Source: Myxococcota bacterium (GTDB taxonomy: Bacteria; Myxococcota_A; UBA9160; UBA4427). Taken from it: DNA of 64,000 bases. The stretch lies in the NCBI GenBank assembly GCA_965250285.1, contig OZ252299.1, positions 5,024,001 to 5,088,000 of the forward strand, in the 5' to 3' direction. This document shows, in pieces, positions 1 through 64,000 of the stretch. Under the pieces are notes generated by a model. It was not told the DNA's origin and made no database searches. It saw nothing but the letters and a program-made list of their open reading frames with translations. Each line of letters begins with the position of its first letter. Positions within the stretch are counted from its first letter, which is position 1. The position numbers and the translations under genes are program-made.

Positions 1-207
1 ACCCTCGAGTTGATGGGCTGGGGGCTCAGCGAGGTGGCGTTCTCGGCGCCACCGGCCGGGCTCATGTTGACGGCGGCGCTCGGCCTCTTCGGGGCCGCGT
101 GCGTTGCACTGGCCTTCTTCCCGCCCGGCTTCTACGTGCGCTTCCGGCTGCCGCGGTTCGAGGCGGCGACCGATGCTTCACGGGCAGCGGACGGCGAATC
201 CAGCTAA
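1..207 (+). CDS. C-terminal part of a membrane protein (truncated by window start)
   Basis: Open frame from position 1 with a hydrophobic helix (LMLTAALGLFGAACVALAFFPP), stop at 205-207. Confidence 0.55.
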   Translation, partial: TLELMGWGLSEVAFSAPPAGLMLTAALGLFGAACVALAFFPPGFYVRFRLPRFEAATDASRAADGESS

Positions 208-368
208 TCTCTCCGGCGTCGCGCCCGGCCCGAGAGGCCCGGTCGCGCCTCCTGGAACCCCCCGAGACTTCGGCCCGACCGGATGCCCCGAGCGCGAGTC
301 GCGCTTCAGGCGGGCACCGATTCTCCCCGCTTCGCGGGCAGACACCACGAGCCGACGAGGATCAGGTC

Positions 369-983
369 ATGGCGAATGAGAGCCCCGGCGATCGCCGCGA
401 ACGCGTCGCCACCCTCGCTCGCAAGACGAAGGAGACCGACATCCAGCTGAACCTTCGGCTGGACGGCAGCGGTCAGTACTCCGTTTCGACGGGCGTGCCC
501 TTCTTCGATCACATGCTCGAATCGTTCACGAAGCACGGTCTGTTCGACCTCGAGCTGACGGCGAAGGGCGATCTCGAGGTCGACCTGCACCACACCGTCG
601 AAGACGTCGGCATCGCGCTCGGCCAGGCCTTCCGCGAGGCGCTCGGCTCGGCCGCGGGCATTCGCCGCTACGGCTTCTTCGTGTTGCCGATGGCCGAGGC
701 GAAGGTCGAGGTCGCGCTCGACGTCTCGAACCGCCCCTATCTCGTGTACGACGTCGAGCTCACGAACGACCGCGTGGGCGATTTCGACGCGACGCTCACC
801 GAAGACTTCGCGTACGCGTTCGCGCACAACGCCGGGCTCGACCTGCATATCGTGAAGCAGTACGGGCGCAGTCCGCATCACGTCGTCGAGGCCGTGTTCA
901 AGGGCCTGGCCCGCGCCCTGCGCGAGGCCGTCGCGATCGACCCGCGCGAAACGGGTCTGCCGACCGTAAAGGGTGCGCTCTGA
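369..983 (+). CDS. hisB: Imidazoleglycerol-phosphate dehydratase
   Basis: RKTKETDI, FFDHML, DLHHTVEDVGI and HHVVEAVFK motifs; ATG at 369. Confidence 0.96.
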   Translation: MANESPGDRRERVATLARKTKETDIQLNLRLDGSGQYSVSTGVPFFDHMLESFTKHGLFDLELTAKGDLEVDLHHTVEDVGIALGQAFREALGSAAGIRRYGFFVLPMAEAKVEVALDVSNRPYLVYDVELTNDRVGDFDATLTEDFAYAFAHNAGLDLHIVKQYGRSPHHVVEAVFKGLARALREAVAIDPRETGLPTVKGAL

Positions 984-1023
984 GCCGTCGCACCGATCTA
1001 CTCTGAGAGAACGGAACCCCCCC

Positions 1024-1692
1024 ATGAGCAACTCGAGTCCGTCGGGCGGCCCGCCCGCCCAGGTCGCCGTCGTCGACTATGGCGCCGGCAATCTGCGCAG
1101 CGTCGCGAAGGCGATCGAACGCAGTGGGCTCGACGTAGTCGTCACGAGCGACCCGGCCGTCGTTCGCGGCGCCGATGGCGTCGTGCTGCCGGGGGTCGGC
1201 GCGTTTCGCGACGCCGTGCTCGAGCTGCGTGAGAGCGGGCTCGAAGACGCGGTGAAGGAAGCCGTCGAGAACGAGAAGCCCTACCTCGGCATGTGCTTCG
1301 GCCTGCAGCTTCTCTTCGAAGAAGGCGACGAGCACGGCAAGACCGCGGGCTTCGGTCTGCTCGGGGGGCGGGTCGAGCGATTCCCCGACAAGGACGAGCG
1401 CGGCGAGCCGCTGCGGGTGCCGCAAATCGGTTGGAACGAAGTCGAGTGGCAGGGCGATCACCCGATGGTCGAGCACCTGCCGCCGCGCGACTTCTACTAC
1501 TTCGTGCACTCGTACCGCCCGGTGCCGACCGACGATTCGATCGTGGTCGGCCGCACCGACTATGGCGGGCGATTCGCGGCGGCCGTGGCGACGTCGACGC
1601 TCTTCGCCGTGCAGTTCCATCCCGAGAAGAGCCAGGCTTCGGGCAAGCGCCTGCTCGATGCGTACAAGGCCTGGGTGGAGCAGAGCCGATGA
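1024..1692 (+). CDS. hisH: Imidazole glycerol phosphate synthase, glutaminase subunit
   Basis: DYGAGNLRSV, LPGVGAF, GMCFGLQ (catalytic Cys), YFVHSY, QFHPEKS. Confidence 0.96.
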   Translation: MSNSSPSGGPPAQVAVVDYGAGNLRSVAKAIERSGLDVVVTSDPAVVRGADGVVLPGVGAFRDAVLELRESGLEDAVKEAVENEKPYLGMCFGLQLLFEEGDEHGKTAGFGLLGGRVERFPDKDERGEPLRVPQIGWNEVEWQGDHPMVEHLPPRDFYYFVHSYRPVPTDDSIVVGRTDYGGRFAAAVATSTLFAVQFHPEKSQASGKRLLDAYKAWVEQSR

Positions 1693-1723
1693 GCGGTGCG
1701 AGCCTGCAATGGGAAACGAGCCG

Positions 1724-2500
1724 ATGAGCACGTTCGAGTTGATTCCGGCCATCGACCTGCTCGGCGGTCAGTGCGTGCGTCTCACGCAGGGGCGCTACGA
1801 AGACGCGACGGTGTACGACGGCGACCCGGGCAAGGTGGCGGGTGGTTTTCGTGCGGTCGGTGTGACGCGCATCCACGTCGTCGATCTCGATGGCGCGAAG
1901 GCGGGTCGCCCGGTTAACCGCGAGGCGATTGCGCACGTGGTGGCGGCAGCGGGCGACGTTCCGGTGCAGCTCGGCGGGGGCCTGCGCGATCTCGCGGGCA
2001 TCGAGGCGGCCTTCGAAGACGGCGTACAGCGCGCGATCCTGGGGACGGTGGCCCTGCGCGATCCGGAGCTCGTGAAGAGCGCGGCGCGCGCCTGGCCGGA
2101 TCGCATCGTCGTCGGCATCGACGCCCGCGACGGGCGCGTGGCGGTCGAGGGCTGGATCGAGGCGAGCGAGACCACGGCGGTCGATCTGGGCAAGCGCTTC
2201 GAAGACGTCGGTGTCGCCGCGATCGTCTACACCGACATCGCGCGCGACGGCATGCTCTCGGGCCCGAACCTCGAACAAACGGCGTCGCTCGCCGACGCGC
2301 TCACGATCCCGGTGATCGTGTCGGGCGGTGTTGCGAGCGAGACCGACATCATCCGCAGCGCATCGCTCGCGCCTCGCGGCATCGCCGGGGTGATCGTCGG
2401 CCGTGCGATCTACACCGGCGACGTCTCGTTGCCGTCGGCGCTCGCGCGGCTCTCGGGTGACACGCCGGCTGCGCGCGAACCGGGAGGCGACGAAGGCTGA
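1724..2500 (+). CDS. hisA: ProFAR isomerase
   Basis: [36 protein letters not shown]. Confidence 0.96.
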
Positions 2501-3306
2501 TGCTGACCAAGCGGATCATCCCGTGTCTCGACGTCGATCAGGGCCGCGTCGTGAAGGGCGTGAAATACGTCGATCACGTCGACTGTGGCGATCCCGTCGA
2601 GGTCGCGCAGCTCTACGATCGCCAGGAAGCCGACGAGATCACGTTCCTCGACATCACGGCCAGCCACGAAGAGCGGGGCATCCTGCTCGACGTGGTCTCG
2701 CGGACGGCCGAGACGGTCTTCATGCCGCTGACCGTCGGTGGCGGGGTGCGCTCGCTGCAGGACATCCGCGATCTCTTGAACGCGGGCGCGGACAAGGTCT
2801 CGATCATGACGGCGGCCGTGAAGAACCCCGAGCTCGTCGAAGAGGCGGCGTACAAGATCGGAAGCGCGAATCTCGTCGTCGCCATCGACGCGAAGGCGAC
2901 CGAGTTCGACGCCGACGGCACGCCCTGCCACTGGGAGGTGTGCACCCATGGTGGCCGCCGCCCGACGGGCATCGATGCGGTCGAGTGGGCCGGCCGGATG
3001 GCCGAGGCGGGCGCGGGTGAGATCCTGCTGACCAGCATGGATCGGGACGGCACCAAGAGCGGGTACGATCTCGACATGCTGCGTGCCGTGGCAGCCCGGG
3101 TGTCAGTGCCGATCGTCGCCTCGGGCGGTGGGGGCAACCCGGAAGATCTCGCGGCGGCCCTCGACGACGGGCCGAAGGGCGGTCACGCCCAGGCTGCGCT
3201 GGCGGCTTCGATCTTCCACTTCGGCGAGTACACGGTCGGCGAGGTCAAGCGGCACTTCATCGACTGGGGGATCCCGGTCCGGCCGCCCGGCCCCGAGGCG
3301 ATCTAG
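2500..3306 (+). CDS. hisF: Imidazole glycerol phosphate synthase, cyclase subunit
   Basis: [42 protein letters not shown]; overlaps the hisA stop. Confidence 0.97.
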
Positions 3307-3999
3307 GCGGAGCCGGGTCGATTGCCCCGCGGGCCGACCCGACGTTCCGAAGCCTCGTGTCGGGCGCTTCGCTGCGCAACGGGTGCGTTGTCTTGAGGCC
3401 CCGTCAGCGCTGCGCTAGCTTGCGCAGTCCGTCGTCGACAAGCGGCTAATCTGGCGTCGGATAAGGGTTTTCTGGGGACGGACCGGCTGACGAGTCGGTC
3501 GTGGAGAAAGCGGCCCTGAGCGCGTTTCGGCCTGCCGAGCGGGCCGGGTCCGAGCCAGGTCCAGAACAGGTCCAGATTCAGACAGCGACGCTTCGAATCG
3601 GGGTGCGGGACGACCGCAAGATCGTTCCCGCTCGAGCGCGTCGATCCAGGAGTCAGCACCGGGAACCGAAGCCGTCGATTCGGACGTGAACGACGGGTCG
3701 GCGATCGCCCCGGAGTGAAACGAAGCAGCCACAGCGGAAGCAGGCGAGGCACGAGCGCAACCGCAGCGGAAGTCAATCGCCGTCACTGGAAGATGGTCCG
3801 GGACACGGCGCAAACACGGGACGAACACAGGTCAATCGAAGCGCTCAGCGCCACAGGGGCCGTGTTCGAACCACTCATACTACGCCGCCGGTCGGTCGGA
3901 CCGGGTCGCATGACGCACGATGACGGATGACGAGAGTCGAACCGAGTCAAGTCGCGACGCGAACGACCCAGAGGCGGTGATCGGGAGCAAGAAGAAGCC

Positions 4000-4197
4000 A
4001 TGCCGGTCGTGAAGGTCAAGGACAACGAGTCGTTCGAGCAGGCGCTCAAGCGATTCAAGAAGACGGTTGAGAAGGCGGGCACTCTGACGGAGCTGCGGCG
4101 GCGCGAGTACTACGACAAGCCCAGCATCCGCAAGAAGAAGAAGGCCGCCGCGGCGCGCAAGCGCGCGCTCAAGAAGATGAGGCGCATGGCTCGCTGA
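4000..4197 (+). CDS. rpsU: 30S ribosomal protein bS21
   Basis: [13 protein letters not shown]...RREYYDKPS; lies upstream of dnaG-rpoD. Confidence 0.96.
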
Positions 4198-4222
4198 GCG
4201 AGATGCACCTGATCGCGCGAGG

Positions 4223-6043
4223 GTGGATTTGGGGCTGATCCCGGACGACACGCTCCGAGAGATCGAGAGCCGGGCCGACATCGTCGGCTTGATCGGCCGG
4301 TATGTCGAGCTGAAGCCGGCGGGCCGCAACCACAAGGGCCTTTGCCCGTTCCACGACGAAAAGACTCCGAGCTTCAACGTCAATCCCGATCGGGGCATCT
4401 TCCACTGCTTCGGTTGCCAGGCGGGCGGCGGCGTCTTCAAGTTCCTCATGCTCCATGAGAACCTGACGTTCCCCGAAGCGGTGCGTCAGCTGGCCGACGA
4501 GGTCGGGGTCGAGATCCCCGAGACCCGTGGCAACCGCGAGACTGCATCGAAGAGCGAGAAGATCTTCGCCGCGCTGAAGCTCGCTCAGGACTCCTACCGG
4601 CGCGAGCTCGCTGGCAGCAAGGGCGCCCCCGGGCGCGACTATCTCGAGCGCCGGGGTCTCGACGCCGAGACCATCGAAGCGTTCGGTCTCGGCTACGTCC
4701 CCGAAGCCTGGGACACGGTCGAGTCGGCGCTGCGCCGCGCGGATATCCCTGCGCAGATTGGCGTCGAGGCCGGGCTGCTGCTCGAGCGCAAGGGCGGCGG
4801 CGGTCACTACGACCGGCTGCGCCACCGCGTGATCTTCCCGATCCAGGACGTGCGCGGTCGCTTCATCGCTTTCGGCGGTCGCGCGCTGTCGAAGGACGAC
4901 CCCGCCAAGTACATGAACACGGCCGAGAGCCCCGTCTTCCACAAGCGGCGCTCGTTCTACGGGCTGCCGGTGGCGCTCGAACACATCCGACGTGCGAAGC
5001 GGGCGATCGTCTGCGAGGGCTACTTCGACGCGATCGCGCTCAGTCGCGCCGGGCTCGGCGAGGCGCTTGCGACGTGCGGCACCGCGCTCACCGAAGATCA
5101 TGCGCGCGAGGTGATGCGCCGAACGCAGAACGTGAGCCTGCTCTTCGACGGCGACGAGGCCGGCCAGAACGCGATGGAGAAGGCGCTCACCGTTCTGCTG
5201 CCTCAGGGCCTGCGCGCGAAGGCGGTGCTGCTGCCCGAGGGTCAGGACCCCGACGACTATCTGAACGCGCACGGGGCCGAGGCGCTGCGCGACGTGGTCG
5301 ACGCGGCGCCGGCGGCCCTCGACGTCGTGATTCGCCGTGCGATGCAGGCCGGTTGCTCCACACCCGATGAGAAAGCCGACGTCGTCCGTCACGTCGGCGC
5401 GCTGGTGGCCCTGATCCCGAACACCGTCGAGCGGGGTGAGTGGGCGCGGCGCCTGGCGGTGTCGACGGGAGCCGACACGCGCGCCGTCGAAGCGACGGTG
5501 CGCGATCTGCGCGGTGGCCGTTCGCGCGAGACGCGCGAGGTGCTGCGCGATACGCCGGTGCGCCCCCGACGCAGCGGCCCCGAGGAGCGTCAGCTTCGCC
5601 AGCTGGTCGGCATGGCCGCGCGGCACCCCGGCGAGTTCTCGACGAGCCTTCGCGAACGGTTGCCCGGCGTGCTGCCCGATTGTCTGCAGCGTGATGTGGT
5701 GCTCGAGCTGCTCGCCGCCGCCGACGAAGGGCTGACCGACGAGAGCGGGGGCGTCGACATCCGCGCGCTCGGCGAACACCTCGACGAGGCGAAGGATCTC
5801 GCGCTGCGCGAGGCCCTCGCCGACGACTCACTGGCCGACAACGATCAGGATCGGGCCGCGATCATCGGCGACCTGATCGGTCACTTCACGAAGAAGAAGG
5901 CGGCCGAAGAGCAGAGTGACATCCAGCGCCGGCTGCGGGAGCCCGGTGCAGACACGCTGGCCCTGCTGCGAGAGCGCGATGAAGTGCTGCGCAAGAAGCG
6001 AGAACAACTCCGGGCCAAGACCCCGGCTTCGAATTCGAACTGA
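4223..6043 (+). CDS. dnaG: DNA primase
   Basis: CPFHDEKTPSF zinc finger, FGGR, KYMNTAES, TOPRIM motifs EGYFD, FDGDEAG and DPDD. Confidence 0.97.
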   Translation: MDLGLIPDDTLREIESRADIVGLIGRYVELKPAGRNHKGLCPFHDEKTPSFNVNPDRGIFHCFGCQAGGGVFKFLMLHENLTFPEAVRQLADEVGVEIPETRGNRETASKSEKIFAALKLAQDSYRRELAGSKGAPGRDYLERRGLDAETIEAFGLGYVPEAWDTVESALRRADIPAQIGVEAGLLLERKGGGGHYDRLRHRVIFPIQDVRGRFIAFGGRALSKDDPAKYMNTAESPVFHKRRSFYGLPVALEHIRRAKRAIVCEGYFDAIALSRAGLGEALATCGTALTEDHAREVMRRTQNVSLLFDGDEAGQNAMEKALTVLLPQGLRAKAVLLPEGQDPDDYLNAHGAEALRDVVDAAPAALDVVIRRAMQAGCSTPDEKADVVRHVGALVALIPNTVERGEWARRLAVSTGADTRAVEATVRDLRGGRSRETREVLRDTPVRPRRSGPEERQLRQLVGMAARHPGEFSTSLRERLPGVLPDCLQRDVVLELLAAADEGLTDESGGVDIRALGEHLDEAKDLALREALADDSLADNDQDRAAIIGDLIGHFTKKKAAEEQSDIQRRLREPGADTLALLRERDEVLRKKREQLRAKTPASNSN

Positions 6044-6423
6044 TCCGAACCCGAGCACCCGGACCGCATGGCCGGGATGCGAGAAGAGAGAGCGAGAGAC
6101 GACGAGAACGAACGACCGATCGAATGGTGGCAGAAGGATCGATGGCAAAGGGCCCGAAGGATGCCGGGACCCAGGCGCCGTCCCCGGAAGCGATCACGAG
6201 ATCTCCTGATCGACGGACAGACAGATCGACAGACTGATCGATAGACAGTCAGGTCGATCGAAGAAGCAGAAAACGAAGAAGAAGAAGTAGCCGAAGCAAC
6301 CGCTGAACCTGGATCTGCACCGGAAGCACCCCGCTCAAGCGCCCATCTCGTGGCTGGTCACCGCGAGTCTGGAGGGAGAGCCGAGCGGACGCTGCCGTCA
6401 GGACGAATCGAAGGAGACCCCCC

Positions 6424-8229
<1,806 letters not shown>

Positions 8230-8301
8230 CCGCCCCGCGGCCGCACCGAAGAAGCGAGTTCGAGGTGCGGTCGTCCGACCGACGTGCCGAGCCGGGGGGC
8301 G

Positions 8302-8799
8302 TCAGCGCGCAGTCATGCGTGAGATGAGCGCGTTCGCGACGGTCGCAGCCGCCGTCGTCCCCACCGCAATCTCGACCGAGACGGCCACGAAGTTGGCCGC
8401 GCTGCCGGCGTGTACGACGGGCAGCCCGAAGAGCGCGCTCGGCAAGAAGACCGCGGTGATCAGAGCGCCCGTACCGATCGCAATGCCGAAGAAAGCGGCG
8501 CACTGGTGTAAGCGCGGGCGCTCGGCGAGACCTGTGCTTCGCTGCGCCAGCAGATAGAGCGGAAGCGTGAGCAGGACGTGGGGCCAGAGCGCCTTCACGA
8601 GCACGATGCGCGCGTAGAGGATCAGCGCCGTCTGCGTCGTCCGCAGCTCTTCGCTCGGCCGCACGACGATCGCGAGCTGGGTGAGCGCGAGAATCAGGAT
8701 CGCAAAGCCCAGAGTGAGGACCAGCGGGGTGGCCAGGCTGAAGAGCCATGGGCGCCCGACGAGCGCGCCCGCCACCCTCGTCGACGTCGTCCCGCCCAT
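8302..8799 (-). CDS. Hypothetical integral membrane protein (about 4 TM)
   Basis: Four hydrophobic segments; follows the PEP-CTERM gene on the same strand. Confidence 0.65.
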   Translation of the reverse strand: MGGTTSTRVAGALVGRPWLFSLATPLVLTLGFAILILALTQLAIVVRPSEELRTTQTALILYARIVLVKALWPHVLLTLPLYLLAQRSTGLAERPRLHQCAAFFGIAIGTGALITAVFLPSALFGLPVVHAGSAANFVAVSVEIAVGTTAAATVANALISRMTAR

Positions 8800-8825
8800 C
8801 ACGGCCCCCTCGCCGAGTGTCTCGC

Positions 8826-11612
8826 TCAACCCACCCGGCCTCGCCGGCGCCGCCGCGCGTCGATCGACACCAGAGTGACGAGGCCCGCCGCGAACAGCGC
8901 GCCGATCGTCGGCTCGGGCAGGTATACCAGGTCGAGCTCGCCCTCGATGTAGCCACCCGAAGACAGCGGTGTGACCGCGCCGCTCAGCGGGTCGACGTGC
9001 ACGATCTGGCCGCCGGTGCAGGCACCGTCGGCGCAATTGCCCGATTCGGCGACCCAGATGTCGCCGCTCGCGGGGTCGACGGTCACGCCGGTCGGCATGT
9101 TCCACGTGCCTCCGTTGTCGAGCGCGGTGGCCGAGCCGTCTGCGGCATCGACGCGATAGATGCCGGGGCCGAGATCGAACTCGCGACCCACCGCGAGGAT
9201 GCCGCCGCCCGGTTCGAGGGCGAGGTCGAGCCACTTTGCCCGCGCGAAGACGCCCCAGTCGAGCGGTGTCGCGATTCGGGTGACGGGGTCGATCCGCATC
9301 ACGCCGCCGCCGAGGAACCCGAGGCCGGTGGTCAGCACGGCGCCGCTCGGCTCGATGGCGAGCGTATCGCCATCGGCGACACCGAGGTTCGGCAGGATCT
9401 CGGGCGTCGGGATCGACATCCAGAGCGTCGTCGTGGTGTCACCGTGCGCATGGGTATAGAGCCCGTCGGCTTCGAGAACGAAGGCGACGTCGTCGTCCCC
9501 GACCTCGACCTGCAGAGACTCGTTCGAGTCGAGTGAACTCGTCAGCACGGTTTGTGTGCCGCTCCCGCCGATCGAAACGAGGCCGATGGGATCCGCAATG
9601 AGGATCCCTGCGCCCCGTCGATCGAGACCCTGCGGCGCCTCGAGCTGCGCGCCCTGGCTGATCAGGGTCTGTACGCCCGATCCCGGATCGACGTGGAAGA
9701 GCGTTCGGCTGGTGCGATCGACGACGTAGAGGCCGCCCCCGAGTACGTCGAAGCGGCGCTCGCTGGCGAACTGCGCATTCGGGCAGTCGGTGTCGGCCGG
9801 ATAGTCGATCTGACCGTCGCCGTCGTTGTCGATGCCGTCCGAGCACTGCGGTGCTTCGATCGGATCGTCAGCGCTCGTGCAAGCCGGGTACTGCTGCGGA
9901 TGATCGATCAGGCCGTCGCCGTCGTTGTCGATGCCGTCCGAGCATTGAGGGGCTTCGGCGAGCTGGTCGGCCGACGTGCAGTCGGCGTCAGCGGGGAAGT
10001 CGATCTGCCCGTCGCCGTCGTTGTCGATCCCGTCGCTGCAGCCGGGCAGCTCGCTCGCATCCCAGGGCGCGCGACACTCGGTGTCGGCGGGATGATCGAG
10101 GGCACCATCATCGTCGTCGTCGAGCCCGTTCGAGCAGGCCGGGTCTTCGCGCACCGAGTTCTCGTCGCGGCAGCCGGGATCGTCGAGGTCGAACAGACCG
10201 TCGCCATCGTTGTCGATCCCGTCTGCGCAGTCGGGTTGCTCGGTCGGGTCATCGGGTGAGCGACAGCCGGCGTCGCCCGCGAAGTCGATCTGTCCGTCGC
10301 CGTCGTTGTCGATGCCGTCGGCACAGTCGAGCGACTCGGACAAGTCGACCGGGCTCGTGCAGCCGTCATCGGCCGGATGATCGGTCGCGCCGTCGGGCTC
10401 GTCGTCGACGCCGTTTCGGCAGGCGGGCGCGATCACGAACGCGACCCATCCCTCCTCGTGACCGGCGGGGTTCACACCCGTCCCGACGACGAAGAAACCG
10501 CCGTCGACCTCGTCCGAGACGCCCGTGGCGGCGGTCAGGATCCAGCCCGTCAGATCGAGTCCATATGCGTTCGTGAGCTCGGTCTTCAGATCGCGCATGC
10601 CGAGGCCCGCATCGAAGATGAATGCACGATCTTCGCCGTCCGCATTGGCGGCGCTTCCGAAGACGAGCCCGCCATCGGCGCTGACCGCGAGAGCGCGACT
10701 GCGAACGACCGGTGCACCCGGTAGTGAGCCCAGCTCGGTCAGCGTGGTGTAGCCGGCGCCGGTCCACGTGACCGCCTGAAGATCGATGGCCACGGTCGTG
10801 CCACCCGGCAGCGTCAGCGTGCTCTTGCTCGAGAAGCCCACGAGGGTCGAGCCATCGGCCGAGACGTCCAGCACCGAGGACGTGCGCGGTGCTGCCGCGG
10901 TGAGCGCGGGCAGCGCAGTCAGGCCCGAGCCGGTCCACACCCAGGCATCCTGACCGTGGTTGCGCTGGTGCGCGCCACCGATCACGCCGCCGTTCGACGA
11001 TGACGCGATGGCCTGGCCGATCTCCTGATCGCCGCTCAGGTTCCCCAGGTCGGAGAGGCCGGTGCCGCCGCCCGGCCAGCGCACGGGGTCGACGCGAAGC
11101 GGCGCCGTCCCACCCCCGCGCCCGACGGCGTAGCCCAGAACCACGAGACCGTCGGTCGACACACCGAGTGCGTCGGTGACGGGATCGCAATCGCTGCACG
11201 ACTGCGCGTTCAGCAGAATGCTCGCTCCGCCCTGATGTCGGAAGCCCCGCTTGACGCCCGAGCCGTCGAGGCTCGAACCGACGACGACCGCGCCATCGCT
11301 CGAGACCGCGCGCGCGACGCTCGGAGCGCTGCCTCCGGGCAGGAAGCCGAGGCCCCCGATGCCGGCGCCGCTCGTCCATGTGAATGCTTCGGTGCCGTTC
11401 GCCCCGTCGCTCTCGCCGACCACCGTTGCGCCGTCGGCCGAGATGTCGTGGGCCGCGCTCGACGTGGCTCCGCCCGGCAGATCGCCCACGCCCTCGAACG
11501 TGGGGGTCTGCGGGTTCGCCATGGCCACACCCGCCGCTAGCGCGCTGGCAACTAACCCTGCAACGAACCCCGTGACGAGCCACGCCACGAAGAAAGCGAC
11601 GAAGCGCGCCAT
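8826..11612 (-). CDS. Large PEP-CTERM surface protein with HAF-like propeller repeats, DxDxDG Cys repeats and a C-terminal propeller-like domain
   Basis: Signal peptide; S-x-A-x-x-VS-x-DG-x-VVG repeats; seven C-x-DG-x-D-x-D-x-DG repeats; C-terminal LPEP + TM + RRRRR. Confidence 0.85.
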   Translation of the reverse strand: MARFVAFFVAWLVTGFVAGLVASALAAGVAMANPQTPTFEGVGDLPGGATSSAAHDISADGATVVGESDGANGTEAFTWTSGAGIGGLGFLPGGSAPSVARAVSSDGAVVVGSSLDGSGVKRGFRHQGGASILLNAQSCSDCDPVTDALGVSTDGLVVLGYAVGRGGGTAPLRVDPVRWPGGGTGLSDLGNLSGDQEIGQAIASSSNGGVIGGAHQRNHGQDAWVWTGSGLTALPALTAAAPRTSSVLDVSADGSTLVGFSSKSTLTLPGGTTVAIDLQAVTWTGAGYTTLTELGSLPGAPVVRSRALAVSADGGLVFGSAANADGEDRAFIFDAGLGMRDLKTELTNAYGLDLTGWILTAATGVSDEVDGGFFVVGTGVNPAGHEEGWVAFVIAPACRNGVDDEPDGATDHPADDGCTSPVDLSESLDCADGIDNDGDGQIDFAGDAGCRSPDDPTEQPDCADGIDNDGDGLFDLDDPGCRDENSVREDPACSNGLDDDDDGALDHPADTECRAPWDASELPGCSDGIDNDGDGQIDFPADADCTSADQLAEAPQCSDGIDNDGDGLIDHPQQYPACTSADDPIEAPQCSDGIDNDGDGQIDYPADTDCPNAQFASERRFDVLGGGLYVVDRTSRTLFHVDPGSGVQTLISQGAQLEAPQGLDRRGAGILIADPIGLVSIGGSGTQTVLTSSLDSNESLQVEVGDDDVAFVLEADGLYTHAHGDTTTTLWMSIPTPEILPNLGVADGDTLAIEPSGAVLTTGLGFLGGGVMRIDPVTRIATPLDWGVFARAKWLDLALEPGGGILAVGREFDLGPGIYRVDAADGSATALDNGGTWNMPTGVTVDPASGDIWVAESGNCADGACTGGQIVHVDPLSGAVTPLSSGGYIEGELDLVYLPEPTIGALFAAGLVTLVSIDARRRRRGRVG
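9757..10424 (-). repeat. Seven intragenic ~32-aa CxDGIDNDGDGxIDxPxDxxC repeats (putative Ca-binding, disulfide-linked)
   Basis: Visible in the translation and as recurring ccgtcgccgtcgttgtcgat in the DNA. Confidence 0.9.
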
Positions 11613-11727
11613 GCGCGTCGCGCGGGGGAGGAGGGGGATGCGGTGCATCTGTGCGGAGAGTCCCGAGTCGAGACGCTCCGGGGCCGCGCGTGCGTGGCCC
11701 CGGAGCGCGTCGAACCGCGCCACGTCG

Positions 11728-12414
11728 CTAGGGCGCGACGATCTCCAGGCAGGCGTCGAGCAGCGGCGACGTCGGGAACGCGTCGACCGAGCTGAGCGAC
11801 AGCTCGCCGCCGATGTGAAGCGGCAGCGAAATCGGGCCGATCTCGGCGTTGAAGGTCTCGTCGAGCTCCTGGGTCACGCTGAGACCGCCGCCCCCGGTGA
11901 GCAGGCCGAGCATGTCACCAAGCGAGAGCGGCACCGTCGACTGCAGGTTGAACGGGAAGGCGAAGCCATCGGGGATCGCCGCTGCCAGCGCCTCGTTGCC
12001 GATCAGGCCCCGGGTGTTGATCGAGACGTCGAACGTCGCCGAGCCGCCCCAGATGTCGGCCGCGAAGCTGCCGCCGCCGGGATCGGCCGGGTCGGGTACG
12101 ACGCAGAGCTCCTCGGTGTCGAGGCCGAGCAGGTTGAAGCCGCTCGACGCGAAGAGGATCTCACCGACCGACACGTCGCCGTCGATGTTGCCGAGGATCA
12201 GGTCGAAGAACCCGATCCCGATGTCGATGTTCATCACCGTGCCGCCCTCGAGTGGCGCCACGGCGACGGTTCCGCTGCCCGCCGGTACCTCGATCTCCAT
12301 GGCGCTGCCCTCGTCGAGCGCGAGCGTCTGATCGATCGAGAGATTGCAACCGAACGAGCCGGCCGCGACCGCCATCACGAGTGCGGTCAGCCCCAGTCTG
12401 AATTGCGTCTGCAT
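11728..12414 (-). CDS. Hypothetical lipoprotein (acidic, predicted beta-rich)
   Basis: MQTQFRLGLTALVMAVAAGSFG-C lipobox-like signal; purine-rich RBS (AGGGGAAAGAGG). Confidence 0.75.
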   Translation of the reverse strand: MQTQFRLGLTALVMAVAAGSFGCNLSIDQTLALDEGSAMEIEVPAGSGTVAVAPLEGGTVMNIDIGIGFFDLILGNIDGDVSVGEILFASSGFNLLGLDTEELCVVPDPADPGGGSFAADIWGGSATFDVSINTRGLIGNEALAAAIPDGFAFPFNLQSTVPLSLGDMLGLLTGGGGLSVTQELDETFNAEIGPISLPLHIGGELSLSSVDAFPTSPLLDACLEIVAP

Positions 12415-12926
12415 GTGATTGCCTCTTTCCCCTGTCTCGTGTCTCGTGTCTCGGTCTCGAGACGCGTGTCTCGACGACTGGACGCCTCGGCGTTCTTCGA
12501 GATCGAGTTCGTGGTTTGCCCGTCGAGCCCCGACCGCGATCAGCGCTCGGGTCGATCGAGCATGCTTTCCCTGGTTGAAGGGCGACCGGACGAGAGAGAT
12601 CCCGAAGTCGGCCGCCGTCGTTCGACCCGCACGACGCGTGACATGCGCTTCCACTTCGTTACATGGCTGCAGCGAGGCGAAACGAGTCGCGCTGGTTCAC
12701 CGCACCCCTCCGTGCGGAGCCCCTACCTATCACGAATGCAAACGTCGATGCATGTGAATCGAAGGCGCGACACAGAAAAACGATCACACCCCCGTGTTGG
12801 TTCACCACAGCGTGGACGTTTTCCATGAGTGGACGAGCATGCACCGAAGCGCAGCGCTCTTGCACGCGAGCTGCCGTTTCTAGTGATGGATGAAGCGTGT
12901 CATCGCCTGGTTGAGTCGGGAAGAAA

Positions 12927-13910
12927 TCAAGTGTCTTCGGGCGATGCGGCGTCTCCGGGAAGCGAGATCGGCAGCGACTCGATCGCTTCACGGTCCTCGG
13001 GCGTCAAGCCGGAGAAGCGTTCACGCAGCTGGTCGACGAGCTCGTTCGAAGGGACGCTGATCTCTTCGGATCCGGCCTGACCCTCGACGTCGGCCACGAT
13101 CGTGTCGGCCGTGACGAGCTCTTTCAGAATGCGACCCGCGGCATCGGGCTCGCCGATGGCAATGCCATTGATCCCGACGATGCGGTCTCCGTTCTGCAGA
13201 CCGATCGCCTCGTAGAAGCTGCCGCGTTCGATGTCTTCGATCTCGATGGCGACGAGCGCATCGCCTTCCCACTGCGCGCTCACGCGCCCTTCGGCGAAGA
13301 GCCCGTCGCCCTCGATGCGATGACCCGAGCCGGGCCCGGCCTGCATGCGCGCGCGCAGCCGATCGACGAGGTCGGCGCGGCGCGCGCGCTCTTCGGGCGA
13401 CAACCGGCGCGCGGGCGCTGCGCGAACGGCCTCGAGGAACGCCTCGGCGAGCGGATCGAGATGGCTCGACGTGGTGAAGCGCACGCGCTGGCCCGCGTGT
13501 ACGACGTCGGCGAACTCCTGACCGATCTCGACCACGTGCACGTCGGCCAAGAACGAAACCGGCTCGCCGACGCTCACGAGCTCGCTGTCGGTGCCGTCGC
13601 GCCGCGCGACGGCGGCGAACGACCGGGCCCGGTCGCGTCGCACCACGGTGGCGACCAGCCGAAGATCGAGCTCGATGGGCGAGGTGGGCGCAACCGTCTC
13701 TCGCGTCGCCGGGCGAGACGGCACGGTGGGGGCGGTCGCTTGCGACGTCGGTGTGCGAACGGCGGCCGAGATCGGCGCCTCGGCTCGGGTCGGTGCGGCT
13801 GGGGTGCGGTCTCGCCAGAGCCAGACAGCCCCGCCCGCCAGGGCCATGCCGATCAGAATGGCCGAAACGACGGCCCGCCCGGACTCGGTTCGACGCTGGG
13901 TGCGCTTCAT
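12927..13910 (-). CDS. Type II secretion GspC-like protein with C-terminal PDZ domain
   Basis: N-terminal TM, LRLVATVV...SFAAV homology-region-like segment, PDZ motif GSFYEAIGLQNGDRIVGINGI; GGAGG RBS. Confidence 0.7.
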   Translation of the reverse strand: MKRTQRRTESGRAVVSAILIGMALAGGAVWLWRDRTPAAPTRAEAPISAAVRTPTSQATAPTVPSRPATRETVAPTSPIELDLRLVATVVRRDRARSFAAVARRDGTDSELVSVGEPVSFLADVHVVEIGQEFADVVHAGQRVRFTTSSHLDPLAEAFLEAVRAAPARRLSPEERARRADLVDRLRARMQAGPGSGHRIEGDGLFAEGRVSAQWEGDALVAIEIEDIERGSFYEAIGLQNGDRIVGINGIAIGEPDAAGRILKELVTADTIVADVEGQAGSEEISVPSNELVDQLRERFSGLTPEDREAIESLPISLPGDAASPEDT

Positions 13911-14304
13911 CGTGCCTCCGAGGAGGCCGGATCATGACACGTCCGGCCGCCGATCCCAGCCTCGTTCGCTCCCTGCGTCGGATTCGCCGATCCGCTGCGG
14001 CCGGCCCGAAGAGGATCCCCGCGTGGAAACCCGCGCCGGGCTGCGCAGGGGATGCGCACGTTCTGCGACGGCGCTGCGCATCGGCAGGGGTGCTTGCACC
14101 GGCAACTTCTCGCGAAGTGCCGCTCGGATCAAACGTCACCGGATCGGCGTCACTTCGTTCAAGCGGTCTCCACGCACCTCCGATGAGATGAGCGCCCGGT
14201 CGGGTCCCCGGTGTCGTCGAAGCAAGCGACGAGACCGATTCGGCATCGGGCCTCGAAGATCGAGTGGCCCGCCTCGTGCGGACCAGACGGAGGAAGCCGC
14301 GAAG

Positions 14305-15180
14305 GTGTTGCGACTCATTGCCTGCCAGACCTGTCACACGCAGTACGACGTGACGCACATCGCCGCGTCGACGGTGACGTGTCGGTGTGGCGAGGAGATC
14401 GAGAACCGCAGCTTCGACGGCGTCGAGGCGATGGTGCATCGCTGCGGCAGCTGTGGTGCCCAGGTCGCCGCCGATGCCGACGCCTGTAGCTACTGCGGCA
14501 GCGAGATCTGCCGCGACGCCGCGAAGCTCTCGCTGATCTGCCCAGAGTGCTTCGCGCGCAACGAGGAGCACTCGCGTTTCTGCACGGCATGTGGCGTCTC
14601 GTTCTCGCCCGAGCAGGTCGTTCTCGATCTGCCCGAGCTGCCCTGCCCCGTGTGCACGACGCTGATGCCCGTGCGGGGGATCGCCGGCATCGGCATCAAC
14701 GAGTGCCCGAGCTGCAACGGCATCTGGGTGCCCGAAGATCGCTTTGACGAGCTGGTGACGAAGGCCTGCGAGGCCGCACGCCAGAAGGACGTCGCGCGTC
14801 TGGGCGTCGACGCCCGGCGGGCGGGCGGCAATCCACGCGACACGGCGGTGCAGTACCGCAAGTGTCCGGCCTGCGACGGCTTCATGCAGCGCGCGAACTT
14901 TCAGAAGCGGTCGGGTGTGATCATCGATCGCTGCCACAACCACGGCACGTGGCTCGATGCAGATGAGCTCGAGGCCATCGCCGGGTTCATTCTCGAAGGC
15001 GGGATGAGCTCGGATCAGTATCTGGCACAGCAGCGCGAGAAGGCGCGGCTGCGCGACCGCAGCCAGGCGGCGCTCGAGCGGGCGCAGAAGGGGGAGTCGA
15101 TCGCGATCGACGTCCCCGATCGGCGCGGCAGCTTCGTCGGCGAGCTCTTCGTGGACGTCTTGAAAGAGCTGCTCACCTGA
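14305..15180 (+). CDS. Multi-zinc-ribbon protein (double zinc ribbon plus two zf-TFIIB-like domains)
   Basis: Ten Cys/His knuckles; IDRCHNHGTWLDADEL and CPSCNGIW motifs; GGAGG RBS before GTG. Confidence 0.8.
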   Translation: MLRLIACQTCHTQYDVTHIAASTVTCRCGEEIENRSFDGVEAMVHRCGSCGAQVAADADACSYCGSEICRDAAKLSLICPECFARNEEHSRFCTACGVSFSPEQVVLDLPELPCPVCTTLMPVRGIAGIGINECPSCNGIWVPEDRFDELVTKACEAARQKDVARLGVDARRAGGNPRDTAVQYRKCPACDGFMQRANFQKRSGVIIDRCHNHGTWLDADELEAIAGFILEGGMSSDQYLAQQREKARLRDRSQAALERAQKGESIAIDVPDRRGSFVGELFVDVLKELLT

Positions 15181-15257
15181 GCGCGCGGGATTGACATCGA
15201 CTCCAGCAGAGACGGCGAGCGCCGCGGGCCGAATCTGCGACACGCGAAAGGAATGAC

Positions 15258-16382
15258 ATGAGCAACATGATGGACAAGCTCCGAGCCGAACTGATCGACA
15301 TCGTCGAGTGGATCGACGACAGCCGCCACACGCTGGTCTGGCGCTTCCCGCGCTACCACAACCAGATCAAGCATGGCGCTCAGCTGATCGTGCGCCCGGG
15401 GCAGTCCGCCGTGCTCGTGAGTCAGGGACGGATCGCCGACGTGTTCGGCCCGGGTCAGTATCGCCTCGAGACCAAGAACCTGCCGATCCTGTCGACCCTG
15501 ATGGGCTGGAAGTACGGCTTCGACAGCCCCTTCAAGGCCGAGGTCTACTTCGTCAGCACGAAGCAGCTGACCGACATGAAGTGGGGCACGCCGAACCCGG
15601 TCATCATGCGCGATCCCGACTTCGGGCCGGTGCGCCTGCGCGCGTTCGGCTCGTACACGATCCGCGCTCTGGACCCGCGGCTGCTCCTCAAGGAGCTCGT
15701 GGGGACCGACCAGGAGTTCGAGGCCGACGAGGTGAGCGAATTGCTTCGCTCGATCATCAACATGGCGTTCGCCGACGTGGTCGCGAGCGCGAACCTCTCG
15801 GTCGTCGATCTGGCGTCGAACTACGCCGATCTCTCCGAGCAGGTCCGCCAGGCCGTGGTCGAGCGCATCGACGACGAGTTCGGCCTCGAGATTCCGCAGC
15901 TCTACATCGTGAACGTGTCGCTGCCGCCCGAGGTCGAGAAGGCGCTCGACGCGCGCAGCGGCATGGGCATGGTCGGTGACCTGCAGCGCTTCCAGGCCTA
16001 CCAGATCGGCCAGGCGATCCCCGACGCGGCGGCGAACCCCGCCGGCGGCATCGCCGGTGCCGGCCTCGGCGTGGGCATGGGCATGGCCATGGCCGGGCCG
16101 ATGATGGGCCAGATGGGCCAGGCCGGGGGCGCCGGTGCTCCGCCGAGCGGCAGTCCGCCCCCGATGCCGGCCCCGGCCAGCTGGTGGTTCGCCGAGAATG
16201 GTCAGCAGGTGGGCCCGGCAACGTTCGATCAGCTCGCTCAGGCCGTCGCCGCGGGGCGCCTCACGCCGGCCACGCTCGTCTGGAGCCAGGGCATGCCGGC
16301 CTGGCAGGCCGCGCAGCAGACGCCGCAGCTCGCGTCGCTCTTCGCTGCCGCCGGCCCGCCGCCCGTCCCGCCGGTCGAGTAG
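15258..16382 (+). CDS. SPFH/band-7 protein (YdjI-like) with C-terminal GYF_2/DUF4339 domain
   Basis: IDIVEWIDDS..LVWRFP, SPFKAEVYFV, KWGTPNP; C-terminal NGQQVGP...TLVWSQGMPAW. Confidence 0.9.
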   Translation: MSNMMDKLRAELIDIVEWIDDSRHTLVWRFPRYHNQIKHGAQLIVRPGQSAVLVSQGRIADVFGPGQYRLETKNLPILSTLMGWKYGFDSPFKAEVYFVSTKQLTDMKWGTPNPVIMRDPDFGPVRLRAFGSYTIRALDPRLLLKELVGTDQEFEADEVSELLRSIINMAFADVVASANLSVVDLASNYADLSEQVRQAVVERIDDEFGLEIPQLYIVNVSLPPEVEKALDARSGMGMVGDLQRFQAYQIGQAIPDAAANPAGGIAGAGLGVGMGMAMAGPMMGQMGQAGGAGAPPSGSPPPMPAPASWWFAENGQQVGPATFDQLAQAVAAGRLTPATLVWSQGMPAWQAAQQTPQLASLFAAAGPPPVPPVE

Positions 16383-16494
16383 GCGCAGCGATTCGCGAAC
16401 CAACGAACGGCGCGTCGGGCCAGGCCCGGCGCGCCGTTTCGTCGTCTGGATCCAAGGCGCGCGCGCAGGGCGTCGCGCCGGCTCGGTGGTCGGT

Positions 16495-17844
16495 TCAGCA
16501 GGGTGCCCCGGCCTGCGCCATCCAAGCGGCGTAGCCTTCGGTACAGCCCACCGCCTGCTGGCGCGCCTGCACCCGCCCGAGGGTCTTCTCGATTTCGGCC
16601 GGATCGACCGGGTCGATCGCTTCGAGGTGGGACGCGATGCCTTCGGCCACATCGCTGGCCGCGTCGCTCGGTCGCTCGAGGCTGCGCTCGACGGCGTCGT
16701 CGCCCTCTTCGAGCCCGAGATACTGCTCGACGGCCTCTTCCGAGACGAACTTGGCGTGTTTGCGCGATGCGACGATGTTGCCCTTGCCCGTCACCACGTT
16801 GCCTGCGGCGAAGAGTGTCGGGAAGCCCTCGATGCGTCCGAAATCCCAGTCGGCATAGTCGATGAGCTCGCCCTTCATGGGCAAGCCTTCGATCGGCTCA
16901 GGGATGCTGCCGATCGAGCTCAGCACCTGCGGGCCGCGGGCTTCATAGGTCTCGTCGGTGGGCACGACGCGGCCGTTCTCGATCTTCGTGCGGCGCAGCA
17001 CGAGCCCGGCGACGCGATCGTCTTCGATGATCAGCGCTTCGGGGGCCGAGCACGGCTCGACCTTGAACATGTACTTGCCCATCGCCTTGTCGAGCATGCG
17101 CTTTCGGCCGGCGTAGACCTTCTCCATCCTCGCTTCGTCGGCGCCGTCGGGTGCGCTCATCACGGGCATGTCTTCGATGCGGCGGCGATAGAAGATCGTC
17201 GCGCCCTCGAGGCCGAGGTCTTCCCAACTGAGGCCGTGCGACTCGAGGATCTTCGGGATGCCCTTCGTCTCGAGCTGCTCGATGTCGCACTCGATGCCGC
17301 GCTCCTTCAGCTTCTCTAGCGTGCCAGTCATGGTGTGGATCTTGGCGACGTCGACCGAGGCAAGCCCGCCGCCCACCACCAGGCTGCCGTCGATGATCGG
17401 GAAGCTCGGCCCATCGTACGACGCGTCTTCGGCGTGATTGAACGCGATCACGAACGGGTTCTGATACAGCAGGCCCTTGCCGACCCACTGGTCGGCTCCC
17501 TCGATCGGCAGCGGCCGGTCGCGCCAGGCCCCGTGCGCCATGACGACGGCGCTGAAGCCCCAGTCGTCGATCAGCTCGCGGAAGCCGATGTCCTCGCCGA
17601 TGGTCGTGTCGGGCACGTAGTAGACGCCGTCGGTCGACAGCTTCGTGTCGATGTTGCCGTATTCCTTGTGGCGCAGACCGACGTGCCAGCGCGGCAGACC
17701 GTCTTCGATCTTTCCGTACGGGCGGGCGTTCTGCTCGAACACGGCGACCGCAATGCCTCGCTCGGCGAGGCGACTCGAGATTTCGGCTCCGGCGGTGGCA
17801 CCGCCGATGACCGCGACGACGTGGCTCGGATTGCTGCGTGTCAT
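16495..17844 (-). CDS. FAD/NAD(P)-dependent oxidoreductase (ferredoxin-NADP reductase/GltD-like)
   Basis: VAVIGGATAG Rossmann motif, PYGKIEDGLPRWH, VVGGGLASVD, FYRRR. Confidence 0.8.
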   Translation of the reverse strand: MTRSNPSHVVAVIGGATAGAEISSRLAERGIAVAVFEQNARPYGKIEDGLPRWHVGLRHKEYGNIDTKLSTDGVYYVPDTTIGEDIGFRELIDDWGFSAVVMAHGAWRDRPLPIEGADQWVGKGLLYQNPFVIAFNHAEDASYDGPSFPIIDGSLVVGGGLASVDVAKIHTMTGTLEKLKERGIECDIEQLETKGIPKILESHGLSWEDLGLEGATIFYRRRIEDMPVMSAPDGADEARMEKVYAGRKRMLDKAMGKYMFKVEPCSAPEALIIEDDRVAGLVLRRTKIENGRVVPTDETYEARGPQVLSSIGSIPEPIEGLPMKGELIDYADWDFGRIEGFPTLFAAGNVVTGKGNIVASRKHAKFVSEEAVEQYLGLEEGDDAVERSLERPSDAASDVAEGIASHLEAIDPVDPAEIEKTLGRVQARQQAVGCTEGYAAWMAQAGAPC

Positions 17845-17956
17845 GGCCCGATGTTCGCAGGAAGCCCGCCGGGCGACAATAGAAGCCGGCCAGGCGACAA
17901 CGGGCGGGAGTCGCCCCGACGGTGGCGACGCGCGCCCTGCTAGCATGGGGTCGAAC

Positions 17957-18032
17957 GGGCCCTTAGCTCAGTGGTCAGAGCAACCGGCTCATAACCGGAT
18001 GGTCCCTGGTTCAAGTCCAGGAGGGCCCACCA
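17957..18032 (+). tRNA. tRNA with CAT anticodon, most likely tRNA-Ile2 (lysidine-modified)
   Basis: Acceptor stem GGGCCCT/AGGGCCC, D arm, CTCATAA loop, TTCAAGT T-loop, encoded CCA; lacks initiator features and resembles known Ile2 tRNAs; extended -10 TGcTAGCAT at 17938-17946. Confidence 0.93.
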
Positions 18033-18094
18033 TCTCGTCCTCGTCTGATCGTCCTCGTCTGAAGAGATCGGCTGTGAACCTCGGCGGCGAACGA

Positions 18095-18712
18095 ATGAAA
18101 GTGCGCTCGGGCCGGCACGCACCGGGGCGCTCCAGGGTCTTCTCCGGGCCAGGCGCGCGAGGGCGCTCTCGCCGTGCGCGACCGCGCCGCTGGCTCGCCG
18201 CGGCGCTGCTCTGCATGGCCGCGGGCGGGTCTGCTTGTGGGGGCAGCACGCCGACCGGCCCCCGCTTCACCCCCGAGCCGCCGCCGCAGGCGGGCCGCGC
18301 CCTCGTCTACGTCTACCGAATCGACCGCGTCGCGGGCGTCGGCGCGATCCGAGTGCGGGTGGACGGCGGCAAGACGATCGAGCTTCGAAATGGCGAGTAC
18401 GCGCCGCTCGTACTGCGGTCGGGCGGGCGCAAGCTCGAGCTGACCCTGCCGCTCTTCGGAAGAGTCTCCCGGGGATGGAACTCGTTCCCCTTCATGGCCG
18501 AGTCCGGCGCCACGCAGTTCCTGCGCGTCTGGGCAGGGATGGAAGAGGTCGACCGCGGGCCCGGGGGGCGACCGGACGACTTCGGCGCGCCCGGCCGCGC
18601 GAATCGCTATGCCAGCGTCAACGTGTTCGCTGCGGTCTGGGAGTCGCGCGAATCCGAGCGCGACATTCGCGATCTGCAGCGCGCGCCGGGCGTCCCCAAG
18701 CAGGCTCAATGA
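18095..18712 (+). CDS. Putative lipoprotein (DUF2846-like)
   Basis: Signal ending GGSA-C; GRALVYVYR...VDG...LRNGEY pattern. Confidence 0.65.
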   Translation: MKVRSGRHAPGRSRVFSGPGARGRSRRARPRRWLAAALLCMAAGGSACGGSTPTGPRFTPEPPPQAGRALVYVYRIDRVAGVGAIRVRVDGGKTIELRNGEYAPLVLRSGGRKLELTLPLFGRVSRGWNSFPFMAESGATQFLRVWAGMEEVDRGPGGRPDDFGAPGRANRYASVNVFAAVWESRESERDIRDLQRAPGVPKQAQ

Positions 18713-18775
18713 GCGCCGGCAGACGGGCTGCCGAGCGGTCCGGAACGGCCATCGCCCGACCCCGCTTCACCGCTG

Positions 18776-18799
18776 CAAACCGTTGATTCTGCTACGCTG
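18776..18799. promoter_or_regulatory. IHF-consensus site next to a putative extended -10 promoter
   Basis: Minus strand AATCAACGGTTTG matches WATCAANNNNTTR; TGcTACGCT follows on the plus strand. Confidence 0.35.
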
Positions 18800-18820
18800 G
18801 GCGCGATTGGGGCCCAGCGC

Positions 18821-19927
18821 ATGAAGAACGACAAGGACCGGTACTGGGACTGCCTCGATCAGGCCATGGAGGCCTCGCATGGGGGCCGCATCGACGAGGC
18901 GCTCGCGTGGCTCGACGAGGCGCTCAAGGCCCATCCTGCCGGCGCCGAGGCGCACAACGGTCGGGGCGAGATCTTGTGGGACGAGGGCCGCCTCGACGAG
19001 GCGCTCTACGAGTTCGGTCGAGCCACGACCGCCGATCCCAAGTTCAGCGCTGCCCACCTGAACCGCATCGAGCTGCTGGTCGAGGAGTTCGGCGAGTTCG
19101 AGACGGCGCTGCGCCACTGCGATGAGCTGCTGGCGGGCCGACCCGAGTTTCCGCGCCTCGATCGCTCGTTCCAGGCCGAGCTCTACTACCTCAAGAGCAA
19201 GGCGCTCTTCTTCCGCGACGACCTCGAGGGCGCGCTGTTTCTCGTGCGCCGCGCGATCAAGGCGATCGGCGATCAGCCGGCCTACGCCGCGTTCGAGGGG
19301 CACGTGCTGTTCGAGATGGGGCGCTTCGAGGAGGCGCGCAAGGTGCTCGAGCAGGCGGCGGCCATGGATCCTGAAGCCCCGCACATCCTCTACAGCCTGG
19401 CCCTCGTCCTCGACCGGATCGGTGCCGAAGAGGAGCCCGCACCAGGCGACGATCGACCTGCCGAGGACATCGAGGCCGAGCGCAAGGCGCTGGCCGAGTT
19501 CGGTCGCAGCGCCTTCGAGCGTGCCAACGCCCTCGAGCCAGGCCAGTACCCGATGCCCACGGAGGTCCCGCTCGAAGAGTTTCGCGCGGTCGTGGCCGAG
19601 GCGATCGACAACCTGCCGCGCTCTGTGCGCGAGTACATCGCCGACGTGCCGGTGCTCGTCGAGGACCACCCCGATCGTCACCTGGTCGAGGTCGAACGCG
19701 TCTCGCCCCAGATCCTGGGCATCTTCGTCGGCGTGCCGCGCACCGAGGCCCAGGTGACCGAGACCGTGCCGTCGCTCGACCGCGTCGTGATCTACAAGCG
19801 CAACCTCGAGCGCATCTGCCGTGATCGTGAAGAGCTCGTCGAGCAGATCCAGATCACCGTCCGGCACGAGATCGGTCACTATCTCGGCCTCGACGAGAAC
19901 GACATGGAGCGCCTCGGGCTGGCCTGA
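18821..19927 (+). CDS. TPR-repeat protein with C-terminal minimal zincin metallopeptidase domain
   Basis: TPR-like helices; ILGIFVGVP...IYKRNLE...TVRHEIGHYLGLDE (HExxH). Confidence 0.88.
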   Translation: MKNDKDRYWDCLDQAMEASHGGRIDEALAWLDEALKAHPAGAEAHNGRGEILWDEGRLDEALYEFGRATTADPKFSAAHLNRIELLVEEFGEFETALRHCDELLAGRPEFPRLDRSFQAELYYLKSKALFFRDDLEGALFLVRRAIKAIGDQPAYAAFEGHVLFEMGRFEEARKVLEQAAAMDPEAPHILYSLALVLDRIGAEEEPAPGDDRPAEDIEAERKALAEFGRSAFERANALEPGQYPMPTEVPLEEFRAVVAEAIDNLPRSVREYIADVPVLVEDHPDRHLVEVERVSPQILGIFVGVPRTEAQVTETVPSLDRVVIYKRNLERICRDREELVEQIQITVRHEIGHYLGLDENDMERLGLA

Positions 19928-19951
19928 CCCGGCGCCCAGCCGAAGTTCCCG

Positions 19952-21478
19952 ATGGCGACCGCACACGAACCGACACCGAGCCCGACGACCGGCACAAGCG
20001 ATGCCGCCACGCGATCACCGCTGGCCGACGCCTTCGTGCGACGGCTCGCCGACGTCGTCGGCCGCGATCAATGCCTCACGACCGACGAGGAGCTCTTCGT
20101 ATACGAGTGCGACGGGCTGACGCTCGACACGGTGCGGCCCGATGTGGTCGTGCTGCCCGCTTCGACCGAAGAGGTGGCGGCCGTCGTCGAGCTCTGCGCC
20201 GAGGCCGCTGTGCCCGTCGTGGCCCGCGGTGCGGGGACGGGGCTCTCGGGTGGTGCGCACCCCGTGCCCGGCGGCATCGTCATCTCACTGGCGCGCATGA
20301 AGGCGATCCTCGAGGTCGACGTCGAGAATCGTCTGGCCGTCGTGCAGCCGGGGCTCGTGAACGCCGACCTCTCGAAGGCCGTGGCCGCGCACGGTCTCTT
20401 CTATGCCCCCGATCCATCGAGTCAGCTCGCCTGTACGATCGGCGGCAACGTCGCCGAGAACTCGGGTGGGCCGCACACTCTGAAGTACGGCACGACCACC
20501 GATCACGTGCGCGCCCTCGAGCTGGTGCGTCCCGACGGCCGAGTCGTGCGCGTCGGCTCGAAGGTCGGGCCCGGGCTCGGGATCGACCTCGTCGGCGCGA
20601 TCGTCGGCAGCGAGGGAACGCTCGGCATCGTGACCGAAGTGACGGTCGAGCTGACGCCCGTGCCCGAGGCGATCGAGACGCTGCTCGCGATCTTTCCCGA
20701 CATCGTCAGCGCGTGTCGATGTGTCGGCGCCGTGACGCTCTCGGGTCTCGTGCCGGCGGCGCTCGAGATCCTCGACCGGCGCACGATCGAGGCCGTCGAA
20801 GCGAGCGTCTACAAGGCCGGCCTGCCCCAGGATGCCGGTGCGGTGCTCATCATCGAGCTCGACGGCGCCGAGTGCGAGCTCGCCGAACAGGTCGAGCTCA
20901 TCGGCCAACTCGCCCGCGACGCGGGCGCCCACGACTTCGAGCGCGCGCGCGACGAGGCCGAACGCCTGCAGTTCTGGAAGGCGCGCAAGGGCGCATTCGG
21001 GGCCATGGGTCGACTCGCCCCCGATCTCTATGTGCACGACGCGGTGGTTCCGAGGTCGAAGCTGCCCGAGGTGCTCGAGCGGGTGTGCGAGATCGGCGAT
21101 CGGTATCGGCTCAAGCTCTCGAACGTGTTCCACGCCGGCGACGGCAACCTGCATCCCAACATCAGCTTCGACCGCCGCGACGCCGACGAGCTCGCGCGCG
21201 TGATCGCGGCCGGCGAAGAGATCCTGCAGCTCTGCGTCGACATGGGGGGCGTCATCACGGGCGAGCATGGCGTCGGCGTCGAGAAGCGCGAGTACATGAA
21301 GCTCGTCTTCGACGACGACGACCTGGCCGCGATGCTGCGGCTGCGAGACGGCCTCGACCCGGAGCGCCGCTTCAACCCGGGCAAGCTGATCCCGACGACG
21401 CGCTTCTGCGCCGAGGCGAATCCGCACGCGCGCGGCTACGACCGGGTCGATTTCGACGAAGAGGCGGTGGACGGGTGA
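19952..21478 (+). CDS. glcD: Glycolate oxidase FAD-linked subunit
   Basis: RGAGTGLSGG, PDPSSQLACTIGGNVAENSGG, HAGDGNLHP, GEHGVG. Confidence 0.9.
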   Translation: MATAHEPTPSPTTGTSDAATRSPLADAFVRRLADVVGRDQCLTTDEELFVYECDGLTLDTVRPDVVVLPASTEEVAAVVELCAEAAVPVVARGAGTGLSGGAHPVPGGIVISLARMKAILEVDVENRLAVVQPGLVNADLSKAVAAHGLFYAPDPSSQLACTIGGNVAENSGGPHTLKYGTTTDHVRALELVRPDGRVVRVGSKVGPGLGIDLVGAIVGSEGTLGIVTEVTVELTPVPEAIETLLAIFPDIVSACRCVGAVTLSGLVPAALEILDRRTIEAVEASVYKAGLPQDAGAVLIIELDGAECELAEQVELIGQLARDAGAHDFERARDEAERLQFWKARKGAFGAMGRLAPDLYVHDAVVPRSKLPEVLERVCEIGDRYRLKLSNVFHAGDGNLHPNISFDRRDADELARVIAAGEEILQLCVDMGGVITGEHGVGVEKREYMKLVFDDDDLAAMLRLRDGLDPERRFNPGKLIPTTRFCAEANPHARGYDRVDFDEEAVDG

Positions 21479-22761
21479 GCGCCGGGGCGGCGGGCGAATC
21501 GGGCGTCGACCTCGGAGCACTGCTTCGGGGCGCCGTCGGCGACGCGTACGTCTTCGCGCTCGACCCCCCGGTCGAGCGCGGCGGTGCGCACCTCGAGTGG
21601 CAGGCCGAACCGCCCGACGTCGAGGCGCTTGCACGCCTGCTCGCGGCCCTCGACGCGACGGGCATCGGCGCGCTCGTGGTGGGCGGCGGCACGCGCGTCG
21701 ACGACGGTGCGCCGTGCCCGGATGCCCGGGTGATGCTCTCGACGCGCGGGCTCGCCGGTGTGCTGCAGTTCGAAGAAGAAGAGGGTGTCATCGAAGTGGG
21801 GGCGGGGACGTCGCTGCTCGACGTGCTCGACCACCTGCACGGCACGATGTGGGAGTTGCCGCTCGATGCGCCCGGCGAATCTGCCACGGTCGGCGGCGTG
21901 CTCGCGACCGGCGTCGAAGGGCCGCGACGGGTCGCATACGGTCGGGTGCGCCGTCAGGTGCTGGGTCTCGAGGTCGTGCTCGCCGACGGCACGCGCGCGC
22001 GCTGCGGCGGTCGCGTCGTCAAGAACGTGACGGGCTACGACCTGGCGAAGCTGCACATCGGTGCCCAGGGGACGCTCGGCGTGATCGCATCGGCGTGGCT
22101 GAGGCTGCGGCCGCGGCCGGCTGCCACGTGCACCCTGGCGGCGCGCTTCGATGACCTCGCGCCGGCGTGTGAAGCGGCTCGGCGGGCCGCGCGGCTGCCT
22201 TCCGCCCGGATGGCCACGCTGCTCTCGGGCGATCTCGTCGAGCGCGTCTCGGGTCTCGTCGATCGGAGCGGCGCGTGGGTCCTCGCGATCGAGCTCGCCG
22301 GGAGTGAGGCGTTGTGTGCGCGCGACGCCGCGACCCTTCAGGCCGAAGCCGGCGCTGCCGAGCGCCCCTTCTCGGTCGATGCGGTCGGGGCGGCTTCGCT
22401 CGTACACGGTGGCGAGGTCGTCCATGCCCGCGCCGCGGTGCTGCCGACGCACCTCGAGGCGGCGATCGCCGGGTTCCGCCAGGAGGGGCTCTCGGTGGCG
22501 GCACATCCGGTGCCGGGCGTAGTCGAGCTGGCGCTGCCAGGCGCGCGCAGTGACGAAGCCGCGCACGTGCTCTCGCGCCTCGACGGGGTCGGTCGGAGCT
22601 TCGGTGGGCCGATCGTGTTTCAGCGTCGGGGCAAGGCGTGGCAGGCGCCCGAGTCGGTCGACGACACGACGCGCGCCGAGGCCGAACTCTGGGCGGCGCT
22701 CGAGGCCTCGTTCGATGCGCACGGCATCTTGAATGCGGGTCGCATGGCGGGGGGCGCCTGA
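21475..22761 (+). CDS. glcE: Glycolate oxidase FAD-binding subunit
   Basis: GGRVVKNVTGYDLAKL..GAQGTLG; GTGA overlap with glcD. Confidence 0.85.
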   Translation: MSAGAAGESGVDLGALLRGAVGDAYVFALDPPVERGGAHLEWQAEPPDVEALARLLAALDATGIGALVVGGGTRVDDGAPCPDARVMLSTRGLAGVLQFEEEEGVIEVGAGTSLLDVLDHLHGTMWELPLDAPGESATVGGVLATGVEGPRRVAYGRVRRQVLGLEVVLADGTRARCGGRVVKNVTGYDLAKLHIGAQGTLGVIASAWLRLRPRPAATCTLAARFDDLAPACEAARRAARLPSARMATLLSGDLVERVSGLVDRSGAWVLAIELAGSEALCARDAATLQAEAGAAERPFSVDAVGAASLVHGGEVVHARAAVLPTHLEAAIAGFRQEGLSVAAHPVPGVVELALPGARSDEAAHVLSRLDGVGRSFGGPIVFQRRGKAWQAPESVDDTTRAEAELWAALEASFDAHGILNAGRMAGGA

Positions 22762-24051
22762 GTGTCCTCGCCCCAGGTGAAGCTCGCCGACTTGCTCGAC
22801 GAGAGCGTCTATGGTGGCAGCCTCGACTGCGTGCATTGCGGCCTCTGCCTCAACGTGTGCCCCACCTACCGGCTGACCGGGCGCGAGAACTCGTCGCCGC
22901 GCGGGCGGATCTATCTGATGCGCGGCATCGCCGAAGGCCGGGTCGACGCGGGGCCGACCGTCGCCGAAGAGCTTCACTTCTGCCTCGGGTGCCGTTCGTG
23001 TGAAACCGCATGCCCGTCGGGCGTCGAGTACGGCGCCATGCTCGAACACGCGCGGTCGGCGCTGGTCGAGTCGCGGGCGAGGCGCGGGATCGCTCCGGCC
23101 CTCGAGCGTTGGTGGCTCGCGCGGGTGGTCGCCCGCCCGGCCGTGCGGCGCGCGTTCTTCACGATGCTCCGTCTCGTGCAGGTGCTGAGGCTCGACCGCC
23201 TCGCGATGCCGCTGCTGCCACGCGGCCTCGCGGTGGCCGCTGAATCTGCTCCGCGCGTCCCGGCCGCGCGCTCACGCGTGCCCCTGCCCGAGCGCACGCC
23301 GGCAATGGGAGCGAAACGCGGCACGGTCGTGATGCTCGAAGGCTGCGTCATGCGTGAGATCTTCGGCGACGTGAATCGCGCAACCGTCGACGTACTCGCG
23401 CGCGAAGGCTTCGAGGTGATCGTCCCCGCCGCCCAGGGTTGCTGCGGCGCACTGCACGCGCACGCCGGCGATCTGCCTCGGGCTCGCGCGCTTTCGCGCA
23501 CGAATCTCGCCGCCTGGCGCGATCTCGGCGCCGACTACGTCGTGATGAACTCGGCCGGGTGCGGCGCCGCGGTCCGCGACCTCGAGCACTGGGTCGCCGA
23601 GGGCGAGCTCGAAGCGAGCGAAGTCGAGGCGATGCCGCCCGTACGCGACGTCTGCGAGCTGCTCGACGAGGTCGGTCTCCGGAGCGAGCTCGGTCCGGTC
23701 GAAGCGCGAGTCTGCTACGACGACCCCTGCCACCTCGTGCACGGCCAGGGCGTCGCCGATGCGCCGCGGAGGGTCCTCGAGTCGATCCCGGGCCTCGAGC
23801 TGGTGCCCCACGACGATCCGACGGCCTGCTGCGGCGCGGCCGGGACCTACGGCATCACCCATCGCGATGCGAGCCAGCAGGTGCTCGCGCCGAAGCTCGA
23901 TGCGCTCGAGCGCGCCGAGCCCGACATCGTCGCTTCGGGCAACCCCGGGTGCATGATGCAGATCGAGGCAGGGCTGCGCGCGCGCGGGCGCGCGACCGAC
24001 GTGGTCCATCCCGTCGAGCTGATCGAGAGGGCGACTCGAGGCGCTCGATGA
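22762..24051 (+). CDS. glcF: Glycolate oxidase Fe-S subunit
   Basis: CVHCGLCLNVCPTY, CLGCRSCETACPSGV and two CCG motifs. Confidence 0.9.
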   Translation: MSSPQVKLADLLDESVYGGSLDCVHCGLCLNVCPTYRLTGRENSSPRGRIYLMRGIAEGRVDAGPTVAEELHFCLGCRSCETACPSGVEYGAMLEHARSALVESRARRGIAPALERWWLARVVARPAVRRAFFTMLRLVQVLRLDRLAMPLLPRGLAVAAESAPRVPAARSRVPLPERTPAMGAKRGTVVMLEGCVMREIFGDVNRATVDVLAREGFEVIVPAAQGCCGALHAHAGDLPRARALSRTNLAAWRDLGADYVVMNSAGCGAAVRDLEHWVAEGELEASEVEAMPPVRDVCELLDEVGLRSELGPVEARVCYDDPCHLVHGQGVADAPRRVLESIPGLELVPHDDPTACCGAAGTYGITHRDASQQVLAPKLDALERAEPDIVASGNPGCMMQIEAGLRARGRATDVVHPVELIERATRGAR

Positions 24052-26051
24052 GCGAGCCGCGTTCGGGGACCACCTCTGGGCGCATCCCCTATGTGCCGGC
24101 CCTCGACGGGCTGCGCGCGATCTGCGTGGTCGGCGTGCTCTGCTTCCACGCGGGCTTCGACTGGGCGCGCGGCGGGTACCTCGGCGTATCGACTTTCTTC
24201 ACCCTCTCGGGCTACCTCGTGACGTCGATTCTGTTCGCGGGTCTCGACGCGCAGCGCGCGGCCGGCGTCGTGAAACCCGGCGTGGGGTTCATCGACTTCT
24301 ACGCGCGTCGCGCGCGGCGATTGGTGCCGGCATCGCTGCTCACATTGCTCGCCGTGATGGCGATCGCCCCGTTCTGGCTCCTGCCCGAAGCGCGCGTACG
24401 GCTCGGGGCCGACGTGCTCGCGAGTCTCTTCTACTTCGTCAACTGGCGCTTCATCTTCGGTGACTACGCCTACGCACTGCTCTTCACCAGTCCGTCGATG
24501 CTGCAGCACTACTGGTCGCTCGCGATCGAGGCCCAGCTCTACGTCGTCCTGCCGTTCATCGTCGCGGTGGCCGCGCGCAGTCGGGCGCCCCGTCGCGTCT
24601 TCGGCCTGATCGTCGGGGTGCTCATCGTCGCCGGTACGTGGCTCTGCGTCGTGCTCGGAGCAGACGCCAGCGGGCTCGATCGCGTCTACTACGGCACGGA
24701 TACGCGCGCCCCCGAGCTCCTGATCGGTGCGCTGTTGGCCGTTTCGTTGCCTGCGCGGTCGAACGTCGATGCCTCGACGCATCGCCGGGGTCTCGATCTG
24801 CTCTTCTGGCTCGTCCTCATCGGGATCGGCGTCGCCTTTGCTCGCGTGCCGCTCGAGAGCGAGGCGCTCTACCGAGGCGGCTTCACGCTGTTCGCGGCGT
24901 CGTCGGCGATCCTCATCGTGGGTTGCGTACGCGGCTTCTCGGTTTCGCGCCTGCTCGCCGCGCGGCCGCTCGTCTGGCTCGGCGAGATTTCCTACGGCAT
25001 CTATCTCTTCCATTGGCCCGTTTACCTCGGCGTCGAGGCCTGGCTCGGCGATCCGTCGCCGTGGGTCGTGCTCGGTCTGGGCGGTGGCATCACCGTGGTG
25101 CTCGCGGCGGTGTCCTACGTTTTCATCGAGACGCCGATTCGCAGCGGCCGAGGCCCGCTCGGGCGTCGCCGGGTCACGGTGCTCGCGATCGGTGGTGCTG
25201 CGTTGGTCGGGCTCATGACGGCGACGCTGCCGATGGGCGCCGTGCTGCGCGATCTCAGACCCGGCGAGGGTCCGGCGCAGTGGACGGGAGACGATCGAGA
25301 CCCACCTCGCCTCGCCGTATTCGGCGACTCGGTGGCGCTCACGTTCTCGAAGGCGCTCAATCACTGGCTGGGCCAGCGGGGTCAGGTGCGCTGGGTACTG
25401 GGCCTGGCGCCTCCGGGCTGCGGCCTGCTGATGCCCGACTTCATCCGTGAGGTGGTCGAGCGCGGAGGCAACGGAGGCCGGTGGACGCGGGCGCGCAGGG
25501 ACGGCTTCGGAACCCGGCGTGTATGTCTCGAGGTGCCGGAGACGATCGACGAGCGGCTGCGAAGTCAGCAGCCCGACCTGGCGGTATCGGTTGCGAGCAT
25601 GTGGGATCTCATCGGTCTGCCGGTGTCGAGAATGGGGGGGCCGGCCCGGGTCGGGACCCCCGAGATCGATGCGCGGCTCAGTCGATTGATGGACGAGCGG
25701 GTGGCGCTCCTCTCGAGCCAGGACGCCGATGTCGTCTGGTTCACGATGCCGCCCTTTCAAAGGAACGACGATCATCCGATGTCGCAGGCCGAGATCGATC
25801 GCGCGCGTGAGCGCTACAACGAGCTGGTGTGGGAGATGGCCGAGCGGCACGCCGGTCGGGTCCAGGTGCTCGACTTCGCCGCGGTCTTCGAAGCATGGCC
25901 GGGCGGCGCGGACGACCCGGCGCTGCGCGAGGACGGCATCCACTTCACGAGCGAAGGAGGTCTCATGCTGCTCGACCGGGGGCTCGGTGAGCAGCTCGAG
26001 CGCATGGCGCGCGAGGCCCAGCGACGACGCGATTCGGTGGAGCGCCCTTAG
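24048..26051 (+). CDS. Acyltransferase-3 family O-acetyltransferase with C-terminal SGNH domain (OafA/OatA-like)
   Basis: LDGLRA, FFTLSGYLVT, HYWSLAIEAQ, YYGTDTR; SGNH motifs GDS and DGIH. Confidence 0.9.
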   Translation: MSEPRSGTTSGRIPYVPALDGLRAICVVGVLCFHAGFDWARGGYLGVSTFFTLSGYLVTSILFAGLDAQRAAGVVKPGVGFIDFYARRARRLVPASLLTLLAVMAIAPFWLLPEARVRLGADVLASLFYFVNWRFIFGDYAYALLFTSPSMLQHYWSLAIEAQLYVVLPFIVAVAARSRAPRRVFGLIVGVLIVAGTWLCVVLGADASGLDRVYYGTDTRAPELLIGALLAVSLPARSNVDASTHRRGLDLLFWLVLIGIGVAFARVPLESEALYRGGFTLFAASSAILIVGCVRGFSVSRLLAARPLVWLGEISYGIYLFHWPVYLGVEAWLGDPSPWVVLGLGGGITVVLAAVSYVFIETPIRSGRGPLGRRRVTVLAIGGAALVGLMTATLPMGAVLRDLRPGEGPAQWTGDDRDPPRLAVFGDSVALTFSKALNHWLGQRGQVRWVLGLAPPGCGLLMPDFIREVVERGGNGGRWTRARRDGFGTRRVCLEVPETIDERLRSQQPDLAVSVASMWDLIGLPVSRMGGPARVGTPEIDARLSRLMDERVALLSSQDADVVWFTMPPFQRNDDHPMSQAEIDRARERYNELVWEMAERHAGRVQVLDFAAVFEAWPGGADDPALREDGIHFTSEGGLMLLDRGLGEQLERMAREAQRRRDSVERP

Positions 26052-26086
26052 CCCTTGGTGCGTAGACCGGGCGCCGCGACGCGCGG

Positions 26087-28360
26087 CTACTCGTACATGA
26101 ACGCGTCGGGGGTCTTCTTCGGCGCGCGCCAGCGCGGGAACGCGTTGAGGGACAGATCCGTGAAGCTGCCCTGGAAGACGAGGTCGACGGGCAGCATCGA
26201 TTCGCGACCGCGCACCATCCCGTAGCGCTCGCGCATGCTGCGATACACGTAGGTCGAGTGCGCCGTAGGCCGGTGGTCGGGATCGTCGACGAGGCCGAGA
26301 GCCGCGCGCTCCATGTACTGATCGCGATCTCCGTCCGAGCCCAGCTCTTCATCGGGGTCGATCAGCTGGTTCTGCCGCGCCGTCGTGTCGAGCAGCGCCG
26401 CGGTGCGGCCGATGCGGCGCTCCGAGACTGTGCGGTAGATGTGCTTCGGCGCCGCGTCCTCGTCGCCCGTCTCGTCGATGAGCGCGATCTTGATCTTGCG
26501 GCCGCCGAGGAACGTCACGCCATCGGGGTGCAGCTCGCCGTCTTCGACGCGGTCGTTGAGCAGTGCAGGCCGAAGCCCGAGCCCGCCTTCACCCGCCACG
26601 CGCGGGTTCTCTTCGAAGAAACTCTTGGTGATGCGGATGTTCTGCGCGGTGTGCGCCATCGCCTGCTTTCGAGCGAGCACCCCGGCTTCGCTGCCGGCCT
26701 CGGTGTCGGGGAACTGACGAGCGACCTCACGCAGCATGCGCTGCTGCTCGTCGGGGCGTCGGACGCGGGTGGCGCCCGCGAGTGCCTGCTCGCTGGCATC
26801 CCTCAGCAGCTTGGCGCGGCGCTCGGGGTCGAAGTGCGTGATGAAGTCGGCGTTGCGCAGCGCGGCGACCGCGTTGCCGCGACCGTCCTCGTACTCGACG
26901 AGCCACTCGAGCACTTCGCGCTGGTGCTCGCCGTCGGGCTCCAGGGCGAGATACCGATAGGCGGCGACGGCCGTGGGCTGATCGAAGTCGGGGTGATCGT
27001 TCCACGCGCCGAAGATCAGACGCATCGGCGTGGTCACCACCGTCTGTGCCACGCCGGGGCTCTCGACGAGGTAGGCCACCGGCTTCGGCAGGTTCGGGTA
27101 GCGCGTCCCCTTCGTCCACTCGGCGAACACCCGGTAGCGGACCAGTGCCCAGCTCTGTCTCCGCTTCAGGCGCTTGAACGCGAGGTAGGGATCTTCGCGG
27201 TGGTTCTCGACGATCGCCGCGGCGTGCCGCGACATCGGGTCGACCGAAGGGTCACGCCGCGCGATGTCGTCGAGGCGATCGCGGCCCGCGTCCTCGTAGC
27301 CGCTCTCGATGCGCGCGACGGCCTCGGCGAACTCGAGCTCGGACGCCAGGGGACCGTCGCGGTCGATGCCGAGCGCGCGCAGGTCGCGCACGCGCAGCGG
27401 TCGTCCGCTCGCGGCGAGCAGGGCCGTCGAGAGGCGCGCTGCATCTTCCGAGGCCATGCTGCCGTCGTCGTGGGGATGAGCCTCGAGGCTCGCCGCGTGC
27501 GAGGCCCGCTGGGCGTCGATGCGGTCGCCTGCGTCGGCAACGATCTGGTCGGCCTTGTCGCTCTCGCCGTGCAGCAGCGCCCGCTGAGCCGAAACCTTTG
27601 CCGCGCGGTACAGGCCGGCCTCGTACTGTCGGCTGGCGCTTCGCAGCCGGCGCCGGCGCATCGTGGCGTCGAGCTTCTTCTCGGCACTCTCGATCTGATC
27701 GCGGATCTCGTCGGCGTCCTCGGCGTCGGGATGGTGCGCGAGGTACTCGCGGTGCAGCACGAGCGCCTGTCTGTGCGTCTGCGAGATCGGCTCGTCGTTC
27801 GAGAAGCTCGCGAGGTAGTGGGCGCTGCTCGTCGCGATCGTGAACGGGGCCGTCACCGCGCCGGTCATCAGCGCACGACCCAGGGGCTCGGAGAGCGCGT
27901 TGAACGTCCGCGCCCAGTAGTTTTCCCACGTGTCGAGGCGTCGGCGCTTCGCGAGACGCAGCGAGTCGTTCTTGACGTGTGAATCCAGGCGCGCCTTCAG
28001 CGCATGGTCGACGCCCGGCGCGCCTTTGAGATCCGTCGCGGCCTTGCGGTATGCGATCGGGTCGTCGAGGGTGGCGTTGACCAGATCCTGGCCGAGCGCC
28101 GGCAGGCCCTCGGTCTGGTGGCTGTCTTCGGCGGTCTGCAGCTCGGCCAGCGCCGCGTTCATCGCGGCGTCGTTGCCGGCGAGGGCCGCCTCGGCCAGCC
28201 GGGCCGCCGCCAGATCGGAGGGCTCCGGGCCCCAGCGCGTGGGGCTCGTGAGCGGCACGAGCACGTCGTCGCCGACGGGCCGGGCGCGCGTCTTGCAGCC
28301 CGCGGCGGCTACGACGGTGAGCGCGGCGATCAAGCCCAGATGAAGCCAGCGCATGCTCAT
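26087..28360 (-). CDS. Large hypothetical lipoprotein, mostly helical
   Basis: Signal LIAALTVVAAAG-C; 757-aa ORF overlapping the stop of the upstream gene (ATGA). Confidence 0.8.
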   Translation of the reverse strand: MSMRWLHLGLIAALTVVAAAGCKTRARPVGDDVLVPLTSPTRWGPEPSDLAAARLAEAALAGNDAAMNAALAELQTAEDSHQTEGLPALGQDLVNATLDDPIAYRKAATDLKGAPGVDHALKARLDSHVKNDSLRLAKRRRLDTWENYWARTFNALSEPLGRALMTGAVTAPFTIATSSAHYLASFSNDEPISQTHRQALVLHREYLAHHPDAEDADEIRDQIESAEKKLDATMRRRRLRSASRQYEAGLYRAAKVSAQRALLHGESDKADQIVADAGDRIDAQRASHAASLEAHPHDDGSMASEDAARLSTALLAASGRPLRVRDLRALGIDRDGPLASELEFAEAVARIESGYEDAGRDRLDDIARRDPSVDPMSRHAAAIVENHREDPYLAFKRLKRRQSWALVRYRVFAEWTKGTRYPNLPKPVAYLVESPGVAQTVVTTPMRLIFGAWNDHPDFDQPTAVAAYRYLALEPDGEHQREVLEWLVEYEDGRGNAVAALRNADFITHFDPERRAKLLRDASEQALAGATRVRRPDEQQRMLREVARQFPDTEAGSEAGVLARKQAMAHTAQNIRITKSFFEENPRVAGEGGLGLRPALLNDRVEDGELHPDGVTFLGGRKIKIALIDETGDEDAAPKHIYRTVSERRIGRTAALLDTTARQNQLIDPDEELGSDGDRDQYMERAALGLVDDPDHRPTAHSTYVYRSMRERYGMVRGRESMLPVDLVFQGSFTDLSLNAFPRWRAPKKTPDAFMYE

Positions 28361-29376
28361 TGGGTGAAGCGATCCTGATCGACCTGGAGCGTGAAGGCGA
28401 GGAAGGCCTCGAGTCTGCGCTGCGCTTCGAGCTTCTCGGGCGTGCCGTCCTGACTGGCGACCGCCTGATAGAGCTGAGAGGCGGGGTCGATGATCTCCTG
28501 GAACGTGGCGGGGTCGAACGCGAGGCTCTCGGGCGGCGTCGCCCGCACGTACTCGTGGGCGAGAGTGTCGTAGAACGTCGCGAGCTTGAGGATGTGCTGC
28601 AGGCGATGCTTGCTCGGCTGATGTCGGCTCGCGAGCCGCTGCAGCTCGGAGAGCGCACGCACCTGGCCGTCCGGCAGCACGAAGCGCATCTCGACGAAGT
28701 AGCTCGCGCGGATCTCGTCGACCCGCTCGATCTCTTCCTTCACCACGTACGCGTAGTGCGAATCGGCGACTTCGGGCAGGAGCAGCCCGAGCAGCGCCGA
28801 CCTTTCCTGCAGATCGGCGACCACGTTCTCGGGCTCGGGCGAGCGCAGCTGCTCGTCGGTGCCGGGGTCGAGCGGGTTCGGCAGATCGATGCCGATCTTC
28901 GTCGCCTCGCTGATGCGCTCACAGATGCTCGCGCCCTGCACCGACAGGGTCTGCAGGTCGCCGTCGAATTCGGCGGCGCGACGATAGTGCTCGGCGGCGA
29001 GGTCGTAGGCGCGCAGTCGCTCGAGCGCGCGTCCCTTGGCGAACGCGATCACGGGGTCCATATAACCCGAGCGGATCGCGTCGGCATGCACGCGTTCGAG
29101 GTTCTCGAGTCGAAGCAGCGATGAGCGGTATACGTTGCGGCCGGTGAAGTCGACCGCGGGCGCGAACCGGTACGTGTCGTCGGGGATGTGGCGCCGCAGC
29201 ACGGCGACGACCTCGACGACGCTCTCGGTCGGGCCGTACTCGGTCTCGAGCTTGCGCTTCTTGAAGTTGGTGCAGCCGGGCAGGGCTGCGACGAGAGAGA
29301 GCGCAATGAGGGAAGACGCGACCCGACGCGACCGATTCGATGCCCACGTGGGCAGGCTGCCGATCGCGCGACTCAT
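28357..29376 (-). CDS. Hypothetical lipoprotein with a TPR-like segment
   Basis: Signal LSLVAALPG-C; FAKGRALERLRAYDLAAEHYRRA resembles a TPR. Confidence 0.8.
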   Translation of the reverse strand: MSRAIGSLPTWASNRSRRVASSLIALSLVAALPGCTNFKKRKLETEYGPTESVVEVVAVLRRHIPDDTYRFAPAVDFTGRNVYRSSLLRLENLERVHADAIRSGYMDPVIAFAKGRALERLRAYDLAAEHYRRAAEFDGDLQTLSVQGASICERISEATKIGIDLPNPLDPGTDEQLRSPEPENVVADLQERSALLGLLLPEVADSHYAYVVKEEIERVDEIRASYFVEMRFVLPDGQVRALSELQRLASRHQPSKHRLQHILKLATFYDTLAHEYVRATPPESLAFDPATFQEIIDPASQLYQAVASQDGTPEKLEAQRRLEAFLAFTLQVDQDRFTQ

Positions 29377-29377
29377 C

Positions 29378-31024
29378 TCAGCGGGTCTTCGAGCTCGATG
29401 ATTTGCGCGCGCGCTTCGCCTTCTTGGCGGGCTTCGCGACGCCGCGGCCCTTGCCGTGCGCGCTGGGGGCGATGGCGTTCAGCATCTTCTCAGTGGCGAG
29501 CACGGCGGCGGCCATCTGATCGGAGTCGACGCCGATCGTCGAGAAGGTCTCGGTCTCCTGGCTGGCGGCCTTCTTCGAAGTGGCGTCGGCCACCCATGCG
29601 ATCTGGGTCTCGACGAGCGCGCCGGTGCGACCACCGGGCGGGATCCGCACACGAAAGTCGGCGAGTCGGGGCACTGGCAGCTCGAACACCTTCGCCGCCT
29701 TCTTCACCGCGTTCATGAACGCGTCGTACCCGCCATCGCCCGAGGCTTCGGCCTTCTCGACGGTGCCGCGGTAGGCCAGGCTGACCGAGGCGCGGGGTGC
29801 GCTGTTGCGCGCGGTCTCGACCTGCCAGTCGTCGATGCGGACGATGCTCTCCTTCGGCGTCGCCACGACGTCGGCGATGATGAAGGGCAGATCTTCGGGG
29901 GTCACGGTGTGCTTCTTGTCGCCCAGCTCGATGACGCGGGCGAGCACGGCGTCGCGCTCGGTGTTGCTCAACTCGATGCCGAGCGCCTTGAGGTTGTGAT
30001 CGACGCTGGCCTTGCCCGACAGCTTGCCGAGCGCGTAGCGTCGCGCGCGGCCGAAGCGCGTCGGCGCCAGGCGCGTGCCGTAGAGGTCGCCCTTGGCGTC
30101 GCCGTCGGCGTGAATGCCCGCCGTCTGCGTGAACACGTCCCGCCCGACGATCGGCGTGTTCGCCGCGACGTCCTTGCCGCTGAAGGTCTCCACGAGTTGT
30201 GAGACCGCGGCGAGCCGGCTTTCGTTCACAGCGGTGCGGTGCGGACTGTGGTCGTGGATCGCGGTGACGACCTCACCGAGCGAGCTGTTGCCCGCCCGCT
30301 CACCCATGCCGTTCACGCTGGTGTGGACCCCGCGGGCGCCCACCCTGACGGCCGCGAGACAGTTCGCCGTCGCCAGGCCGTAGTCGTTGTGCCCGTGGTA
30401 CTCGAAGTCGACGTTCGGCCACGTCTCGGTCATGAGGCCGACGTATCGATCGACCTCCACCGGGGAGAACATGCCGAGGGTGTCCGGCAGGTAGATCCGC
30501 GCGACGCGCAGCTCGCGCAGCAGCTGAACCATGGCGAACACGTAGTCGAAGCTGTCGCGCACGCCGCTCGACCAGTCTTCGAGGTAGACGTTGACGGTGA
30601 GCCGCTTGCGCTTCGCGTAGCGGACGGCCTCCTCGACGTCGGCGCGGTGCTCTTCGGGCGTGCGGCCGAGCTGCTCGCGGCAGTGCTTCTCGCTGCCCTT
30701 CGTGAGCAGATTCAGCACCTTGCCGCCGGTCTCGGCGATCCAGTCGACGCTCTTCTTGCCGTCGGTGTAGCCGAGCATCTCGACGCGTTGGATCACGCGA
30801 GCCTTGCGTGCCCACTGCGTGACGAGCTGCGCCGCCTCGCGCTCGCCCTCGCTGACGCGCGTCGAAGCGATCTCGATGCGGTCCACCTCGACGTCGAGGA
30901 GCAGCATGCGAGCGAGCTGCAGCTTCTCGGCCGGCGTGTAGCTGACGTTGGGCGTCTGCTCGCCGTCGCGGAGCGTCGTGTCCATCACCGCGACGTGACG
31001 GGAGGCGGGCGGGTCGGTCGTCAT
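29378..31024 (-). CDS. cimA: (R)-citramalate synthase (LeuA/CimA family)
   Basis: MDTTLRDGEQT, NVYLEDWS, HGHNDYG, GMGERAGN, TQTAGIHADGD, RIPPGGRTGALV (Leptospira/Bacteroidota-type CimA signatures). Confidence 0.85.
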   Translation of the reverse strand: MTTDPPASRHVAVMDTTLRDGEQTPNVSYTPAEKLQLARMLLLDVEVDRIEIASTRVSEGEREAAQLVTQWARKARVIQRVEMLGYTDGKKSVDWIAETGGKVLNLLTKGSEKHCREQLGRTPEEHRADVEEAVRYAKRKRLTVNVYLEDWSSGVRDSFDYVFAMVQLLRELRVARIYLPDTLGMFSPVEVDRYVGLMTETWPNVDFEYHGHNDYGLATANCLAAVRVGARGVHTSVNGMGERAGNSSLGEVVTAIHDHSPHRTAVNESRLAAVSQLVETFSGKDVAANTPIVGRDVFTQTAGIHADGDAKGDLYGTRLAPTRFGRARRYALGKLSGKASVDHNLKALGIELSNTERDAVLARVIELGDKKHTVTPEDLPFIIADVVATPKESIVRIDDWQVETARNSAPRASVSLAYRGTVEKAEASGDGGYDAFMNAVKKAAKVFELPVPRLADFRVRIPPGGRTGALVETQIAWVADATSKKAASQETETFSTIGVDSDQMAAAVLATEKMLNAIAPSAHGKGRGVAKPAKKAKRARKSSSSKTR

Positions 31025-31461
31025 CGAGGGCTCGTCGTCCTTGTCTGGACCGCGTGGCGAGATACCGCGGGGTCTTGCGGGCGCATTCTTCTTTGCGTCG
31101 CACCGGGCTGACCCAGCGTCGCGTGCCCGTTCGGGCGTGCTTCGCGGGGTCGGCGGGCGGTGGTCGGCCGGCTCCGGGGGGTGCCCCCAATCGGCCCTGC
31201 GGTGGCCCGGGGCGGGCTCGCGGGTCGATCTCGGGCGGCGGCAGGGTACCCCGCTGGCTGAGGGGCGTCGACGCCGGGCGCTCGGCTGGAGCCGTGCATC
31301 CCCCCGCCATTCGTCGGGTTTTGGGTCCGTCGGAGCGCTGGGGGCGCCCGCGGGCAGGCGCCGGGCCGCGCCCCGGCGCCCGGCCCCCCCTCGCGCGACG
31401 TGGGTCGCTTGGCCGAAACTGTGCGCCCATCTCGGGTGCGCGTCTGCCCGCTGGAGCCCCG

Positions 31462-32631
31462 ATGCCCGCTTCGATCGATCCCGGTTCGCCCGGCGCCCCG
31501 CCCGGCTCCGCCGCAGCCGACTCGGCCAGCGCGCCGCCCGGCTCCGCCGCAGCCGACTCGGCCGGCGCGCCGCCCCGCTCCGCCGAGGCCGGCTCGGCCG
31601 GCCGCACGCTCGAGGTGGGCGAACAGGACGCGGGCGTGCGGCTCGACGTCTTCCTCTCGCGCACGCTCGAGATCTCGCGGGCCCAGTCCCGTCGGCTGCT
31701 GGCGCGCGGCTCGGTCTCGCTTCAGGCTCGGATCCTCAGCGACAAGGACAAGGGGCTCGCGCTGCCGGCCGGCGCCCGGCTCGAGGTCGCGTCGTTCCGT
31801 CGCCCCGAAGAGCAGGCTCCGCAGCCCGAGCCCGAGGGCGGCGCGGCGATGCCGCGGGTGCTTGCTGAAGGCGACGGCTGGCTCGTGGTCGACAAGCCCG
31901 CGGGCATGCCCGTCCATCCGCTCGATGAAGGCGAAACCGGGACGGTGCTCAACGCGGTGGTGAAGTCGCATCCCGAGATGATCGGCGTGGGTGAGGGCGG
32001 TCTACGCTGCGGCGTCGTGCATCGGCTCGACGTCTGGACGAGCGGTGCCCTCGTCGTGGCGACGCGTGAAGCCGTCTGGCAGCGGCTGCGCCGCGCGTTC
32101 GCCGAGCACCGGGTGTCGAAGCGCTACGTCGCGCTCGTCGAGGGTGAGTTCGAAGCCGGGGCAGGCGGCGAGCTCGAGATGAACCTCGGGCTCGTCATGG
32201 CGCGGCATCGACCCGCGAAGGTGCGCGTGGTGCGGCCGAGTGAGCCGGACAGTCCGGCCGTGCGGCCGGTGTCGCAGACGGTGCGCCGGATCGACTCGTA
32301 TGGCGGTGAAGCTTCGATGGTCGAGATTCGGCCGCGCACGGGCTTCCTGCACCAGATTCGGGTCACCCTCGCACATCTCGGTCATCCGCTGATCGGCGAT
32401 CGCACGTACGGATCGCGCGCGCGGGGCGACCGAGCCGACTGGGCCGAGATCTGCGGGGCGCGTCGGCACATGCTGCACGCGGCCGAGGTCGAGATCGATG
32501 AAGTGCACGCGGTGTCGCCGATCGCCGCCGACTTCGATGCGTGTCGGCGCAAGCTCGCTGAGATCGGCCGGGCGCTGACGCTCGAGCTCGAAGACGAAGC
32601 CAGCGAGGAAACAGGAGACTCGACCGAATGA
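31462..32631 (+). CDS. RluA/RluD-family pseudouridine synthase
   Basis: S4-like RLDVFL, VVDKPAGMPVHP, GVVHRLD, HQIRV..AHLGHPLIGD. Confidence 0.9.
   Translation: MPASIDPGSPGAPPGSAAADSASAPPGSAAADSAGAPPRSAEAGSAGRTLEVGEQDAGVRLDVFLSRTLEISRAQSRRLLARGSVSLQARILSDKDKGLALPAGARLEVASFRRPEEQAPQPEPEGGAAMPRVLAEGDGWLVVDKPAGMPVHPLDEGETGTVLNAVVKSHPEMIGVGEGGLRCGVVHRLDVWTSGALVVATREAVWQRLRRAFAEHRVSKRYVALVEGEFEAGAGGELEMNLGLVMARHRPAKVRVVRPSEPDSPAVRPVSQTVRRIDSYGGEASMVEIRPRTGFLHQIRVTLAHLGHPLIGDRTYGSRARGDRADWAEICGARRHMLHAAEVEIDEVHAVSPIAADFDACRRKLAEIGRALTLELEDEASEETGDSTE
31493..31602 (+). repeat. Three in-frame 36-bp tandem repeats (APPGSAAADSAS-like)
   Basis: cgccgcccggctccgccgcagccgactcggcc unit repeated; the third copy has diverged. 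Confidence 0.85.
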
Positions 32632-33161
32632 AGATCGTGGTCGTCGTGGCCTCGGCCACCGGGCGCACGCGTCGCATGGCCGAAGCGTTCGTCGAGGGCG
32701 CCGAATCGGAGGGTGCTGACGTCGAGCTGCTCGATGCGGCCGACGCCGATGGTCACGCCCTCGTCGATGCGGCTGCGGTCGTGCTCGGGTGTGGCGTCCA
32801 CATGTCGGGTGTCCCGACGGCGATGCGCTCGTTCCTCGAGCGGCTCGCGCCGCAGTGGATGGCCGGCGTCTTCACGGGCAAGCTGGCGGCAGGGTTCGTG
32901 ACCTCGGGTGCCGGCGCCCGCGGCGGCGGCGAGATGGCGCTCGTCGAGCTGCTCTCGGCGCTCGCCCAGCACGGCATGCTGCTCGTCTCGATGCCGAACC
33001 GCACCGAGGGCTTCTCGGCGGCTGGCTCGCATTGGGGACCGATCGCCTGGACGAACCCCCGGCAGGGCGAGGCCGGTCCCACCGCGGCGCACCTGAAGGC
33101 CGCCCGCGGGCACGGCGCCCACGTTGCGCGCTGTGCGGCGCGCTGGGGCGCCGAGGCGTAG
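32628..33161 (+). CDS. WrbA-like flavodoxin / NAD(P)H:quinone oxidoreductase
   Basis: [13 protein letters not shown]-loop, [18 protein letters not shown]. Confidence 0.85.
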
Positions 33162-33238
33162 CGCCCGCGCGATCCGCCTGGATTTCGCCGCCCCAGCGTC
33201 GCCCACGAAGCGTCGATCGAGTCGTGCCGCTCCCCGTC

Positions 33239-33267
33239 TGGATACCCCACCCGGGTATAGGTATCCT
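33239..33267 (+). promoter_or_regulatory. copA promoter with overlapping CsoR operator
   Basis: TGGATA-17nt-TATCCT; inverted repeat ATACCC-CACCC-GGGTAT (33242-33258) of the C/G-tract CsoR type; csoR lies downstream. Confidence 0.8.
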
Positions 33268-33303
33268 CCCGACGCCGAGCCCGTCGGCGCCGAGGAGCCC
33301 ACG

Positions 33304-35610
33304 ATGTCCGAAGCCCCGTCCGAGTCGACGGTCGTCGATCCCGTCTGCGGCATGAACGTGACGCCGGGTGGGGCGCATCACCGCACGGTCGACGGCGAGC
33401 CCTTCGACTTCTGCTCGGCCCGCTGTGCCGAACGCTTCGTCGCCGATCCCGCGTCGTTCCTTTCGGGCGATGCCCAGGCGAAGCCCGCTGGGCCGGGGCC
33501 GTTCACGTGTCCGATGCATCCCGAGATCGTCTCGGACGAGCCCGGCTCGTGTCCGATCTGCGGCATGGCGCTCGAGCCCATGGCGCCCAGCCTCGACGAC
33601 GCCGGCAACCCCGAGCTCGACGACATGACGCGCCGCTTCAAGATCGCGCTGGCGTTGGCGCTGCCCGTCTTCGTCGTTGCCATGGGCGAGATGACGCCGC
33701 TGCACGCCGCCTTCGCGTCGCTGCCGAAAGGGCTGGTCGAGTGGGGCCAGCTGCTGCTCGCGACGCCCGTCGTGCTGTGGTGTGGCTGGCCCTTCCTCGA
33801 GCGTGGTGCCGCCTCGCTGCGCACCGGCCACCTCAACATGTTCACGCTCGTGGCGGTCGGCACGCTGGCCGCGTGGGGCTACAGCGTCGTCGCGGTCGTC
33901 GCGCCGGGCGTGTTCCCCGACTCGTTCCGCGGCCCCGACGGATCGGTCGCCGTCTACTTCGAGGCGGCGGCGGTCATCGTGACGCTCGTGCTGCTCGGTC
34001 AGGTGCTCGAGCTGCGGGCGCGCGACCAGACCGGAGCCGCGATCAAGTCGCTCCTCGGGCTCGCACCGAAGGAGGCTCGACGCATCGACGCCGACGGCAG
34101 CGAGAACGACGTCGCCCTCGACGCAGTTCGCGTCGGAGACTTGCTGCGCGTGCGGCCGGGTGAGAAGGTGCCGGTCGACGGCGTGGTCGTGAGTGGAGCG
34201 AGCGCGGTCGACGAGTCGATGCTCACCGGCGAGCCGATCCCGGCCTCGAAGGCCGAGGGCGACGATGTGACGGGGGCGACCATCAACCAGACCGGGGCGC
34301 TCGTGATCCGTGCCGGACGGGTCGGCAGCGACACCTTGCTGTCTCAGATCGTGCAGCTCGTCGCCGAGGCGCAGCGTACGCGCGCGCCGATCCAGGGCCT
34401 GGCCGATCTCGTCGCGGGTTGGTTCGTGCCGGCGGTCATCGCGGCCTCGGTGCTCACGTTCATCGTGTGGGCGGTGATCGGGCCCGACCCGCGCATGGCG
34501 CACGCGCTCGTCAACGCGGTCGCCGTACTCATCATCGCGTGCCCGTGTGCGCTGGGTCTCGCCACGCCGATGTCGATCATGGTGGCGAGCGGCAAGGGCG
34601 CCGGGCTGGGCGTGCTCTTTCGCAACGCCGAGTCGATCGAGCTGTTGCGCGACGTCGACACGGTGGTCGTCGACAAGACGGGCACGCTCACCGAAGGGCG
34701 CCCGAAGCTGGTCGACGTCGTCGCCGATGCAGCGATCGCGTCGGACGAGCTCTTGGCGCTGGCTGCTTCGCTCGAGCAGAGCAGCGAACACCCGCTGGCT
34801 CGGGCGATCGAAGCGGGCGCCGCCTCGCGCGGGCTCGCGCTCCGTGCGGTGAGCGGCTTCGAATCGCGCACCGGTACAGGGATCCTCGGCGACGTCGAAG
34901 GCCGCCAAGTGGCCGTCGGCAACGCAAGTCTCATGGAGCAGGTCGCGGGAGACGCCGCAATCTTCTGGAACCGCGCCGAGGCGATGCGGGCCGAAGGCCA
35001 GACCGTGATGTTCGTCGCCGTCGATGGGCGTGTCGCTGGCCTGCTCGCGGTCGCCGACCCGATCAAGGGGTCGACCCCCGATGCGATCTCGGCGCTGCAT
35101 GCCGAGGGGATGCGCATCATCATGCTGACCGGGGACGAACGCGCGACCGCCGAGGCCGTGGCCGCACGGCTCGGCCTCGACGAAGTGCACGCCGGGGTGT
35201 TGCCCGCAGAGAAGGCCGAGGTCGTGAAGGCGCTGCAGGCCGAAGGGCGCACCGTCGCGATGTGCGGCGACGGCGTCAACGATGCCCCGGCGCTCGCCCA
35301 GGCCCACGTCGGGATCGCCATGGGGACCGGCGCCGACGTCGCCATGCAGAGCGCCGGCGTGACGTTGGTGAAGGGCGATCTGCGCGGCGTCGTGCGCGCG
35401 ATTCGGCTGAGCCGTCGCACGATGGCGAACATCCGCGAGAACCTCTTCTTTGCATTCGTCTACAACGCGGTCGGCGTGCCCGTGGCCGCGGGCGTGTTGT
35501 ACCCCGTGGCCGGCATCCTGCTGAGCCCGATGATCGCCGCGGCTGCGATGAGCCTCAGCTCGTTCTCGGTGATCGCCAACTCGCTGCGTCTGCGGCGCGC
35601 CGAGGTGTGA
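33304..35610 (+). CDS. copA: Cu(I)-translocating P1B-type ATPase with YHS and CPMHP metal-binding domains
   Basis: [39 protein letters not shown] and MxxSS motifs. Confidence 0.95.
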
Positions 35611-35641
35611 TGCGCACGCGGAAACGAAAGGGAGAAGACGC

Positions 35642-35926
35642 GTGAAGGACGATGCACGCAAGAAGCTGATGGCCCGGCTGCGCCGGATCGAGGGCCAGGT
35701 CGCGGGGATTCAGCGCATGGTCGAAGAGGACCGCTACTGCGTCGACATCCTGCACCAGGTGGCCGCGGTCGAGAGCGCCCTCGACCGCGTTGGGCACCTG
35801 CTGCTCGCCGGGCACGTCGAGACATGCGTCGCGAGCGCCCTCGAGAGCGGTCGGCCGAAGGAGCGGCGTGAGAAGATCGACGAGCTGATGCAGGTGTTCT
35901 CGCGCTTCGGTCGAGTTCGACCCTGA
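35642..35926 (+). CDS. csoR: Copper-sensing repressor (CsoR/RcnR family)
   Basis: RLRRIEGQVAGIQRMVEEDRYC...HVETC. Confidence 0.92.
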   Translation: MKDDARKKLMARLRRIEGQVAGIQRMVEEDRYCVDILHQVAAVESALDRVGHLLLAGHVETCVASALESGRPKERREKIDELMQVFSRFGRVRP

Positions 35927-35979
35927 TCGAGGCCTGCGGGCTCGCGCTCGGGTCGGGTGTGCGCCCGACACCCGCTCGC

Positions 35980-36657
35980 TCAGCCGCGAACGCGCAAGAA
36001 GGTCAGGCCGTCCGAGATCGATGCCATGACGCAGTCGACCCGGTCGTCGGCTGCGACCTTGTCGTTGAAGGCGCGAATCGCCCGCGTGTCATCCTTCTGA
36101 TTCGAATCGTCGATGACCGAACCGCCCCACAGCACGTTGTCGACGAGGATCAGTCCGCCCGGTCGGATCAGACCGAGCAGCGCCTCGTAGTACGCGTCAT
36201 AGCCGGTCTTGTCGGCGTCGACGAAAGCGAGGTCGTAGGGCCGCGCGTCGCCGGCTTCGTGCTTCAACGCGGCGAGGGTCTCGGTCGCGGGCGCGATGCG
36301 CAGGTCGATGCGTTCGGCGACGCCGGCCGACGCCCAGTGCGGCTTGCCCACCGAGGTCCATTCGTCCGAGACGTCGCAGCACACGAGCCGGCCGCCCTCG
36401 GCGAGGCCCCGCGCGATGCAGAGGGCCGAGTAGCCGGTGAACGTGCCGATCTCGATCGCCTGCTTCGCACCGATCAGGCGTGCGAGCAGCGTCAGCAGCG
36501 CGCCCTGCTCGGGCGCGACCTGCATCACCGAGATGCCGCCGAGCTCGCTCGTTGCGGCGATGAGATCGTTCTGCGCTGCATCGGGGGGCGTGCCATGCGT
36601 GACGAGGTAGCCGTGGATTTCGGGGGAGAGATGAAACGCCTTGGGTTCATCAGCCAT
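35980..36657 (-). CDS. SAM-dependent O-methyltransferase (caffeoyl-CoA OMT family)
   Basis: IEIGTFTGYS, FVDADK, DNVLWGG. Confidence 0.92.
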   Translation of the reverse strand: MADEPKAFHLSPEIHGYLVTHGTPPDAAQNDLIAATSELGGISVMQVAPEQGALLTLLARLIGAKQAIEIGTFTGYSALCIARGLAEGGRLVCCDVSDEWTSVGKPHWASAGVAERIDLRIAPATETLAALKHEAGDARPYDLAFVDADKTGYDAYYEALLGLIRPGGLILVDNVLWGGSVIDDSNQKDDTRAIRAFNDKVAADDRVDCVMASISDGLTFLRVRG

Positions 36658-36781
36658 GGGGGCTCCTCGCTGCCGGGACGGGTTCGGCCAGGGCGACGAG
36701 CATACCATCGGCCCCGTGCGACCGGCCGACGCGCGCCCCACCCTCTTCCCAACGTCGAGGCGATCGCCCAATCTCTTCGCC

Positions 36782-38455
36782 ATGTCGCCGGAGCCCGCAG
36801 CCGAGACCGGACCCGAGCCCGCAGCGAGCGCGGCGACGGCTGACGTCGAAGGTCGACCGCGGCGCATCCAGCCGCAGTTCGTCGCGCTCGCGGCCTGCAC
36901 CGGTCTGCTCTTCGGGTTCGGCGCGCCGCCGGGCGGCTGGTGGTGGCTCTACTGGTTCGCGTTCGCCCCGTTGCTGATCGTCGCGCGTCATCCGCTCACG
37001 CGGACACCGACACAAGCAGCGCTCTACGGCGGGGTCGCGGGGCTCGGCATCGGGCTGGTCGGCTTTCCGTGGATCGGCACGATGCTCGTGAAGTTCGTGG
37101 GCGTTCCCGTCTTCGTCGGGCAGATCGGCCTGGTCCTCTTCTCGATCTGGCTGGCCGTGCCATACGCGATCTGGGCCGTGCTGCTGCACGTCGGACCGCG
37201 ACGGGGCGTGCTCGCCTATGTGTGGGCACCGGTGACGTGGGTGCCGGTGGCGTTCTACTGGCCGGTGCTGTTCAAGTACACGCCCGTGCTCGGTCTCGCC
37301 GAAGTCCCCGAGATGCTCCAGCTGGCCGAATTCGGCGGTGCGCCGCTGCTCGAGCTGGTGATGATGTCGACGGCGCTGCTCGTCGTGGGCGCTGCCCGTC
37401 AGCCGTTCCAGTGGCAGCGAGGCGCGTTCGCCGCGTTGGCGGCGACGATCCCGATCATGACGTTCACCCACGGCGCCGAGCGCATGCTGCAGCTCGAAGA
37501 GCGCGCAAAGGATGCGCCGCGTTGGCGGGTCGGGATCGTGCAGCCGAACGTCCCCGTCGGCGACGTGCCGCTCGCCGAGAACTTCCGGCGTCTGCGCGAG
37601 CCATCGAAGCGGGCCGAGGCCCAGGGGGCCGAGGTCGTCGTTTGGCCCGAAGCCGGTACGTACCCCTACCGGCTGCCGCGACCGGTGCCCGACGAGCACC
37701 AGCTGGGCCGGGCTGGCGTGCTCATCGGCATCGATGGGCCGGTGCTCTTCGGTGTCGGCACGCGCAACCGCGACATCCCCTACGGCTTCAACACATTCGC
37801 GCACATGAGCCGCGACGGGCGGATCGAGGGGACGTACGACAAGGTGCGGCTCGTCTTTCTCGGCGAGAGCATCCCCCTCGTCGACCCGGCGTGGGCGCGT
37901 GAGCAGATCCCGTGGATCTCACAGCTGACCGCGGGCGAGGCACCGGCGGTCTTCGTCGTCGAACGCGAAGACGCACCGCCGGTGCGCGTGGGGCCACTGA
38001 TCTGCCTCGAGGACATCATCGCCGACTACGCCCGCGAAGTGGCCGCGCAGGAGGGCGGCGTCGAGGTGTTCGTCAACTCGACGATCGATGCGTGGTACGG
38101 CTACAGCGCCGAGCCCTGGGAACACCTGGCGCTGGCGCAGATTCGGTCGGTCGAGCACCGCGTGCCGATGGTGCGCAGCGTGTCGACGGGGGTTTCGGCG
38201 GCGATCGATCATCTCGGTCGCCTGCAGGCGCACATTCCCGCCCGCCCCGTCGGGCTCGACAACCTCGACGAGTGGCCGGCCGAAGAGCTGGTCGTCGATC
38301 TGGCGCTGCCGACGAATACGGCCGAGAACCCGACGATCTATGCGCGGGGCGGTCACGCCCTGCCCTGGGTATGCGCAATCGTTGCGGTCGCCGTCGCAGC
38401 GACGCGGCGCGACGAGATCATCGCGCGCGTTCGGGTCGCCGACCGCGAAGAGTGA
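36782..38455 (+). CDS. lnt: Apolipoprotein N-acyltransferase
   Basis: Multiple TMs, VQPNV, WPE, YDKVRLVFLGE, LICLED, DAWYG, STGVSAAID. Confidence 0.9.
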   Translation: MSPEPAAETGPEPAASAATADVEGRPRRIQPQFVALAACTGLLFGFGAPPGGWWWLYWFAFAPLLIVARHPLTRTPTQAALYGGVAGLGIGLVGFPWIGTMLVKFVGVPVFVGQIGLVLFSIWLAVPYAIWAVLLHVGPRRGVLAYVWAPVTWVPVAFYWPVLFKYTPVLGLAEVPEMLQLAEFGGAPLLELVMMSTALLVVGAARQPFQWQRGAFAALAATIPIMTFTHGAERMLQLEERAKDAPRWRVGIVQPNVPVGDVPLAENFRRLREPSKRAEAQGAEVVVWPEAGTYPYRLPRPVPDEHQLGRAGVLIGIDGPVLFGVGTRNRDIPYGFNTFAHMSRDGRIEGTYDKVRLVFLGESIPLVDPAWAREQIPWISQLTAGEAPAVFVVEREDAPPVRVGPLICLEDIIADYAREVAAQEGGVEVFVNSTIDAWYGYSAEPWEHLALAQIRSVEHRVPMVRSVSTGVSAAIDHLGRLQAHIPARPVGLDNLDEWPAEELVVDLALPTNTAENPTIYARGGHALPWVCAIVAVAVAATRRDEIIARVRVADREE

Positions 38456-38471
38456 AGGCGCTCGGGCCGGT

Positions 38472-38840
38472 TCAGCCGCCGCCTTCCTGCTTCATCTGAG
38501 CCTGCATCGCGCGGGCCCGGGCGTCTTCGGCCTCGGGGATGAGGCCCTTCTGCATCAGGATCCGCGACAGATTCGTGTGGCTCAGCGGGTCGTCGGGCTC
38601 GAGCTCGACGAGCTTCTGGGCGCACTCGATCGCCTCTTCGAGGTCGCCCTCAGCGCCGCGCTTGGCCAGCGCCATCGAGAGGCCGTTCCAGGCGATCGGG
38701 AGCGTCGCGTCGCCCGCGATGGCTTCGCGATAGCGTGCTACGGCGGCGTCGAGCTCGCCCTTCGCGAAGAGGCCGAAGGCCTCCTTCGCGATCGCCTTGG
38801 CATCGGGGTTCGTGTCTTGGGGGGAGGAGTCATCGGGCAT
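38472..38840 (-). CDS. Small TPR protein
   Basis: AWNGLSMALA...ELEPDDPLSHTNLS TPR pattern. Confidence 0.8.
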   Translation of the reverse strand: MPDDSSPQDTNPDAKAIAKEAFGLFAKGELDAAVARYREAIAGDATLPIAWNGLSMALAKRGAEGDLEEAIECAQKLVELEPDDPLSHTNLSRILMQKGLIPEAEDARARAMQAQMKQEGGG

Positions 38841-38863
38841 CGCGCGAGTATACTCGGGTCCAC

Positions 38864-39919
38864 ATGGAGATCCGCACCCTCCACACCGACGAGCACCCGA
38901 CCCTGCTCACCCTGCTCGAAGGCCATCCGCCGGTGGATGGACAACCGGCGCGAACCCTGCTCGAGCGTCGCATCGAGCACGATCCGACCTTCGGCCCCGA
39001 CCAGGTGATCGTCGCGGTCGATCACGGTCGCCTGCTCGGGTGCATCGTGATCGTGCCCCGGCCCCTGCTCGTGCTCGGCCATCGCATACCTTCGGGCGGC
39101 CTAGCGTTGCTCTACGTCGAGCCCGAGTCGCGTGGACAGGGGTTCGCGCGCGCGCTGGTCGAGCATGCGGCGACGGCCATGCGCGAGCGCGGCGTCGAGC
39201 TCTCGATCGTGTTCCCGCCCGTCCCCGAGCTGTTCGAGGCACAGGGCTGGCGGGTCTGGACCGGGCAGCGCGCGATCCTGCGCCGCGGTGAGAAGGCCGT
39301 CGCGCCGAGCGGCGCGATCGAGCGCACCAATGAAATCGAGCTCGACCGTTTCGACGCCGACAGCGAGCGGGGCCTGTCGGCGATCCAGGCCATCCACTCG
39401 GCCTACGCTGCGAATCGCCACGGCTCGGTGATTCGCGACGACGAACTCTGGAAGGCGAGCCTGCGGCTCGCGGGCAACCCCGAAGAAGAGATCTGGATCG
39501 CTCGACGGGGAGGGCTCGCCGTCGCGTATGCGCGCGCCGCCGTGCTCGACGAGGTGTTGACCGTGACCGAGATGGGTCGCTTCGAAGATGGCGCCGGCGC
39601 GTTGGCCAAGCTGATCCGCAGCCTGCTCGAGCCCCGCGAAGACGACCTGCTCGCGACGAACGGTCGATCGAGTGAAGCGGTGCGCGACTTTCTCGTGCTG
39701 CCGACGTTCGACGACATCGGTCTGACGGTCGGGCTCGAGCACGAGGGCACCACCTCACACCCGATGGATGATCGCGCCGGGCTCGTGCGCTGCCTCAATC
39801 TGGGTGCGCTCGCCGCGCGACTCGATGTCGAGCTCTTCGACGACGAGACGCCCGAGGCTTTTCTCGAGCGGATCCTGCCACCCGACGGCTTCGTGTTCTG
39901 GCCGGCCGATCGTTTCTAG
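38864..39919 (+). CDS. GNAT-family acetyltransferase (Eis-like)
   Basis: VEPESRGQGFARAL motif A; tandem GNAT-like organisation; ends WPADRF. Confidence 0.8.
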   Translation: MEIRTLHTDEHPTLLTLLEGHPPVDGQPARTLLERRIEHDPTFGPDQVIVAVDHGRLLGCIVIVPRPLLVLGHRIPSGGLALLYVEPESRGQGFARALVEHAATAMRERGVELSIVFPPVPELFEAQGWRVWTGQRAILRRGEKAVAPSGAIERTNEIELDRFDADSERGLSAIQAIHSAYAANRHGSVIRDDELWKASLRLAGNPEEEIWIARRGGLAVAYARAAVLDEVLTVTEMGRFEDGAGALAKLIRSLLEPREDDLLATNGRSSEAVRDFLVLPTFDDIGLTVGLEHEGTTSHPMDDRAGLVRCLNLGALAARLDVELFDDETPEAFLERILPPDGFVFWPADRF

Positions 39920-40009
39920 CGGAGTCCTTCATGTCGACGTTCGAAACCCGGCTGCACGCGCAGTCATTCGCGCCGCTGCAGGGTGGCTTCGCGCTGCCAC
40001 GGAGAACCG

Positions 40010-40333
40010 ATGTCGCTTCGTGAGCGGGTCATCGCGCGTCGGAGCCCCGTGCACGGCAAGGGCGTCTTTGCGCGCCGACGGATTCGCACCGGGCAGTACA
40101 TCGGTACGTTCGAGGGCCGCGAGACGCACGAAGACGGCACCTATGTGCTCTGGCTGGTCGAAGCAGACGGCACAGAGGTCGGGATCGAGGGCCGCAACGA
40201 TCTGCGATTCCTGAATCACTCCCGCGAGCCCAACGCGGAGCTGCGCGAGCTCGACCTCTATGCGATTCGCAACATCCAACCGGGGGCCGAGATCTACATC
40301 CACTATGGGGAGGCCTGGAATGACATCGATTGA
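40010..40333 (+). CDS. Minimal SET-domain protein (putative lysine methyltransferase)
   Basis: SPVHGKGVFA, RFLNHSREPNA, GAEIYIHYG; GGAG RBS. Confidence 0.88.
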   Translation: MSLRERVIARRSPVHGKGVFARRRIRTGQYIGTFEGRETHEDGTYVLWLVEADGTEVGIEGRNDLRFLNHSREPNAELRELDLYAIRNIQPGAEIYIHYGEAWNDID

Positions 40334-40736
40334 TGCTTCGCTTCGGATGCGACTCGCACTGCTGGTCGCACTGGTCCTCGCGCTCGCATGCAACGACCAG
40401 AGACCGCCCCGCGTCGACGTCTCTGTGAGCAAAGCGTACGCCGAGTGGAAGTCGGAGGATCCGCCGATCTTTCTCGACACCCGCAGCGCGACCGAGTATC
40501 GCCAGGGCCATATCGAGGGCTCGGTCCACATTCCGCACACCGAGGTCGCGAGCCGCATCGACGAGCTTCGGGCGATCGGCGAAGAGCGCGTCATCGTGTA
40601 CTGCGAGCGCGGCGGCCGAGCGCGCGCTGCGGAGGAGGCGCTCGCCGAAGCCGGCGGCTTCGACGTGCGTCACATGGAGGGTGACATGCGGACGTGGCGA
40701 CGCAGCGATCTACCGGTGGTGCGTGGCGACGACTGA
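40320..40736 (+). CDS. Rhodanese-domain lipoprotein
   Basis: LALA-C lipobox, DTRSATEYRQGHIEGS, active-site YCERGGRA. Confidence 0.85.
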   Translation: MTSIDASLRMRLALLVALVLALACNDQRPPRVDVSVSKAYAEWKSEDPPIFLDTRSATEYRQGHIEGSVHIPHTEVASRIDELRAIGEERVIVYCERGGRARAAEEALAEAGGFDVRHMEGDMRTWRRSDLPVVRGDD

Positions 40737-40811
40737 GTCGCGGGTTTCTCGCGCCGGCTTCGGCCCGGACGGCGCGCTGGCCTCGTGGGGCACTGGGCCG
40801 CTGACCGCGAT

Positions 40812-41414
40812 CTACACCCGAACGGGGTCGTTGCGGCGATGACCGACGGGCAGAGGCGCATACGCGGCCCGGCCCGGGCGGCGCCGCAGCGCCAGCGCGC
40901 CGAGGCCCACCGCGACGAGCAGCGCAGACTTCGGCTCGGGGATCGGCACCACGGCGGCTCGCCAACGTGAGCGCATGGCGAGCACCGCAGGCATGCTGTC
41001 GACCGGCCATGCCCAGCCGGCTTCGGCGTGCAGCTGCAGCGAGTCGATGCGATTCGACTCGAACGCGAGCAGCAGCCCCAGGATCTCGCTGTCGTCGGCC
41101 TCGCGGAGGCCGGGCGCCGGCGCCAGCGCACCCAGCCAGAGTGAAGCGGCGAGCAGCGATCCCGTGCGTCGAATCTCTCGGGCCGCTTCGAGCGCGAACT
41201 CGATCCCGAGGATGTGGGTGGCCGCTCGCTCGTCGGTGGAAGCGGCCGCGTCGCTCGCCGCCATCCGCGCCGCATCGCTCGCGCGCCCGGGCCAGTCGAG
41301 GACGAACGCAGCCGACGGCACCCCCGCCGAGATCGACAGGATCAACACGGCGGCCAGCGCGCCGCTGGTGCGGCACGTTGCAATGAAGCCTCGACTCGCC
41401 ACGGTTCGCAGCAC
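40812..41414 (-). CDS. Short PEP-CTERM domain protein
   Basis: N-terminal hydrophobic signal; C-terminal IPEPKSALLVAVGLGALALRRR. Confidence 0.65.
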   Translation of the reverse strand: MLRTVASRGFIATCRTSGALAAVLILSISAGVPSAAFVLDWPGRASDAARMAASDAAASTDERAATHILGIEFALEAAREIRRTGSLLAASLWLGALAPAPGLREADDSEILGLLLAFESNRIDSLQLHAEAGWAWPVDSMPAVLAMRSRWRAAVVPIPEPKSALLVAVGLGALALRRRPGRAAYAPLPVGHRRNDPVRV

Positions 41415-41543
41415 GGTTCGCTCCCTCGAGCACGGGCCGAGGCGCAGCGGCCCGATGAAGGGAGGTGGTGTACGACGCCGCGTTGTGTCACGAATGGATG
41501 GCCGATTCCCAGGGGTCGGGGCGTTCTGGCCTCATTTGAGCGC

Positions 41544-42893
41544 TCAGGCGCGCAGCACGGCGTCCAGAATCGCGTCGGGGTCGTCGAGGCCGGTCTCGTC
41601 CTGCAAGGCGAGGCAGCGTTCGAGGATCTGTCCATATTCGGGCCCGGGCGAGTAGCCCCGCGCCACCAGGTGTCGGCCCTGGACGACCGCGGTCTTCGGA
41701 CCGTCCGCGATCCCGAGCGCGGCGACCCGTTCGAGGAACCGATCGCCCGCCTCGAAGCGCCCCGCGCGCGCGTCGTCGGTCGTGCGGCCCAGATGATCCG
41801 CGCGGGCGACGTCGGCGAGCAGCTTCGGTGAAACCCGCGCCGCGTCCAACCGGCGGACGAGTTTGCGAAACGCCTTGTCGCCCGAGCCCTGTCCGACGAG
41901 CTGCACGGGTGCCAGGTGTCGATCGACGAGCACCTCGATCTGACGGATCAAGCGATGGGACGCCTCGAGGCGCCGCAGAAAGCGGCGGGTCGGGTCTCGG
42001 CCAGCGCGTTCGTGCGCGATCGAGCGGATGCGCCCGTCCGGTTCTTCGCTCGTCGTGTCGGGCTTGCCGAAGTCGTGGCAGAGCGTCGCGAGCATCAGAG
42101 TCAGCGGTGCGTCGCTGGCCTCGCGCAGCGTCGCTGCGGCGTCGAGACACATCGCCGTGTGCACGAACACGTCGCCTTCGGGGTGCCACTTCGGGTCCTG
42201 AGGAACCCCGCGCAGCGCATCGATCTCGGGAAACGCGCGCAGCTGATCCATGCGTTGCAGCCACTCGAGGGTGAGCGACGGGCGCCGCGCGCGCGTGAGC
42301 GCCCGGGTCCACTCGAGCATGAGTCGCTCGCCGGGGACAGGGCCGAGATCCTGCTCGGCGCAGAGCGCGACGAGTGCATCGTCGGGCGTCATCTCGAGCC
42401 GCGCGGCCAGGCCCGCCGTGCGCAGCGCGCGCACGGGGTCGTCGCCGAAGCGATCCGGGCTCGTCGCGCGCAGGCGCGCGCGCTCGAGATCTTCGAGCCC
42501 GCCATGCGGATCGAGGACCCGCCCGCTGAGCGGATCGAAGGCCATCGCGTTGATCGTGAGGTCGCGGCGCAGCGCTGCCTCTGAGAATGAATCGTCGAGA
42601 CCTCGGCGTGTCGGCGCGACCCACGAGACGTCCGCGTCGAGCCCTGCCACGAGGCGAATCGCGAAGGCCTTGCCGACGGTCTGCACGGGCCCGATCTCGG
42701 CGAGGGCCGCGTCGAGTTCGGCCTCCTCGAGCCCGTGGACTTCGAGGTCGAGGTCGACCGGCGCTTCGCCGCGCAGCCGATCTCGCACCCAGCCCCCGAC
42801 GACGAGCGCGCGCCCGCCCCGCGCATCGACGCGCCGCGCGACATCGCGAATGCGCGCGGGCACGGCCGCGGGGTCGATCGCGTGCGCGCTCAT
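41544..42893 (-). CDS. cca: Class II tRNA nucleotidyltransferase with HD domain
   Basis: VGGWVRD, DLD, RRDLTINAM, DDPVRALR, HPEGDVFVH, CHDFGKP. Confidence 0.85.
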   Translation of the reverse strand: MSAHAIDPAAVPARIRDVARRVDARGGRALVVGGWVRDRLRGEAPVDLDLEVHGLEEAELDAALAEIGPVQTVGKAFAIRLVAGLDADVSWVAPTRRGLDDSFSEAALRRDLTINAMAFDPLSGRVLDPHGGLEDLERARLRATSPDRFGDDPVRALRTAGLAARLEMTPDDALVALCAEQDLGPVPGERLMLEWTRALTRARRPSLTLEWLQRMDQLRAFPEIDALRGVPQDPKWHPEGDVFVHTAMCLDAAATLREASDAPLTLMLATLCHDFGKPDTTSEEPDGRIRSIAHERAGRDPTRRFLRRLEASHRLIRQIEVLVDRHLAPVQLVGQGSGDKAFRKLVRRLDAARVSPKLLADVARADHLGRTTDDARAGRFEAGDRFLERVAALGIADGPKTAVVQGRHLVARGYSPGPEYGQILERCLALQDETGLDDPDAILDAVLRA

Positions 42894-43435
42894 CGGTCGG
42901 ACCTCTTTGCGCGGAGGAGGACATAGGTGGCGCCTTCACCGCCATCGCGCGGCTGCGCCGGTGCGAAGCCTCGCACCCAGGCATCGAGCGGAGGCGTGCG
43001 CAGCCAGCGCGGGAGCGCGCTCTTCAGCGTCGCCTCGCCGGTGGCGGTACTGCGGCCCCGTCCGTGGATCACGAGTACGCAACGATGTCGGGCCGCGGTC
43101 GCGACGCCGAACGCCTTCTGCAGCGTGCGCTGCGCCCCCACTCGGTCGAAGCCGTGCAGGTCGATGCGCTGGGTCGGAGGGGTTCGGCCCATGCGCAGCG
43201 CGGTGAACTCCTTCGGCGGGACATCGCCGCGAAACGCGTCATCGTCGAGCGCCTCGTCGTCGCCGTCTGCGGCATGGGCGGGGTCGGGTGCGCGGCGCCG
43301 CCCGGCTCGCCGGGGCACCGGCGAGCGCTGCTTCGACGTGATGCGCTGAGTCGTCTCGTCTTGACCGAACAGATCGGCGAAGTCGCGGCCGTCGTCCGCA
43401 TCGTCATCGCCGCGCCTCGCGGCTTCGTCGTTCAA
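42890..43435 (-). CDS. Smr-domain protein
   Basis: IDLHG, VLVIHGRG, DGGEGATYVLL. Confidence 0.9.
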   Translation of the reverse strand: MNDEAARRGDDDADDGRDFADLFGQDETTQRITSKQRSPVPRRAGRRRAPDPAHAADGDDEALDDDAFRGDVPPKEFTALRMGRTPPTQRIDLHGFDRVGAQRTLQKAFGVATAARHRCVLVIHGRGRSTATGEATLKSALPRWLRTPPLDAWVRGFAPAQPRDGGEGATYVLLRAKRSDR

Positions 43436-44604
43436 GGGGCTGCGCCCCGATGCGTGGCTCGGGCACGCTTCCGCGGCGACTCTTCGGGGCCTTCGCCCAG
43501 CAGCGCCAGCGCCTTTCGCATCGGCCCGGCCTGGGGCAGCGTCGCGAGCGTCGAAGGTGCCAGCCAGCGCGAAGCCTGGGGCCCGAGAAGGCGTACGCGC
43601 CCCTGTACGGCGCCAGCGCGATACACGTGCAGGGTCAGGCGCCGATGCGTGAACAGGTGCTCGACCGCGCCGATGCGATCGAGGCCATCGACCGTGAGGC
43701 CGGTCGAGTCGGCGACGTGCTCGGCGACGCGGGCCGCATCGGGGGCGGTCGACTCTTCGAGCTCGCCGCCGGGCAGCTCCCAGAGGTTGGCCATCAAGCC
43801 GGTCTCGGGACGCTGCACGACGAGCACCTTGCCCCGGCGTTCGATCCAGACGGCGACGCCCCCGATGGCCTTCGCCTTCTTGCGGCTCGGCTTCTTCGGC
43901 AGCGACTCAGCGTCGCCCGCCGCGGCCGCGTCGCACTGCGCGCGCACCGGACACGTGAGGCAGAGGGGCGCTTTCGGTAGACACGTGGTCGCGCCGAGCT
44001 CCATCATCGCCTGGTTGAAGTCGCCCGCGCGGCGGCCGGCCGCGACCAGCTGAGCGCTCCAATGCCATAGCCGATCGATCACCTTCTTCTGCGTCACGTC
44101 CTCGCGCAGCCCGCGCAGACGGGCCAGCACGCGGACGACGTTGCCATCGACGATGGCGGCCGGGCGATCGAATGCGATCGAAGCGACGGCACCGGCCGTG
44201 TAGGGGCCGATCCCCTTGAGCGCTCGCAGCGCGTCGGCCGAGTCGGGCAAGCGGCCGCCGTGCTCGCCGACGATCTGCCTGGCCGCCGCCTGCAGGTTGC
44301 GGGCGCGCGAGTAGTAGCCGAGGCCGGTCCAGGTTTCGTAGACGGCCTCCTGGTCGGCGTCGGCGAGTGCATGCACGTCGGGGAACCGCTCGAGGAAGCG
44401 GTGCCAGTAGGGGATCACGGTCTCGACGCGCGTCTGCTGCAGCATCGTTTCGCTGATCCAGATCGCGTACGGATCGCGGGTGTGTCGCCAGGGCAGATCG
44501 CGCTTGTGCCGGTCGTACCACGCAAGCAGTGCCTGGCGCGTCTCGCGCACCCAGACCTCGGGGATCGCGTCGCCGGGCGGGTCGGGTCGTCGTCGAGCGG
44601 CCAT
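43432..44604 (-). CDS. mutY: A/G-specific adenine glycosylase
   Basis: WISETMLQQTRV, GLGYYSRARNL, HhH GIGPYTAGA, VDGNV, Fe-S Cys cluster, C-terminal NUDIX-like domain. Confidence 0.95.
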   Translation of the reverse strand: MAARRRPDPPGDAIPEVWVRETRQALLAWYDRHKRDLPWRHTRDPYAIWISETMLQQTRVETVIPYWHRFLERFPDVHALADADQEAVYETWTGLGYYSRARNLQAAARQIVGEHGGRLPDSADALRALKGIGPYTAGAVASIAFDRPAAIVDGNVVRVLARLRGLREDVTQKKVIDRLWHWSAQLVAAGRRAGDFNQAMMELGATTCLPKAPLCLTCPVRAQCDAAAAGDAESLPKKPSRKKAKAIGGVAVWIERRGKVLVVQRPETGLMANLWELPGGELEESTAPDAARVAEHVADSTGLTVDGLDRIGAVEHLFTHRRLTLHVYRAGAVQGRVRLLGPQASRWLAPSTLATLPQAGPMRKALALLGEGPEESPRKRARATHRGAAP

Positions 44605-44691
44605 GCCCCGTTCATAGCAGCCGGGACCGGGAGAACCGAGTGTTCGGCCCGGCGCAGCGGTCCCCGGCGCGCGTCGCAAGGGGCGCGGCCC

Positions 44692-45432
44692 CTAGAGCCG
44701 TACCGGCAGGGTGCCTTCGAGGCGGATGGCGCGCGCCGTCACCCGGGCGCGGATCGCGACGATCTCGACGCCCTCTTTCGCGACTGCGCGAAGGGTCTCG
44801 CCGTACGCGGGGTCGATCTCGTCGGCCGGCGAGACGCTCGAGCAGTCGCCCCGCTGCACGCAGAAGAGCAGCACCGCCCGGTGCCCGGTCGCGCGCAGGC
44901 CTGCGAGCACTTCGAGGTGTTTGCGGCCGCGCTCGGTGACGGCGTCTGGGAAGAGCGCGCGCGCACTGTTCGCCATCGTCACGCTCTTGACCTCGACGTA
45001 GGCGTCTTCGTCGCGACGCCGATGTCGCGAGAGCCGGAAGTCGAGGCGACTGTTCGTCGAGATCTCGGCCGGCACGCTGGCCTCGGCGCGGATCTCGCGG
45101 TAGCCCGCGAGCCCGCTGATCGCGCCCGAGGCGAGTGCGCGCGAGGCCAGCTGGTTGGCACGCAGCGTGTGCAGCCCGACCCAGACTCGCCCGACGCGAA
45201 TCATTTCGAGGGTGTGCGCGAGCTTGCGTTTCGGGTTGTCGCTGGTCGAGCAGCGCACACGTGAGCCGGGCCGATCCGTGCCCCGCATGCTGCCGGGGTT
45301 GGGACAGTGCACGGTCACGACATCGCCGGAGGCCAGCTCGACGTCGGCGAGGAACCGCTTGTAGCGCCGCAGCAGACGGCCCTCGAGGTGGGCTTCGGGA
45401 TCGATCGAGACGGTCGGTTGACGCGGCGGCAT
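44692..45432 (-). CDS. sfsA: SfsA nuclease-fold protein
   Basis: RYKRFLADV, HCPNPGSM, EVKSVT, FPDAVTERGRKHL. Confidence 0.93.
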   Translation of the reverse strand: MPPRQPTVSIDPEAHLEGRLLRRYKRFLADVELASGDVVTVHCPNPGSMRGTDRPGSRVRCSTSDNPKRKLAHTLEMIRVGRVWVGLHTLRANQLASRALASGAISGLAGYREIRAEASVPAEISTNSRLDFRLSRHRRRDEDAYVEVKSVTMANSARALFPDAVTERGRKHLEVLAGLRATGHRAVLLFCVQRGDCSSVSPADEIDPAYGETLRAVAKEGVEIVAIRARVTARAIRLEGTLPVRL

Positions 45433-45501
45433 CGCAATCGCGAGGCTAGCAGCGATCGCGATCCCCCCGTTCGAATGACCTGGGGAACCTCTGCACGGTC
45501 C

Positions 45502-45770
45502 GCTGTGCCAGGGCCGGGGCAGGCGGGGGCACCGTGCTCAGACATTCTCGGCGCGATCCGCCAGGGAAGCTCGTTTGCCGCGCACGTCGCGCCTGCGAAC
45601 TGCGCGCGGTACCCCCGCCTGCCCCGGCCTCGAGAGGCTGTGCCAGGGCCGGGGCAGGCGGGGGCACCGTGCTCAGACATTCTCGGCGCGACCTGCCTGG
45701 GAAGCTCGTTTGTTGCGCACGTCGCGCCTGCGAACTGCGCGCGGTACCCCCGCCTGCCCCGGCCTCGGGA
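45502..45770. repeat. Two tandem 135-bp copies of a long-hairpin element with 23-bp terminal inverted repeats (REP/MITE-like)
   Basis: Units start at 45502 and 45637; arms GGCCGGGGCAGGCGGGGGCACCG / CGGTACCCCCGCCTGCCCCGGCC (1 mismatch). Confidence 0.9.
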
Positions 45771-45847
45771 CGTTTTGGTCGCAGCGCAGCGCGCTCCCCC
45801 AGGAAGCGCTCGCGGCGGGTGCGTGGGGCGAGTTCTGCAGGGCATCC

Positions 45848-46696
45848 CTAGCCGAGCACGTGGTAGCCCCCGTCGACGTGTCGAATCTCGCCGGTGATGC
45901 CGACGCCGCGTCGCAGCAGATGGCAGACCTCGTAGGCCAGCGCGTCGGGGCTGGCGTTGCCGAGCGGCGACTGCGCGTTGGCGCGTGCCTCCGCGTCGGA
46001 GAGGCCGGGGATCGCCCCGCCCGCGCGCGAGGCACTGTAGGGCGAGAATCGGATCGCGTTGACGCGCGTCTGCCGGTCGCGTCCGAGCTCGACGGCGAGC
46101 TCGGTCACGATGCGCTCGAGCGCGGCCTTCGCCACGCCGACGTTCCGATACGGGTGCGTCACTGAGCGTTCGGCCCCGATGTAGCTGAGCGCGACGAGCG
46201 AGGCGCCTCCACTCAGACGGCCCGTCTCGAGGAGCGCTCGCGTGAGCGCGATCATCGAGTAGGCCGACACGTTCATACACTCGAGGAACGCATCGCGGGG
46301 CGTGTCGATGAGGCGCGGGCTCTGGTCGCCTCGAATCGTGCGATCGAACGCCACGGCGTGGACGACGCCGTCGACGCACACGTCGAGATCAACGAGCGCC
46401 GCGCCGAGCGAAGCGAGGCTCTCGTCATTCGAGACGTTGCAGTCGAGCGTGGGCACATCCGCGCCGAGCTCGGCCTCGACCGTCTTGCGGAAGCCTTCGA
46501 AGCTCGATCGCAGGTGATCGAGGGCGCGCTCCGACGTCTCGGGCGGCGCGTGCTGCGGCCCGAGGCCTGTGCACAACAGGCGCGCACCCTGACGACGGAT
46601 CTCCCGCGCGATCGGAAGGGCAAGCGAGGCTTCGTCGGTGATCCCCGTGACGAGCACGCATCGGTCGGAGAGGGGGCCGGGTGATTCGACGTGCAT
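45848..46696 (-). CDS. fabI: Enoyl-ACP reductase (FabI-like SDR)
   Basis: LVTGITDEASLA, VHAVAF, SAYS, LSYIGAER...YRNVGVAKAALE, HVDGG. Confidence 0.8.
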   Translation of the reverse strand: MHVESPGPLSDRCVLVTGITDEASLALPIAREIRRQGARLLCTGLGPQHAPPETSERALDHLRSSFEGFRKTVEAELGADVPTLDCNVSNDESLASLGAALVDLDVCVDGVVHAVAFDRTIRGDQSPRLIDTPRDAFLECMNVSAYSMIALTRALLETGRLSGGASLVALSYIGAERSVTHPYRNVGVAKAALERIVTELAVELGRDRQTRVNAIRFSPYSASRAGGAIPGLSDAEARANAQSPLGNASPDALAYEVCHLLRRGVGITGEIRHVDGGYHVLG

Positions 46697-46777
46697 GGGA
46701 AGCTCCTGGCAGATTCGATTGTGCCTTGCCCGGGCAAGCGCCCCATGGCTCGGCGTAAGGTGGGAGAGCGAGGTCGT

Positions 46778-49276
46778 TCAGGCCTCGACCCAGACGCCGG
46801 GTTCGGCGGTGCGGCGAAGCAGGGGGGCTTCTGCGCTCGTCCAGGCCATCAGGTGGATCCAGCCATTCTCGACGAGCTCGCGGACGTGCTCGTGCCGGGC
46901 GAGCACTGCATCGAGATCATCGGGTGCCGCAGCGATGATCGCCGTCAGCTTGAGTGGCTCGTGCAGGTAGCGCTCGCCGTCGTGCACCGACTGCCAGGGC
47001 AACCCGACCTGCAGGTCGCTTGCGTTGCCGAGCTGCACCCCGTGTCGTCCGACCACGTTGTGGAGCGCCTTGTGGCCGCTGCCGAACGTGACGTTGTCGG
47101 TCGTCGACGCGAAGTACTGCAGGTTGATCCAGCTCGCGACGACGAGCGGCGCGGTCATGATCAGCTCGAGCACACTGCCTTCGGCATCGTCGCTCGCCTG
47201 GTAGTCGTGCAGGAACGTGCGCCCTCCGAGGTCGGTGCCCGTGGTCCAGGCCCGCGGCGCCGCGATGAATGCCGCGTTGCCGGCGAGGCCCCACTCGGGG
47301 CGTACTTCGGACCAGTCGCGCGATCGGCCCTGGATGCGCTTCGCGAGGTTGCCCTGCGCCCGCTCTCCGAGGTCGGGGGCGCGCTCGCATCGCGTGGCCG
47401 CCGTGGCGTCGTCGATCCACTGCTGGATGCGCGCACTCAGCTTGGGGTCGATCGAAGGCGCATCGAAGAACTCGACCGTGTCGCAGGTCGTGTCGTGCAG
47501 ACCGGCGATGAACACCGTGTCGTCGGGGATGTCGATGCCGCGTTCGGCGAGCCCGGCGCGGACATCGGGCGACTGGAGCGCCGCCGCCGCGACGCGCGCA
47601 TTCACATCGCCTCGGTGGCCGCCGCATGCGCCGCAGTCCAGGCCGGACGCGTAGGGGTTGTTCGTCGAGGTGCTGCCATGCCCGCAGATCAGCACGACTC
47701 GAGCGAAGTCTCGCACGAGACCCATGTTGCGCAGCGCTCCCTCGGCGAGGTCGATCTGCATGTCGAGTGTCAGACCGCTCTCGTGGTCGTGCGACGCATC
47801 GAGGCGCGGCGCGAAGCTCGAGTCGACCTCGCGCGCCCCCGGCCGGGTCCAGCCCAGCGAATCCGAGATCAGCCGACCGGCGAACCCCAGGCCGAGCGTC
47901 TCGACGAAGGGATACGCGAGGACCGAGAGCTTTCGAAGCGAACTCAGCCAAGCGGCGCTGTCTCGCTCGCCGACGAGGCGCTTCTCGTCGTTGTGAGAGC
48001 CTTCGCTGCAGACTCGGGCCGCCGGAGACAGGAGCACCGGGCACCGTGCGGAGCCGCTCGTCTGACCGACACCGACGTGTTCGAGTGCGAAGCCGAAGAA
48101 GCCGGCGAAGCCGATCGTGCGAATGCCCGGCGACTGCGCTTCGAGGTGTCGTCTCAGGACCTCCGAGCGCACGTCGATGCAGAACACGGCCTGGAGGTCG
48201 GGGCGCTCGGTTGTCGTCTCGCGGCCCGGCCCGGCCGTCAGGCGGCCGAGGAGCGCGTGCTGATACCCGAGCTCGTAGGCGTGCTGCCAGACGATTCGGC
48301 GCCCGGCGTCGCTCAAGAGTCCGCTCGGCGCGTCGCTCGCGGTCAAGTGACCCGCGCGCCGCAGCCTCAGCTGGTCGGGGGCCATCCGGTCGATCGCCCC
48401 GTCGAAGGCGATGCGCATGGCGAGCAGGTGCACGATGGTGTCGTCGACGTGGCCCACGAGTCGCGCCTCGTGATCGAGCCGTCGTGCGTAGCCCGCCCAG
48501 CCGGCGATCGTCGCGAGGGCCCGTGTCATGAACGGCACCCGCTGCTCGTGCGGAACGCCGATCTGTAGCAGCACCTTGGCGATCACCTCGACCGGGTCGT
48601 GGGGCAGGTCGCGTACGTAGTCGCGAAAGCCCGAGAGTCCGAGCAGCTCGGGGCTGGGGTCGATCGTGGCGTGGCTGCGCCAGGCTTCGAAGAGCGGCCG
48701 ATCGCGGTCGGGCTGAGCCCACGCGCTCTCGCCGAGATCGAACCGGCCCGAGCACCACCGGGCAATCTCGCGCTCGGCGAGGGTCGCGAACTCGGTGTTG
48801 CCGACCCGATCGACGGCCTCGGCCACCGTCTCGACGCGGAGACTCGCCCCTCCGGCGGCTTGGCCGTCGGCGAGCAGGGCCTCGAGCAGGTCGTCGGTGG
48901 CGATCTCCGCGAGTTCGGTTCGCTCGAGCATGCGCGGGGCGTCGCCGAGGGCGGCCAGCACGTTCGGGTGCGCGATGCGCCCCTGCTCGTACTGCGCGCG
49001 GTAGAAGGCGCTCGACATCGTGACTTCGCCGTGCAGCAGCTGATCGATCTGGTGCACTGCGTTGGCGTAGGTCGAGTCGGAGAAGCCCATGAAGGGGTTC
49101 ACCGCGACGAAGTTGCGCAGGCTCCAGAGCGGCGCGATGCGCGACGCGGCCTGCTCGATCTCGCTGCGGATCGAGTCGTCGCGGGGTGCTTCGACCGGGT
49201 CGTGCAGCTCGACGACCTGAGCGTGTGCCTCGTCGGCCGAGGCCGATTCGATCGGAGATTCGAGCTGGAAACTCAT
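46778..49276 (-). CDS. dabA: Inorganic carbon transporter subunit DabA (DUF2309, beta-CA-like)
   Basis: IAPLWSLRNFVAVNPFMG, FCIDVRSE, CGHGS, LDCGACGG zinc ligands, WSEVRPEWGLAGNA, HEPLKL. Confidence 0.93.
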   Translation of the reverse strand: MSFQLESPIESASADEAHAQVVELHDPVEAPRDDSIRSEIEQAASRIAPLWSLRNFVAVNPFMGFSDSTYANAVHQIDQLLHGEVTMSSAFYRAQYEQGRIAHPNVLAALGDAPRMLERTELAEIATDDLLEALLADGQAAGGASLRVETVAEAVDRVGNTEFATLAEREIARWCSGRFDLGESAWAQPDRDRPLFEAWRSHATIDPSPELLGLSGFRDYVRDLPHDPVEVIAKVLLQIGVPHEQRVPFMTRALATIAGWAGYARRLDHEARLVGHVDDTIVHLLAMRIAFDGAIDRMAPDQLRLRRAGHLTASDAPSGLLSDAGRRIVWQHAYELGYQHALLGRLTAGPGRETTTERPDLQAVFCIDVRSEVLRRHLEAQSPGIRTIGFAGFFGFALEHVGVGQTSGSARCPVLLSPAARVCSEGSHNDEKRLVGERDSAAWLSSLRKLSVLAYPFVETLGLGFAGRLISDSLGWTRPGAREVDSSFAPRLDASHDHESGLTLDMQIDLAEGALRNMGLVRDFARVVLICGHGSTSTNNPYASGLDCGACGGHRGDVNARVAAAALQSPDVRAGLAERGIDIPDDTVFIAGLHDTTCDTVEFFDAPSIDPKLSARIQQWIDDATAATRCERAPDLGERAQGNLAKRIQGRSRDWSEVRPEWGLAGNAAFIAAPRAWTTGTDLGGRTFLHDYQASDDAEGSVLELIMTAPLVVASWINLQYFASTTDNVTFGSGHKALHNVVGRHGVQLGNASDLQVGLPWQSVHDGERYLHEPLKLTAIIAAAPDDLDAVLARHEHVRELVENGWIHLMAWTSAEAPLLRRTAEPGVWVEA

Positions 49277-50910
49277 CGGATGACTCCTTCAGCGGGATGG
49301 GTCGACCGCGAGGCGATCGGAGAGACGGGCCACAGCCGCGAGACCAGTCGATTCTGCAGCGTGCCGATGTGGAAGCCGCGCGAGGCGTGCACCCAGGCGG
49401 CGCGCCCCAGTCGGGTCGTGCGCGCCCAGGCGCCTGCATACTGCGCGGCGAACGCGATCGCGAAGAGCGTCACGATGGCGGCCGTGAGCGGCATCGGTGT
49501 GGTCGGGATCGCGGCGGCGCTCGGGATCGCGCTCGCGATCGCGGCTTCGAAGAGACCGACGCCGGCGAAGTAGAGCAGCGCGATGACGGCGCCGACGGCG
49601 GCTCCGCTCACGATCCGCATCAGGGGGTGGCCGACCCGGACAGGAGGCGCGAGCACGAGCTGCGCCGTCGCCAGGGCGAGAATCGAACCCAACACCGTCA
49701 ATCCAGGCTTGGAGGCGAGTTCGATCCCGAGCGCCCACACAGTGCTCGTGACGACGAAGGTCCCGCTCGCGAGCGCGAGCACGACCAGCCAGGGGCCGGG
49801 CGTGGTGCGTGCATCGAGCGCCTTCCGGGGCGTGGGATCCGGATCGACCACCGATCCTGATGCGAGGAATGCGTGGGCCTTGTAGAAGGCGTGGCCCACC
49901 ATGTGAAGCGTGGCTGCGGCGAATGCGCCGACGCCGCACTGGAGCATCATGAAGCCCATCTGCGCGACGGTCGAGTAGGCGTACTTCCGCTTGACGTCGG
50001 TCTGAGGGAGCATCGCGAGCGCACCGACCAGCGCCGTCACGGCGCCCCCGGCCGCCAGCCAGGGCATCACGGCCGGCGCTTCGACGAGCAGCGGGCTCAT
50101 GCGGATGAGCAGCAGCCCCCCCATGTTGATGATCCCGGCGTGCATGAGCGCCGACACCGGCGTCGGCGTCTCGAGCGAATCGGGCAGCCAGGTGTGGAAG
50201 GGGAACTGTGCCGACTTGGTCATCGCGCCGAGCACCAGGAGCACTGCGATCGGCACGGTGGTCGACGGGGCTGCCCCGGGCAGCAGCGCGAACAGCTCGT
50301 CGTACTGGAGCGTCCCGAAGTCGACGGCGACCATCGTGAATGCGGCGAGCAGGAACAGGTCGCCGAGCCGGCTGGTCACGAACTTCTTGCGCGCCGCCAG
50401 CTGTGCCGCGGGTCGATCCGCGAAATGGGTCAGGAGCCGATGGAGACCGTGGCTCGTGGCGATCCAGCCGACGAGCACCTGGAAGAGGTCGGCGGCGACG
50501 ACCAGCAGCAGGACCGCACTGAGGGTGTAGGCGATCCACTGGCTGAAGCCGGCCTGGTTCGGGTCGCCGTCCATGTAGCGGATCGAGAAGCGAGCGACGA
50601 CCGCACCGACCATCGTCACGGTCATGAGCAGGAGCGCCGTGAGGCCGTCGTAGCGAGCGCCGAGGCCGAGCTCGAGCTCGCCGACGACCGGCACCTGGAA
50701 GACGTAGGCCGTGGTCGGCGCGGCACCACTCGCGAGCGCCACCGCTCCGAGGCCGAGCGCGGCAGCGAAGGAGAGGGCCGCGCTGAGCGCGGTGGCCTGA
50801 CGTGCGCGCGCTGCGTCGAAGCGCGCCGCTCGCGAGACCGCGAAACCGACGGTGCCGGGGAGGAGCGCCGCGCAGAGCGCCAGCAGGGCCGTTTCGGATG
50901 AGATCCACAT
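49273..50910 (-). CDS. dabB: Inorganic carbon transporter membrane subunit DabB (NuoL/MrpA-like)
   Basis: KSAQFPFHTWLPDSLETPTPVSALMHAG, YSTVAQMGFM, HAFYKAHAFL; ATGA-coupled to dabA; GAGGAG RBS. Confidence 0.92.
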   Translation of the reverse strand: MWISSETALLALCAALLPGTVGFAVSRAARFDAARARQATALSAALSFAAALGLGAVALASGAAPTTAYVFQVPVVGELELGLGARYDGLTALLLMTVTMVGAVVARFSIRYMDGDPNQAGFSQWIAYTLSAVLLLVVAADLFQVLVGWIATSHGLHRLLTHFADRPAAQLAARKKFVTSRLGDLFLLAAFTMVAVDFGTLQYDELFALLPGAAPSTTVPIAVLLVLGAMTKSAQFPFHTWLPDSLETPTPVSALMHAGIINMGGLLLIRMSPLLVEAPAVMPWLAAGGAVTALVGALAMLPQTDVKRKYAYSTVAQMGFMMLQCGVGAFAAATLHMVGHAFYKAHAFLASGSVVDPDPTPRKALDARTTPGPWLVVLALASGTFVVTSTVWALGIELASKPGLTVLGSILALATAQLVLAPPVRVGHPLMRIVSGAAVGAVIALLYFAGVGLFEAAIASAIPSAAAIPTTPMPLTAAIVTLFAIAFAAQYAGAWARTTRLGRAAWVHASRGFHIGTLQNRLVSRLWPVSPIASRSTHPAEGVIR

Positions 50911-51032
50911 GGTGCCTGTCTCCTCGCCTCTCGATTCCGGGGCTCGAGCAAGCGGCCTGTGTGGTCCCGCTTCTTCGTTCTGCCCGTGCTGCGAGAGGCA
51001 CACCCACGTCGGCAACCCCTCGGCGCCGCTGC

Positions 51033-51157
51033 ATCGAACAACACGACATAGATTTCGTCAAGTGAGATTCGCAAAATAAATTTCTGCGCGTCCTGAGATC
51101 CATCTCGCGAAAAAAAAGCCATGAACTGATTGACACGAAATTTGTATCGGGTAATTG
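51033..51157. promoter_or_regulatory. AT-rich divergent promoter region with three imperfect ACGAAAT-N2-ATTTCGT palindromes
   Basis: Sites at 51043-51058, 51071-51086 and 51135-51150; minus-strand TTGACG-17nt-TTCGAT; plus-strand TTGACA at 51130. Confidence 0.65.
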
Positions 51158-51188
51158 AAGTCGCGTTTGCAAAGGAGGCCACCGAGCC

Positions 51189-51431
51189 ATGAGCAGCCCG
51201 ACCCATCCCCAGTTCCAACCCCTGCGGGGCGTCGATCGTTCCGAGAGCGGCGTCACCGCCCCCAGCTGGCCCCAGTGGATCCGCCGGCTCTTCCGAAGTC
51301 GGCCCCAGGCGATGCACGCGGTGGCCGAAGCCGAGACCCAGAGCGGCCAGGCGGGGACCCGCCCGGCCGAGCGCTCCCTGCTCGGCCCCGTGCGCACGGT
51401 GGTCGACCCGAAAGACATCTATCTGGCCTGA
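51189..51431 (+). CDS. Small hypothetical protein (80 aa)
   Basis: Strong AAGGAGG RBS; first gene after the divergent promoter; no recognised domain. Confidence 0.6.
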   Translation: MSSPTHPQFQPLRGVDRSESGVTAPSWPQWIRRLFRSRPQAMHAVAEAETQSGQAGTRPAERSLLGPVRTVVDPKDIYLA

Positions 51432-51489
51432 GCCTCGGCTCGCGTCCGGGCTCGGGCCGATGCTCGAGCCACCCCGAAAGGAGAACATC

Positions 51490-52029
51490 ATGTCCAGCGC
51501 CATGCCCATCTCGCTGCAGCGGCACCAGCACCTCTCGAACCTCAGTGAGCAGGCCGGCCAGCTCGCATCCGAGAGCGCCGATTGCCTCGTGCTCTTCAGC
51601 GCCGCGGCCGGGACGAACGCCAAGCCCGGATGGGCTCGGGCTCTTCCGAACGCCCTGCAGCTTCAGGCCCCCGGTGCCGAGGTCGACGACGGCGACCTGC
51701 GCGACGCGGTCCGCCACGCCGTGCACGAGCTCGGCGTCAGTGAAGTCCTCGTGATCCTGCACACCGGCTGCCCGACGCTAAAGCCGAACGACGAGTCGCC
51801 GATGACCCGACCCGAGCCGAACGATCTGATGGGTCGGATCCAGGTCAACCGCCAGCGCACCGAGGCGTCCCACGAGGCGGCAAAGCAGCGCGTGCGCGTG
51901 GCCGTTGGCTCGCTGTCGGCGGATGCATCGCTCGGCGACGTATCGGTGGGGGGCCTCGTCCACATCGATGAGAGCGGCGTGATGTTGAGCTACGACGCGA
52001 GCCGCGATGCCTTCGAGGCGCTGTTGTAG
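51490..52029 (+). CDS. Degenerate beta-carbonic-anhydrase homolog (HxxC kept, CxDxR lost)
   Basis: Aligns by eye with the neighbouring CA: AVRHAVHELGVSEVLVILHTGC vs TIEYAVRVLGVQYAIVCGHSKC; AAGGAG RBS. Confidence 0.7.
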   Translation: MSSAMPISLQRHQHLSNLSEQAGQLASESADCLVLFSAAAGTNAKPGWARALPNALQLQAPGAEVDDGDLRDAVRHAVHELGVSEVLVILHTGCPTLKPNDESPMTRPEPNDLMGRIQVNRQRTEASHEAAKQRVRVAVGSLSADASLGDVSVGGLVHIDESGVMLSYDASRDAFEALL

Positions 52030-52212
52030 ACAGCGCCGAGCGCGATCGCGGCACACCGCGCCATGCGGTGACGTCGCGATGCGGGCGGGGTCGATGGGGG
52101 CACCGCTCGGTCCGGCCCGCGAGGTGCCGGCCGATGTGTCTCGTGTTCGTCGGCGTCGAGCGCGGGCGCCGCTGGATGCCGGTGGCGCCCGCTCAGGTCG
52201 CCGACGCTCGAA

Positions 52213-52566
52213 TCAGGGCGCGTCCTGCTCGATCATGTCGACGAGGTCGGCGATGCGACGATGCGCTTCGATCGGGTGGCGGAGCGGCGCCGACAGCGCG
52301 AACCGATAGTGGTTGCGCAGACCCTTGCGTTCGCGGATCACATAGCCGGCCTCTTCGAGCTCGCCGAGGATGCGCTGCACCGATCGCTCGGTGATCCCGA
52401 CGAGGTTGGCCACCTCGCGGAGCGTCAGATCGGGATCGCGGTGAAGTGAGATCAGCACGTGCGTGTGGTTCGACAAGAAGGTCCACTTGGGTCCTTCGCC
52501 GTCGGGCTCGGAGCGGCGCGCCGACTTGGCGGCTGCCTTCTTCGCCTTCTTCGCTCGTGCTGCCAT
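52213..52566 (-). CDS. Small winged-HTH transcriptional regulator
   Basis: WTFLSNHTHVL...LREVANLVGITERSVQRILGELEEAGY...GLRNHY...PLRHP. Confidence 0.88.
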   Translation of the reverse strand: MAARAKKAKKAAAKSARRSEPDGEGPKWTFLSNHTHVLISLHRDPDLTLREVANLVGITERSVQRILGELEEAGYVIRERKGLRNHYRFALSAPLRHPIEAHRRIADLVDMIEQDAP

Positions 52567-52774
52567 TCATCAACCCCAAGCTTTCGGTCGGCCGCAGCCG
52601 CGAACGCCGCGTTGGGCAGGTGCGAATGCCCGTCGACGTCGCCCCGCGAAAGATAGACGGCCCGCAGCGACTCGTCTGCCCGGCCAACCGAGGCGTATTG
52701 CGGGTCTCGGTTCGATCCTGTTTCCTCCTGCGAGGCGACTGCTCTGGTCGCCGCAGGCAGGAGATCCCATTCGC

Positions 52775-53383
52775 ATGGACGAGCTCATCGACGGCGTTCG
52801 CCGCTTCCAGTCGGACGTGTTTCCGTCTCGGCAACCGCTGTTCGAGTCGCTGGGTGCCGGGCAGCAGCCGCGGGCGCTGCTCGTGACCTGCTCCGATTCG
52901 CGCATCGATCCGTCGCTCTTCACCCAGACCGAGCCGGGTGAGCTCTTCGTCGTCCGGAACGCCGGCAACATCGTCCCGCCGGCCTCGGCGGGCACCGGCG
53001 GCGAGTCGGCCACGATCGAGTACGCCGTGCGCGTGCTCGGCGTCCAGTACGCGATCGTGTGCGGCCACAGCAAGTGTGGGGCGATGGCTGCAGCCGCCGA
53101 TCCAGAGAGCGCCGCGGAGCTGCCCCAGGTGAGTGAGTGGATCCGGTTCGCCGAAGAGGCGGTTCCGGCCGCGTCGGCCTTCTCGTCCGAGCCCGATGAA
53201 GCGCTCAGGGTGGTGGCGGCCAACGTGCTGCTGCAGCTCGACCATTTGCGCTCGCATCCCGCCGTCGCCGAGGCCGAGGCCGACGGCCGTCTCGAGCTGC
53301 ATGGCTGGATCTACCGCTTCGAGACCGGTGAGGTGTTGGTCGTCGACCCCAGCGGTGTGCTCCACGGCCTGAGCGAAGTCTGA
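52775..53383 (+). CDS. can: Beta-class carbonic anhydrase
   Basis: CSDSR, GELFVVRNAGNIVP, CGHSKCGAM, LHGWIY; AGGAG RBS. Confidence 0.93.
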   Translation: MDELIDGVRRFQSDVFPSRQPLFESLGAGQQPRALLVTCSDSRIDPSLFTQTEPGELFVVRNAGNIVPPASAGTGGESATIEYAVRVLGVQYAIVCGHSKCGAMAAAADPESAAELPQVSEWIRFAEEAVPAASAFSSEPDEALRVVAANVLLQLDHLRSHPAVAEAEADGRLELHGWIYRFETGEVLVVDPSGVLHGLSEV

Positions 53384-53410
53384 CCCGCACGACCCCGATC
53401 GAGTGAGCTG

Positions 53411-54019
53411 ATGGTCCGAGACGACGGGGCGCTGCGACTCTCGAGCCGGCTCGAGGTCGTCGTGCTCGTACGGCACGGCGAGACGACCGGTGAGTCGAGC
53501 ATTCGCTACCACGGCGCGAACGACGTCCCGCTGAATCACGTCGGGCGCGCCCATGCTCGGACCGCGGCCGAGACGATCGGTGGACTCGCCTTCGATGCAC
53601 ATGTCTCGAGCTCGCTCAGCCGTGCCGTCGAGAGCGCCGAGATCATCCGGCCCGACGCCGAGATCGTGCGCGACGACGACCTGCGCGAGATCGACTTCGG
53701 TCGGTGGGAGGGGCTGACGCGGGAGGAGATCCGCGCGCTCGACCCCGAGCTCGATGCGGAGTGGACCCGGCTGGGCCTCGACTTCGACTTTCCCGATGGC
53801 GAGCGCCGGGCCGACTTCACGGCGCGCGTCGACCGCGGTCTCGCTCGGGCGTTCGCCCTCGACGTCGAGCGTCTGCTGGTGGTCGCGCACAAAGGCGTCG
53901 TCCGACGCGGCGTCGAGCTCCTGACACGCGAAGCCCCGCCGGCGCCGCATCCCGAGCTGGGCGAGGTGTTTTATCTGGTGCGCCGAGGCGAACGCTTCGT
54001 GCGGCGCTCCCGATCATGA
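53411..54019 (+). CDS. Histidine phosphatase family protein (PGM/CobC-like)
   Basis: LVRHGET, SSLSRA, LREIDFGRWEG, VAHKGV. Confidence 0.9.
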   Translation: MVRDDGALRLSSRLEVVVLVRHGETTGESSIRYHGANDVPLNHVGRAHARTAAETIGGLAFDAHVSSSLSRAVESAEIIRPDAEIVRDDDLREIDFGRWEGLTREEIRALDPELDAEWTRLGLDFDFPDGERRADFTARVDRGLARAFALDVERLLVVAHKGVVRRGVELLTREAPPAPHPELGEVFYLVRRGERFVRRSRS

Positions 54020-54402
54020 AGCTGCGAAGGCAGTACCACTTCTGGCCCGGGGCCGCGGGTCTCGAAGCCTGGGACGTGCACCGCTTGATCGAGCTCGCGA
54101 GAGGCCTGCCCGTCTCGAGCGTGCCGCTGTCGCAGATCGACGAGGTCGACACCGTCTACTGGTACGACGGCGATCTGCACCGGCCCACGGTCCGGAGCGT
54201 GATCGAGCACGCGAAGCTGATGCAGGCCGCCGACCTCGACTACCCGATCATCCTGGCGAGCGACGGCCGCGTCATGGATGGCATGCATCGCGTGGCCAAG
54301 GCGCTGCTCGAGGGCCGCGAGACGATCGACGCGGTGCGATTCGAGACCGACCCGCCGCCCGACTACGTCGGCGTGTCGCCTCGCGATCTTCCCTACGACT
54401 AG
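54016..54402 (+). CDS. Small stand-alone ParB/Srx-like domain protein
   Basis: ADLDYPIIL..DGRVMDGMHRVAKA; ATGA-coupled to the phosphatase. Confidence 0.75.
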   Translation: MKLRRQYHFWPGAAGLEAWDVHRLIELARGLPVSSVPLSQIDEVDTVYWYDGDLHRPTVRSVIEHAKLMQAADLDYPIILASDGRVMDGMHRVAKALLEGRETIDAVRFETDPPPDYVGVSPRDLPYD

Positions 54403-54423
54403 ACGCCGATCCGCGCGCTCGGC

Positions 54424-56379
<1,956 letters not shown>

Positions 56380-56464
56380 GATTGCTGCTCCTGGTGGGGT
56401 TGCGTGTGCGGGTGGGGCCGCGGAATCCCGCGCTGATCGGTGCGATCGGCGCCGACCTTGAGCC

Positions 56465-57754
56465 TCAGGCCATCCAGCGCTCGACTTCTTCGGGCGCCTT
56501 GGGGATGGCCGTGTTGAGGTTCTCGTGCCCACTCGCGGTGACGACCACATCGTCTTCGATGCGCACGCCGATGCCGCGCAGCCGCTCGGGAGCGTTGTCG
56601 TCATCGACCGGCACGTAGATCCCGGGCTCGACGGTGAACGCCATGCCGGGCTCGAGCGGGCGCGGCTCGTGGTCGCGCCGGTAGAGGCCGACGTCGTGGA
56701 CGTCGAGCCCGAGCCAATGGCTCGTGCCGTGCATGTAGTAGTCGCGATACGACTCGGTCTCGATGATGCCGTCGAGCTCGCCCTCGATCAGCCCGAGCGT
56801 CTTCATGTGCTCGCAGAGTCGGCGCACCGTCGCGTCGTGGATCGCGGGCAGGGTCGAGCCCGGCTTGCACAGGTCGAGCGCGAGCAGCTGGGCGTCGAGG
56901 ACGGCTTCGTACACGTCCCGCGCCGCGCCTTCATAGCGGCCGCCCACGGGATAGGTGCGGGTCACGTCGCTCGCGTAGCCCTGATACTCGACGCCGGCAT
57001 CGATCAGCACGAGGTCGCCGGCCGACAGTGCAGCGTCGTTGCTCACGTAGTGCAGGATCGTCGCGTTCTCGCCGCCGGCCACGATGCTGCCGTACGCGGG
57101 CCCCGACCCTCCAGCGCCGCGAAAGTGCCTGAAGAGCTCGGCCTCGAGCTCGTACTCGAAGCGCCCGGGCTTCGCGATGTGGGCCGCCGCGCGATGCGCC
57201 TTTTCGCTGATCTCGGCCGCGCGTCGCATGAGCTTCAGCTCGTCATCGGCCTTGAAGAGGCGCATCTCATGCAACAGGCCGCGCGGGTCGACCATCTCTT
57301 CGACCGGCGGTGGCGCGCTGCGCGACTGACGTCGTGCGTCGGCCTGGATCTGTACCAGTCGCTCGTCGATGTCGGTGCGTCGACCGAGGCTGTGATAGAG
57401 GCGGTCGACGCCGCGCACGATCTCGGGCAGGCGCTCGATGAAGAGCGCCACGTCGTGCGCCTCGTCGGCGCCATACCGCTCGACGGCGCCTTCGACGCCC
57501 GGGCGGCGTCCCGTCCATGTCTCGGCGGCCTTGTCGCGCGGCTGCACGAAGAGCGTGTACTTCGGCCCGCCGTCGGTGCGAAGCACGGCGATCGCGTCGG
57601 GGTGCTCGAACCCCGTCAGGTACCAGAAGTCGCTGTCCTGTCGGAACGGGAACTCGGTGTCGTTCGAGCGGGTCACGAGCCCCGCGCCGATCACGATCGC
57701 GACGGCGTCGGGCCCCATCGCTTCGAGCAGCCGTGTGCGTCGTTCTTCGAACAT
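56465..57754 (-). CDS. pepP: Xaa-Pro aminopeptidase P
   Basis: [16 protein letters not shown]...[29 protein letters not shown]. Confidence 0.94.
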
Positions 57755-58020
57755 CGGCCGCCGATGGTAGCGCCCGGGATTCGCGGGCGGCGATGAGGGG
57801 TGCGCGCGAATGGCTCGCCCTCGTCGGGCGCGGCCTGCCGCGGCGAGTGCATCTCGTCGCCGCGCCCCGGTTCGCCAGCCCCTGCGACCTGGCGGCGGCG
57901 ATCTGCGGGCCGGTCTGGGGCCAGGATGTGGGCCGCCCGTGCCCTGGCCCGCGAACCCTGGGCTCGTCGGGGTGCGGTAGGCACCCGTGCTGCATTCCTC
58001 GGCGTGCCTCGGCGCGGAGA

Positions 58021-58147
58021 TGCCGCCAGAGGCGGCAGTGCTGCCTGAAGTGGCAGGCATGGGTAAGTGTTTGAAATAATGACCGAAAGCGTCTTTGGGG
58101 TCGAATCGAGGTGGGGGTGCCAACGAATGTTGCCGCCGCAGGTGGCA
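58021..58147. promoter_or_regulatory. Putative enhancer (UAS) palindromes flanking an IHF-like site
   Basis: TGCCGCCAGAGGCGGCA (58021-58037) and TGCCGCCGCAGGTGGCA (58131-58147); TAAGTGTTTGAAA (58064-58076) is one mismatch from the IHF consensus. Confidence 0.5.
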
Positions 58148-58235
58148 CGGTCCAGGGTTGCGCCGCGATCCGGCTCGTGCTCGAAAAGCGTCGGTGATCC
58201 GGGTGTTTACGAGAAAATTCGCGCACTCGAGATGG

Positions 58236-58252
58236 TTGGCACGCGCTCTGCA
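58236..58252 (+). promoter_or_regulatory. Sigma54 (-24/-12) promoter
   Basis: TTGGCACG-CGCT-CTGCA with exact GG-N10-GC spacing, one mismatch from YTGGCACGNNNNTTGCW. Confidence 0.75.
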
Positions 58253-58262
58253 ATACCCCAGA

Positions 58263-58581
58263 CCATAGTCAGTCTGGCCTGAGTGGCCCGGATGTTTAAC
58301 GGGCGCGTTCATCCGGGTCACTCAGTGTCCGGGCCCTGGACTCTCGAAACGAGGCGCTTTCCCCCAGATTCGCACCCCGCCGAACCAGAGCCCGGACGCC
58401 AGGCTGAGCAAGACCTCGAGCGAGCTCGAGTGGCAACGAGACAAGACAAGGCAAGACAAGGCAACGCAACAACAGACGCAACGGTCGCCGCATCCCTGAC
58501 CCGAGCGTCGGCTTCTTCTCCTGGAAGCTCCGACCCGAACGAGATGGCGCCTTCGCACTGACCCCGCGAAGGCGCCTTCTT
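58263..58581 (+). ncRNA. Candidate sigma54-dependent structured non-coding RNA (about 320 nt)
   Basis: Lies between the sigma54 promoter and a terminator, opposite to both flanking genes; nested stems with G-U pairs; CA-rich repeat tract. Confidence 0.65.
58546..58581 (+). terminator. Intrinsic terminator
   Basis: Perfect 11-bp stem GGCGCCTTCGC/GCGAAGGCGCC, 9-nt loop, TTCTT tail. Confidence 0.7.
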
Positions 58582-58652
58582 GCATCTGGGGCTCGATCGA
58601 TCGAGCGTCGGCCTGATCCGGCCCGCAGCGAACTCAGCGGCCGGCAGCGAAC

Positions 58653-59858
58653 TCAGCGACGACGGCGTCGCGAGGCGGGCTTCTCGTCGACCGGCGGCGC
58701 GGCGGCGCGCGCTTCGACAACGAACTCAGCGACCTCGCCACCGAACTCCTTCGAGAACCAGCGCTTGAGTTCGGGGACGTCCTGAAGATCGCTCGCCTTG
58801 TCGGGGTTCGCCCAGGCGATCGCTTCGAGCGCGGCGTTCGGGCAGAGCACGCCCGGATCGAGGCCCAGGTCTTCGGCCCGACCTGCCCGCCACTCCTTCA
58901 GTTTCGTGAAGAGGCGTTCGGTGCGGCGATCCATGCGCTTGCGCCCCGTTCCGTTCGAGAGCTTGGGGATCGGCCCGTGCGGCTTCTTCACGCCCTTCTG
59001 GACGGCGGTGAGGATGTCGCCGCCCATCCGTCGCACGATCAGCTCGGACACACCCTTGATGCGGGACAGCTCTTCGGCGGCACCGGGCTGCAGCTTTGCG
59101 AGCTCGAGGAGTGTGCGGTTGCCGAGCACCTTGAAGGGCGGCCGGTCGATGTCGCGCGCTCGCTTGTCCCGCATCAGGTAGAGCTCGCGCAAGGCGGCGA
59201 GGCTGGTGGGATCGAGGGTCTTGGCGCCCTTGATCCGCAGGTAGCCGAGCTTGTCGAACTCGCGCTCGGGCCAGCTGCGCTTGGCGAGCGTGTCGAATTC
59301 GGACTGCGCCCAGTCGCGCCGATCCTTGGTTTCGAGCTCCTTCTCCAGCTTCTCGGCGAGCTGGATCAGGTAGACGACGTCGCTGGCCGCATACCAGAGC
59401 TGCTTGTCGGTGAGCGGCCTGCGCGACCAGTCGCTGCGTTGTTCGTCCTTTGGCAGCTTCGTGCCGAAGTGGTGCTCGACGAGCGCGGCGAGGCCGATCG
59501 CGGGATAGCCGAGCAGCTGAGCCGAGATCATGGTGTCGAACACGTTCTTGAACTCGAAGCCGCAGTCGCGCTTCAGCACGAAGATGTCGTACTCGCCGGC
59601 ATGGAAGAGCACCCGCACGCTGGGCGACTTCATCATCTTGCTCAGGGGCTCGAGCTCGGCGGGGCCACCCAGAGCCAGAGGGTCGATGAGCCATGTGCCC
59701 TTGCGCGTGCCGATCTGGACGAGGCAGGTCTTGTCGAAGTAGTGATAGAAGCTGTCGGCCTCGGTATCGACCGCGACGACCTCTTCCTTCACGAGCGCCT
59801 TCGCAAGCGCTTCGAGCGCCGGCTTCTCGGTAATCAGCTCGTAATCAGGCTTGGACAC
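58653..59858 (-). CDS. rnd: Ribonuclease D (DEDDy exonuclease with HRDC domains)
   Basis: AVDTEADS, CLVQI, FHAGEYD, FDTMI, SDWSRRPL...YAASDV, two HRDC-like domains. Confidence 0.92.
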   Translation of the reverse strand: MSKPDYELITEKPALEALAKALVKEEVVAVDTEADSFYHYFDKTCLVQIGTRKGTWLIDPLALGGPAELEPLSKMMKSPSVRVLFHAGEYDIFVLKRDCGFEFKNVFDTMISAQLLGYPAIGLAALVEHHFGTKLPKDEQRSDWSRRPLTDKQLWYAASDVVYLIQLAEKLEKELETKDRRDWAQSEFDTLAKRSWPEREFDKLGYLRIKGAKTLDPTSLAALRELYLMRDKRARDIDRPPFKVLGNRTLLELAKLQPGAAEELSRIKGVSELIVRRMGGDILTAVQKGVKKPHGPIPKLSNGTGRKRMDRRTERLFTKLKEWRAGRAEDLGLDPGVLCPNAALEAIAWANPDKASDLQDVPELKRWFSKEFGGEVAEFVVEARAAAPPVDEKPASRRRRR

Positions 59859-60083
59859 TCGCCTCGACACCCCATGCTCGACGCTCTTCTCGACGCCGAG
59901 CTGCGAGTCCGTGGGCTTCACGCCCGGGAGGGACTCGGAACCATTGCGTGGGGGGAGGCCTTGGGAGCCCGCCGCGTCGGCGACCGGGCCCATTCAATCT
60001 AGCCGAGCGCCACCGCGGACGAAACCGCAGAACCCGCCCGACTCGCCTTGCCGCCCGTCGATCGGCTGGACGAGACTCGGGCC

Positions 60084-61277
60084 ATGGGCACCCTCGGCCT
60101 CGGCCACTCGACGCGAAACGACCCCTCGGACGCCGCCGCCGAAGCGGCCGAGCGGGCGTGCGCGGCGCTCGGAGGGGCTGCACCGGCGGCGGCCGTCGTG
60201 GTCTCGACCGGCGCATATGGCGGCGAGGCAGCTCAGCAGCGGCTGGCCGCCCGGGCGTGCGCCGCGCTGGGCACGGCTGAGATCGCGGGCGCTGCGCTCG
60301 ATGGCCTGATGGTCGGCGGCGCCGAGTGGACCGGCGAGCCGGCGGTGGCGGTCCTGGCGTGGGCCGAGCCCGCGGGCCGCCCCGAGGCGCGGTCGGCCGT
60401 GCCCGAGGTCGCGCTCTTCGACGCGGTCGGCGGCCACGAAGACGACCTCGGCACGTGGCTCGCGAGTGCCTTCGGATCACCGCTGGGCCCAGGCGACCTG
60501 GTCGTGTGCTTTGCCGAGCCCCACGCCATCGACGGCGCCCGGCTGGCACGGAGTCTCGGCGCGCTCGCGGCCGGGACGGTCGTTGGGATCGCCGCGGGTG
60601 AGACCACCGGGGAGAGCCAGCCGGTCTGGGCCGGCGATGAGATCGTTCGAGGGGGCCTGGCGGCGCTGCGCCTGCCGTCGCCGTCCGGCACGCCGCCCCG
60701 CGTCGCCCTCACGCAGGCCGGTCGTCCGATCGGCGAGCCGATGCGCATCACCCGCGCGCGGGGCCACTGGATCGCAAGCCTCGAGGATCGCCCGGCGATC
60801 GAGGTCTACCGCGATGCGGCGCCCGCGCCGCTGCGCGACGACCTCGCCCGGGCCGCGCGCAGCGTGCTCGTCGCTCTGGAAGGCGTCGATGCGCAGGGGG
60901 CGCCCCGCCGCCGCATTCGCAACGTGATCGGCTTCGACGAGGCCCGGGGTGCGTTCTCGGTGGCGGAGGCGCCCGCTCCTGGGGAGCGGCTGGCGCTGGT
61001 CGCGCTCGACGCGAGGTCGGCCCGGGACGAGCTCGGTCGACTCGGTGCGCATTTCGACGTGTCGGTGCCCGCGGCGGGTGCCCTCTATCTGAACTGTCGA
61101 GCGCGCGCCCAGGCCCTCTTCGAGCACGAGGGCTACGAGCTGGGCCGCGTCGAATCGCTCGTCGGGGGGCTGCCCGTCCTCGGCCTCATGGGCTCTCACC
61201 TCTATGCGCCCGCAGAGGCGCGCGCCCCGGTCGAGCTCCACACCTACGCCGCCCTCGCCGCCCTGATCGACGCCTGA
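60084..61277 (+). CDS. FIST-domain signal-sensing protein (divergent)
   Basis: TQAGRPIGEPMRITRARG...LEDRPA, IRNVIGFD..G, YLNCRAR, HTYA. Confidence 0.8.
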   Translation: MGTLGLGHSTRNDPSDAAAEAAERACAALGGAAPAAAVVVSTGAYGGEAAQQRLAARACAALGTAEIAGAALDGLMVGGAEWTGEPAVAVLAWAEPAGRPEARSAVPEVALFDAVGGHEDDLGTWLASAFGSPLGPGDLVVCFAEPHAIDGARLARSLGALAAGTVVGIAAGETTGESQPVWAGDEIVRGGLAALRLPSPSGTPPRVALTQAGRPIGEPMRITRARGHWIASLEDRPAIEVYRDAAPAPLRDDLARAARSVLVALEGVDAQGAPRRRIRNVIGFDEARGAFSVAEAPAPGERLALVALDARSARDELGRLGAHFDVSVPAAGALYLNCRARAQALFEHEGYELGRVESLVGGLPVLGLMGSHLYAPAEARAPVELHTYAALAALIDA

Positions 61278-61319
61278 GCCCCACGCGGCTCACCAGAGCG
61301 CGCCGATGCTTCATTTTCA

Positions 61320-61385
61320 TTGCAGTGCGCCGATCCGTCGTCTAGCGTGTTTCGTAATACGAGACATCGTTCCGAAATATGGAAC
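61320..61385 (+). promoter_or_regulatory. Sigma70 promoter followed by two tandem IclR-type operators
   Basis: TTGCAG-17nt-TAGCGT; palindromes TGTTTCGTAATACGAGACA (61348-61366) and GTTCCGAAATATGGAAC (61369-61385). Confidence 0.7.
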
Positions 61386-61399
61386 CACTTGAGGACCCG

Positions 61400-62200
61400 A
61401 TGCCCGCAGCTCCCGCACCGACGGCTCCGGCGACCGATGGCGCCGGCAGCATCGACAAGGCGATCGACGTGCTGTTCCACCTGCATGCGCAGCCCGAGCC
61501 CCAGGGCGTGTCGGCGGTGGGGCGCGCGCTGGGCCTACCGAAATCGAGTGTGCATCGGCTCTTGCGCGCGCTGACCCGACGCGGGCTGGTCGAGCGCGAT
61601 GACGGCGGGCAATACCGCATGGGGGTCGGGCTCGTAGCGCTCGGGCAGGCGGTGCTCGACCGGGAGCCCGTCGCCGTTGCGGCGCGGCCGGTGCTCGAGG
61701 CCAACGCCCGTGCCCATGGCGAGACGTTCTTTCTGGTGGCCGCGCGCGGTGGCCAGCTCGTGGTGCTCGACAAAGCGGAGGGCGACGGGTTTCTGCGCGC
61801 GGCGCCGCGGGTGGGCGCCAGCGTGCCGGCCTTTGCAACTGCGGCGGGCAAGCTCTACCGGGCCTTTGCCCCGAACGAGATCGATTGGCCCGCCGAACCC
61901 GAAGCCTTCACCGATCGGACGCTGACCGAGGTCGGCGTCCTCGATCGCGCCGCCGTGAGCGCGCGCCGCAAGGGCTACGCGCGCAACCAGGACGAGTGGA
62001 TCCGCGGGCTCACGGTCGTCGCAGCGCCCGTCATGCTCGCCGGGCGGCTCGCGGGCGCGGTCGCCATCGCGGGCGCCACCTCGAGCATGCGCGCGCTCGG
62101 TGACGAGCGGGGGCGTGATCTCGTTCTCGAAGCGGCCAGAGACATCCAATCGAGGCTCTCGGGCGCGGCTGCGTCCGTGCGCACGGAGACATCGAGATGA
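61400..62200 (+). CDS. IclR-family transcriptional regulator
   Basis: SIDKAIDVL, GLPKSSVHRLL HTH, ATAAGK, GYA..QDEW..GL..VAAPV. Confidence 0.92.
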   Translation: MPAAPAPTAPATDGAGSIDKAIDVLFHLHAQPEPQGVSAVGRALGLPKSSVHRLLRALTRRGLVERDDGGQYRMGVGLVALGQAVLDREPVAVAARPVLEANARAHGETFFLVAARGGQLVVLDKAEGDGFLRAAPRVGASVPAFATAAGKLYRAFAPNEIDWPAEPEAFTDRTLTEVGVLDRAAVSARRKGYARNQDEWIRGLTVVAAPVMLAGRLAGAVAIAGATSSMRALGDERGRDLVLEAARDIQSRLSGAAASVRTETSR

Positions 62201-63090
62201 CGGCTTCCCAGACCCCGCGCCGAACGTACTGGCTCGACGATCGAATCGTCGACGAGCGCGATGCCGTGCTGCCTGTGCTCGACCACGGCCTGCTCTACGG
62301 CGACGGCCTCTTCGAGGGCATCCGCATCTGCGGTCGCCGCGTCTACCGACTCGCCGATCATCTGCGCAGGCTCACGGTCGGCGCCAAGGCGATCGGGCTC
62401 GCGCTGCCGGGTGGCGTGCCCGCATGCGAGAAGGCGGTGCTCGAGACGGCGCGCGCCCACGACAGCGACGACGCCTACGTGCGTCTGATCGTCACCCGCG
62501 GCGTCGGCGAGCTCGGCGTCGACCCCGCGACGTGCCACGAGCCACGCCTCATCGTGATCGTCTCCGACATCGCGATGTATCCCGAGGAAAAGCGCCGAGC
62601 CGGGCTCTCGCTCGTCACGTCGAGCCTGCGCCGCCCCCAGGCGGGTGTGCTCGACCCGGGCGTCAAGAGCCTCAACTACCTCAACAGCGTGCTGGCCAAG
62701 CGTGAAGCCCGCCTGCACGGCGCCGATGAGGCGCTGCTCCTCAACGCGCAGGGACAGGTCGCCGAGGCGAGCGGGGCCAACGTGTTCGCCGTGCGCGATG
62801 GCGTGCTCTCGACGCCACCCGCGACCGATGGTGCGCTGCCCGGCATCACCCGCCGCGGCGTGCTCGAGCTCGCCACCCAGCTCGGCTTCGAGACCCGTGA
62901 GCGCACACTCGGTCGCGTCGATCTGTGGGATGCAGACGAGGTCTTCCTCACCGGTTCGGGCGCACGCATCGTACCGGTGGCCCGCCTCGACGGGCAGGCA
63001 ATCGGCTCGGGCCACACGATTCGCCCGGTCACCGATGCGCTGCTCGCGGCCTTCCCCGACTACGCGCGCGAGCACGGCACGGCCTTCTGA
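62197..63090 (+). CDS. ilvE: Class IV PLP aminotransferase (branched-chain amino acid aminotransferase-like)
   Basis: [43 protein letters not shown]. Confidence 0.85.
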
Positions 63091-63163
63091 TCGAGCGCGA
63101 TCGAGCCACCCGCAGGCCCATCGACTGCTAATCTGCCGCCTCTGGCAACCAGAGGAGGCGACC

Positions 63164-64000
63164 GTGCGTTGGTCCCAGGCCCATATCCCCACTTTGCGCG
63201 ACGACCCGGCCGACGCCGAGGCGATCAGTCACAAGCTGCTCGTGCGCGCCGGGTTCATTCGTCAGCTCGTATCGGGTGTGTACTCGGTGCTGCCGCTCGG
63301 TGAGCGCGTCGTGCGCAAGATCGAGCAGATCATTCGAGACGAGATCGACGAGATCGGGGGTCAGGAGTTCAGCCTGCCGAGCCTCCAGCCGCGAGACCTG
63401 TGGGAGAAGAGCGGCCGCTGGGACGTGATGGGCCAGGAGATGTTCAAGTTCGAGGATCGTCGCGGCGCCGATACCGGCCTCGCGATGACGCACGAAGAGG
63501 TGTTCACGCACCTCGCGCTCGAGCTGCGCAGCTACAAGCAGCTGCCGCAGATCTGGTACCAGTTCGGCAAGAAGTTTCGCGACGAGGCGCGCCCCAAGAG
63601 CGGGCTGCTGCGCGTCCGCGAGTTCATCATGAAGGATTCGTACTCGTTCGACGTCGACGAAGCCGGCCTCGACCATGCGTTCGATCGCCACTTCGACGCC
63701 TATCGACGCATCTTCAGTCGCATCGGCTTCGATGCCGTCGCCGTCGAAGCCTCGTCGGGCGCCATGGGCGGCAACACCTCGATCGAGTTCATGTTGCGCA
63801 GCGACGCCGGAGAAGACTGGATCGTCGTCTGTCCTGCGTGTGGTTACGCAGCGAACACCGAGAAGGCGACCAGCCGCGTCGGCGAAGTGACGGATGATGC
63901 GCCGCCGGCGAGCCCCGAGAAGTTCCCCACGCCGGGGATCCGCACGATCGACGAGCTCGCCGCAAAGGAGTCGTTCGCATCGGCCGAGCGTCAGATCAAG
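63164..64000 (+). CDS. proS: Proline--tRNA ligase (truncated by window end; absent from the ORF track)
   Basis: GTG after AGGAGG; translates to [34 protein letters not shown]...THEEV...[26 protein letters not shown]. Confidence 0.95.

Follow-up and report, generated by a model that had tools for sequence, protein, structure and literature searches.

In heterotrophic bacteria, bicarbonate is required in fatty-acid and purine pathways and in anaplerosis. DAB pumps are already known from heterotrophs, according to the accessible part of one report (10.1101/476713). In Bacillus subtilis, the accessible text of a further study states that the pump and a beta-carbonic anhydrase (beta-CA) supply bicarbonate redundantly, that more internal CO2 can bypass the need for the CAs and the pump, and that regulation of the two is left for future work (10.64898/2026.09.08.750065). 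In cyanobacteria NdhR governs sbtA, bicA and ndhF3, with 2-oxoglutarate as a signal metabolite, as far as the accessible part of that source goes (PMC8042125). Here we analyse a locus in which a DAB2-type pump is accompanied by a small winged-helix regulator (wHTH) and by a palindrome to which this regulator is predicted to bind, and which apparently belongs to a widespread predicted inorganic-carbon (Ci) regulon not previously described.

The pump locus, its host and its accessory genes

The window (the whole stretch of 64,000 nucleotides analysed) lies in a host genome that consists of a single contig of 6.25 Mb and is 95% complete. All ORFs named in an earlier note on this DNA were recovered in place by gene calls and by Pfam and NCBIfam profiles. 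The genes and the repeat discussed below are:

45848..46696, minus strand: divergent FabI-like enoyl reductase (PF13561, 131 bits)
46778..49276, minus strand: DabA, zinc subunit of a DAB2-type vectorial carbonic anhydrase (PF10070, 807 bits)
49273..50910, minus strand: DabB, membrane subunit (PF00361, 168 bits, and PF00662, 40 bits)
51189..51431, plus strand: 80-aa ORF of no family, with a variable body and a conserved C-terminal motif
51490..52029, plus strand: pseudo-beta-carbonic anhydrase (PF00484, 18 bits; cut-off 25.7)
52148..52206, no strand: GC-rich inverted repeat with 28-nt arms, 79% complementary, where the pseudo-CA and wHTH genes converge
52213..52566, minus strand: winged-helix regulator of the WTF[LF]xNH ... 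LRHP family (HTH_24/MarR_2 matches), predicted palindrome binder
52775..53383, plus strand: intact beta-carbonic anhydrase (PF00484, 157 bits), linked to the cassette, without operator

Judged by its genes, the pump is an ordinary, intact member of the DAB2 type. DabA aligned over its full length with Halothiobacillus neapolitanus DabA2 (9rd0, E 4e-155), and the alignment showed all four zinc ligands (C366, D368, H533 and C548) to be present, as the earlier note had read them. The dabB and dabA genes overlap by 4 bp, and DAB2 membership is indicated by a single DabB adjoining DabA with no third membrane subunit. DabA was found in 36 of the 225 genomes of the class.

The absence of RuBisCO, noted before for the window, extends to the whole genome (95% complete), in which a search that was positive in 5 of 14 control genomes found none; in the search for autotrophy and carboxylation markers neither CdhC nor PEP carboxylase was found in the host genome. 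The lack of RuBisCO and CdhC supports the earlier proposal of a heterotrophic host, and the host is likely a heterotroph. Its genome carries four biotin-carboxylase-like matches, one purE-purK pair outside the locus and, next to SulP and LysR genes, a second beta-CA gene. A histidine-phosphatase gene (hisP) and a 128-aa ORF inside the span were rejected as parts of the cassette; they occur in none of 138 related loci and are regarded as riders. The inverted repeat may be a terminator. Rfam models matched only below threshold, as hairpins on a repeat.

The fabI gene had been taken for a mere flank of the locus; instead, it travels with the cassette and is, by its neighbourhoods, a divergent member of it. 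Orthologues with 51-65% identity were present in 29 of the 225 class genomes, and all of their loci except G162, 28 in number, were examined, G172 and G174 on the basis of coordinates alone. Nineteen of the 28 lay beside dabA, sbtAB, purEK or a beta-CA gene or directly behind the operator described below, three lay beside LysR and exporter genes and six were without any link, so that nine had no Ci link. The fabI-like gene and wHTH, found in 29 and 28 of the 225 genomes, were present together in 19, compared with 3.6 expected for independent genes in genomes that, being kin, are not independent. The gap between dabA and the fabI-like gene measures 81 bp and no terminator was called in it; the gene is likely the third of the dabB-dabA transcript. 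Its product resembles the FabI enoyl-ACP reductases in fold family and in Y172, Y183 and K190, which align with the Tyr, Tyr and Lys that act in FabI catalysis (Tyr...Tyr-x6-Lys). It differs from them in an altered substrate-loop region, in its patchy distribution and in its scores, which like those of the orthologues stay far short of all NCBIfam cut-offs for FabI (best 117.5 vs. 299). A separate FabV/Ter-type reductase is encoded elsewhere in the host genome.

The 80-aa ORF divergent from dabB, also seen before, is present and ends in the conserved motif [RQ][TS]xxDP[RK]xIYLA-stop. Eight genomes of the class carry the motif and are set well apart from the rest by score (48 vs. 27 bits), and it also occurs in eight metagenome contigs. 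Its D, P, I, Y, L and A are invariant across 15 rows with codons changing synonymously, indicating selection on the peptide; outside the motif, both length and sequence vary. Wherever the contig shows it, the small ORF is the first ORF after the promoter, and the pseudo-CA usually comes next. A strict pairing of the two was nevertheless rejected: the ORF leads into purE in L076 and L079 (two near-identical contigs), stands before a frameshifted pseudo-CA in G102 and is absent from G075. The small ORF likely functions through its 13 C-terminal residues, which would serve either as a tail for binding or as a leader peptide.

The gene called a degenerate beta-CA in the earlier note indeed encodes a protein with the beta-CA fold and with losses of a ligand and of the Asp-Arg pair. 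Its AlphaFold model (pLDDT 89) matched beta-CA structures with a TM of about 0.59 and a probability of 1.00; H91 and C94 are retained, and the first Cys (C37S) and the Asp-Arg pair are lost. The family comprises 26 representatives at 50% identity, and since its alignment was too divergent for a pattern-based locus search, the class genomes were searched by profile. Members were detected in 8 of the 225 genomes, all eight of which also have DabA and wHTH, and the proposed association of the accessory genes with dabAB thus holds. This count excludes the matches in G049 and G060 of the class and four phylum matches (54-64 bits), rejected as ordinary beta-CAs with CxDxR; a sample of 301 genomes of the phylum yielded no additional member. 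In seven of the eight genomes a single contig carries both dabB and, in divergent orientation, the pseudo-CA gene; the eighth locus is split at contig ends. In three genomes purE-purK directly follow the pseudo-CA gene. By this distribution, the pseudo-CA and the small ORF are class-restricted add-ons, and the regulator elsewhere does without them.

We consider the pseudo-CA likely to be a non-catalytic accessory that binds zinc or bicarbonate. That the family is instead an active divergent zinc enzyme (a slow CA or a COS/CS2 hydrolase), of which only the host copy is decaying, appears rather unlikely. All three zinc ligands (Cys, His, Cys) are kept in 18 of the 26 aligned rows, Glu or Asp stands two residues past the first Cys in 20, and the frameshift in G102 shows that the gene can decay. 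Yet CxDxR is not conserved, the motif being mostly CxE with Arg in 7 of 26 rows, and the host copy is full-length and has a relative at 59% identity. The active-enzyme explanation is limited to a single gene and does not conflict with the regulon proposed below.

The winged-helix regulator and its predicted operator

The wHTH protein has 117 aa, no separate effector domain and no LysR domains. It passed the Pfam cut-offs narrowly (MarR_2, 33.7 vs. 27; MarR, 26.7 vs. 24.6) and matched no specific NCBIfam family. In structure comparisons no close solved relative was found; the best structures had a TM of 0.5-0.6 at about 20% identity, with AspA as close as any MarR. The family includes at least 7969 clusters at E<=1e-20, which carry only generic names, and has four nearly invariant His positions. 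Within the class, 28 of the 225 genomes gave 29 matches, 26 of them with a Ci gene nearby. In seventeen cases dabA is no more than 7 kb away, and the other nine are found in three sbtA-sbtB-fabI-like-wHTH-purE-purK arrangements, with three beta-CA genes, and with one each of purE, pyruvate carboxylase and pseudo-CA-purEK.

A de novo search of the sequences upstream of dabB in 11 other class genomes yielded a 20-bp palindrome, ACACGAAAT-NN-ATTTCGTGT, with a total score of 291 compared with 116-127 in five shuffled sets. The matrix was trained on these 11 genomes, with the host genome held out. In the held-out 6.25-Mb genome only four sites exceeded 16 bits, and two of them fall within the 280-bp gap between dabB and the small ORF:

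51041..51060, no strand: predicted operator 1 (21.4 bits, genome rank 3), overlapping the -35 element, TTGACG, of the dabB promoter
51133..51152, no strand: predicted operator 2 (19.3 bits, rank 4), in the small-ORF promoter, where it occupies the spacer

The small-ORF promoter reads TTGACA (51130-51135), 16 nt, TAATTG. The geometry of operator 1 is repeated in 11 other sites and that of operator 2 (TTGACN-16-TA) in 12 other loci; a simple promoter scan of the locus called no sigma-70 promoter. The remaining two sites lie before the isocitrate dehydrogenase gene icd (C1:3616583) and before an ABC-HlyD-TolC exporter (C1:5295689). At host purE-purK and the four biotin-carboxylase genes no operator was found.

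Outside the class, we examined 77 wHTH loci, namely the best 80 of at least 596 relatives in a GTDB scan after three repeats of class loci had been dropped; they represent the closest relatives rather than a random sample, and many are on short contigs. By their record titles they span Planctomycetota, Myxococcota, Verrucomicrobiota, Armatimonadota, Bdellovibrionota, Pseudomonadota, Actinomycetota and Acidobacteriota. A Ci-supply gene (dabA/B, sbtA, SulP or beta-CA) was present in 26 of them, a Ci-demand gene (purE/K, bioD, larB or carboxyltransferase) in 11 and icd in 15; a gene of any of these three kinds occurred in 45 of 77 loci, compared with 13 of 446 tiles of the host genome. An ABC-HlyD exporter was found in 11 loci and none of the scored neighbours in 18. 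The icd and exporter categories were added after the data had been seen, and score thresholds were chosen by the analysts. The strongest single result is that icd and the exporter, which bear sites in this genome, were independently found beside wHTH in other phyla. A site above 14 bits occurred within 450 nt upstream of wHTH in 27 of the 77 loci, with a mean of 0.18 and a maximum of 1 in dinucleotide shuffles. Among the other promoter-bearing gaps 7 of 253 had a site, all seven ahead of dabB or sbtA operons. The dedicated regulator proposed in the earlier note is thus tied to Ci genes both inside and outside the class; the operator, the role of fabI in the cassette and the distant members of the regulon had been overlooked.

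Relatives of wHTH beside carbon-uptake and CO2-using genes, with one palindrome in common, point to likely control of a low-CO2 response in bacteria that probably do not fix carbon. From these sequence comparisons we conclude that wHTH probably binds the palindrome over -35 regions and controls a low-Ci regulon that includes the intact DAB2-type pump. The regulator is also fairly likely to be a repressor, as the site fills the -35/-10 spacer, the usual position of repressors.

The same regulator and operator could alternatively serve an alkaline-pH or sodium-stress regulon, in which Ci genes are included since pH shifts CO2 and the His residues read pH. Genes for TerC, Na/H or Na/Ca exchangers or HtpX, which hint at pH or ion stress, stand beside wHTH in 7 of the 77 loci, Mrp-type subunits occur in L149 and L158, the four His positions are nearly invariant, and a recurrent LysR neighbour presumably resembles NhaR. 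We nevertheless judge this alternative improbable: ion and pH genes are far outnumbered by the supply, demand and icd neighbours, and PurK, BioD and LarB use CO2 or bicarbonate and are not pH effectors.

The intact beta-CA (CSDSR at 39, HSKC at 98; above the PF00484 cut-off) is divergent from wHTH, as described earlier. The earlier note had gone on to propose a regulated switch between the pump and free cytosolic CA, which would avoid a futile cycle. This now appears very improbable, even though an intact beta-CA gene is the divergent neighbour of wHTH in our locus as well as in L053, L068, L069, L071 and L077, and MpsAB and CA are said to "rarely coexist" in one species in the accessible part of one source (PMC8567241). 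The best matrix score in the wHTH-CA gap of our locus was 0.6 bits; in the same arrangement L053 and L077 reached -3.9 and 2.0 bits, L071 had no operator either, and L068 and L069 scored weakly (13.1 and 8.1 bits). In four outside loci (L117, L128, L144 and L161) the beta-CA gene lies in line with sbtA-sbtB under one operator, which points to co-induction. The lack of a site before the intact CA and the operator common to CA and SbtA leave the switch unsupported. In addition, five of the seven other intact pseudo-CA loci lack an intact CA in the stretch examined, pump and CA are co-encoded in B. subtilis, and the two coexist in some species, according to the accessible text of both sources (PMC8567241; 10.64898/2026.09.08.750065). 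The intact beta-CA is likely expressed independently, adding to the pump rather than alternating with it.

No site above 12 bits was found in five dabA loci without wHTH (L013-L015, L063 and L064), nor in the LysR-linked beta-CA/SulP locus of the host. A loose IUPAC version of the operator occurs in 16 of the 28 class genomes that have wHTH and in 37 of the 197 that lack it (53 of 225 in all) and, as it matches many genomes lacking wHTH, discriminates poorly. That a different factor binds the palindrome, or that it is the signature of an alternative-sigma promoter, with wHTH riding along, is likewise very improbable: the site does overlap the conserved TTGAC, LysR and Usp genes occur in several of the same class loci and weaker matches reach 17.3 bits in genomes without wHTH, but the site has dyad symmetry, stays paired with wHTH across phyla and is missing from LysR-linked dab loci, and scores above 20 bits were reached in 6 of 8 wHTH-positive loci (three of the six being training loci) compared with 0 of 22 wHTH-negative ones.

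The proposed regulon and its relation to known systems

In the regulon that we propose, wHTH would sit on the predicted operators over the promoters of dabB-dabA-fabI-like and of the small ORF and pseudo-CA, and would release its targets when CO2 or bicarbonate is short. Supply would then be raised by DabAB here, and by SbtAB, SulP or beta-CA elsewhere, and internal CO2 production would be raised through isocitrate dehydrogenase. Enzymes suited to low carbon (PurE-PurK, BioD, LarB and carboxylases) would be added in other genomes; the accessible text of one study reports that PurK is needed at low DIC (PMC10880623). In the present host, the second, divergent enoyl reductase may pull fatty-acid elongation when malonyl-CoA is scarce. 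The regulator might respond to bicarbonate, to pH or to a metabolite, for instance 2-oxoglutarate as with NdhR. The exporter is not known to be linked to carbon.

Tentatively, and with more doubt than confidence, one may go further and see in the wHTH family a dedicated CO2/bicarbonate-sensing transcription factor of non-autotrophs that coordinates capture, CO2 release by icd and the low-carbon purine, biotin and fatty-acid steps; in the class, a zinc-binding pseudo-CA and the peptide with its C-terminal motif would form a second sensing layer. The protein, the 20-bp operator and the list of targets make regulation of bicarbonate supply in heterotrophs directly testable. The operator can also be used to mine genomes for new Ci genes; here it leads to the exporter (ABC-HlyD-TolC), the pseudo-anhydrase, the small peptide and the divergent enoyl reductase. 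The regulon may bear on bacteria that need high CO2 or high cell density for growth, and it could yield a CO2-responsive switch for synthetic biology.

In a search of full-text literature, with thin coverage of subscription journals and without supplements or regulon databases, we found no description of wHTH, the operator, the pseudo-CA, the peptide or the FabI-like gene. Compared with known systems, the locus shares with DAB2 of H. neapolitanus (DabA2/DabB2, 9rd0) and with Staphylococcus aureus MpsAB the two-gene DabB-DabA pump and its four zinc ligands. It differs from both in having no carboxysome context, in its wHTH and palindromic operator, and in the added FabI-like, pseudo-CA and small-ORF genes. 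As in B. subtilis ndhF-mpsB(ybcC)-canC(ybcF), a pump and a beta-CA gene occupy one locus of a heterotroph; there, however, canC is co-directional, and the accessible text on that operon describes no regulator, operator or degenerate CA. A functional parallel is the NdhR (CcmR) regulon of cyanobacteria, in which one regulator likewise presides over alternative Ci uptake systems. NdhR is a LysR protein with an effector domain and belongs to autotrophs, whereas the present regulator consists of a winged helix of 117 aa with no separate effector domain, and its regulon is predicted to extend to icd and to biosynthetic enzymes that use CO2. The system would thus work like the NdhR regulon but, with another protein family, non-autotrophic hosts and other targets, it is not a member of it.

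Predicted operators and neighbours of the wHTH regulator

In the source genome (G000, contig C1) and in the window, three features concern the predicted operator of the winged-helix regulator (wHTH):
C1:3616583-3618126 (L164), PRK09222-type isocitrate dehydrogenase gene (icd), operator upstream
C1:5295747-5300697 (L165:5748-10698), ABC-HlyD-TolC exporter, predicted operator present, no assigned family
window 15242-15261, operator-like match of 15.1 bits that overlaps a 374-aa gene at its start

The operator at icd has the highest score in the genome (22.7 bits). The 15.1-bit match probably reflects chance or overlap with a ribosome-binding site. Among the 77 wHTH loci outside the class, taken from the best 80 of at least 596 relatives, the exporter was divergent from wHTH in about 11, and DUF6671 was co-present in 4 that hold icd. 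Loci with such an exporter include L106, L120, L122, L124, and L129.

At three other loci (L146, L143, L113), the neighbours of wHTH were bioD with larB or bioD with purEK, and no strong operator was found there. The steps catalyzed by BioD, LarB, and PurEK all consume CO2 or bicarbonate. In genome G102, a frameshifted pseudo-CA (degenerate beta-CA; L058:10845-11140) is flanked by an intact small ORF and purE-purK; the frameshift may represent decay or an assembly error.

Remaining features of the window

45502-45771, 135-nt element in a tandem pair, each copy with terminal inverted repeats
53411-54402, histidine-phosphatase-family gene and overlapping 128-aa ORF, downstream of the intact beta-CA

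The 135-nt element is MITE/REP-like and has 42 copies across the genome; the top rows show identities of about 93-95%. The 128-aa ORF gave no family match, and neither it nor the phosphatase gene was found in any of 138 related loci.

Other DAB and carbonic anhydrase loci

L015:9124-17160 (G005), longer, different DabA locus
L063:10-4059 (G142), natural DabB-DabA fusion (1349 aa) adjoining LysR
C1:3288944-3292163 (L017, G000), second beta-CA with SulP, divergent from LysR

By labels read from sequence, with no family scan, the genes of the L015 locus include one that is HTH/PTS-EIIA-like, two that are DabB-like, and one for an SLC4-like transporter; neither wHTH nor its operator was present. 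The wHTH operator was likewise not found at L017. Similar LysR genes, and tandem-Usp genes, recur near dab loci of the class, and the L017 LysR presumably resembles NhaR.

Follow-up and report, generated by a model that had tools for sequence, protein, structure and literature searches.

A pump-linked beta-carbonic anhydrase pseudoenzyme and its possible role as a silencer of carbonic anhydrase in Myxococcota

Introduction

How one cell can run an inorganic-carbon pump and also keep a free carbonic anhydrase (CA) in its cytoplasm is an open question, as the literature describes the two as rarely coexisting and the CA as wasting the work of the pump. According to the available part of one study (Fan et al. 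2021; PMC8552792), MpsAB pumps and CA rarely occur together and CA undermines the pump: it turns pumped bicarbonate into CO2 that escapes, and co-expression slightly reduces growth. In Firmicutes that have both, the same text places a divergent putative CA directly downstream of mpsAB. Further background on DAB pumps comes from the accessible parts of three papers (10.1101/476713, PMC13684180 and 10.64898/2026.03.13.711513).

The window analysed here, a stretch of 64,000 nucleotides from a Myxococcota genome, contains a DAB2-type pump, a canonical beta-CA and, between them, a gene for a CA-like protein without the catalytic motif (pCA; Table 1). What pCA does beside a pump and a working CA is the question that this locus raises.

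Table 1. Features of the pCA locus, in coordinates of the window
Feature	Position	Strand	Remarks
dabA, soluble pump subunit	46778..49276	-	Pfam PF10070, E=1.7e-242
dabB, membrane subunit of DAB2-type inorganic-carbon pump	49273..50910	-	Pfam PF00361, E=3.9e-49
Second operator copy, overlapping inferred dabBA promoter	51042..51059	.	score 18.7, rank 3 in genome
Palindromic operator (consensus CACGAAATnnATTTCGTG), overlapping TTGACA of inferred peptide-pCA promoter	51134..51151	.	score 18.2, rank 4 in genome
Small ORF (peptide), 80 aa, directly upstream of pCA	51189..51431	+	variable body; conserved C-terminus R-T-x-x-D-P-[RK]-x-I-Y-L-A-stop
Ribosome-binding site (RBS) of pCA, AAAGGAG	51477..51483	+	6 nt before ATG; read from sequence
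pCA, beta-CA-fold pseudoenzyme, 179 aa	51490..52029	+	Ser37 at zinc ligand 1; no Asp-x-Arg, no Gln; His91 and Cys94 kept
Ser37 codon of pCA, AGC	51598..51600	+	position of first zinc Cys
Small winged-helix regulator (wHTH), convergent with pCA	52213..52566	-	HTH_24/MarR_2; inferred to bind operator
Canonical beta-CA (CSDSR, HSKCG), proposed target	52775..53383	+	Pro_CA E=5.9e-46; no operator upstream

Results

A beta-CA fold without the catalytic residues

A sequence-only reading of this DNA had described pCA as a pseudoenzyme in an intact frame with a good RBS, colinear with the neighbouring CA in four blocks. The 179-aa frame is indeed unbroken, with AAAGGAG six bases 5' of the ATG. Plain BLASTP between the two proteins is not significant (E = 2.7; 25 identical of 174 aligned residues), and pCA scores 18.1 bits against Pfam Pro_CA (E = 0.0035), under the gathering score of 25.7. 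Comparison of the pCA family alignment with the neighbouring CA in hhalign gives a probability of 95.9% (E = 5e-9 over 143 columns) and aligns all four of the proposed blocks. An AlphaFold2 model (mean pLDDT 89.7) retrieved beta-CAs in every match listed by Foldseek (best E = 8.8e-8), and its best match by VIA was CcaA (5swc; Z = 14.2, rmsd 4.4 Å over 142 residues). The family profile matched 36 solved sequences, all of them CAs. By AlphaFold2, Foldseek, VIA and hhalign, pCA has the fold of a beta-CA.

The residues of the active site are largely replaced. Relative to the neighbouring CA, pCA has Ser37 for Cys39, Ala39 for Asp41, Gly41 for Arg43, Glu28 for Gln30 and Pro95 for Gly102, and retains the zinc ligands His91 and Cys94. 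The window copy thus lacks a complete Cys-His-Cys triad (Ser37 for the first Cys), the Asp-x-Arg dyad of the CxDxR motif (A39/G41) and the transition-state Gln/His that is donated across the dimer (Glu28). At the Ser37 codon AGC, contigs from four of four sequencing runs, all from one study and possibly the source data themselves, show no other letter.

A conserved family under purifying selection

We aligned 39 family members and, leaving out one N-terminally cut row, counted residues in 38. CxDxR occurs in none of them. The loss of the first zinc Cys is not family-wide: 32 of 38 members keep it, including the closest relative (P0005, 59% identity to the window pCA), and its absence is particular to the window copy and a few others. 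The zinc-ligand His is present in 33 of 38 members, the second Cys in 30 and the full triad in 28; at least 10 members have lost a zinc ligand, and their reading frames remain intact. At the dyad position, 12 of 38 members have Asp and 21 have Glu (either residue, 33/38). The transition-state Gln survives in two members and the Gly after the second Cys in one, whereas scaffold positions stay conserved. In 47 canonical CAs used for comparison, the Gln is present in all and the Gly in 46; neither residue was used to choose these proteins, whereas their CxDxR and HxxC counts hold by construction because they were selected on those motifs.

In a quick tree of pCAs and CAs, the pCA family forms one side of a branch (SH-aLRT 100) and spans two phyla. 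A phmmer search of 50%-identity representatives yielded 27 proteins, among which are the query itself and a small number of fragments or chance matches, and the ESM Atlas holds two unnamed clusters (77 and 62 members) in which Planctomycetota are commonest and Pro_CA is annotated on 39% and 24% of members. Among 28 pCA members, 15 match Pro_CA at E ≤ 0.01 and one matches Pro_CA_2 (PF20393; E = 0.0096), a family that no protein from five genomes matched over its cut-off. NCBIfam contains no relevant family for pCA, the upstream peptide or the wHTH. When 401 genomes of the phylum were searched with the profile, the best 29 loci examined other than the pCA gene were all ordinary CAs. Word-index searches recovered few pCA members. 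A search for fused forms of 355–2000 aa came back empty, which is weak evidence against them. In the literature searched, mostly outside subscription journals, we found no description of the pCA family, the upstream peptide or the operator.

A codon model of ten genes gives an omega of 0.203 for pCA, compared with 0.118 for DabB, 0.144 for PurK and 0.077 for the wHTH; pairwise values for pCA range from 0.16 to 0.66, with dS saturated. Selection on pCA is purifying yet looser than on its neighbours. All ten reading frames are intact, whereas in neutral simulations of one lineage the frame stays open in only 7–24% of runs; an omega of about 0.2 among the homologues gives no sign of neutral decay. 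With the catalytic motif lost, the fold kept and purifying selection acting, the family agrees with the pseudoenzyme reading, which fold, residue loss and selection together support. By sequence definition, pCA is a real, conserved, pump-linked beta-CA pseudoenzyme.

The conserved neighbour is the pump

Within the order of the host, 8 of 193 genomes carry pCA, and three metagenome contigs bring the total to 11 loci. A divergent dabB lies upstream of pCA in 10 of these, the eleventh being at a contig end, and a convergent wHTH gene lies downstream in 10. A canonical CA adjoins pCA in only 3 of 11 loci. The conserved link of pCA is therefore with the pump, not with an adjacent CA. Immediately after pCA come the purine genes purE and/or purK in 6 of 11 loci, and in 2 of 7 loci of a planctomycete sister group; stop and start codons often overlap there. 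Six of these seven planctomycete-type loci have pCA near dabA, three of them directly behind it; the seventh genome (G831) has a pCA member, and no DabA was found in it. We found no rubisco in the host genome, and one in only one of five genomes tested.

Several further features of these loci were recorded. An enoyl-ACP-reductase-like gene (45848-46696, minus strand) follows dabA in the window and in locus L040; in locus L085 a gene of this type lies between the promoter and the peptide gene, which suggests that it belongs to the regulon. Repeated blocks at about 45400-45800, between the sfsA-like and enoyl-reductase-like genes, are visible in the translated frames. Locus L139, in a record titled Alcaligenaceae, groups with planctomycete DabB and pCA, possibly through mis-binning or transfer. 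In a search of plasmids, none of the best 50 of 124 matches was a DAB locus from a Firmicute.

A small protein encoded before pCA

An ORF of 60–90 aa ending in DP[RK]xIYL[AS] precedes 10 of 11 intact pCA genes. Searching 193 genomes with the back-translated pattern returned eight genomes, in each case before a pCA and with synonymous variation, and the reversed control returned none. Within the order of the host, the peptide is strictly tied to pCA; in the seven planctomycete-type loci examined, it is absent. This small protein probably modulates pCA, either through binding or at the level of translation. Its conserved C-terminus could serve for binding or act as a ribosome-arrest leader, given that in most relatives no more than about 10 nt separate the peptide stop from the RBS that follows. 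RNA structure between the peptide and pCA is not significant (z = 0.20).

An operator shared by pCA and the pump

An 18-bp palindrome overlaps the inferred promoters of both divergent units. We trained a matrix on other genomes and scanned the 6.25-Mb host genome; four sites score at least 18, compared with 0–2 for column-shuffled matrices. TTGAC is conserved in 10 loci at the peptide-pCA promoter; as scanning for sigma-70 promoters gave nothing at the threshold used, it alone places the peptide-pCA and dab promoters. Single remote sites are only leads, because shuffled matrices also yield up to two. The top match in the genome (G000:C1:3616584) precedes an isocitrate-dehydrogenase-like gene, the product of which would produce CO2, and the second-best (G000:C1:5295690) precedes an exporter-like ABC/HlyD/TolC-like cluster, both named from their translations. 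Genes similar to this cluster adjoin the dab loci L043, L044, L082 and L091.

The operator is missing before the neighbouring type of CA in all three loci in which that CA is adjacent (scores of -1.1 in the window, -6.2 and -0.9). Ordinary CAs beside a wHTH gene in other genomes of the phylum do have it (16.5 and 10.7, with a third at 7.1), which suggests that pCA descends from an operator-controlled CA, after the pump had joined the regulon. The wHTH itself is found in 27 of 193 genomes, compared with 8 for pCA; with the operator it occurs without pCA in eight pump genomes, and elsewhere in the phylum it also sits beside ordinary CAs. This wHTH family, which together with its palindrome is linked in two phyla to dabBA, CA or purEK, is a candidate low-CO2 repressor for which we found no published account.

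pCA is retained with one pump type and one CA subfamily

DabA is present in 35 of the 193 genomes and in all eight pCA genomes of the order. We examined the DNA upstream of 40 further DabA matches, leaving out several contig-end fragments, and defined the pump type by a close DabB, the operator (scores 8.3-24.5) and the wHTH (17/17), which gave 17 genomes. The subfamily of the neighbouring CA (E < 1e-50) was found in 13 of 193 genomes. Seven of the pump-type genomes have both this CA subfamily and pCA, none has the CA only, one (G481) has pCA only and nine have neither; thus, pCA is lost or truncated in 9 of the 10 pump-type genomes without the CA subfamily. The association is significant (Fisher p = 4e-4, or 2e-3 if a truncated pCA is counted as present), in a sample of 17 related, partly incomplete genomes (75–98%) in which kin are not independent. 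On the DabB tree the label 'no pCA' needs four changes plus the truncation, and the starred branches force only one. The six genomes with the CA subfamily and without this pump type have no pCA, relaxed searches found none in five pump genomes lacking it, and none lies nearby in the seven LysR-linked DAB2 loci examined. Co-retention is not a matter of physical linkage, because most pCA genomes carry the CA apart from the locus.

Among the genomes with neither protein, G436 (locus L085, G436:C10) carries a truncated pCA, about 100 aa long, that has internal deletions; its peptide, purEK and wHTH are intact, and we found no beta-CA in its genome. In six of the nine, beta-CAs of other clades occur beside the pump, and these genomes get by without pCA. 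Faster evolution of the copy in G481 after CA loss was supported with a near outgroup (67 versus 13 changes) but not with a distant one (20 versus 16), and we therefore did not count it as evidence. A second CA of the same subfamily (G000:C1:3290557-3291123) is divergent from a LysR gene, and this LysR–CA pair recurs in all 11 other loci examined.

Discussion

A possible silencer of CA

Our best reading, to which we give a little less than an even chance, is that pCA is an inducible dominant-negative subunit predicted to silence the working CA while the pump runs. The wHTH would repress both divergent promoters through the operator and let go at low CO2 or bicarbonate; pCA, produced alongside the DAB pump under CO2 scarcity, would then join mixed oligomers with the CA. 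According to the accessible part of PMC3230598, beta-CA active sites are formed at the interface of the dimer, and the other subunit supplies their Gln, Phe and Tyr. Because of this borrowing, a partner without Gln would cripple the site of the CA subunit, and a mixed dimer would have two defective sites, as pCA lacks both the Gln and the dyad. Silencing would break the futile cycle in which the CA converts bicarbonate brought in by the pump back into CO2.

The fold, residue loss, selection, pump linkage, shared operator and co-retention with one CA subfamily shown above form the basis of this reading. The sequence-only reading had already suggested a subunit that silences the CA while the pump is on, and this suggestion gains genomic support: pCA is kept only with the pump type and CA subfamily, with one intact exception in 17 genomes, and the operator is common to the pCA and pump promoters and absent before the CA. 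Several observations point the other way. A pure spoiler subunit would not need the full zinc triad kept by 28 of 38 members; with only 25 of 174 aligned residues identical, a compatible interface between pCA and CA is not assured; the co-retention comes from 17 related, partly incomplete genomes; six of the nine pump genomes with neither protein have beta-CAs of other clades; and four genomes are exceptions. G481 has an intact pCA and no detected CA of the subfamily, G417 has the CA subfamily and a degenerate pCA without HxxC, the planctomycete G531 has pCA and the pump, and no CA of that subfamily was found in it, and G831 is the planctomycete-type genome described above.

Other roles for pCA

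A rather unlikely alternative is that pCA is an accessory or regulatory subunit of DAB2, a bicarbonate- or zinc-binding protein that attaches to DabA and gates the pump. PII-like SbtB, which gates SbtA, is the model for such a role; SbtB and other PII-like regulators are small soluble proteins encoded beside a carbon pump, as pCA is, but have an unrelated fold and sense nucleotides. The pump is the most constant neighbour of pCA in both phyla, pCA directly follows dabA in three of seven planctomycete-type loci and the zinc triad is widely kept. However, 8 of 17 genomes keep the pump without pCA, none of the seven LysR-linked DAB2 loci examined has it nearby, DabAB2 alone works in Escherichia coli (10.1101/476713, available part), and co-retention with one CA subfamily would be left unexplained.

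Slightly less probable still is an atypical or conditional enzyme: pCA might be a slow CA that uses Glu or Asp without the Arg, or the peptide might complete it in trans, the invariant D-P-[RK] of the peptide having the spacing of the missing Asp-x-Arg dyad. The peptide is found only before pCA, and most members keep the triad (28/38) and an acidic residue at the dyad position (33/38). Precedents appear in the accessible parts of two reports: Bacillus subtilis CanC, the zinc ligands of which are unboxed according to the legend of Fig. 1, supported growth alone (10.64898/2026.09.08.750065), and Rv1284 and DabA2 function without the Gln (10.64898/2026.03.13.711513). Against such an enzyme, the window copy is without the first Cys, the Asp, the Arg and the Gln all at once, a zinc ligand is missing from at least 10 of 38 members that remain intact, planctomycete members have no such peptide, and the pump would be undermined by a free CA that is co-induced with it (PMC8552792, available part).

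The sequence-only reading had also offered a CO2 or bicarbonate sensor, which here would serve the wHTH, a regulator that has no separate sensor domain and is convergent with and adjacent to pCA in 10 of 11 loci. The proposal is weakened to the point of being improbable, as the wHTH and operator persist without pCA in eight pump genomes, the wHTH is far more widespread (27/193 versus 8/193) and sits beside ordinary CAs elsewhere. Moreover, the allosteric-site Arg, located by reference to the CA of Haemophilus influenzae, survives in just 19 of 38 members and is absent from the window copy.

Very improbable is a scaffold or bicarbonate carrier for the bicarbonate-using purine enzymes PurK and PurE: their genes follow pCA in 6 of 11 and 2 of 7 loci, but the purEK of the host genome lies elsewhere without the operator, and purEK is intact beside the truncated pCA and, in two other genomes, lies beside a wHTH without a nearby pCA. 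Least probable is a decaying duplicate of the CA, which the faster evolution of pCA than of its neighbours, the scattered ligand losses and one truncated copy might suggest, but which is largely refuted for the family by the single clade across two phyla, the omega and the open frames.

Relation to known systems

The pCA family shares with beta-class CAs (PF00484; CcaA 5swc, E. coli Can and Coccomyxa CA) the fold, the order of strands and helices and HxxC, and most relatives of pCA keep Cys-His-Cys. It differs in lacking CxDxR, in the loss of the Gln and the Gly after the second Cys, and in forming its own clade; the window pCA also lacks the first Cys and falls below the Pfam cut-off. A possible parallel to pCA is B. 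subtilis CanC/YbcF, with the Firmicute putative CAs downstream of mpsAB: the available parts of two reports (PMC8552792 and 10.64898/2026.09.08.750065) describe a divergent CA-like gene in or beside a DAB/MpsAB operon, in genomes that have an ordinary CA as well. The pCA loci likewise encode the protein next to the pump, and the likeness is one of shared fold and context. In contrast to our best reading of pCA, CanC is reported as a secondary CA that supports growth, and the accessible text describes no inhibitor role, peptide or wHTH operator. There, CanC alone supported some growth in air, which speaks for activity in that organism and counts against the silencer reading, although its authors note conflicting mutant results (10.64898/2026.09.08.750065).

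Chlamydomonas LCIB/LCIC resemble the proposed silencer as low-CO2-induced CA homologues that form a hetero-oligomer with one subunit suggested to be structural, but they are eukaryotic, of theta class according to the accessible part of a review, and their complex is believed to catalyse CO2 hydration instead of silencing a CA (PMC10096703). Mammalian CA VIII is likewise a catalytically dead CA fold used in regulation, but has an alpha-class fold, unrelated partners and a role in animal signalling (PMC13253706, available part).

Implications

We tentatively propose, with somewhat less assurance than the silencing role itself, that bacteria with both a DAB pump and a cytoplasmic beta-CA turned a CA of the low-CO2 regulon into a subfamily-specific protein inhibitor of CA, co-induced through the wHTH, tuned by the peptide and possibly paralleled by YbcF. 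If so, pCA would be a protein inhibitor of beta-CA, useful where carbon-concentrating mechanisms are engineered into hosts that have a CA of their own, and B. subtilis ybcF would deserve re-examination. In addition, the locus points to a candidate repressor of the low-CO2 response, together with its operator and a regulon of dabBA, purEK and isocitrate dehydrogenase, in bacteria that are largely free of rubisco.

Follow-up and report, generated by a model that had tools for sequence, protein, structure and literature searches.

The intergenic region between the pepP and rnd genes of an uncultured myxococcotal bacterium holds a real structured RNA gene that is conserved across the UBA9160 order, in a lineage that has been termed class Vahlivitia (10.64898/2026.07.10.737566). 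We call the product 3WJ RNA, for three-way-junction sRNA. Family and architecture are both new; the kind of RNA to which they belong, sigma54-driven with C-rich loops, is known. An initial annotation of the window (the whole stretch of DNA that was analysed, 64,000 nt, to which all unprefixed coordinates refer) had proposed at this place an undescribed sigma54-dependent RNA of about 320 nt. That it is undescribed is borne out by Rfam scans of the region and of 20 homolog loci, which gave chance matches only. A literature search returned no described small RNA from this uncultured lineage; its coverage stopped short of subscription journals and of the supplements of papers, where large RNA-motif surveys could list 3WJ RNA. 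The parts of the locus are collected in Table 1.

Table 1. Features of the 3WJ RNA locus, by position in the window
Feature	Position	Strand	Remarks
pepP, aminopeptidase P, divergent neighbour	56465..57754	-	Pfam
Further or one-mismatch enhancer copies	58118-58134, 58021-58037, 58039-58055
Enhancer palindrome TGC-N11-GCA, NtrC-type frame	58131..58147	.	106 bp upstream of the -24 box
Sigma54 (-24/-12) promoter box	58237..58252	+
3WJ RNA, predicted full transcript	58263..58581	+	Promoter-to-terminator geometry; contig starts at 58264 and 58265
Conserved core, three-way junction	58269..58407	+	Closed by P1 58269-58278/58398-58407; model R1, 115 bits
P2, long hairpin	58279..58325	+	Apical G(GGCG)C tetraloop at 58301-58307
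P3 arm, variable in sequence, covarying	58327..58397	+	15/15 pairs changed on both sides
Near-invariant 30-nt C-rich element, P3 tip	58352..58381	+	Predicted seed or recognition site
Strain-variable spacer	58408..58474	+	CTCGAG hairpin 58415-58430; U-free CA-rich tract
Hairpin with CGCAU (anti-start-codon-like) loop	58475..58509	+	Loop 58488-58496
Hairpin with UUCUCCU (anti-Shine-Dalgarno)	58510..58529	+	UUCUCCU at 58516-58522
Intrinsic-terminator-like 11-bp hairpin, short U tail	58546..58581	+	Stem 58546-58556/58566-58576
rnd, RNase D, convergent with 3WJ RNA	58653..59918	-	Pfam: 3'-5' exonuclease and two HRDC domains

Genomic context

The start of rnd may lie as far out as 59993, and its product scores 240 bits against TIGR01388, under the cut-off of 299. 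Among the 29 loci that were found from the RNA sequence alone, rnd adjoins 3WJ RNA in convergent orientation in 27. On the other side, 55 of 84 loci, as retrieved, include pepP, and in relatives another gene often intervenes between it and 3WJ RNA; what stands upstream across the loci is pepP, a lipoprotein-like gene without a Pfam match, or the gene of a TonB receptor. The pepP-rnd-iclR block is syntenic as a whole.

The lipoprotein-like gene codes for a product of approximately 380 amino acids and lies, divergently oriented, just 5' of the 3WJ RNA promoter (L020:29-1234 and 13 similar loci). It has no Pfam match in the relatives and was absent from a search of the present genome; as a candidate activator of 3WJ RNA it was rejected, both for want of a Pfam match and because its atlas neighbours are beta-propeller-like. 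The tRNA-Val and tRNA-Asp calls made by ARAGORN in the window (92-95 nt; 56636-56730, which is inside pepP, and 9341-9432) are probably false.

Fold and anatomy

The predicted structure of the whole 319 nt has a free energy of -139.3 kcal/mol (z -4.19, with none of 100 shuffles as good), and that of a 150-nt core has z -6.56 (none of 200 shuffles as good). The opposite strand of the core folds just as well (z -6.54), and folding alone thus does not assign the strand. The assignment to the plus strand rests on the promoter, on the terminators and on the excess of G-U over A-C cells in the family alignment (251 versus 102).

Every helix that the initial annotation had named was recovered: the closing stem (10 of 10 positions paired, one G-U), the long hairpin (16 of 16, one G-U), the second arm (58327-58334/58390-58397; eight of eight, no G-U), the CTCGAG hairpin (six of six) and the 11-bp terminator stem. 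The G-U pairs that had been taken as a sign of structure at the RNA level are few in this copy and carry that weight in the family alignment. A hairpin placed at 58507-58534 exists but folds as 58510-58529, and the earlier description lacked both the hairpin at 58475-58509 and the 30-nt C-rich element, the most conserved part of the molecule.

The conserved unit is not the full 320 nt but a three-way junction of about 145 nt with its terminator. Its stems are free to vary (in P2, all 15 pairs have changed on both sides), and only the GGCG tetraloop and the 30-nt element are nearly fixed in sequence. In a 78-row alignment, the letters of the tetraloop are identical in every one of the 75 rows that have them. 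The 30-nt element consists of a short GG-C-GC/GC-A-CC stem with a C.A mismatch and of a UUUCCCCCA loop; the mismatch is present in 77 of the 78 rows, the core columns of the C-run are kept in 75-78 rows, and the C-run has a mean unpaired probability of 0.68 in predictions. The P3 tip may adopt an alternative pairing register, or P2 and P3 may form a pseudoknot; the positions concerned hardly vary. P2 has been deleted, with the 30-nt element retained, in three loci (L027, L087, L137). These belong to a small-genome genus, in which the RNA is a minimal version of about 100 nt. Two rnd loci of one assembly (L042:4394-4543 and L043:4454-4613) keep the promoter and P2 and have lost the C-rich element. 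As P2 and the element can each be lost without the other, no single tertiary fold is required.

In 75 of 80 homologs, a terminator hairpin with a U tract stands downstream of the core, the median spacing being 39 nt, so that the usual length of the gene is about 190 nt. The length of about 320 nt holds for the present strain, where it is a local, lineage-specific extension; the CTCGAG hairpin and the CA tract (58408-58474) are not common to the homologs. Short motifs nevertheless recur ahead of the terminator. CGCAU is found there in 20 of the 75 homologs (shuffle mean 4.3, maximum 10), with an unpaired probability of at least 0.83 in 17 of the 20 occurrences, and UUCUCCY in seven (shuffle mean 0.25, maximum 3). 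In this copy, CGCAU and UUCUCCU stand in adjacent loops, in the order suited to pairing with a start codon and AGGAG. A second recurring 3' hairpin motif, GAAGGUC, precedes the terminator in six of the 75 homologs (shuffle mean 0.3) and stands in for CGCAU in some lineages (L007, L010, L023, L076, L101, L104). The terminator U tail of this copy is weak, and a simple terminator scanner made no call.

Distribution and covariation

Searching at the DNA level gave matches in 35 of 61 genomes, some of which were chance matches to repeats. Model R1 was built from 61 distinct cores, taken from the loci of that search and from 80 rnd loci. In a sequence-only alignment (n = 61), both partners have changed in 39 of 45 pairs and 80.4% of cells are paired; covariation scores 0.403 there, as against 0.196 after shuffling and at most 0.175 for slid partners. 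The score rises to 0.558 in a model-fitted alignment of 82 distinct rows, which leans towards the structure and includes two false matches. The covariation among relatives' loci that the initial annotation had named as a check is present.

Within the UBA9160 order, R1 matches 17 of the 23 genomes sampled; in the class's other family it matches none of four, and among 123 further genomes of the phylum it matches two, weakly (26-27 bits). Both weak matches were rejected, one (L141) being like an ORF with a signal peptide and the other (L140) being without the 30-nt element. The present genome has one copy. Of the 80 rnd loci, 62 are matched, two of them through the P2 half only, and 18 are not (three of these are incomplete). 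Five genomes behind R1-negative rnd loci were searched whole and gave nothing real, and some lineages thus seem to have lost the gene.

Promoter, enhancer and candidate activator

The sigma54 dependence that had been proposed for this RNA is supported by a conserved box, which is present in its strict form in 74 of 80 homologs and in a relaxed form in all 80, 23-40 nt ahead of the model start; none of 2887 control windows has a strict box. The gene for sigma54, rpoN, was found in 57 of 61 genomes. Farther upstream (median 104 bp), the palindrome TGC-N11-GCA occurs exactly in 47 of the 80 homologs (shuffle mean 2.05, maximum 7) and with at most one mismatch in 69; among other palindrome spacings, from N4 to N16, none exceeds seven of the 80. 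The site at 58131-58147 ranks top among the 108 intergenic sigma54-like boxes of this genome. IHF-like sites are present in 41 of the 80 homologs (shuffle mean 16, maximum 24), and none was found upstream of this copy.

TGC-N11-GCA has been described as a putative NtrC motif (PMC10746234). In the present genome, amt-glnK, nirB and glnII have this frame ahead of their sigma54 boxes, and six of the 19 strict intergenic sigma54 boxes carry it, including those of an ECF sigma gene and of a surface-protein gene. One region (G000:1449115-1453116) codes in tandem for three near-identical predicted surface proteins of 340 amino acids, which end in a membrane anchor and an RRR tail at the C terminus; every one of the three has a separate sigma54 box, and the enhancer of the first is very like that of 3WJ RNA. 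An NtrB/NtrC-like pair is encoded elsewhere in the genome (G000:3340426-3343166, L278) and is conserved in the order; the NtrC-like protein reaches 519 bits against TIGR01818, below the cut-off of 558.6. The palindrome also stands before ntrB (L278, L281-L310); 19 of 29 loci have the frame, most of them with an A/T-rich centre. The inner positions differ between the two sets: they are C and G in 34 and 37 of the 47 exact 3WJ RNA enhancers, as against A and T in 16 and 17 of the 19 autoregulatory ntrB sites. NtrC-like genes and rpoN are found, too, in genera in which 3WJ RNA was not. On these sequence comparisons, NtrC and some other enhancer-binding protein appear about equally probable as the activator.

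Environmental RNA

A transcript is indicated by environmental metatranscriptomes, among which 20 RNA runs hold 7-12% of the words of a 1101-base query; four runs, from four studies, were examined. The contigs of two runs extend from 58264/58265 to 58406/58412, and those of the other two from 58277/58279 to 58412/58415, with further cover at 58465-58539. In these four runs, no contig covers 57700-58263 or 58540-58800, stretches that include the ends of pepP and rnd; the contigs are confined to 3WJ RNA, in keeping with the transcript that had been predicted. Near-identical contigs from two runs (X5, X6) skip 58413/58416-58464, and one run has an extra contig of 182 nt that is apparently another family member. 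This is the pattern that would be expected of a discrete, abundant RNA, it being noted that assembled contigs are silent on strand, ends, level and processing.

Relationship to Pxr and other known RNAs

The closest parallel is Pxr, an RNA of Myxococcus and relatives that blocks development, on which several studies have appeared (PMC5684412, PMC10217877, PMC5568312, PMC11928866) and whose origin has been placed in the Cystobacterineae (PMC5684412, PMC8538405). Both RNAs have a sigma54 promoter and an intrinsic terminator, they come from related hosts, and in both a GG-bulge-stem is capped by a UUCCCCC loop. Pxr is processed by RNase D, which was reported as a first for an sRNA (PMC10217877), and rnd is the fixed neighbour of 3WJ RNA. 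The differences concern architecture and control. Whereas Pxr consists of three serial stem-loops, 3WJ RNA is a covarying junction with two long arms and an extra GGCG hairpin; the enhancer of Pxr is a 14-bp TTKCA-N4-TGMAA site and that of 3WJ RNA the 17-bp TGC-N11-GCA; and there are no pxrK/pxrR or pxrA neighbours. No close match to the DNA-binding domain of PxrR was found in this genome. The Pxr family model, RF01812, gave no match at E ≤ 10 in the region or genome and none at E ≤ 1 in 20 homolog loci; as a positive control it scored 91-129 bits (gathering threshold 80) on 11 true Pxr loci that had been recovered with a published probe. A profile-HMM comparison with Pxr gave no match either. 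Pairwise alignment makes the resemblance of the loop motif visible and does not reach significance, being equalled by 32 to 127 of 300 shuffles, depending on the scoring. Thus 3WJ RNA is not a member of the Pxr family but has similar parts. RF01812 applied to 151 genomes of the phylum and the Pxr probe applied to 401 gave no matches; no control rang in these searches, and they do not show that Pxr is absent.

A pattern of sigma54 box and C-run was matched in 27 of 337 genomes outside the order, with six control matches in 401. By eye, about 10 of the 27 look like hairpin-plus-terminator RNAs without an Rfam match (L242, L243, L246, L249, L250, L251, L252, L253, L255 and L263, from other families of the phylum): an intergenic sigma54 box is followed by a hairpin with a loop of 6-10 C and then by a U-tract terminator. 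L249 resembles stem-loop 1 of Pxr, bulge included, and L242 is flanked by an RNase E/G gene and rho. The genes beside these hairpins are not PxrR-like, and two further matches, in coding-like sequence and without a sigma54 box, were rejected. Since the pattern was built from both RNAs, these units point to a possible wider class but do not prove descent.

Parallels also come from more distant bacteria. NfeR1/alpha-r14 of rhizobia is likewise an RNA with pyrimidine-rich anti-Shine-Dalgarno loops on variable stems, acts independently of Hfq and has a TGC-N11-GCA site in its promoter (PMC10746234). That promoter, however, is of the sigma70 type, repressed by NtrC and activated by LsrB, and three identical CCUCCUCCC loops silence ntrB (PMC10746234), whereas the promoter of 3WJ RNA is of the sigma54 type and its loops are not identical; with neither an Rfam match nor repeated CCUCCUCCC loops, 3WJ RNA was not found to belong to that family. 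NrsZ of Pseudomonas aeruginosa is a processed, nitrogen-dependent sRNA that is induced by NtrB/C (PMC4253122), and by analogy a similar logic may apply to 3WJ RNA. The frame and position of the enhancer fit this, and its inner bases are unlike the ntrB sites of the order; NrsZ is from another phylum, and Rfam scans gave no match in sequence or structure.

As had been judged by eye, 3WJ RNA is not tmRNA, SRP RNA or 6S RNA. Copies of the first two are elsewhere in the genome (tmRNA at genome positions 2605432-2605799; SRP RNA at G000:666618-666717, 61.9 bits), and 6S RNA (RF00013) has no match at 3WJ RNA. Two relatives (G045, G050) have above-threshold 6S RNA elsewhere in addition to 3WJ RNA. 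No above-threshold 6S was found in this genome or in 24 genomes of the same family, four genomes of the other families of the order do match, and no obvious 6S could be seen by eye after zapA (L213). A sponge of the CsrB, CrcZ or Y RNA type is not supported: the cognate proteins were not found in this genome and the CA tract is not conserved.

Proposed mechanism and targets

Searches with positive controls found no Hfq, CsrA or Ro60 (TROVE) in this genome, which is 95% complete; CsrA is present in 21 of the 61 genomes searched. With these proteins not found, SRP RNA and tmRNA encoded elsewhere and 6S RNA co-occurring in two relatives, what remains is base pairing or a protein partner. We hold it somewhat more probable than otherwise that 3WJ RNA is an Hfq-independent base-pairing sRNA, and possibly one that is nitrogen-regulated and RNase D-trimmed; it would, we infer, regulate in trans. 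Precedents for base pairing are Pxr (PMC5684412, PMC10217877) and NfeR1 (PMC10746234). In the scheme that we propose, an enhancer-binding protein, for which NtrC under nitrogen limitation is the leading candidate, would act from the palindrome about 105 bp upstream to turn on sigma54 transcription. The stable P1-P3 scaffold would then display the UUUCCCCCA loop, with no need of Hfq, and the loop would pair with G-rich translation-initiation regions and block ribosome-binding sites; in some lineages, the CGCAU and UUCUCCU loops might in addition pair with start codons and AGGAG sites. Finally, trimming of the 3' end may fall to the RNase D encoded alongside, in the way that the M. xanthus enzyme acts on Pxr; the basis of this suggestion is the linkage to rnd together with that precedent.

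The complement of the loop, TGGGGGRR, is 4.3-fold enriched around gene starts (26 of 5152 versus six of 5047; starts from a simple gene caller, 5153 genes), an enrichment of G-runs that is to be expected for any Shine-Dalgarno-like sequence. Ahead of the gene starts of this genome, no 5-mer is as common as AGGAG, and in one locus (L139) the loop has changed to CCCCUCCUC, which is a direct anti-Shine-Dalgarno. The longest genomic complement of the 30-nt element measures 14 nt and directly abuts the start codon of a gene for an outer-membrane beta-barrel protein (leader at G000:5584701-5584715). This site recurs in none of the 29 homologous loci examined; what relatives have of the gene are paralogs at 30-38%. 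Among non-RNA matches to a 12-nt complement in the 61 genomes, no gene was common to the 30 loci inspected. No conserved target was found; nitrogen genes did not rank high as loop targets, and no pairing with ntrB was predicted. Moreover, 30 near-invariant nucleotides with a fixed C.A mismatch exceed the needs of a seed, which counts against base pairing, as does the C-run's mean unpaired probability of only 0.68.

Alternative explanations

In one alternative, 3WJ RNA would bind protein, as a decoy or scaffold, with its GGCG tetraloop and 30-nt element as recognition surfaces held in place by the junction; the partner would possibly be the neighbouring RNase D or another RNA-binding protein. 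The fixity of the 30 nt, C.A mismatch included (77 of 78 rows), among freely varying stems, the tight linkage to rnd and the failure to find a conserved mRNA target all agree with it, as does the possibility of a different pairing, of the P2 loop with the GCACCC stretch, once more with a C.A. Yet CsrA, Hfq and Ro60 were not found here, nor was a partner protein identified; the element persists unaltered in copies without P2, two copies have P2 without the element, and the 3' loops look like antisense sequences. We regard this explanation as possible but unlikely. An action in cis on rnd, by convergent transcription or by read-through antisense that tunes RNase D, would account for the convergent arrangement in 27 of 29 loci. 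However, 3WJ RNA carries a terminator of its own, 72 nt short of the rnd stop, the RNA contigs do not extend to rnd, no notable match to the conserved loops was seen among complements at the start of rnd, and the synteny of the whole pepP-rnd-iclR block means that the linkage may be passive, all of which makes such an action very improbable. That the region codes instead for the 92-aa ORF at 58283-58561, with the structure incidental, can practically be dismissed. The frame is open, as are ORFs of at least 60 aa in 40 of 80 homologs, a count that is uninformative in GC-rich DNA; but the ORF has no Pfam match, the stems show compensatory changes, and the spacing from motif to motif falls in all three frames (25, 21 and 15 of 61), such frame-breaking indels being contrary to coding. 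The initial annotation had named conserved translation of this ORF as evidence that would tell against an RNA gene, and none was seen.

A further proposal concerns descent only, and is compatible with base pairing: 3WJ RNA may be a distant homolog of Pxr, derived from an ancestral sigma54 C-loop sRNA by the gain of P2, of a longer arm and of a new enhancer. When aligned to stem-loop 1 of Pxr, homologs of the consensus type agree with it in 19 of 21 positions on either side of a 7-nt insertion, and the present copy in 18 of 20; both RNAs are driven by sigma54 and tied to RNase D (PMC10217877); and the intergenic units outside the order, with L249 so close to Pxr stem-loop 1, could bridge the two. 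Against this, those bridging matches were selected by a pattern made from both RNAs, RF01812 has no match here while recognizing true Pxr loci, R1 in turn finds nothing at Pxr, and the pairwise resemblance is matched by shuffles. The pairing register differs as well, PxrR-type sites are present at 11 of 11 Pxr loci and at one of 80 of ours, the 17-bp site is at none of the 11 Pxr loci, and no activator gene adjoins 3WJ RNA. Descent from a common ancestor thus appears doubtful.

Implications

An uncultured lineage thereby gains a well-supported RNA family with a promoter, an enhancer, covariation and support from environmental RNA. The 30-nt element and the enhancer are defined handles on the regulation of translation in bacteria that lack Hfq. 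As a second sigma54 C-loop RNA is fixed beside rnd, the age and generality of the pairing between sRNA and RNase D become testable. A more far-reaching conjecture, which we rate as distinctly unlikely, is that 3WJ RNA is an elaborated branch of an ancient, phylum-wide class of sigma54 C-loop RNAs that also gave rise to Pxr: it would have been rewired to NtrC and kept by its maturing RNase D, and its modular loops (C-run, anti-start and anti-Shine-Dalgarno) would form a chaperone-free brake on translation in nutrient limitation. If that were true, the starvation checkpoint known from Pxr would be older than fruiting-body development.
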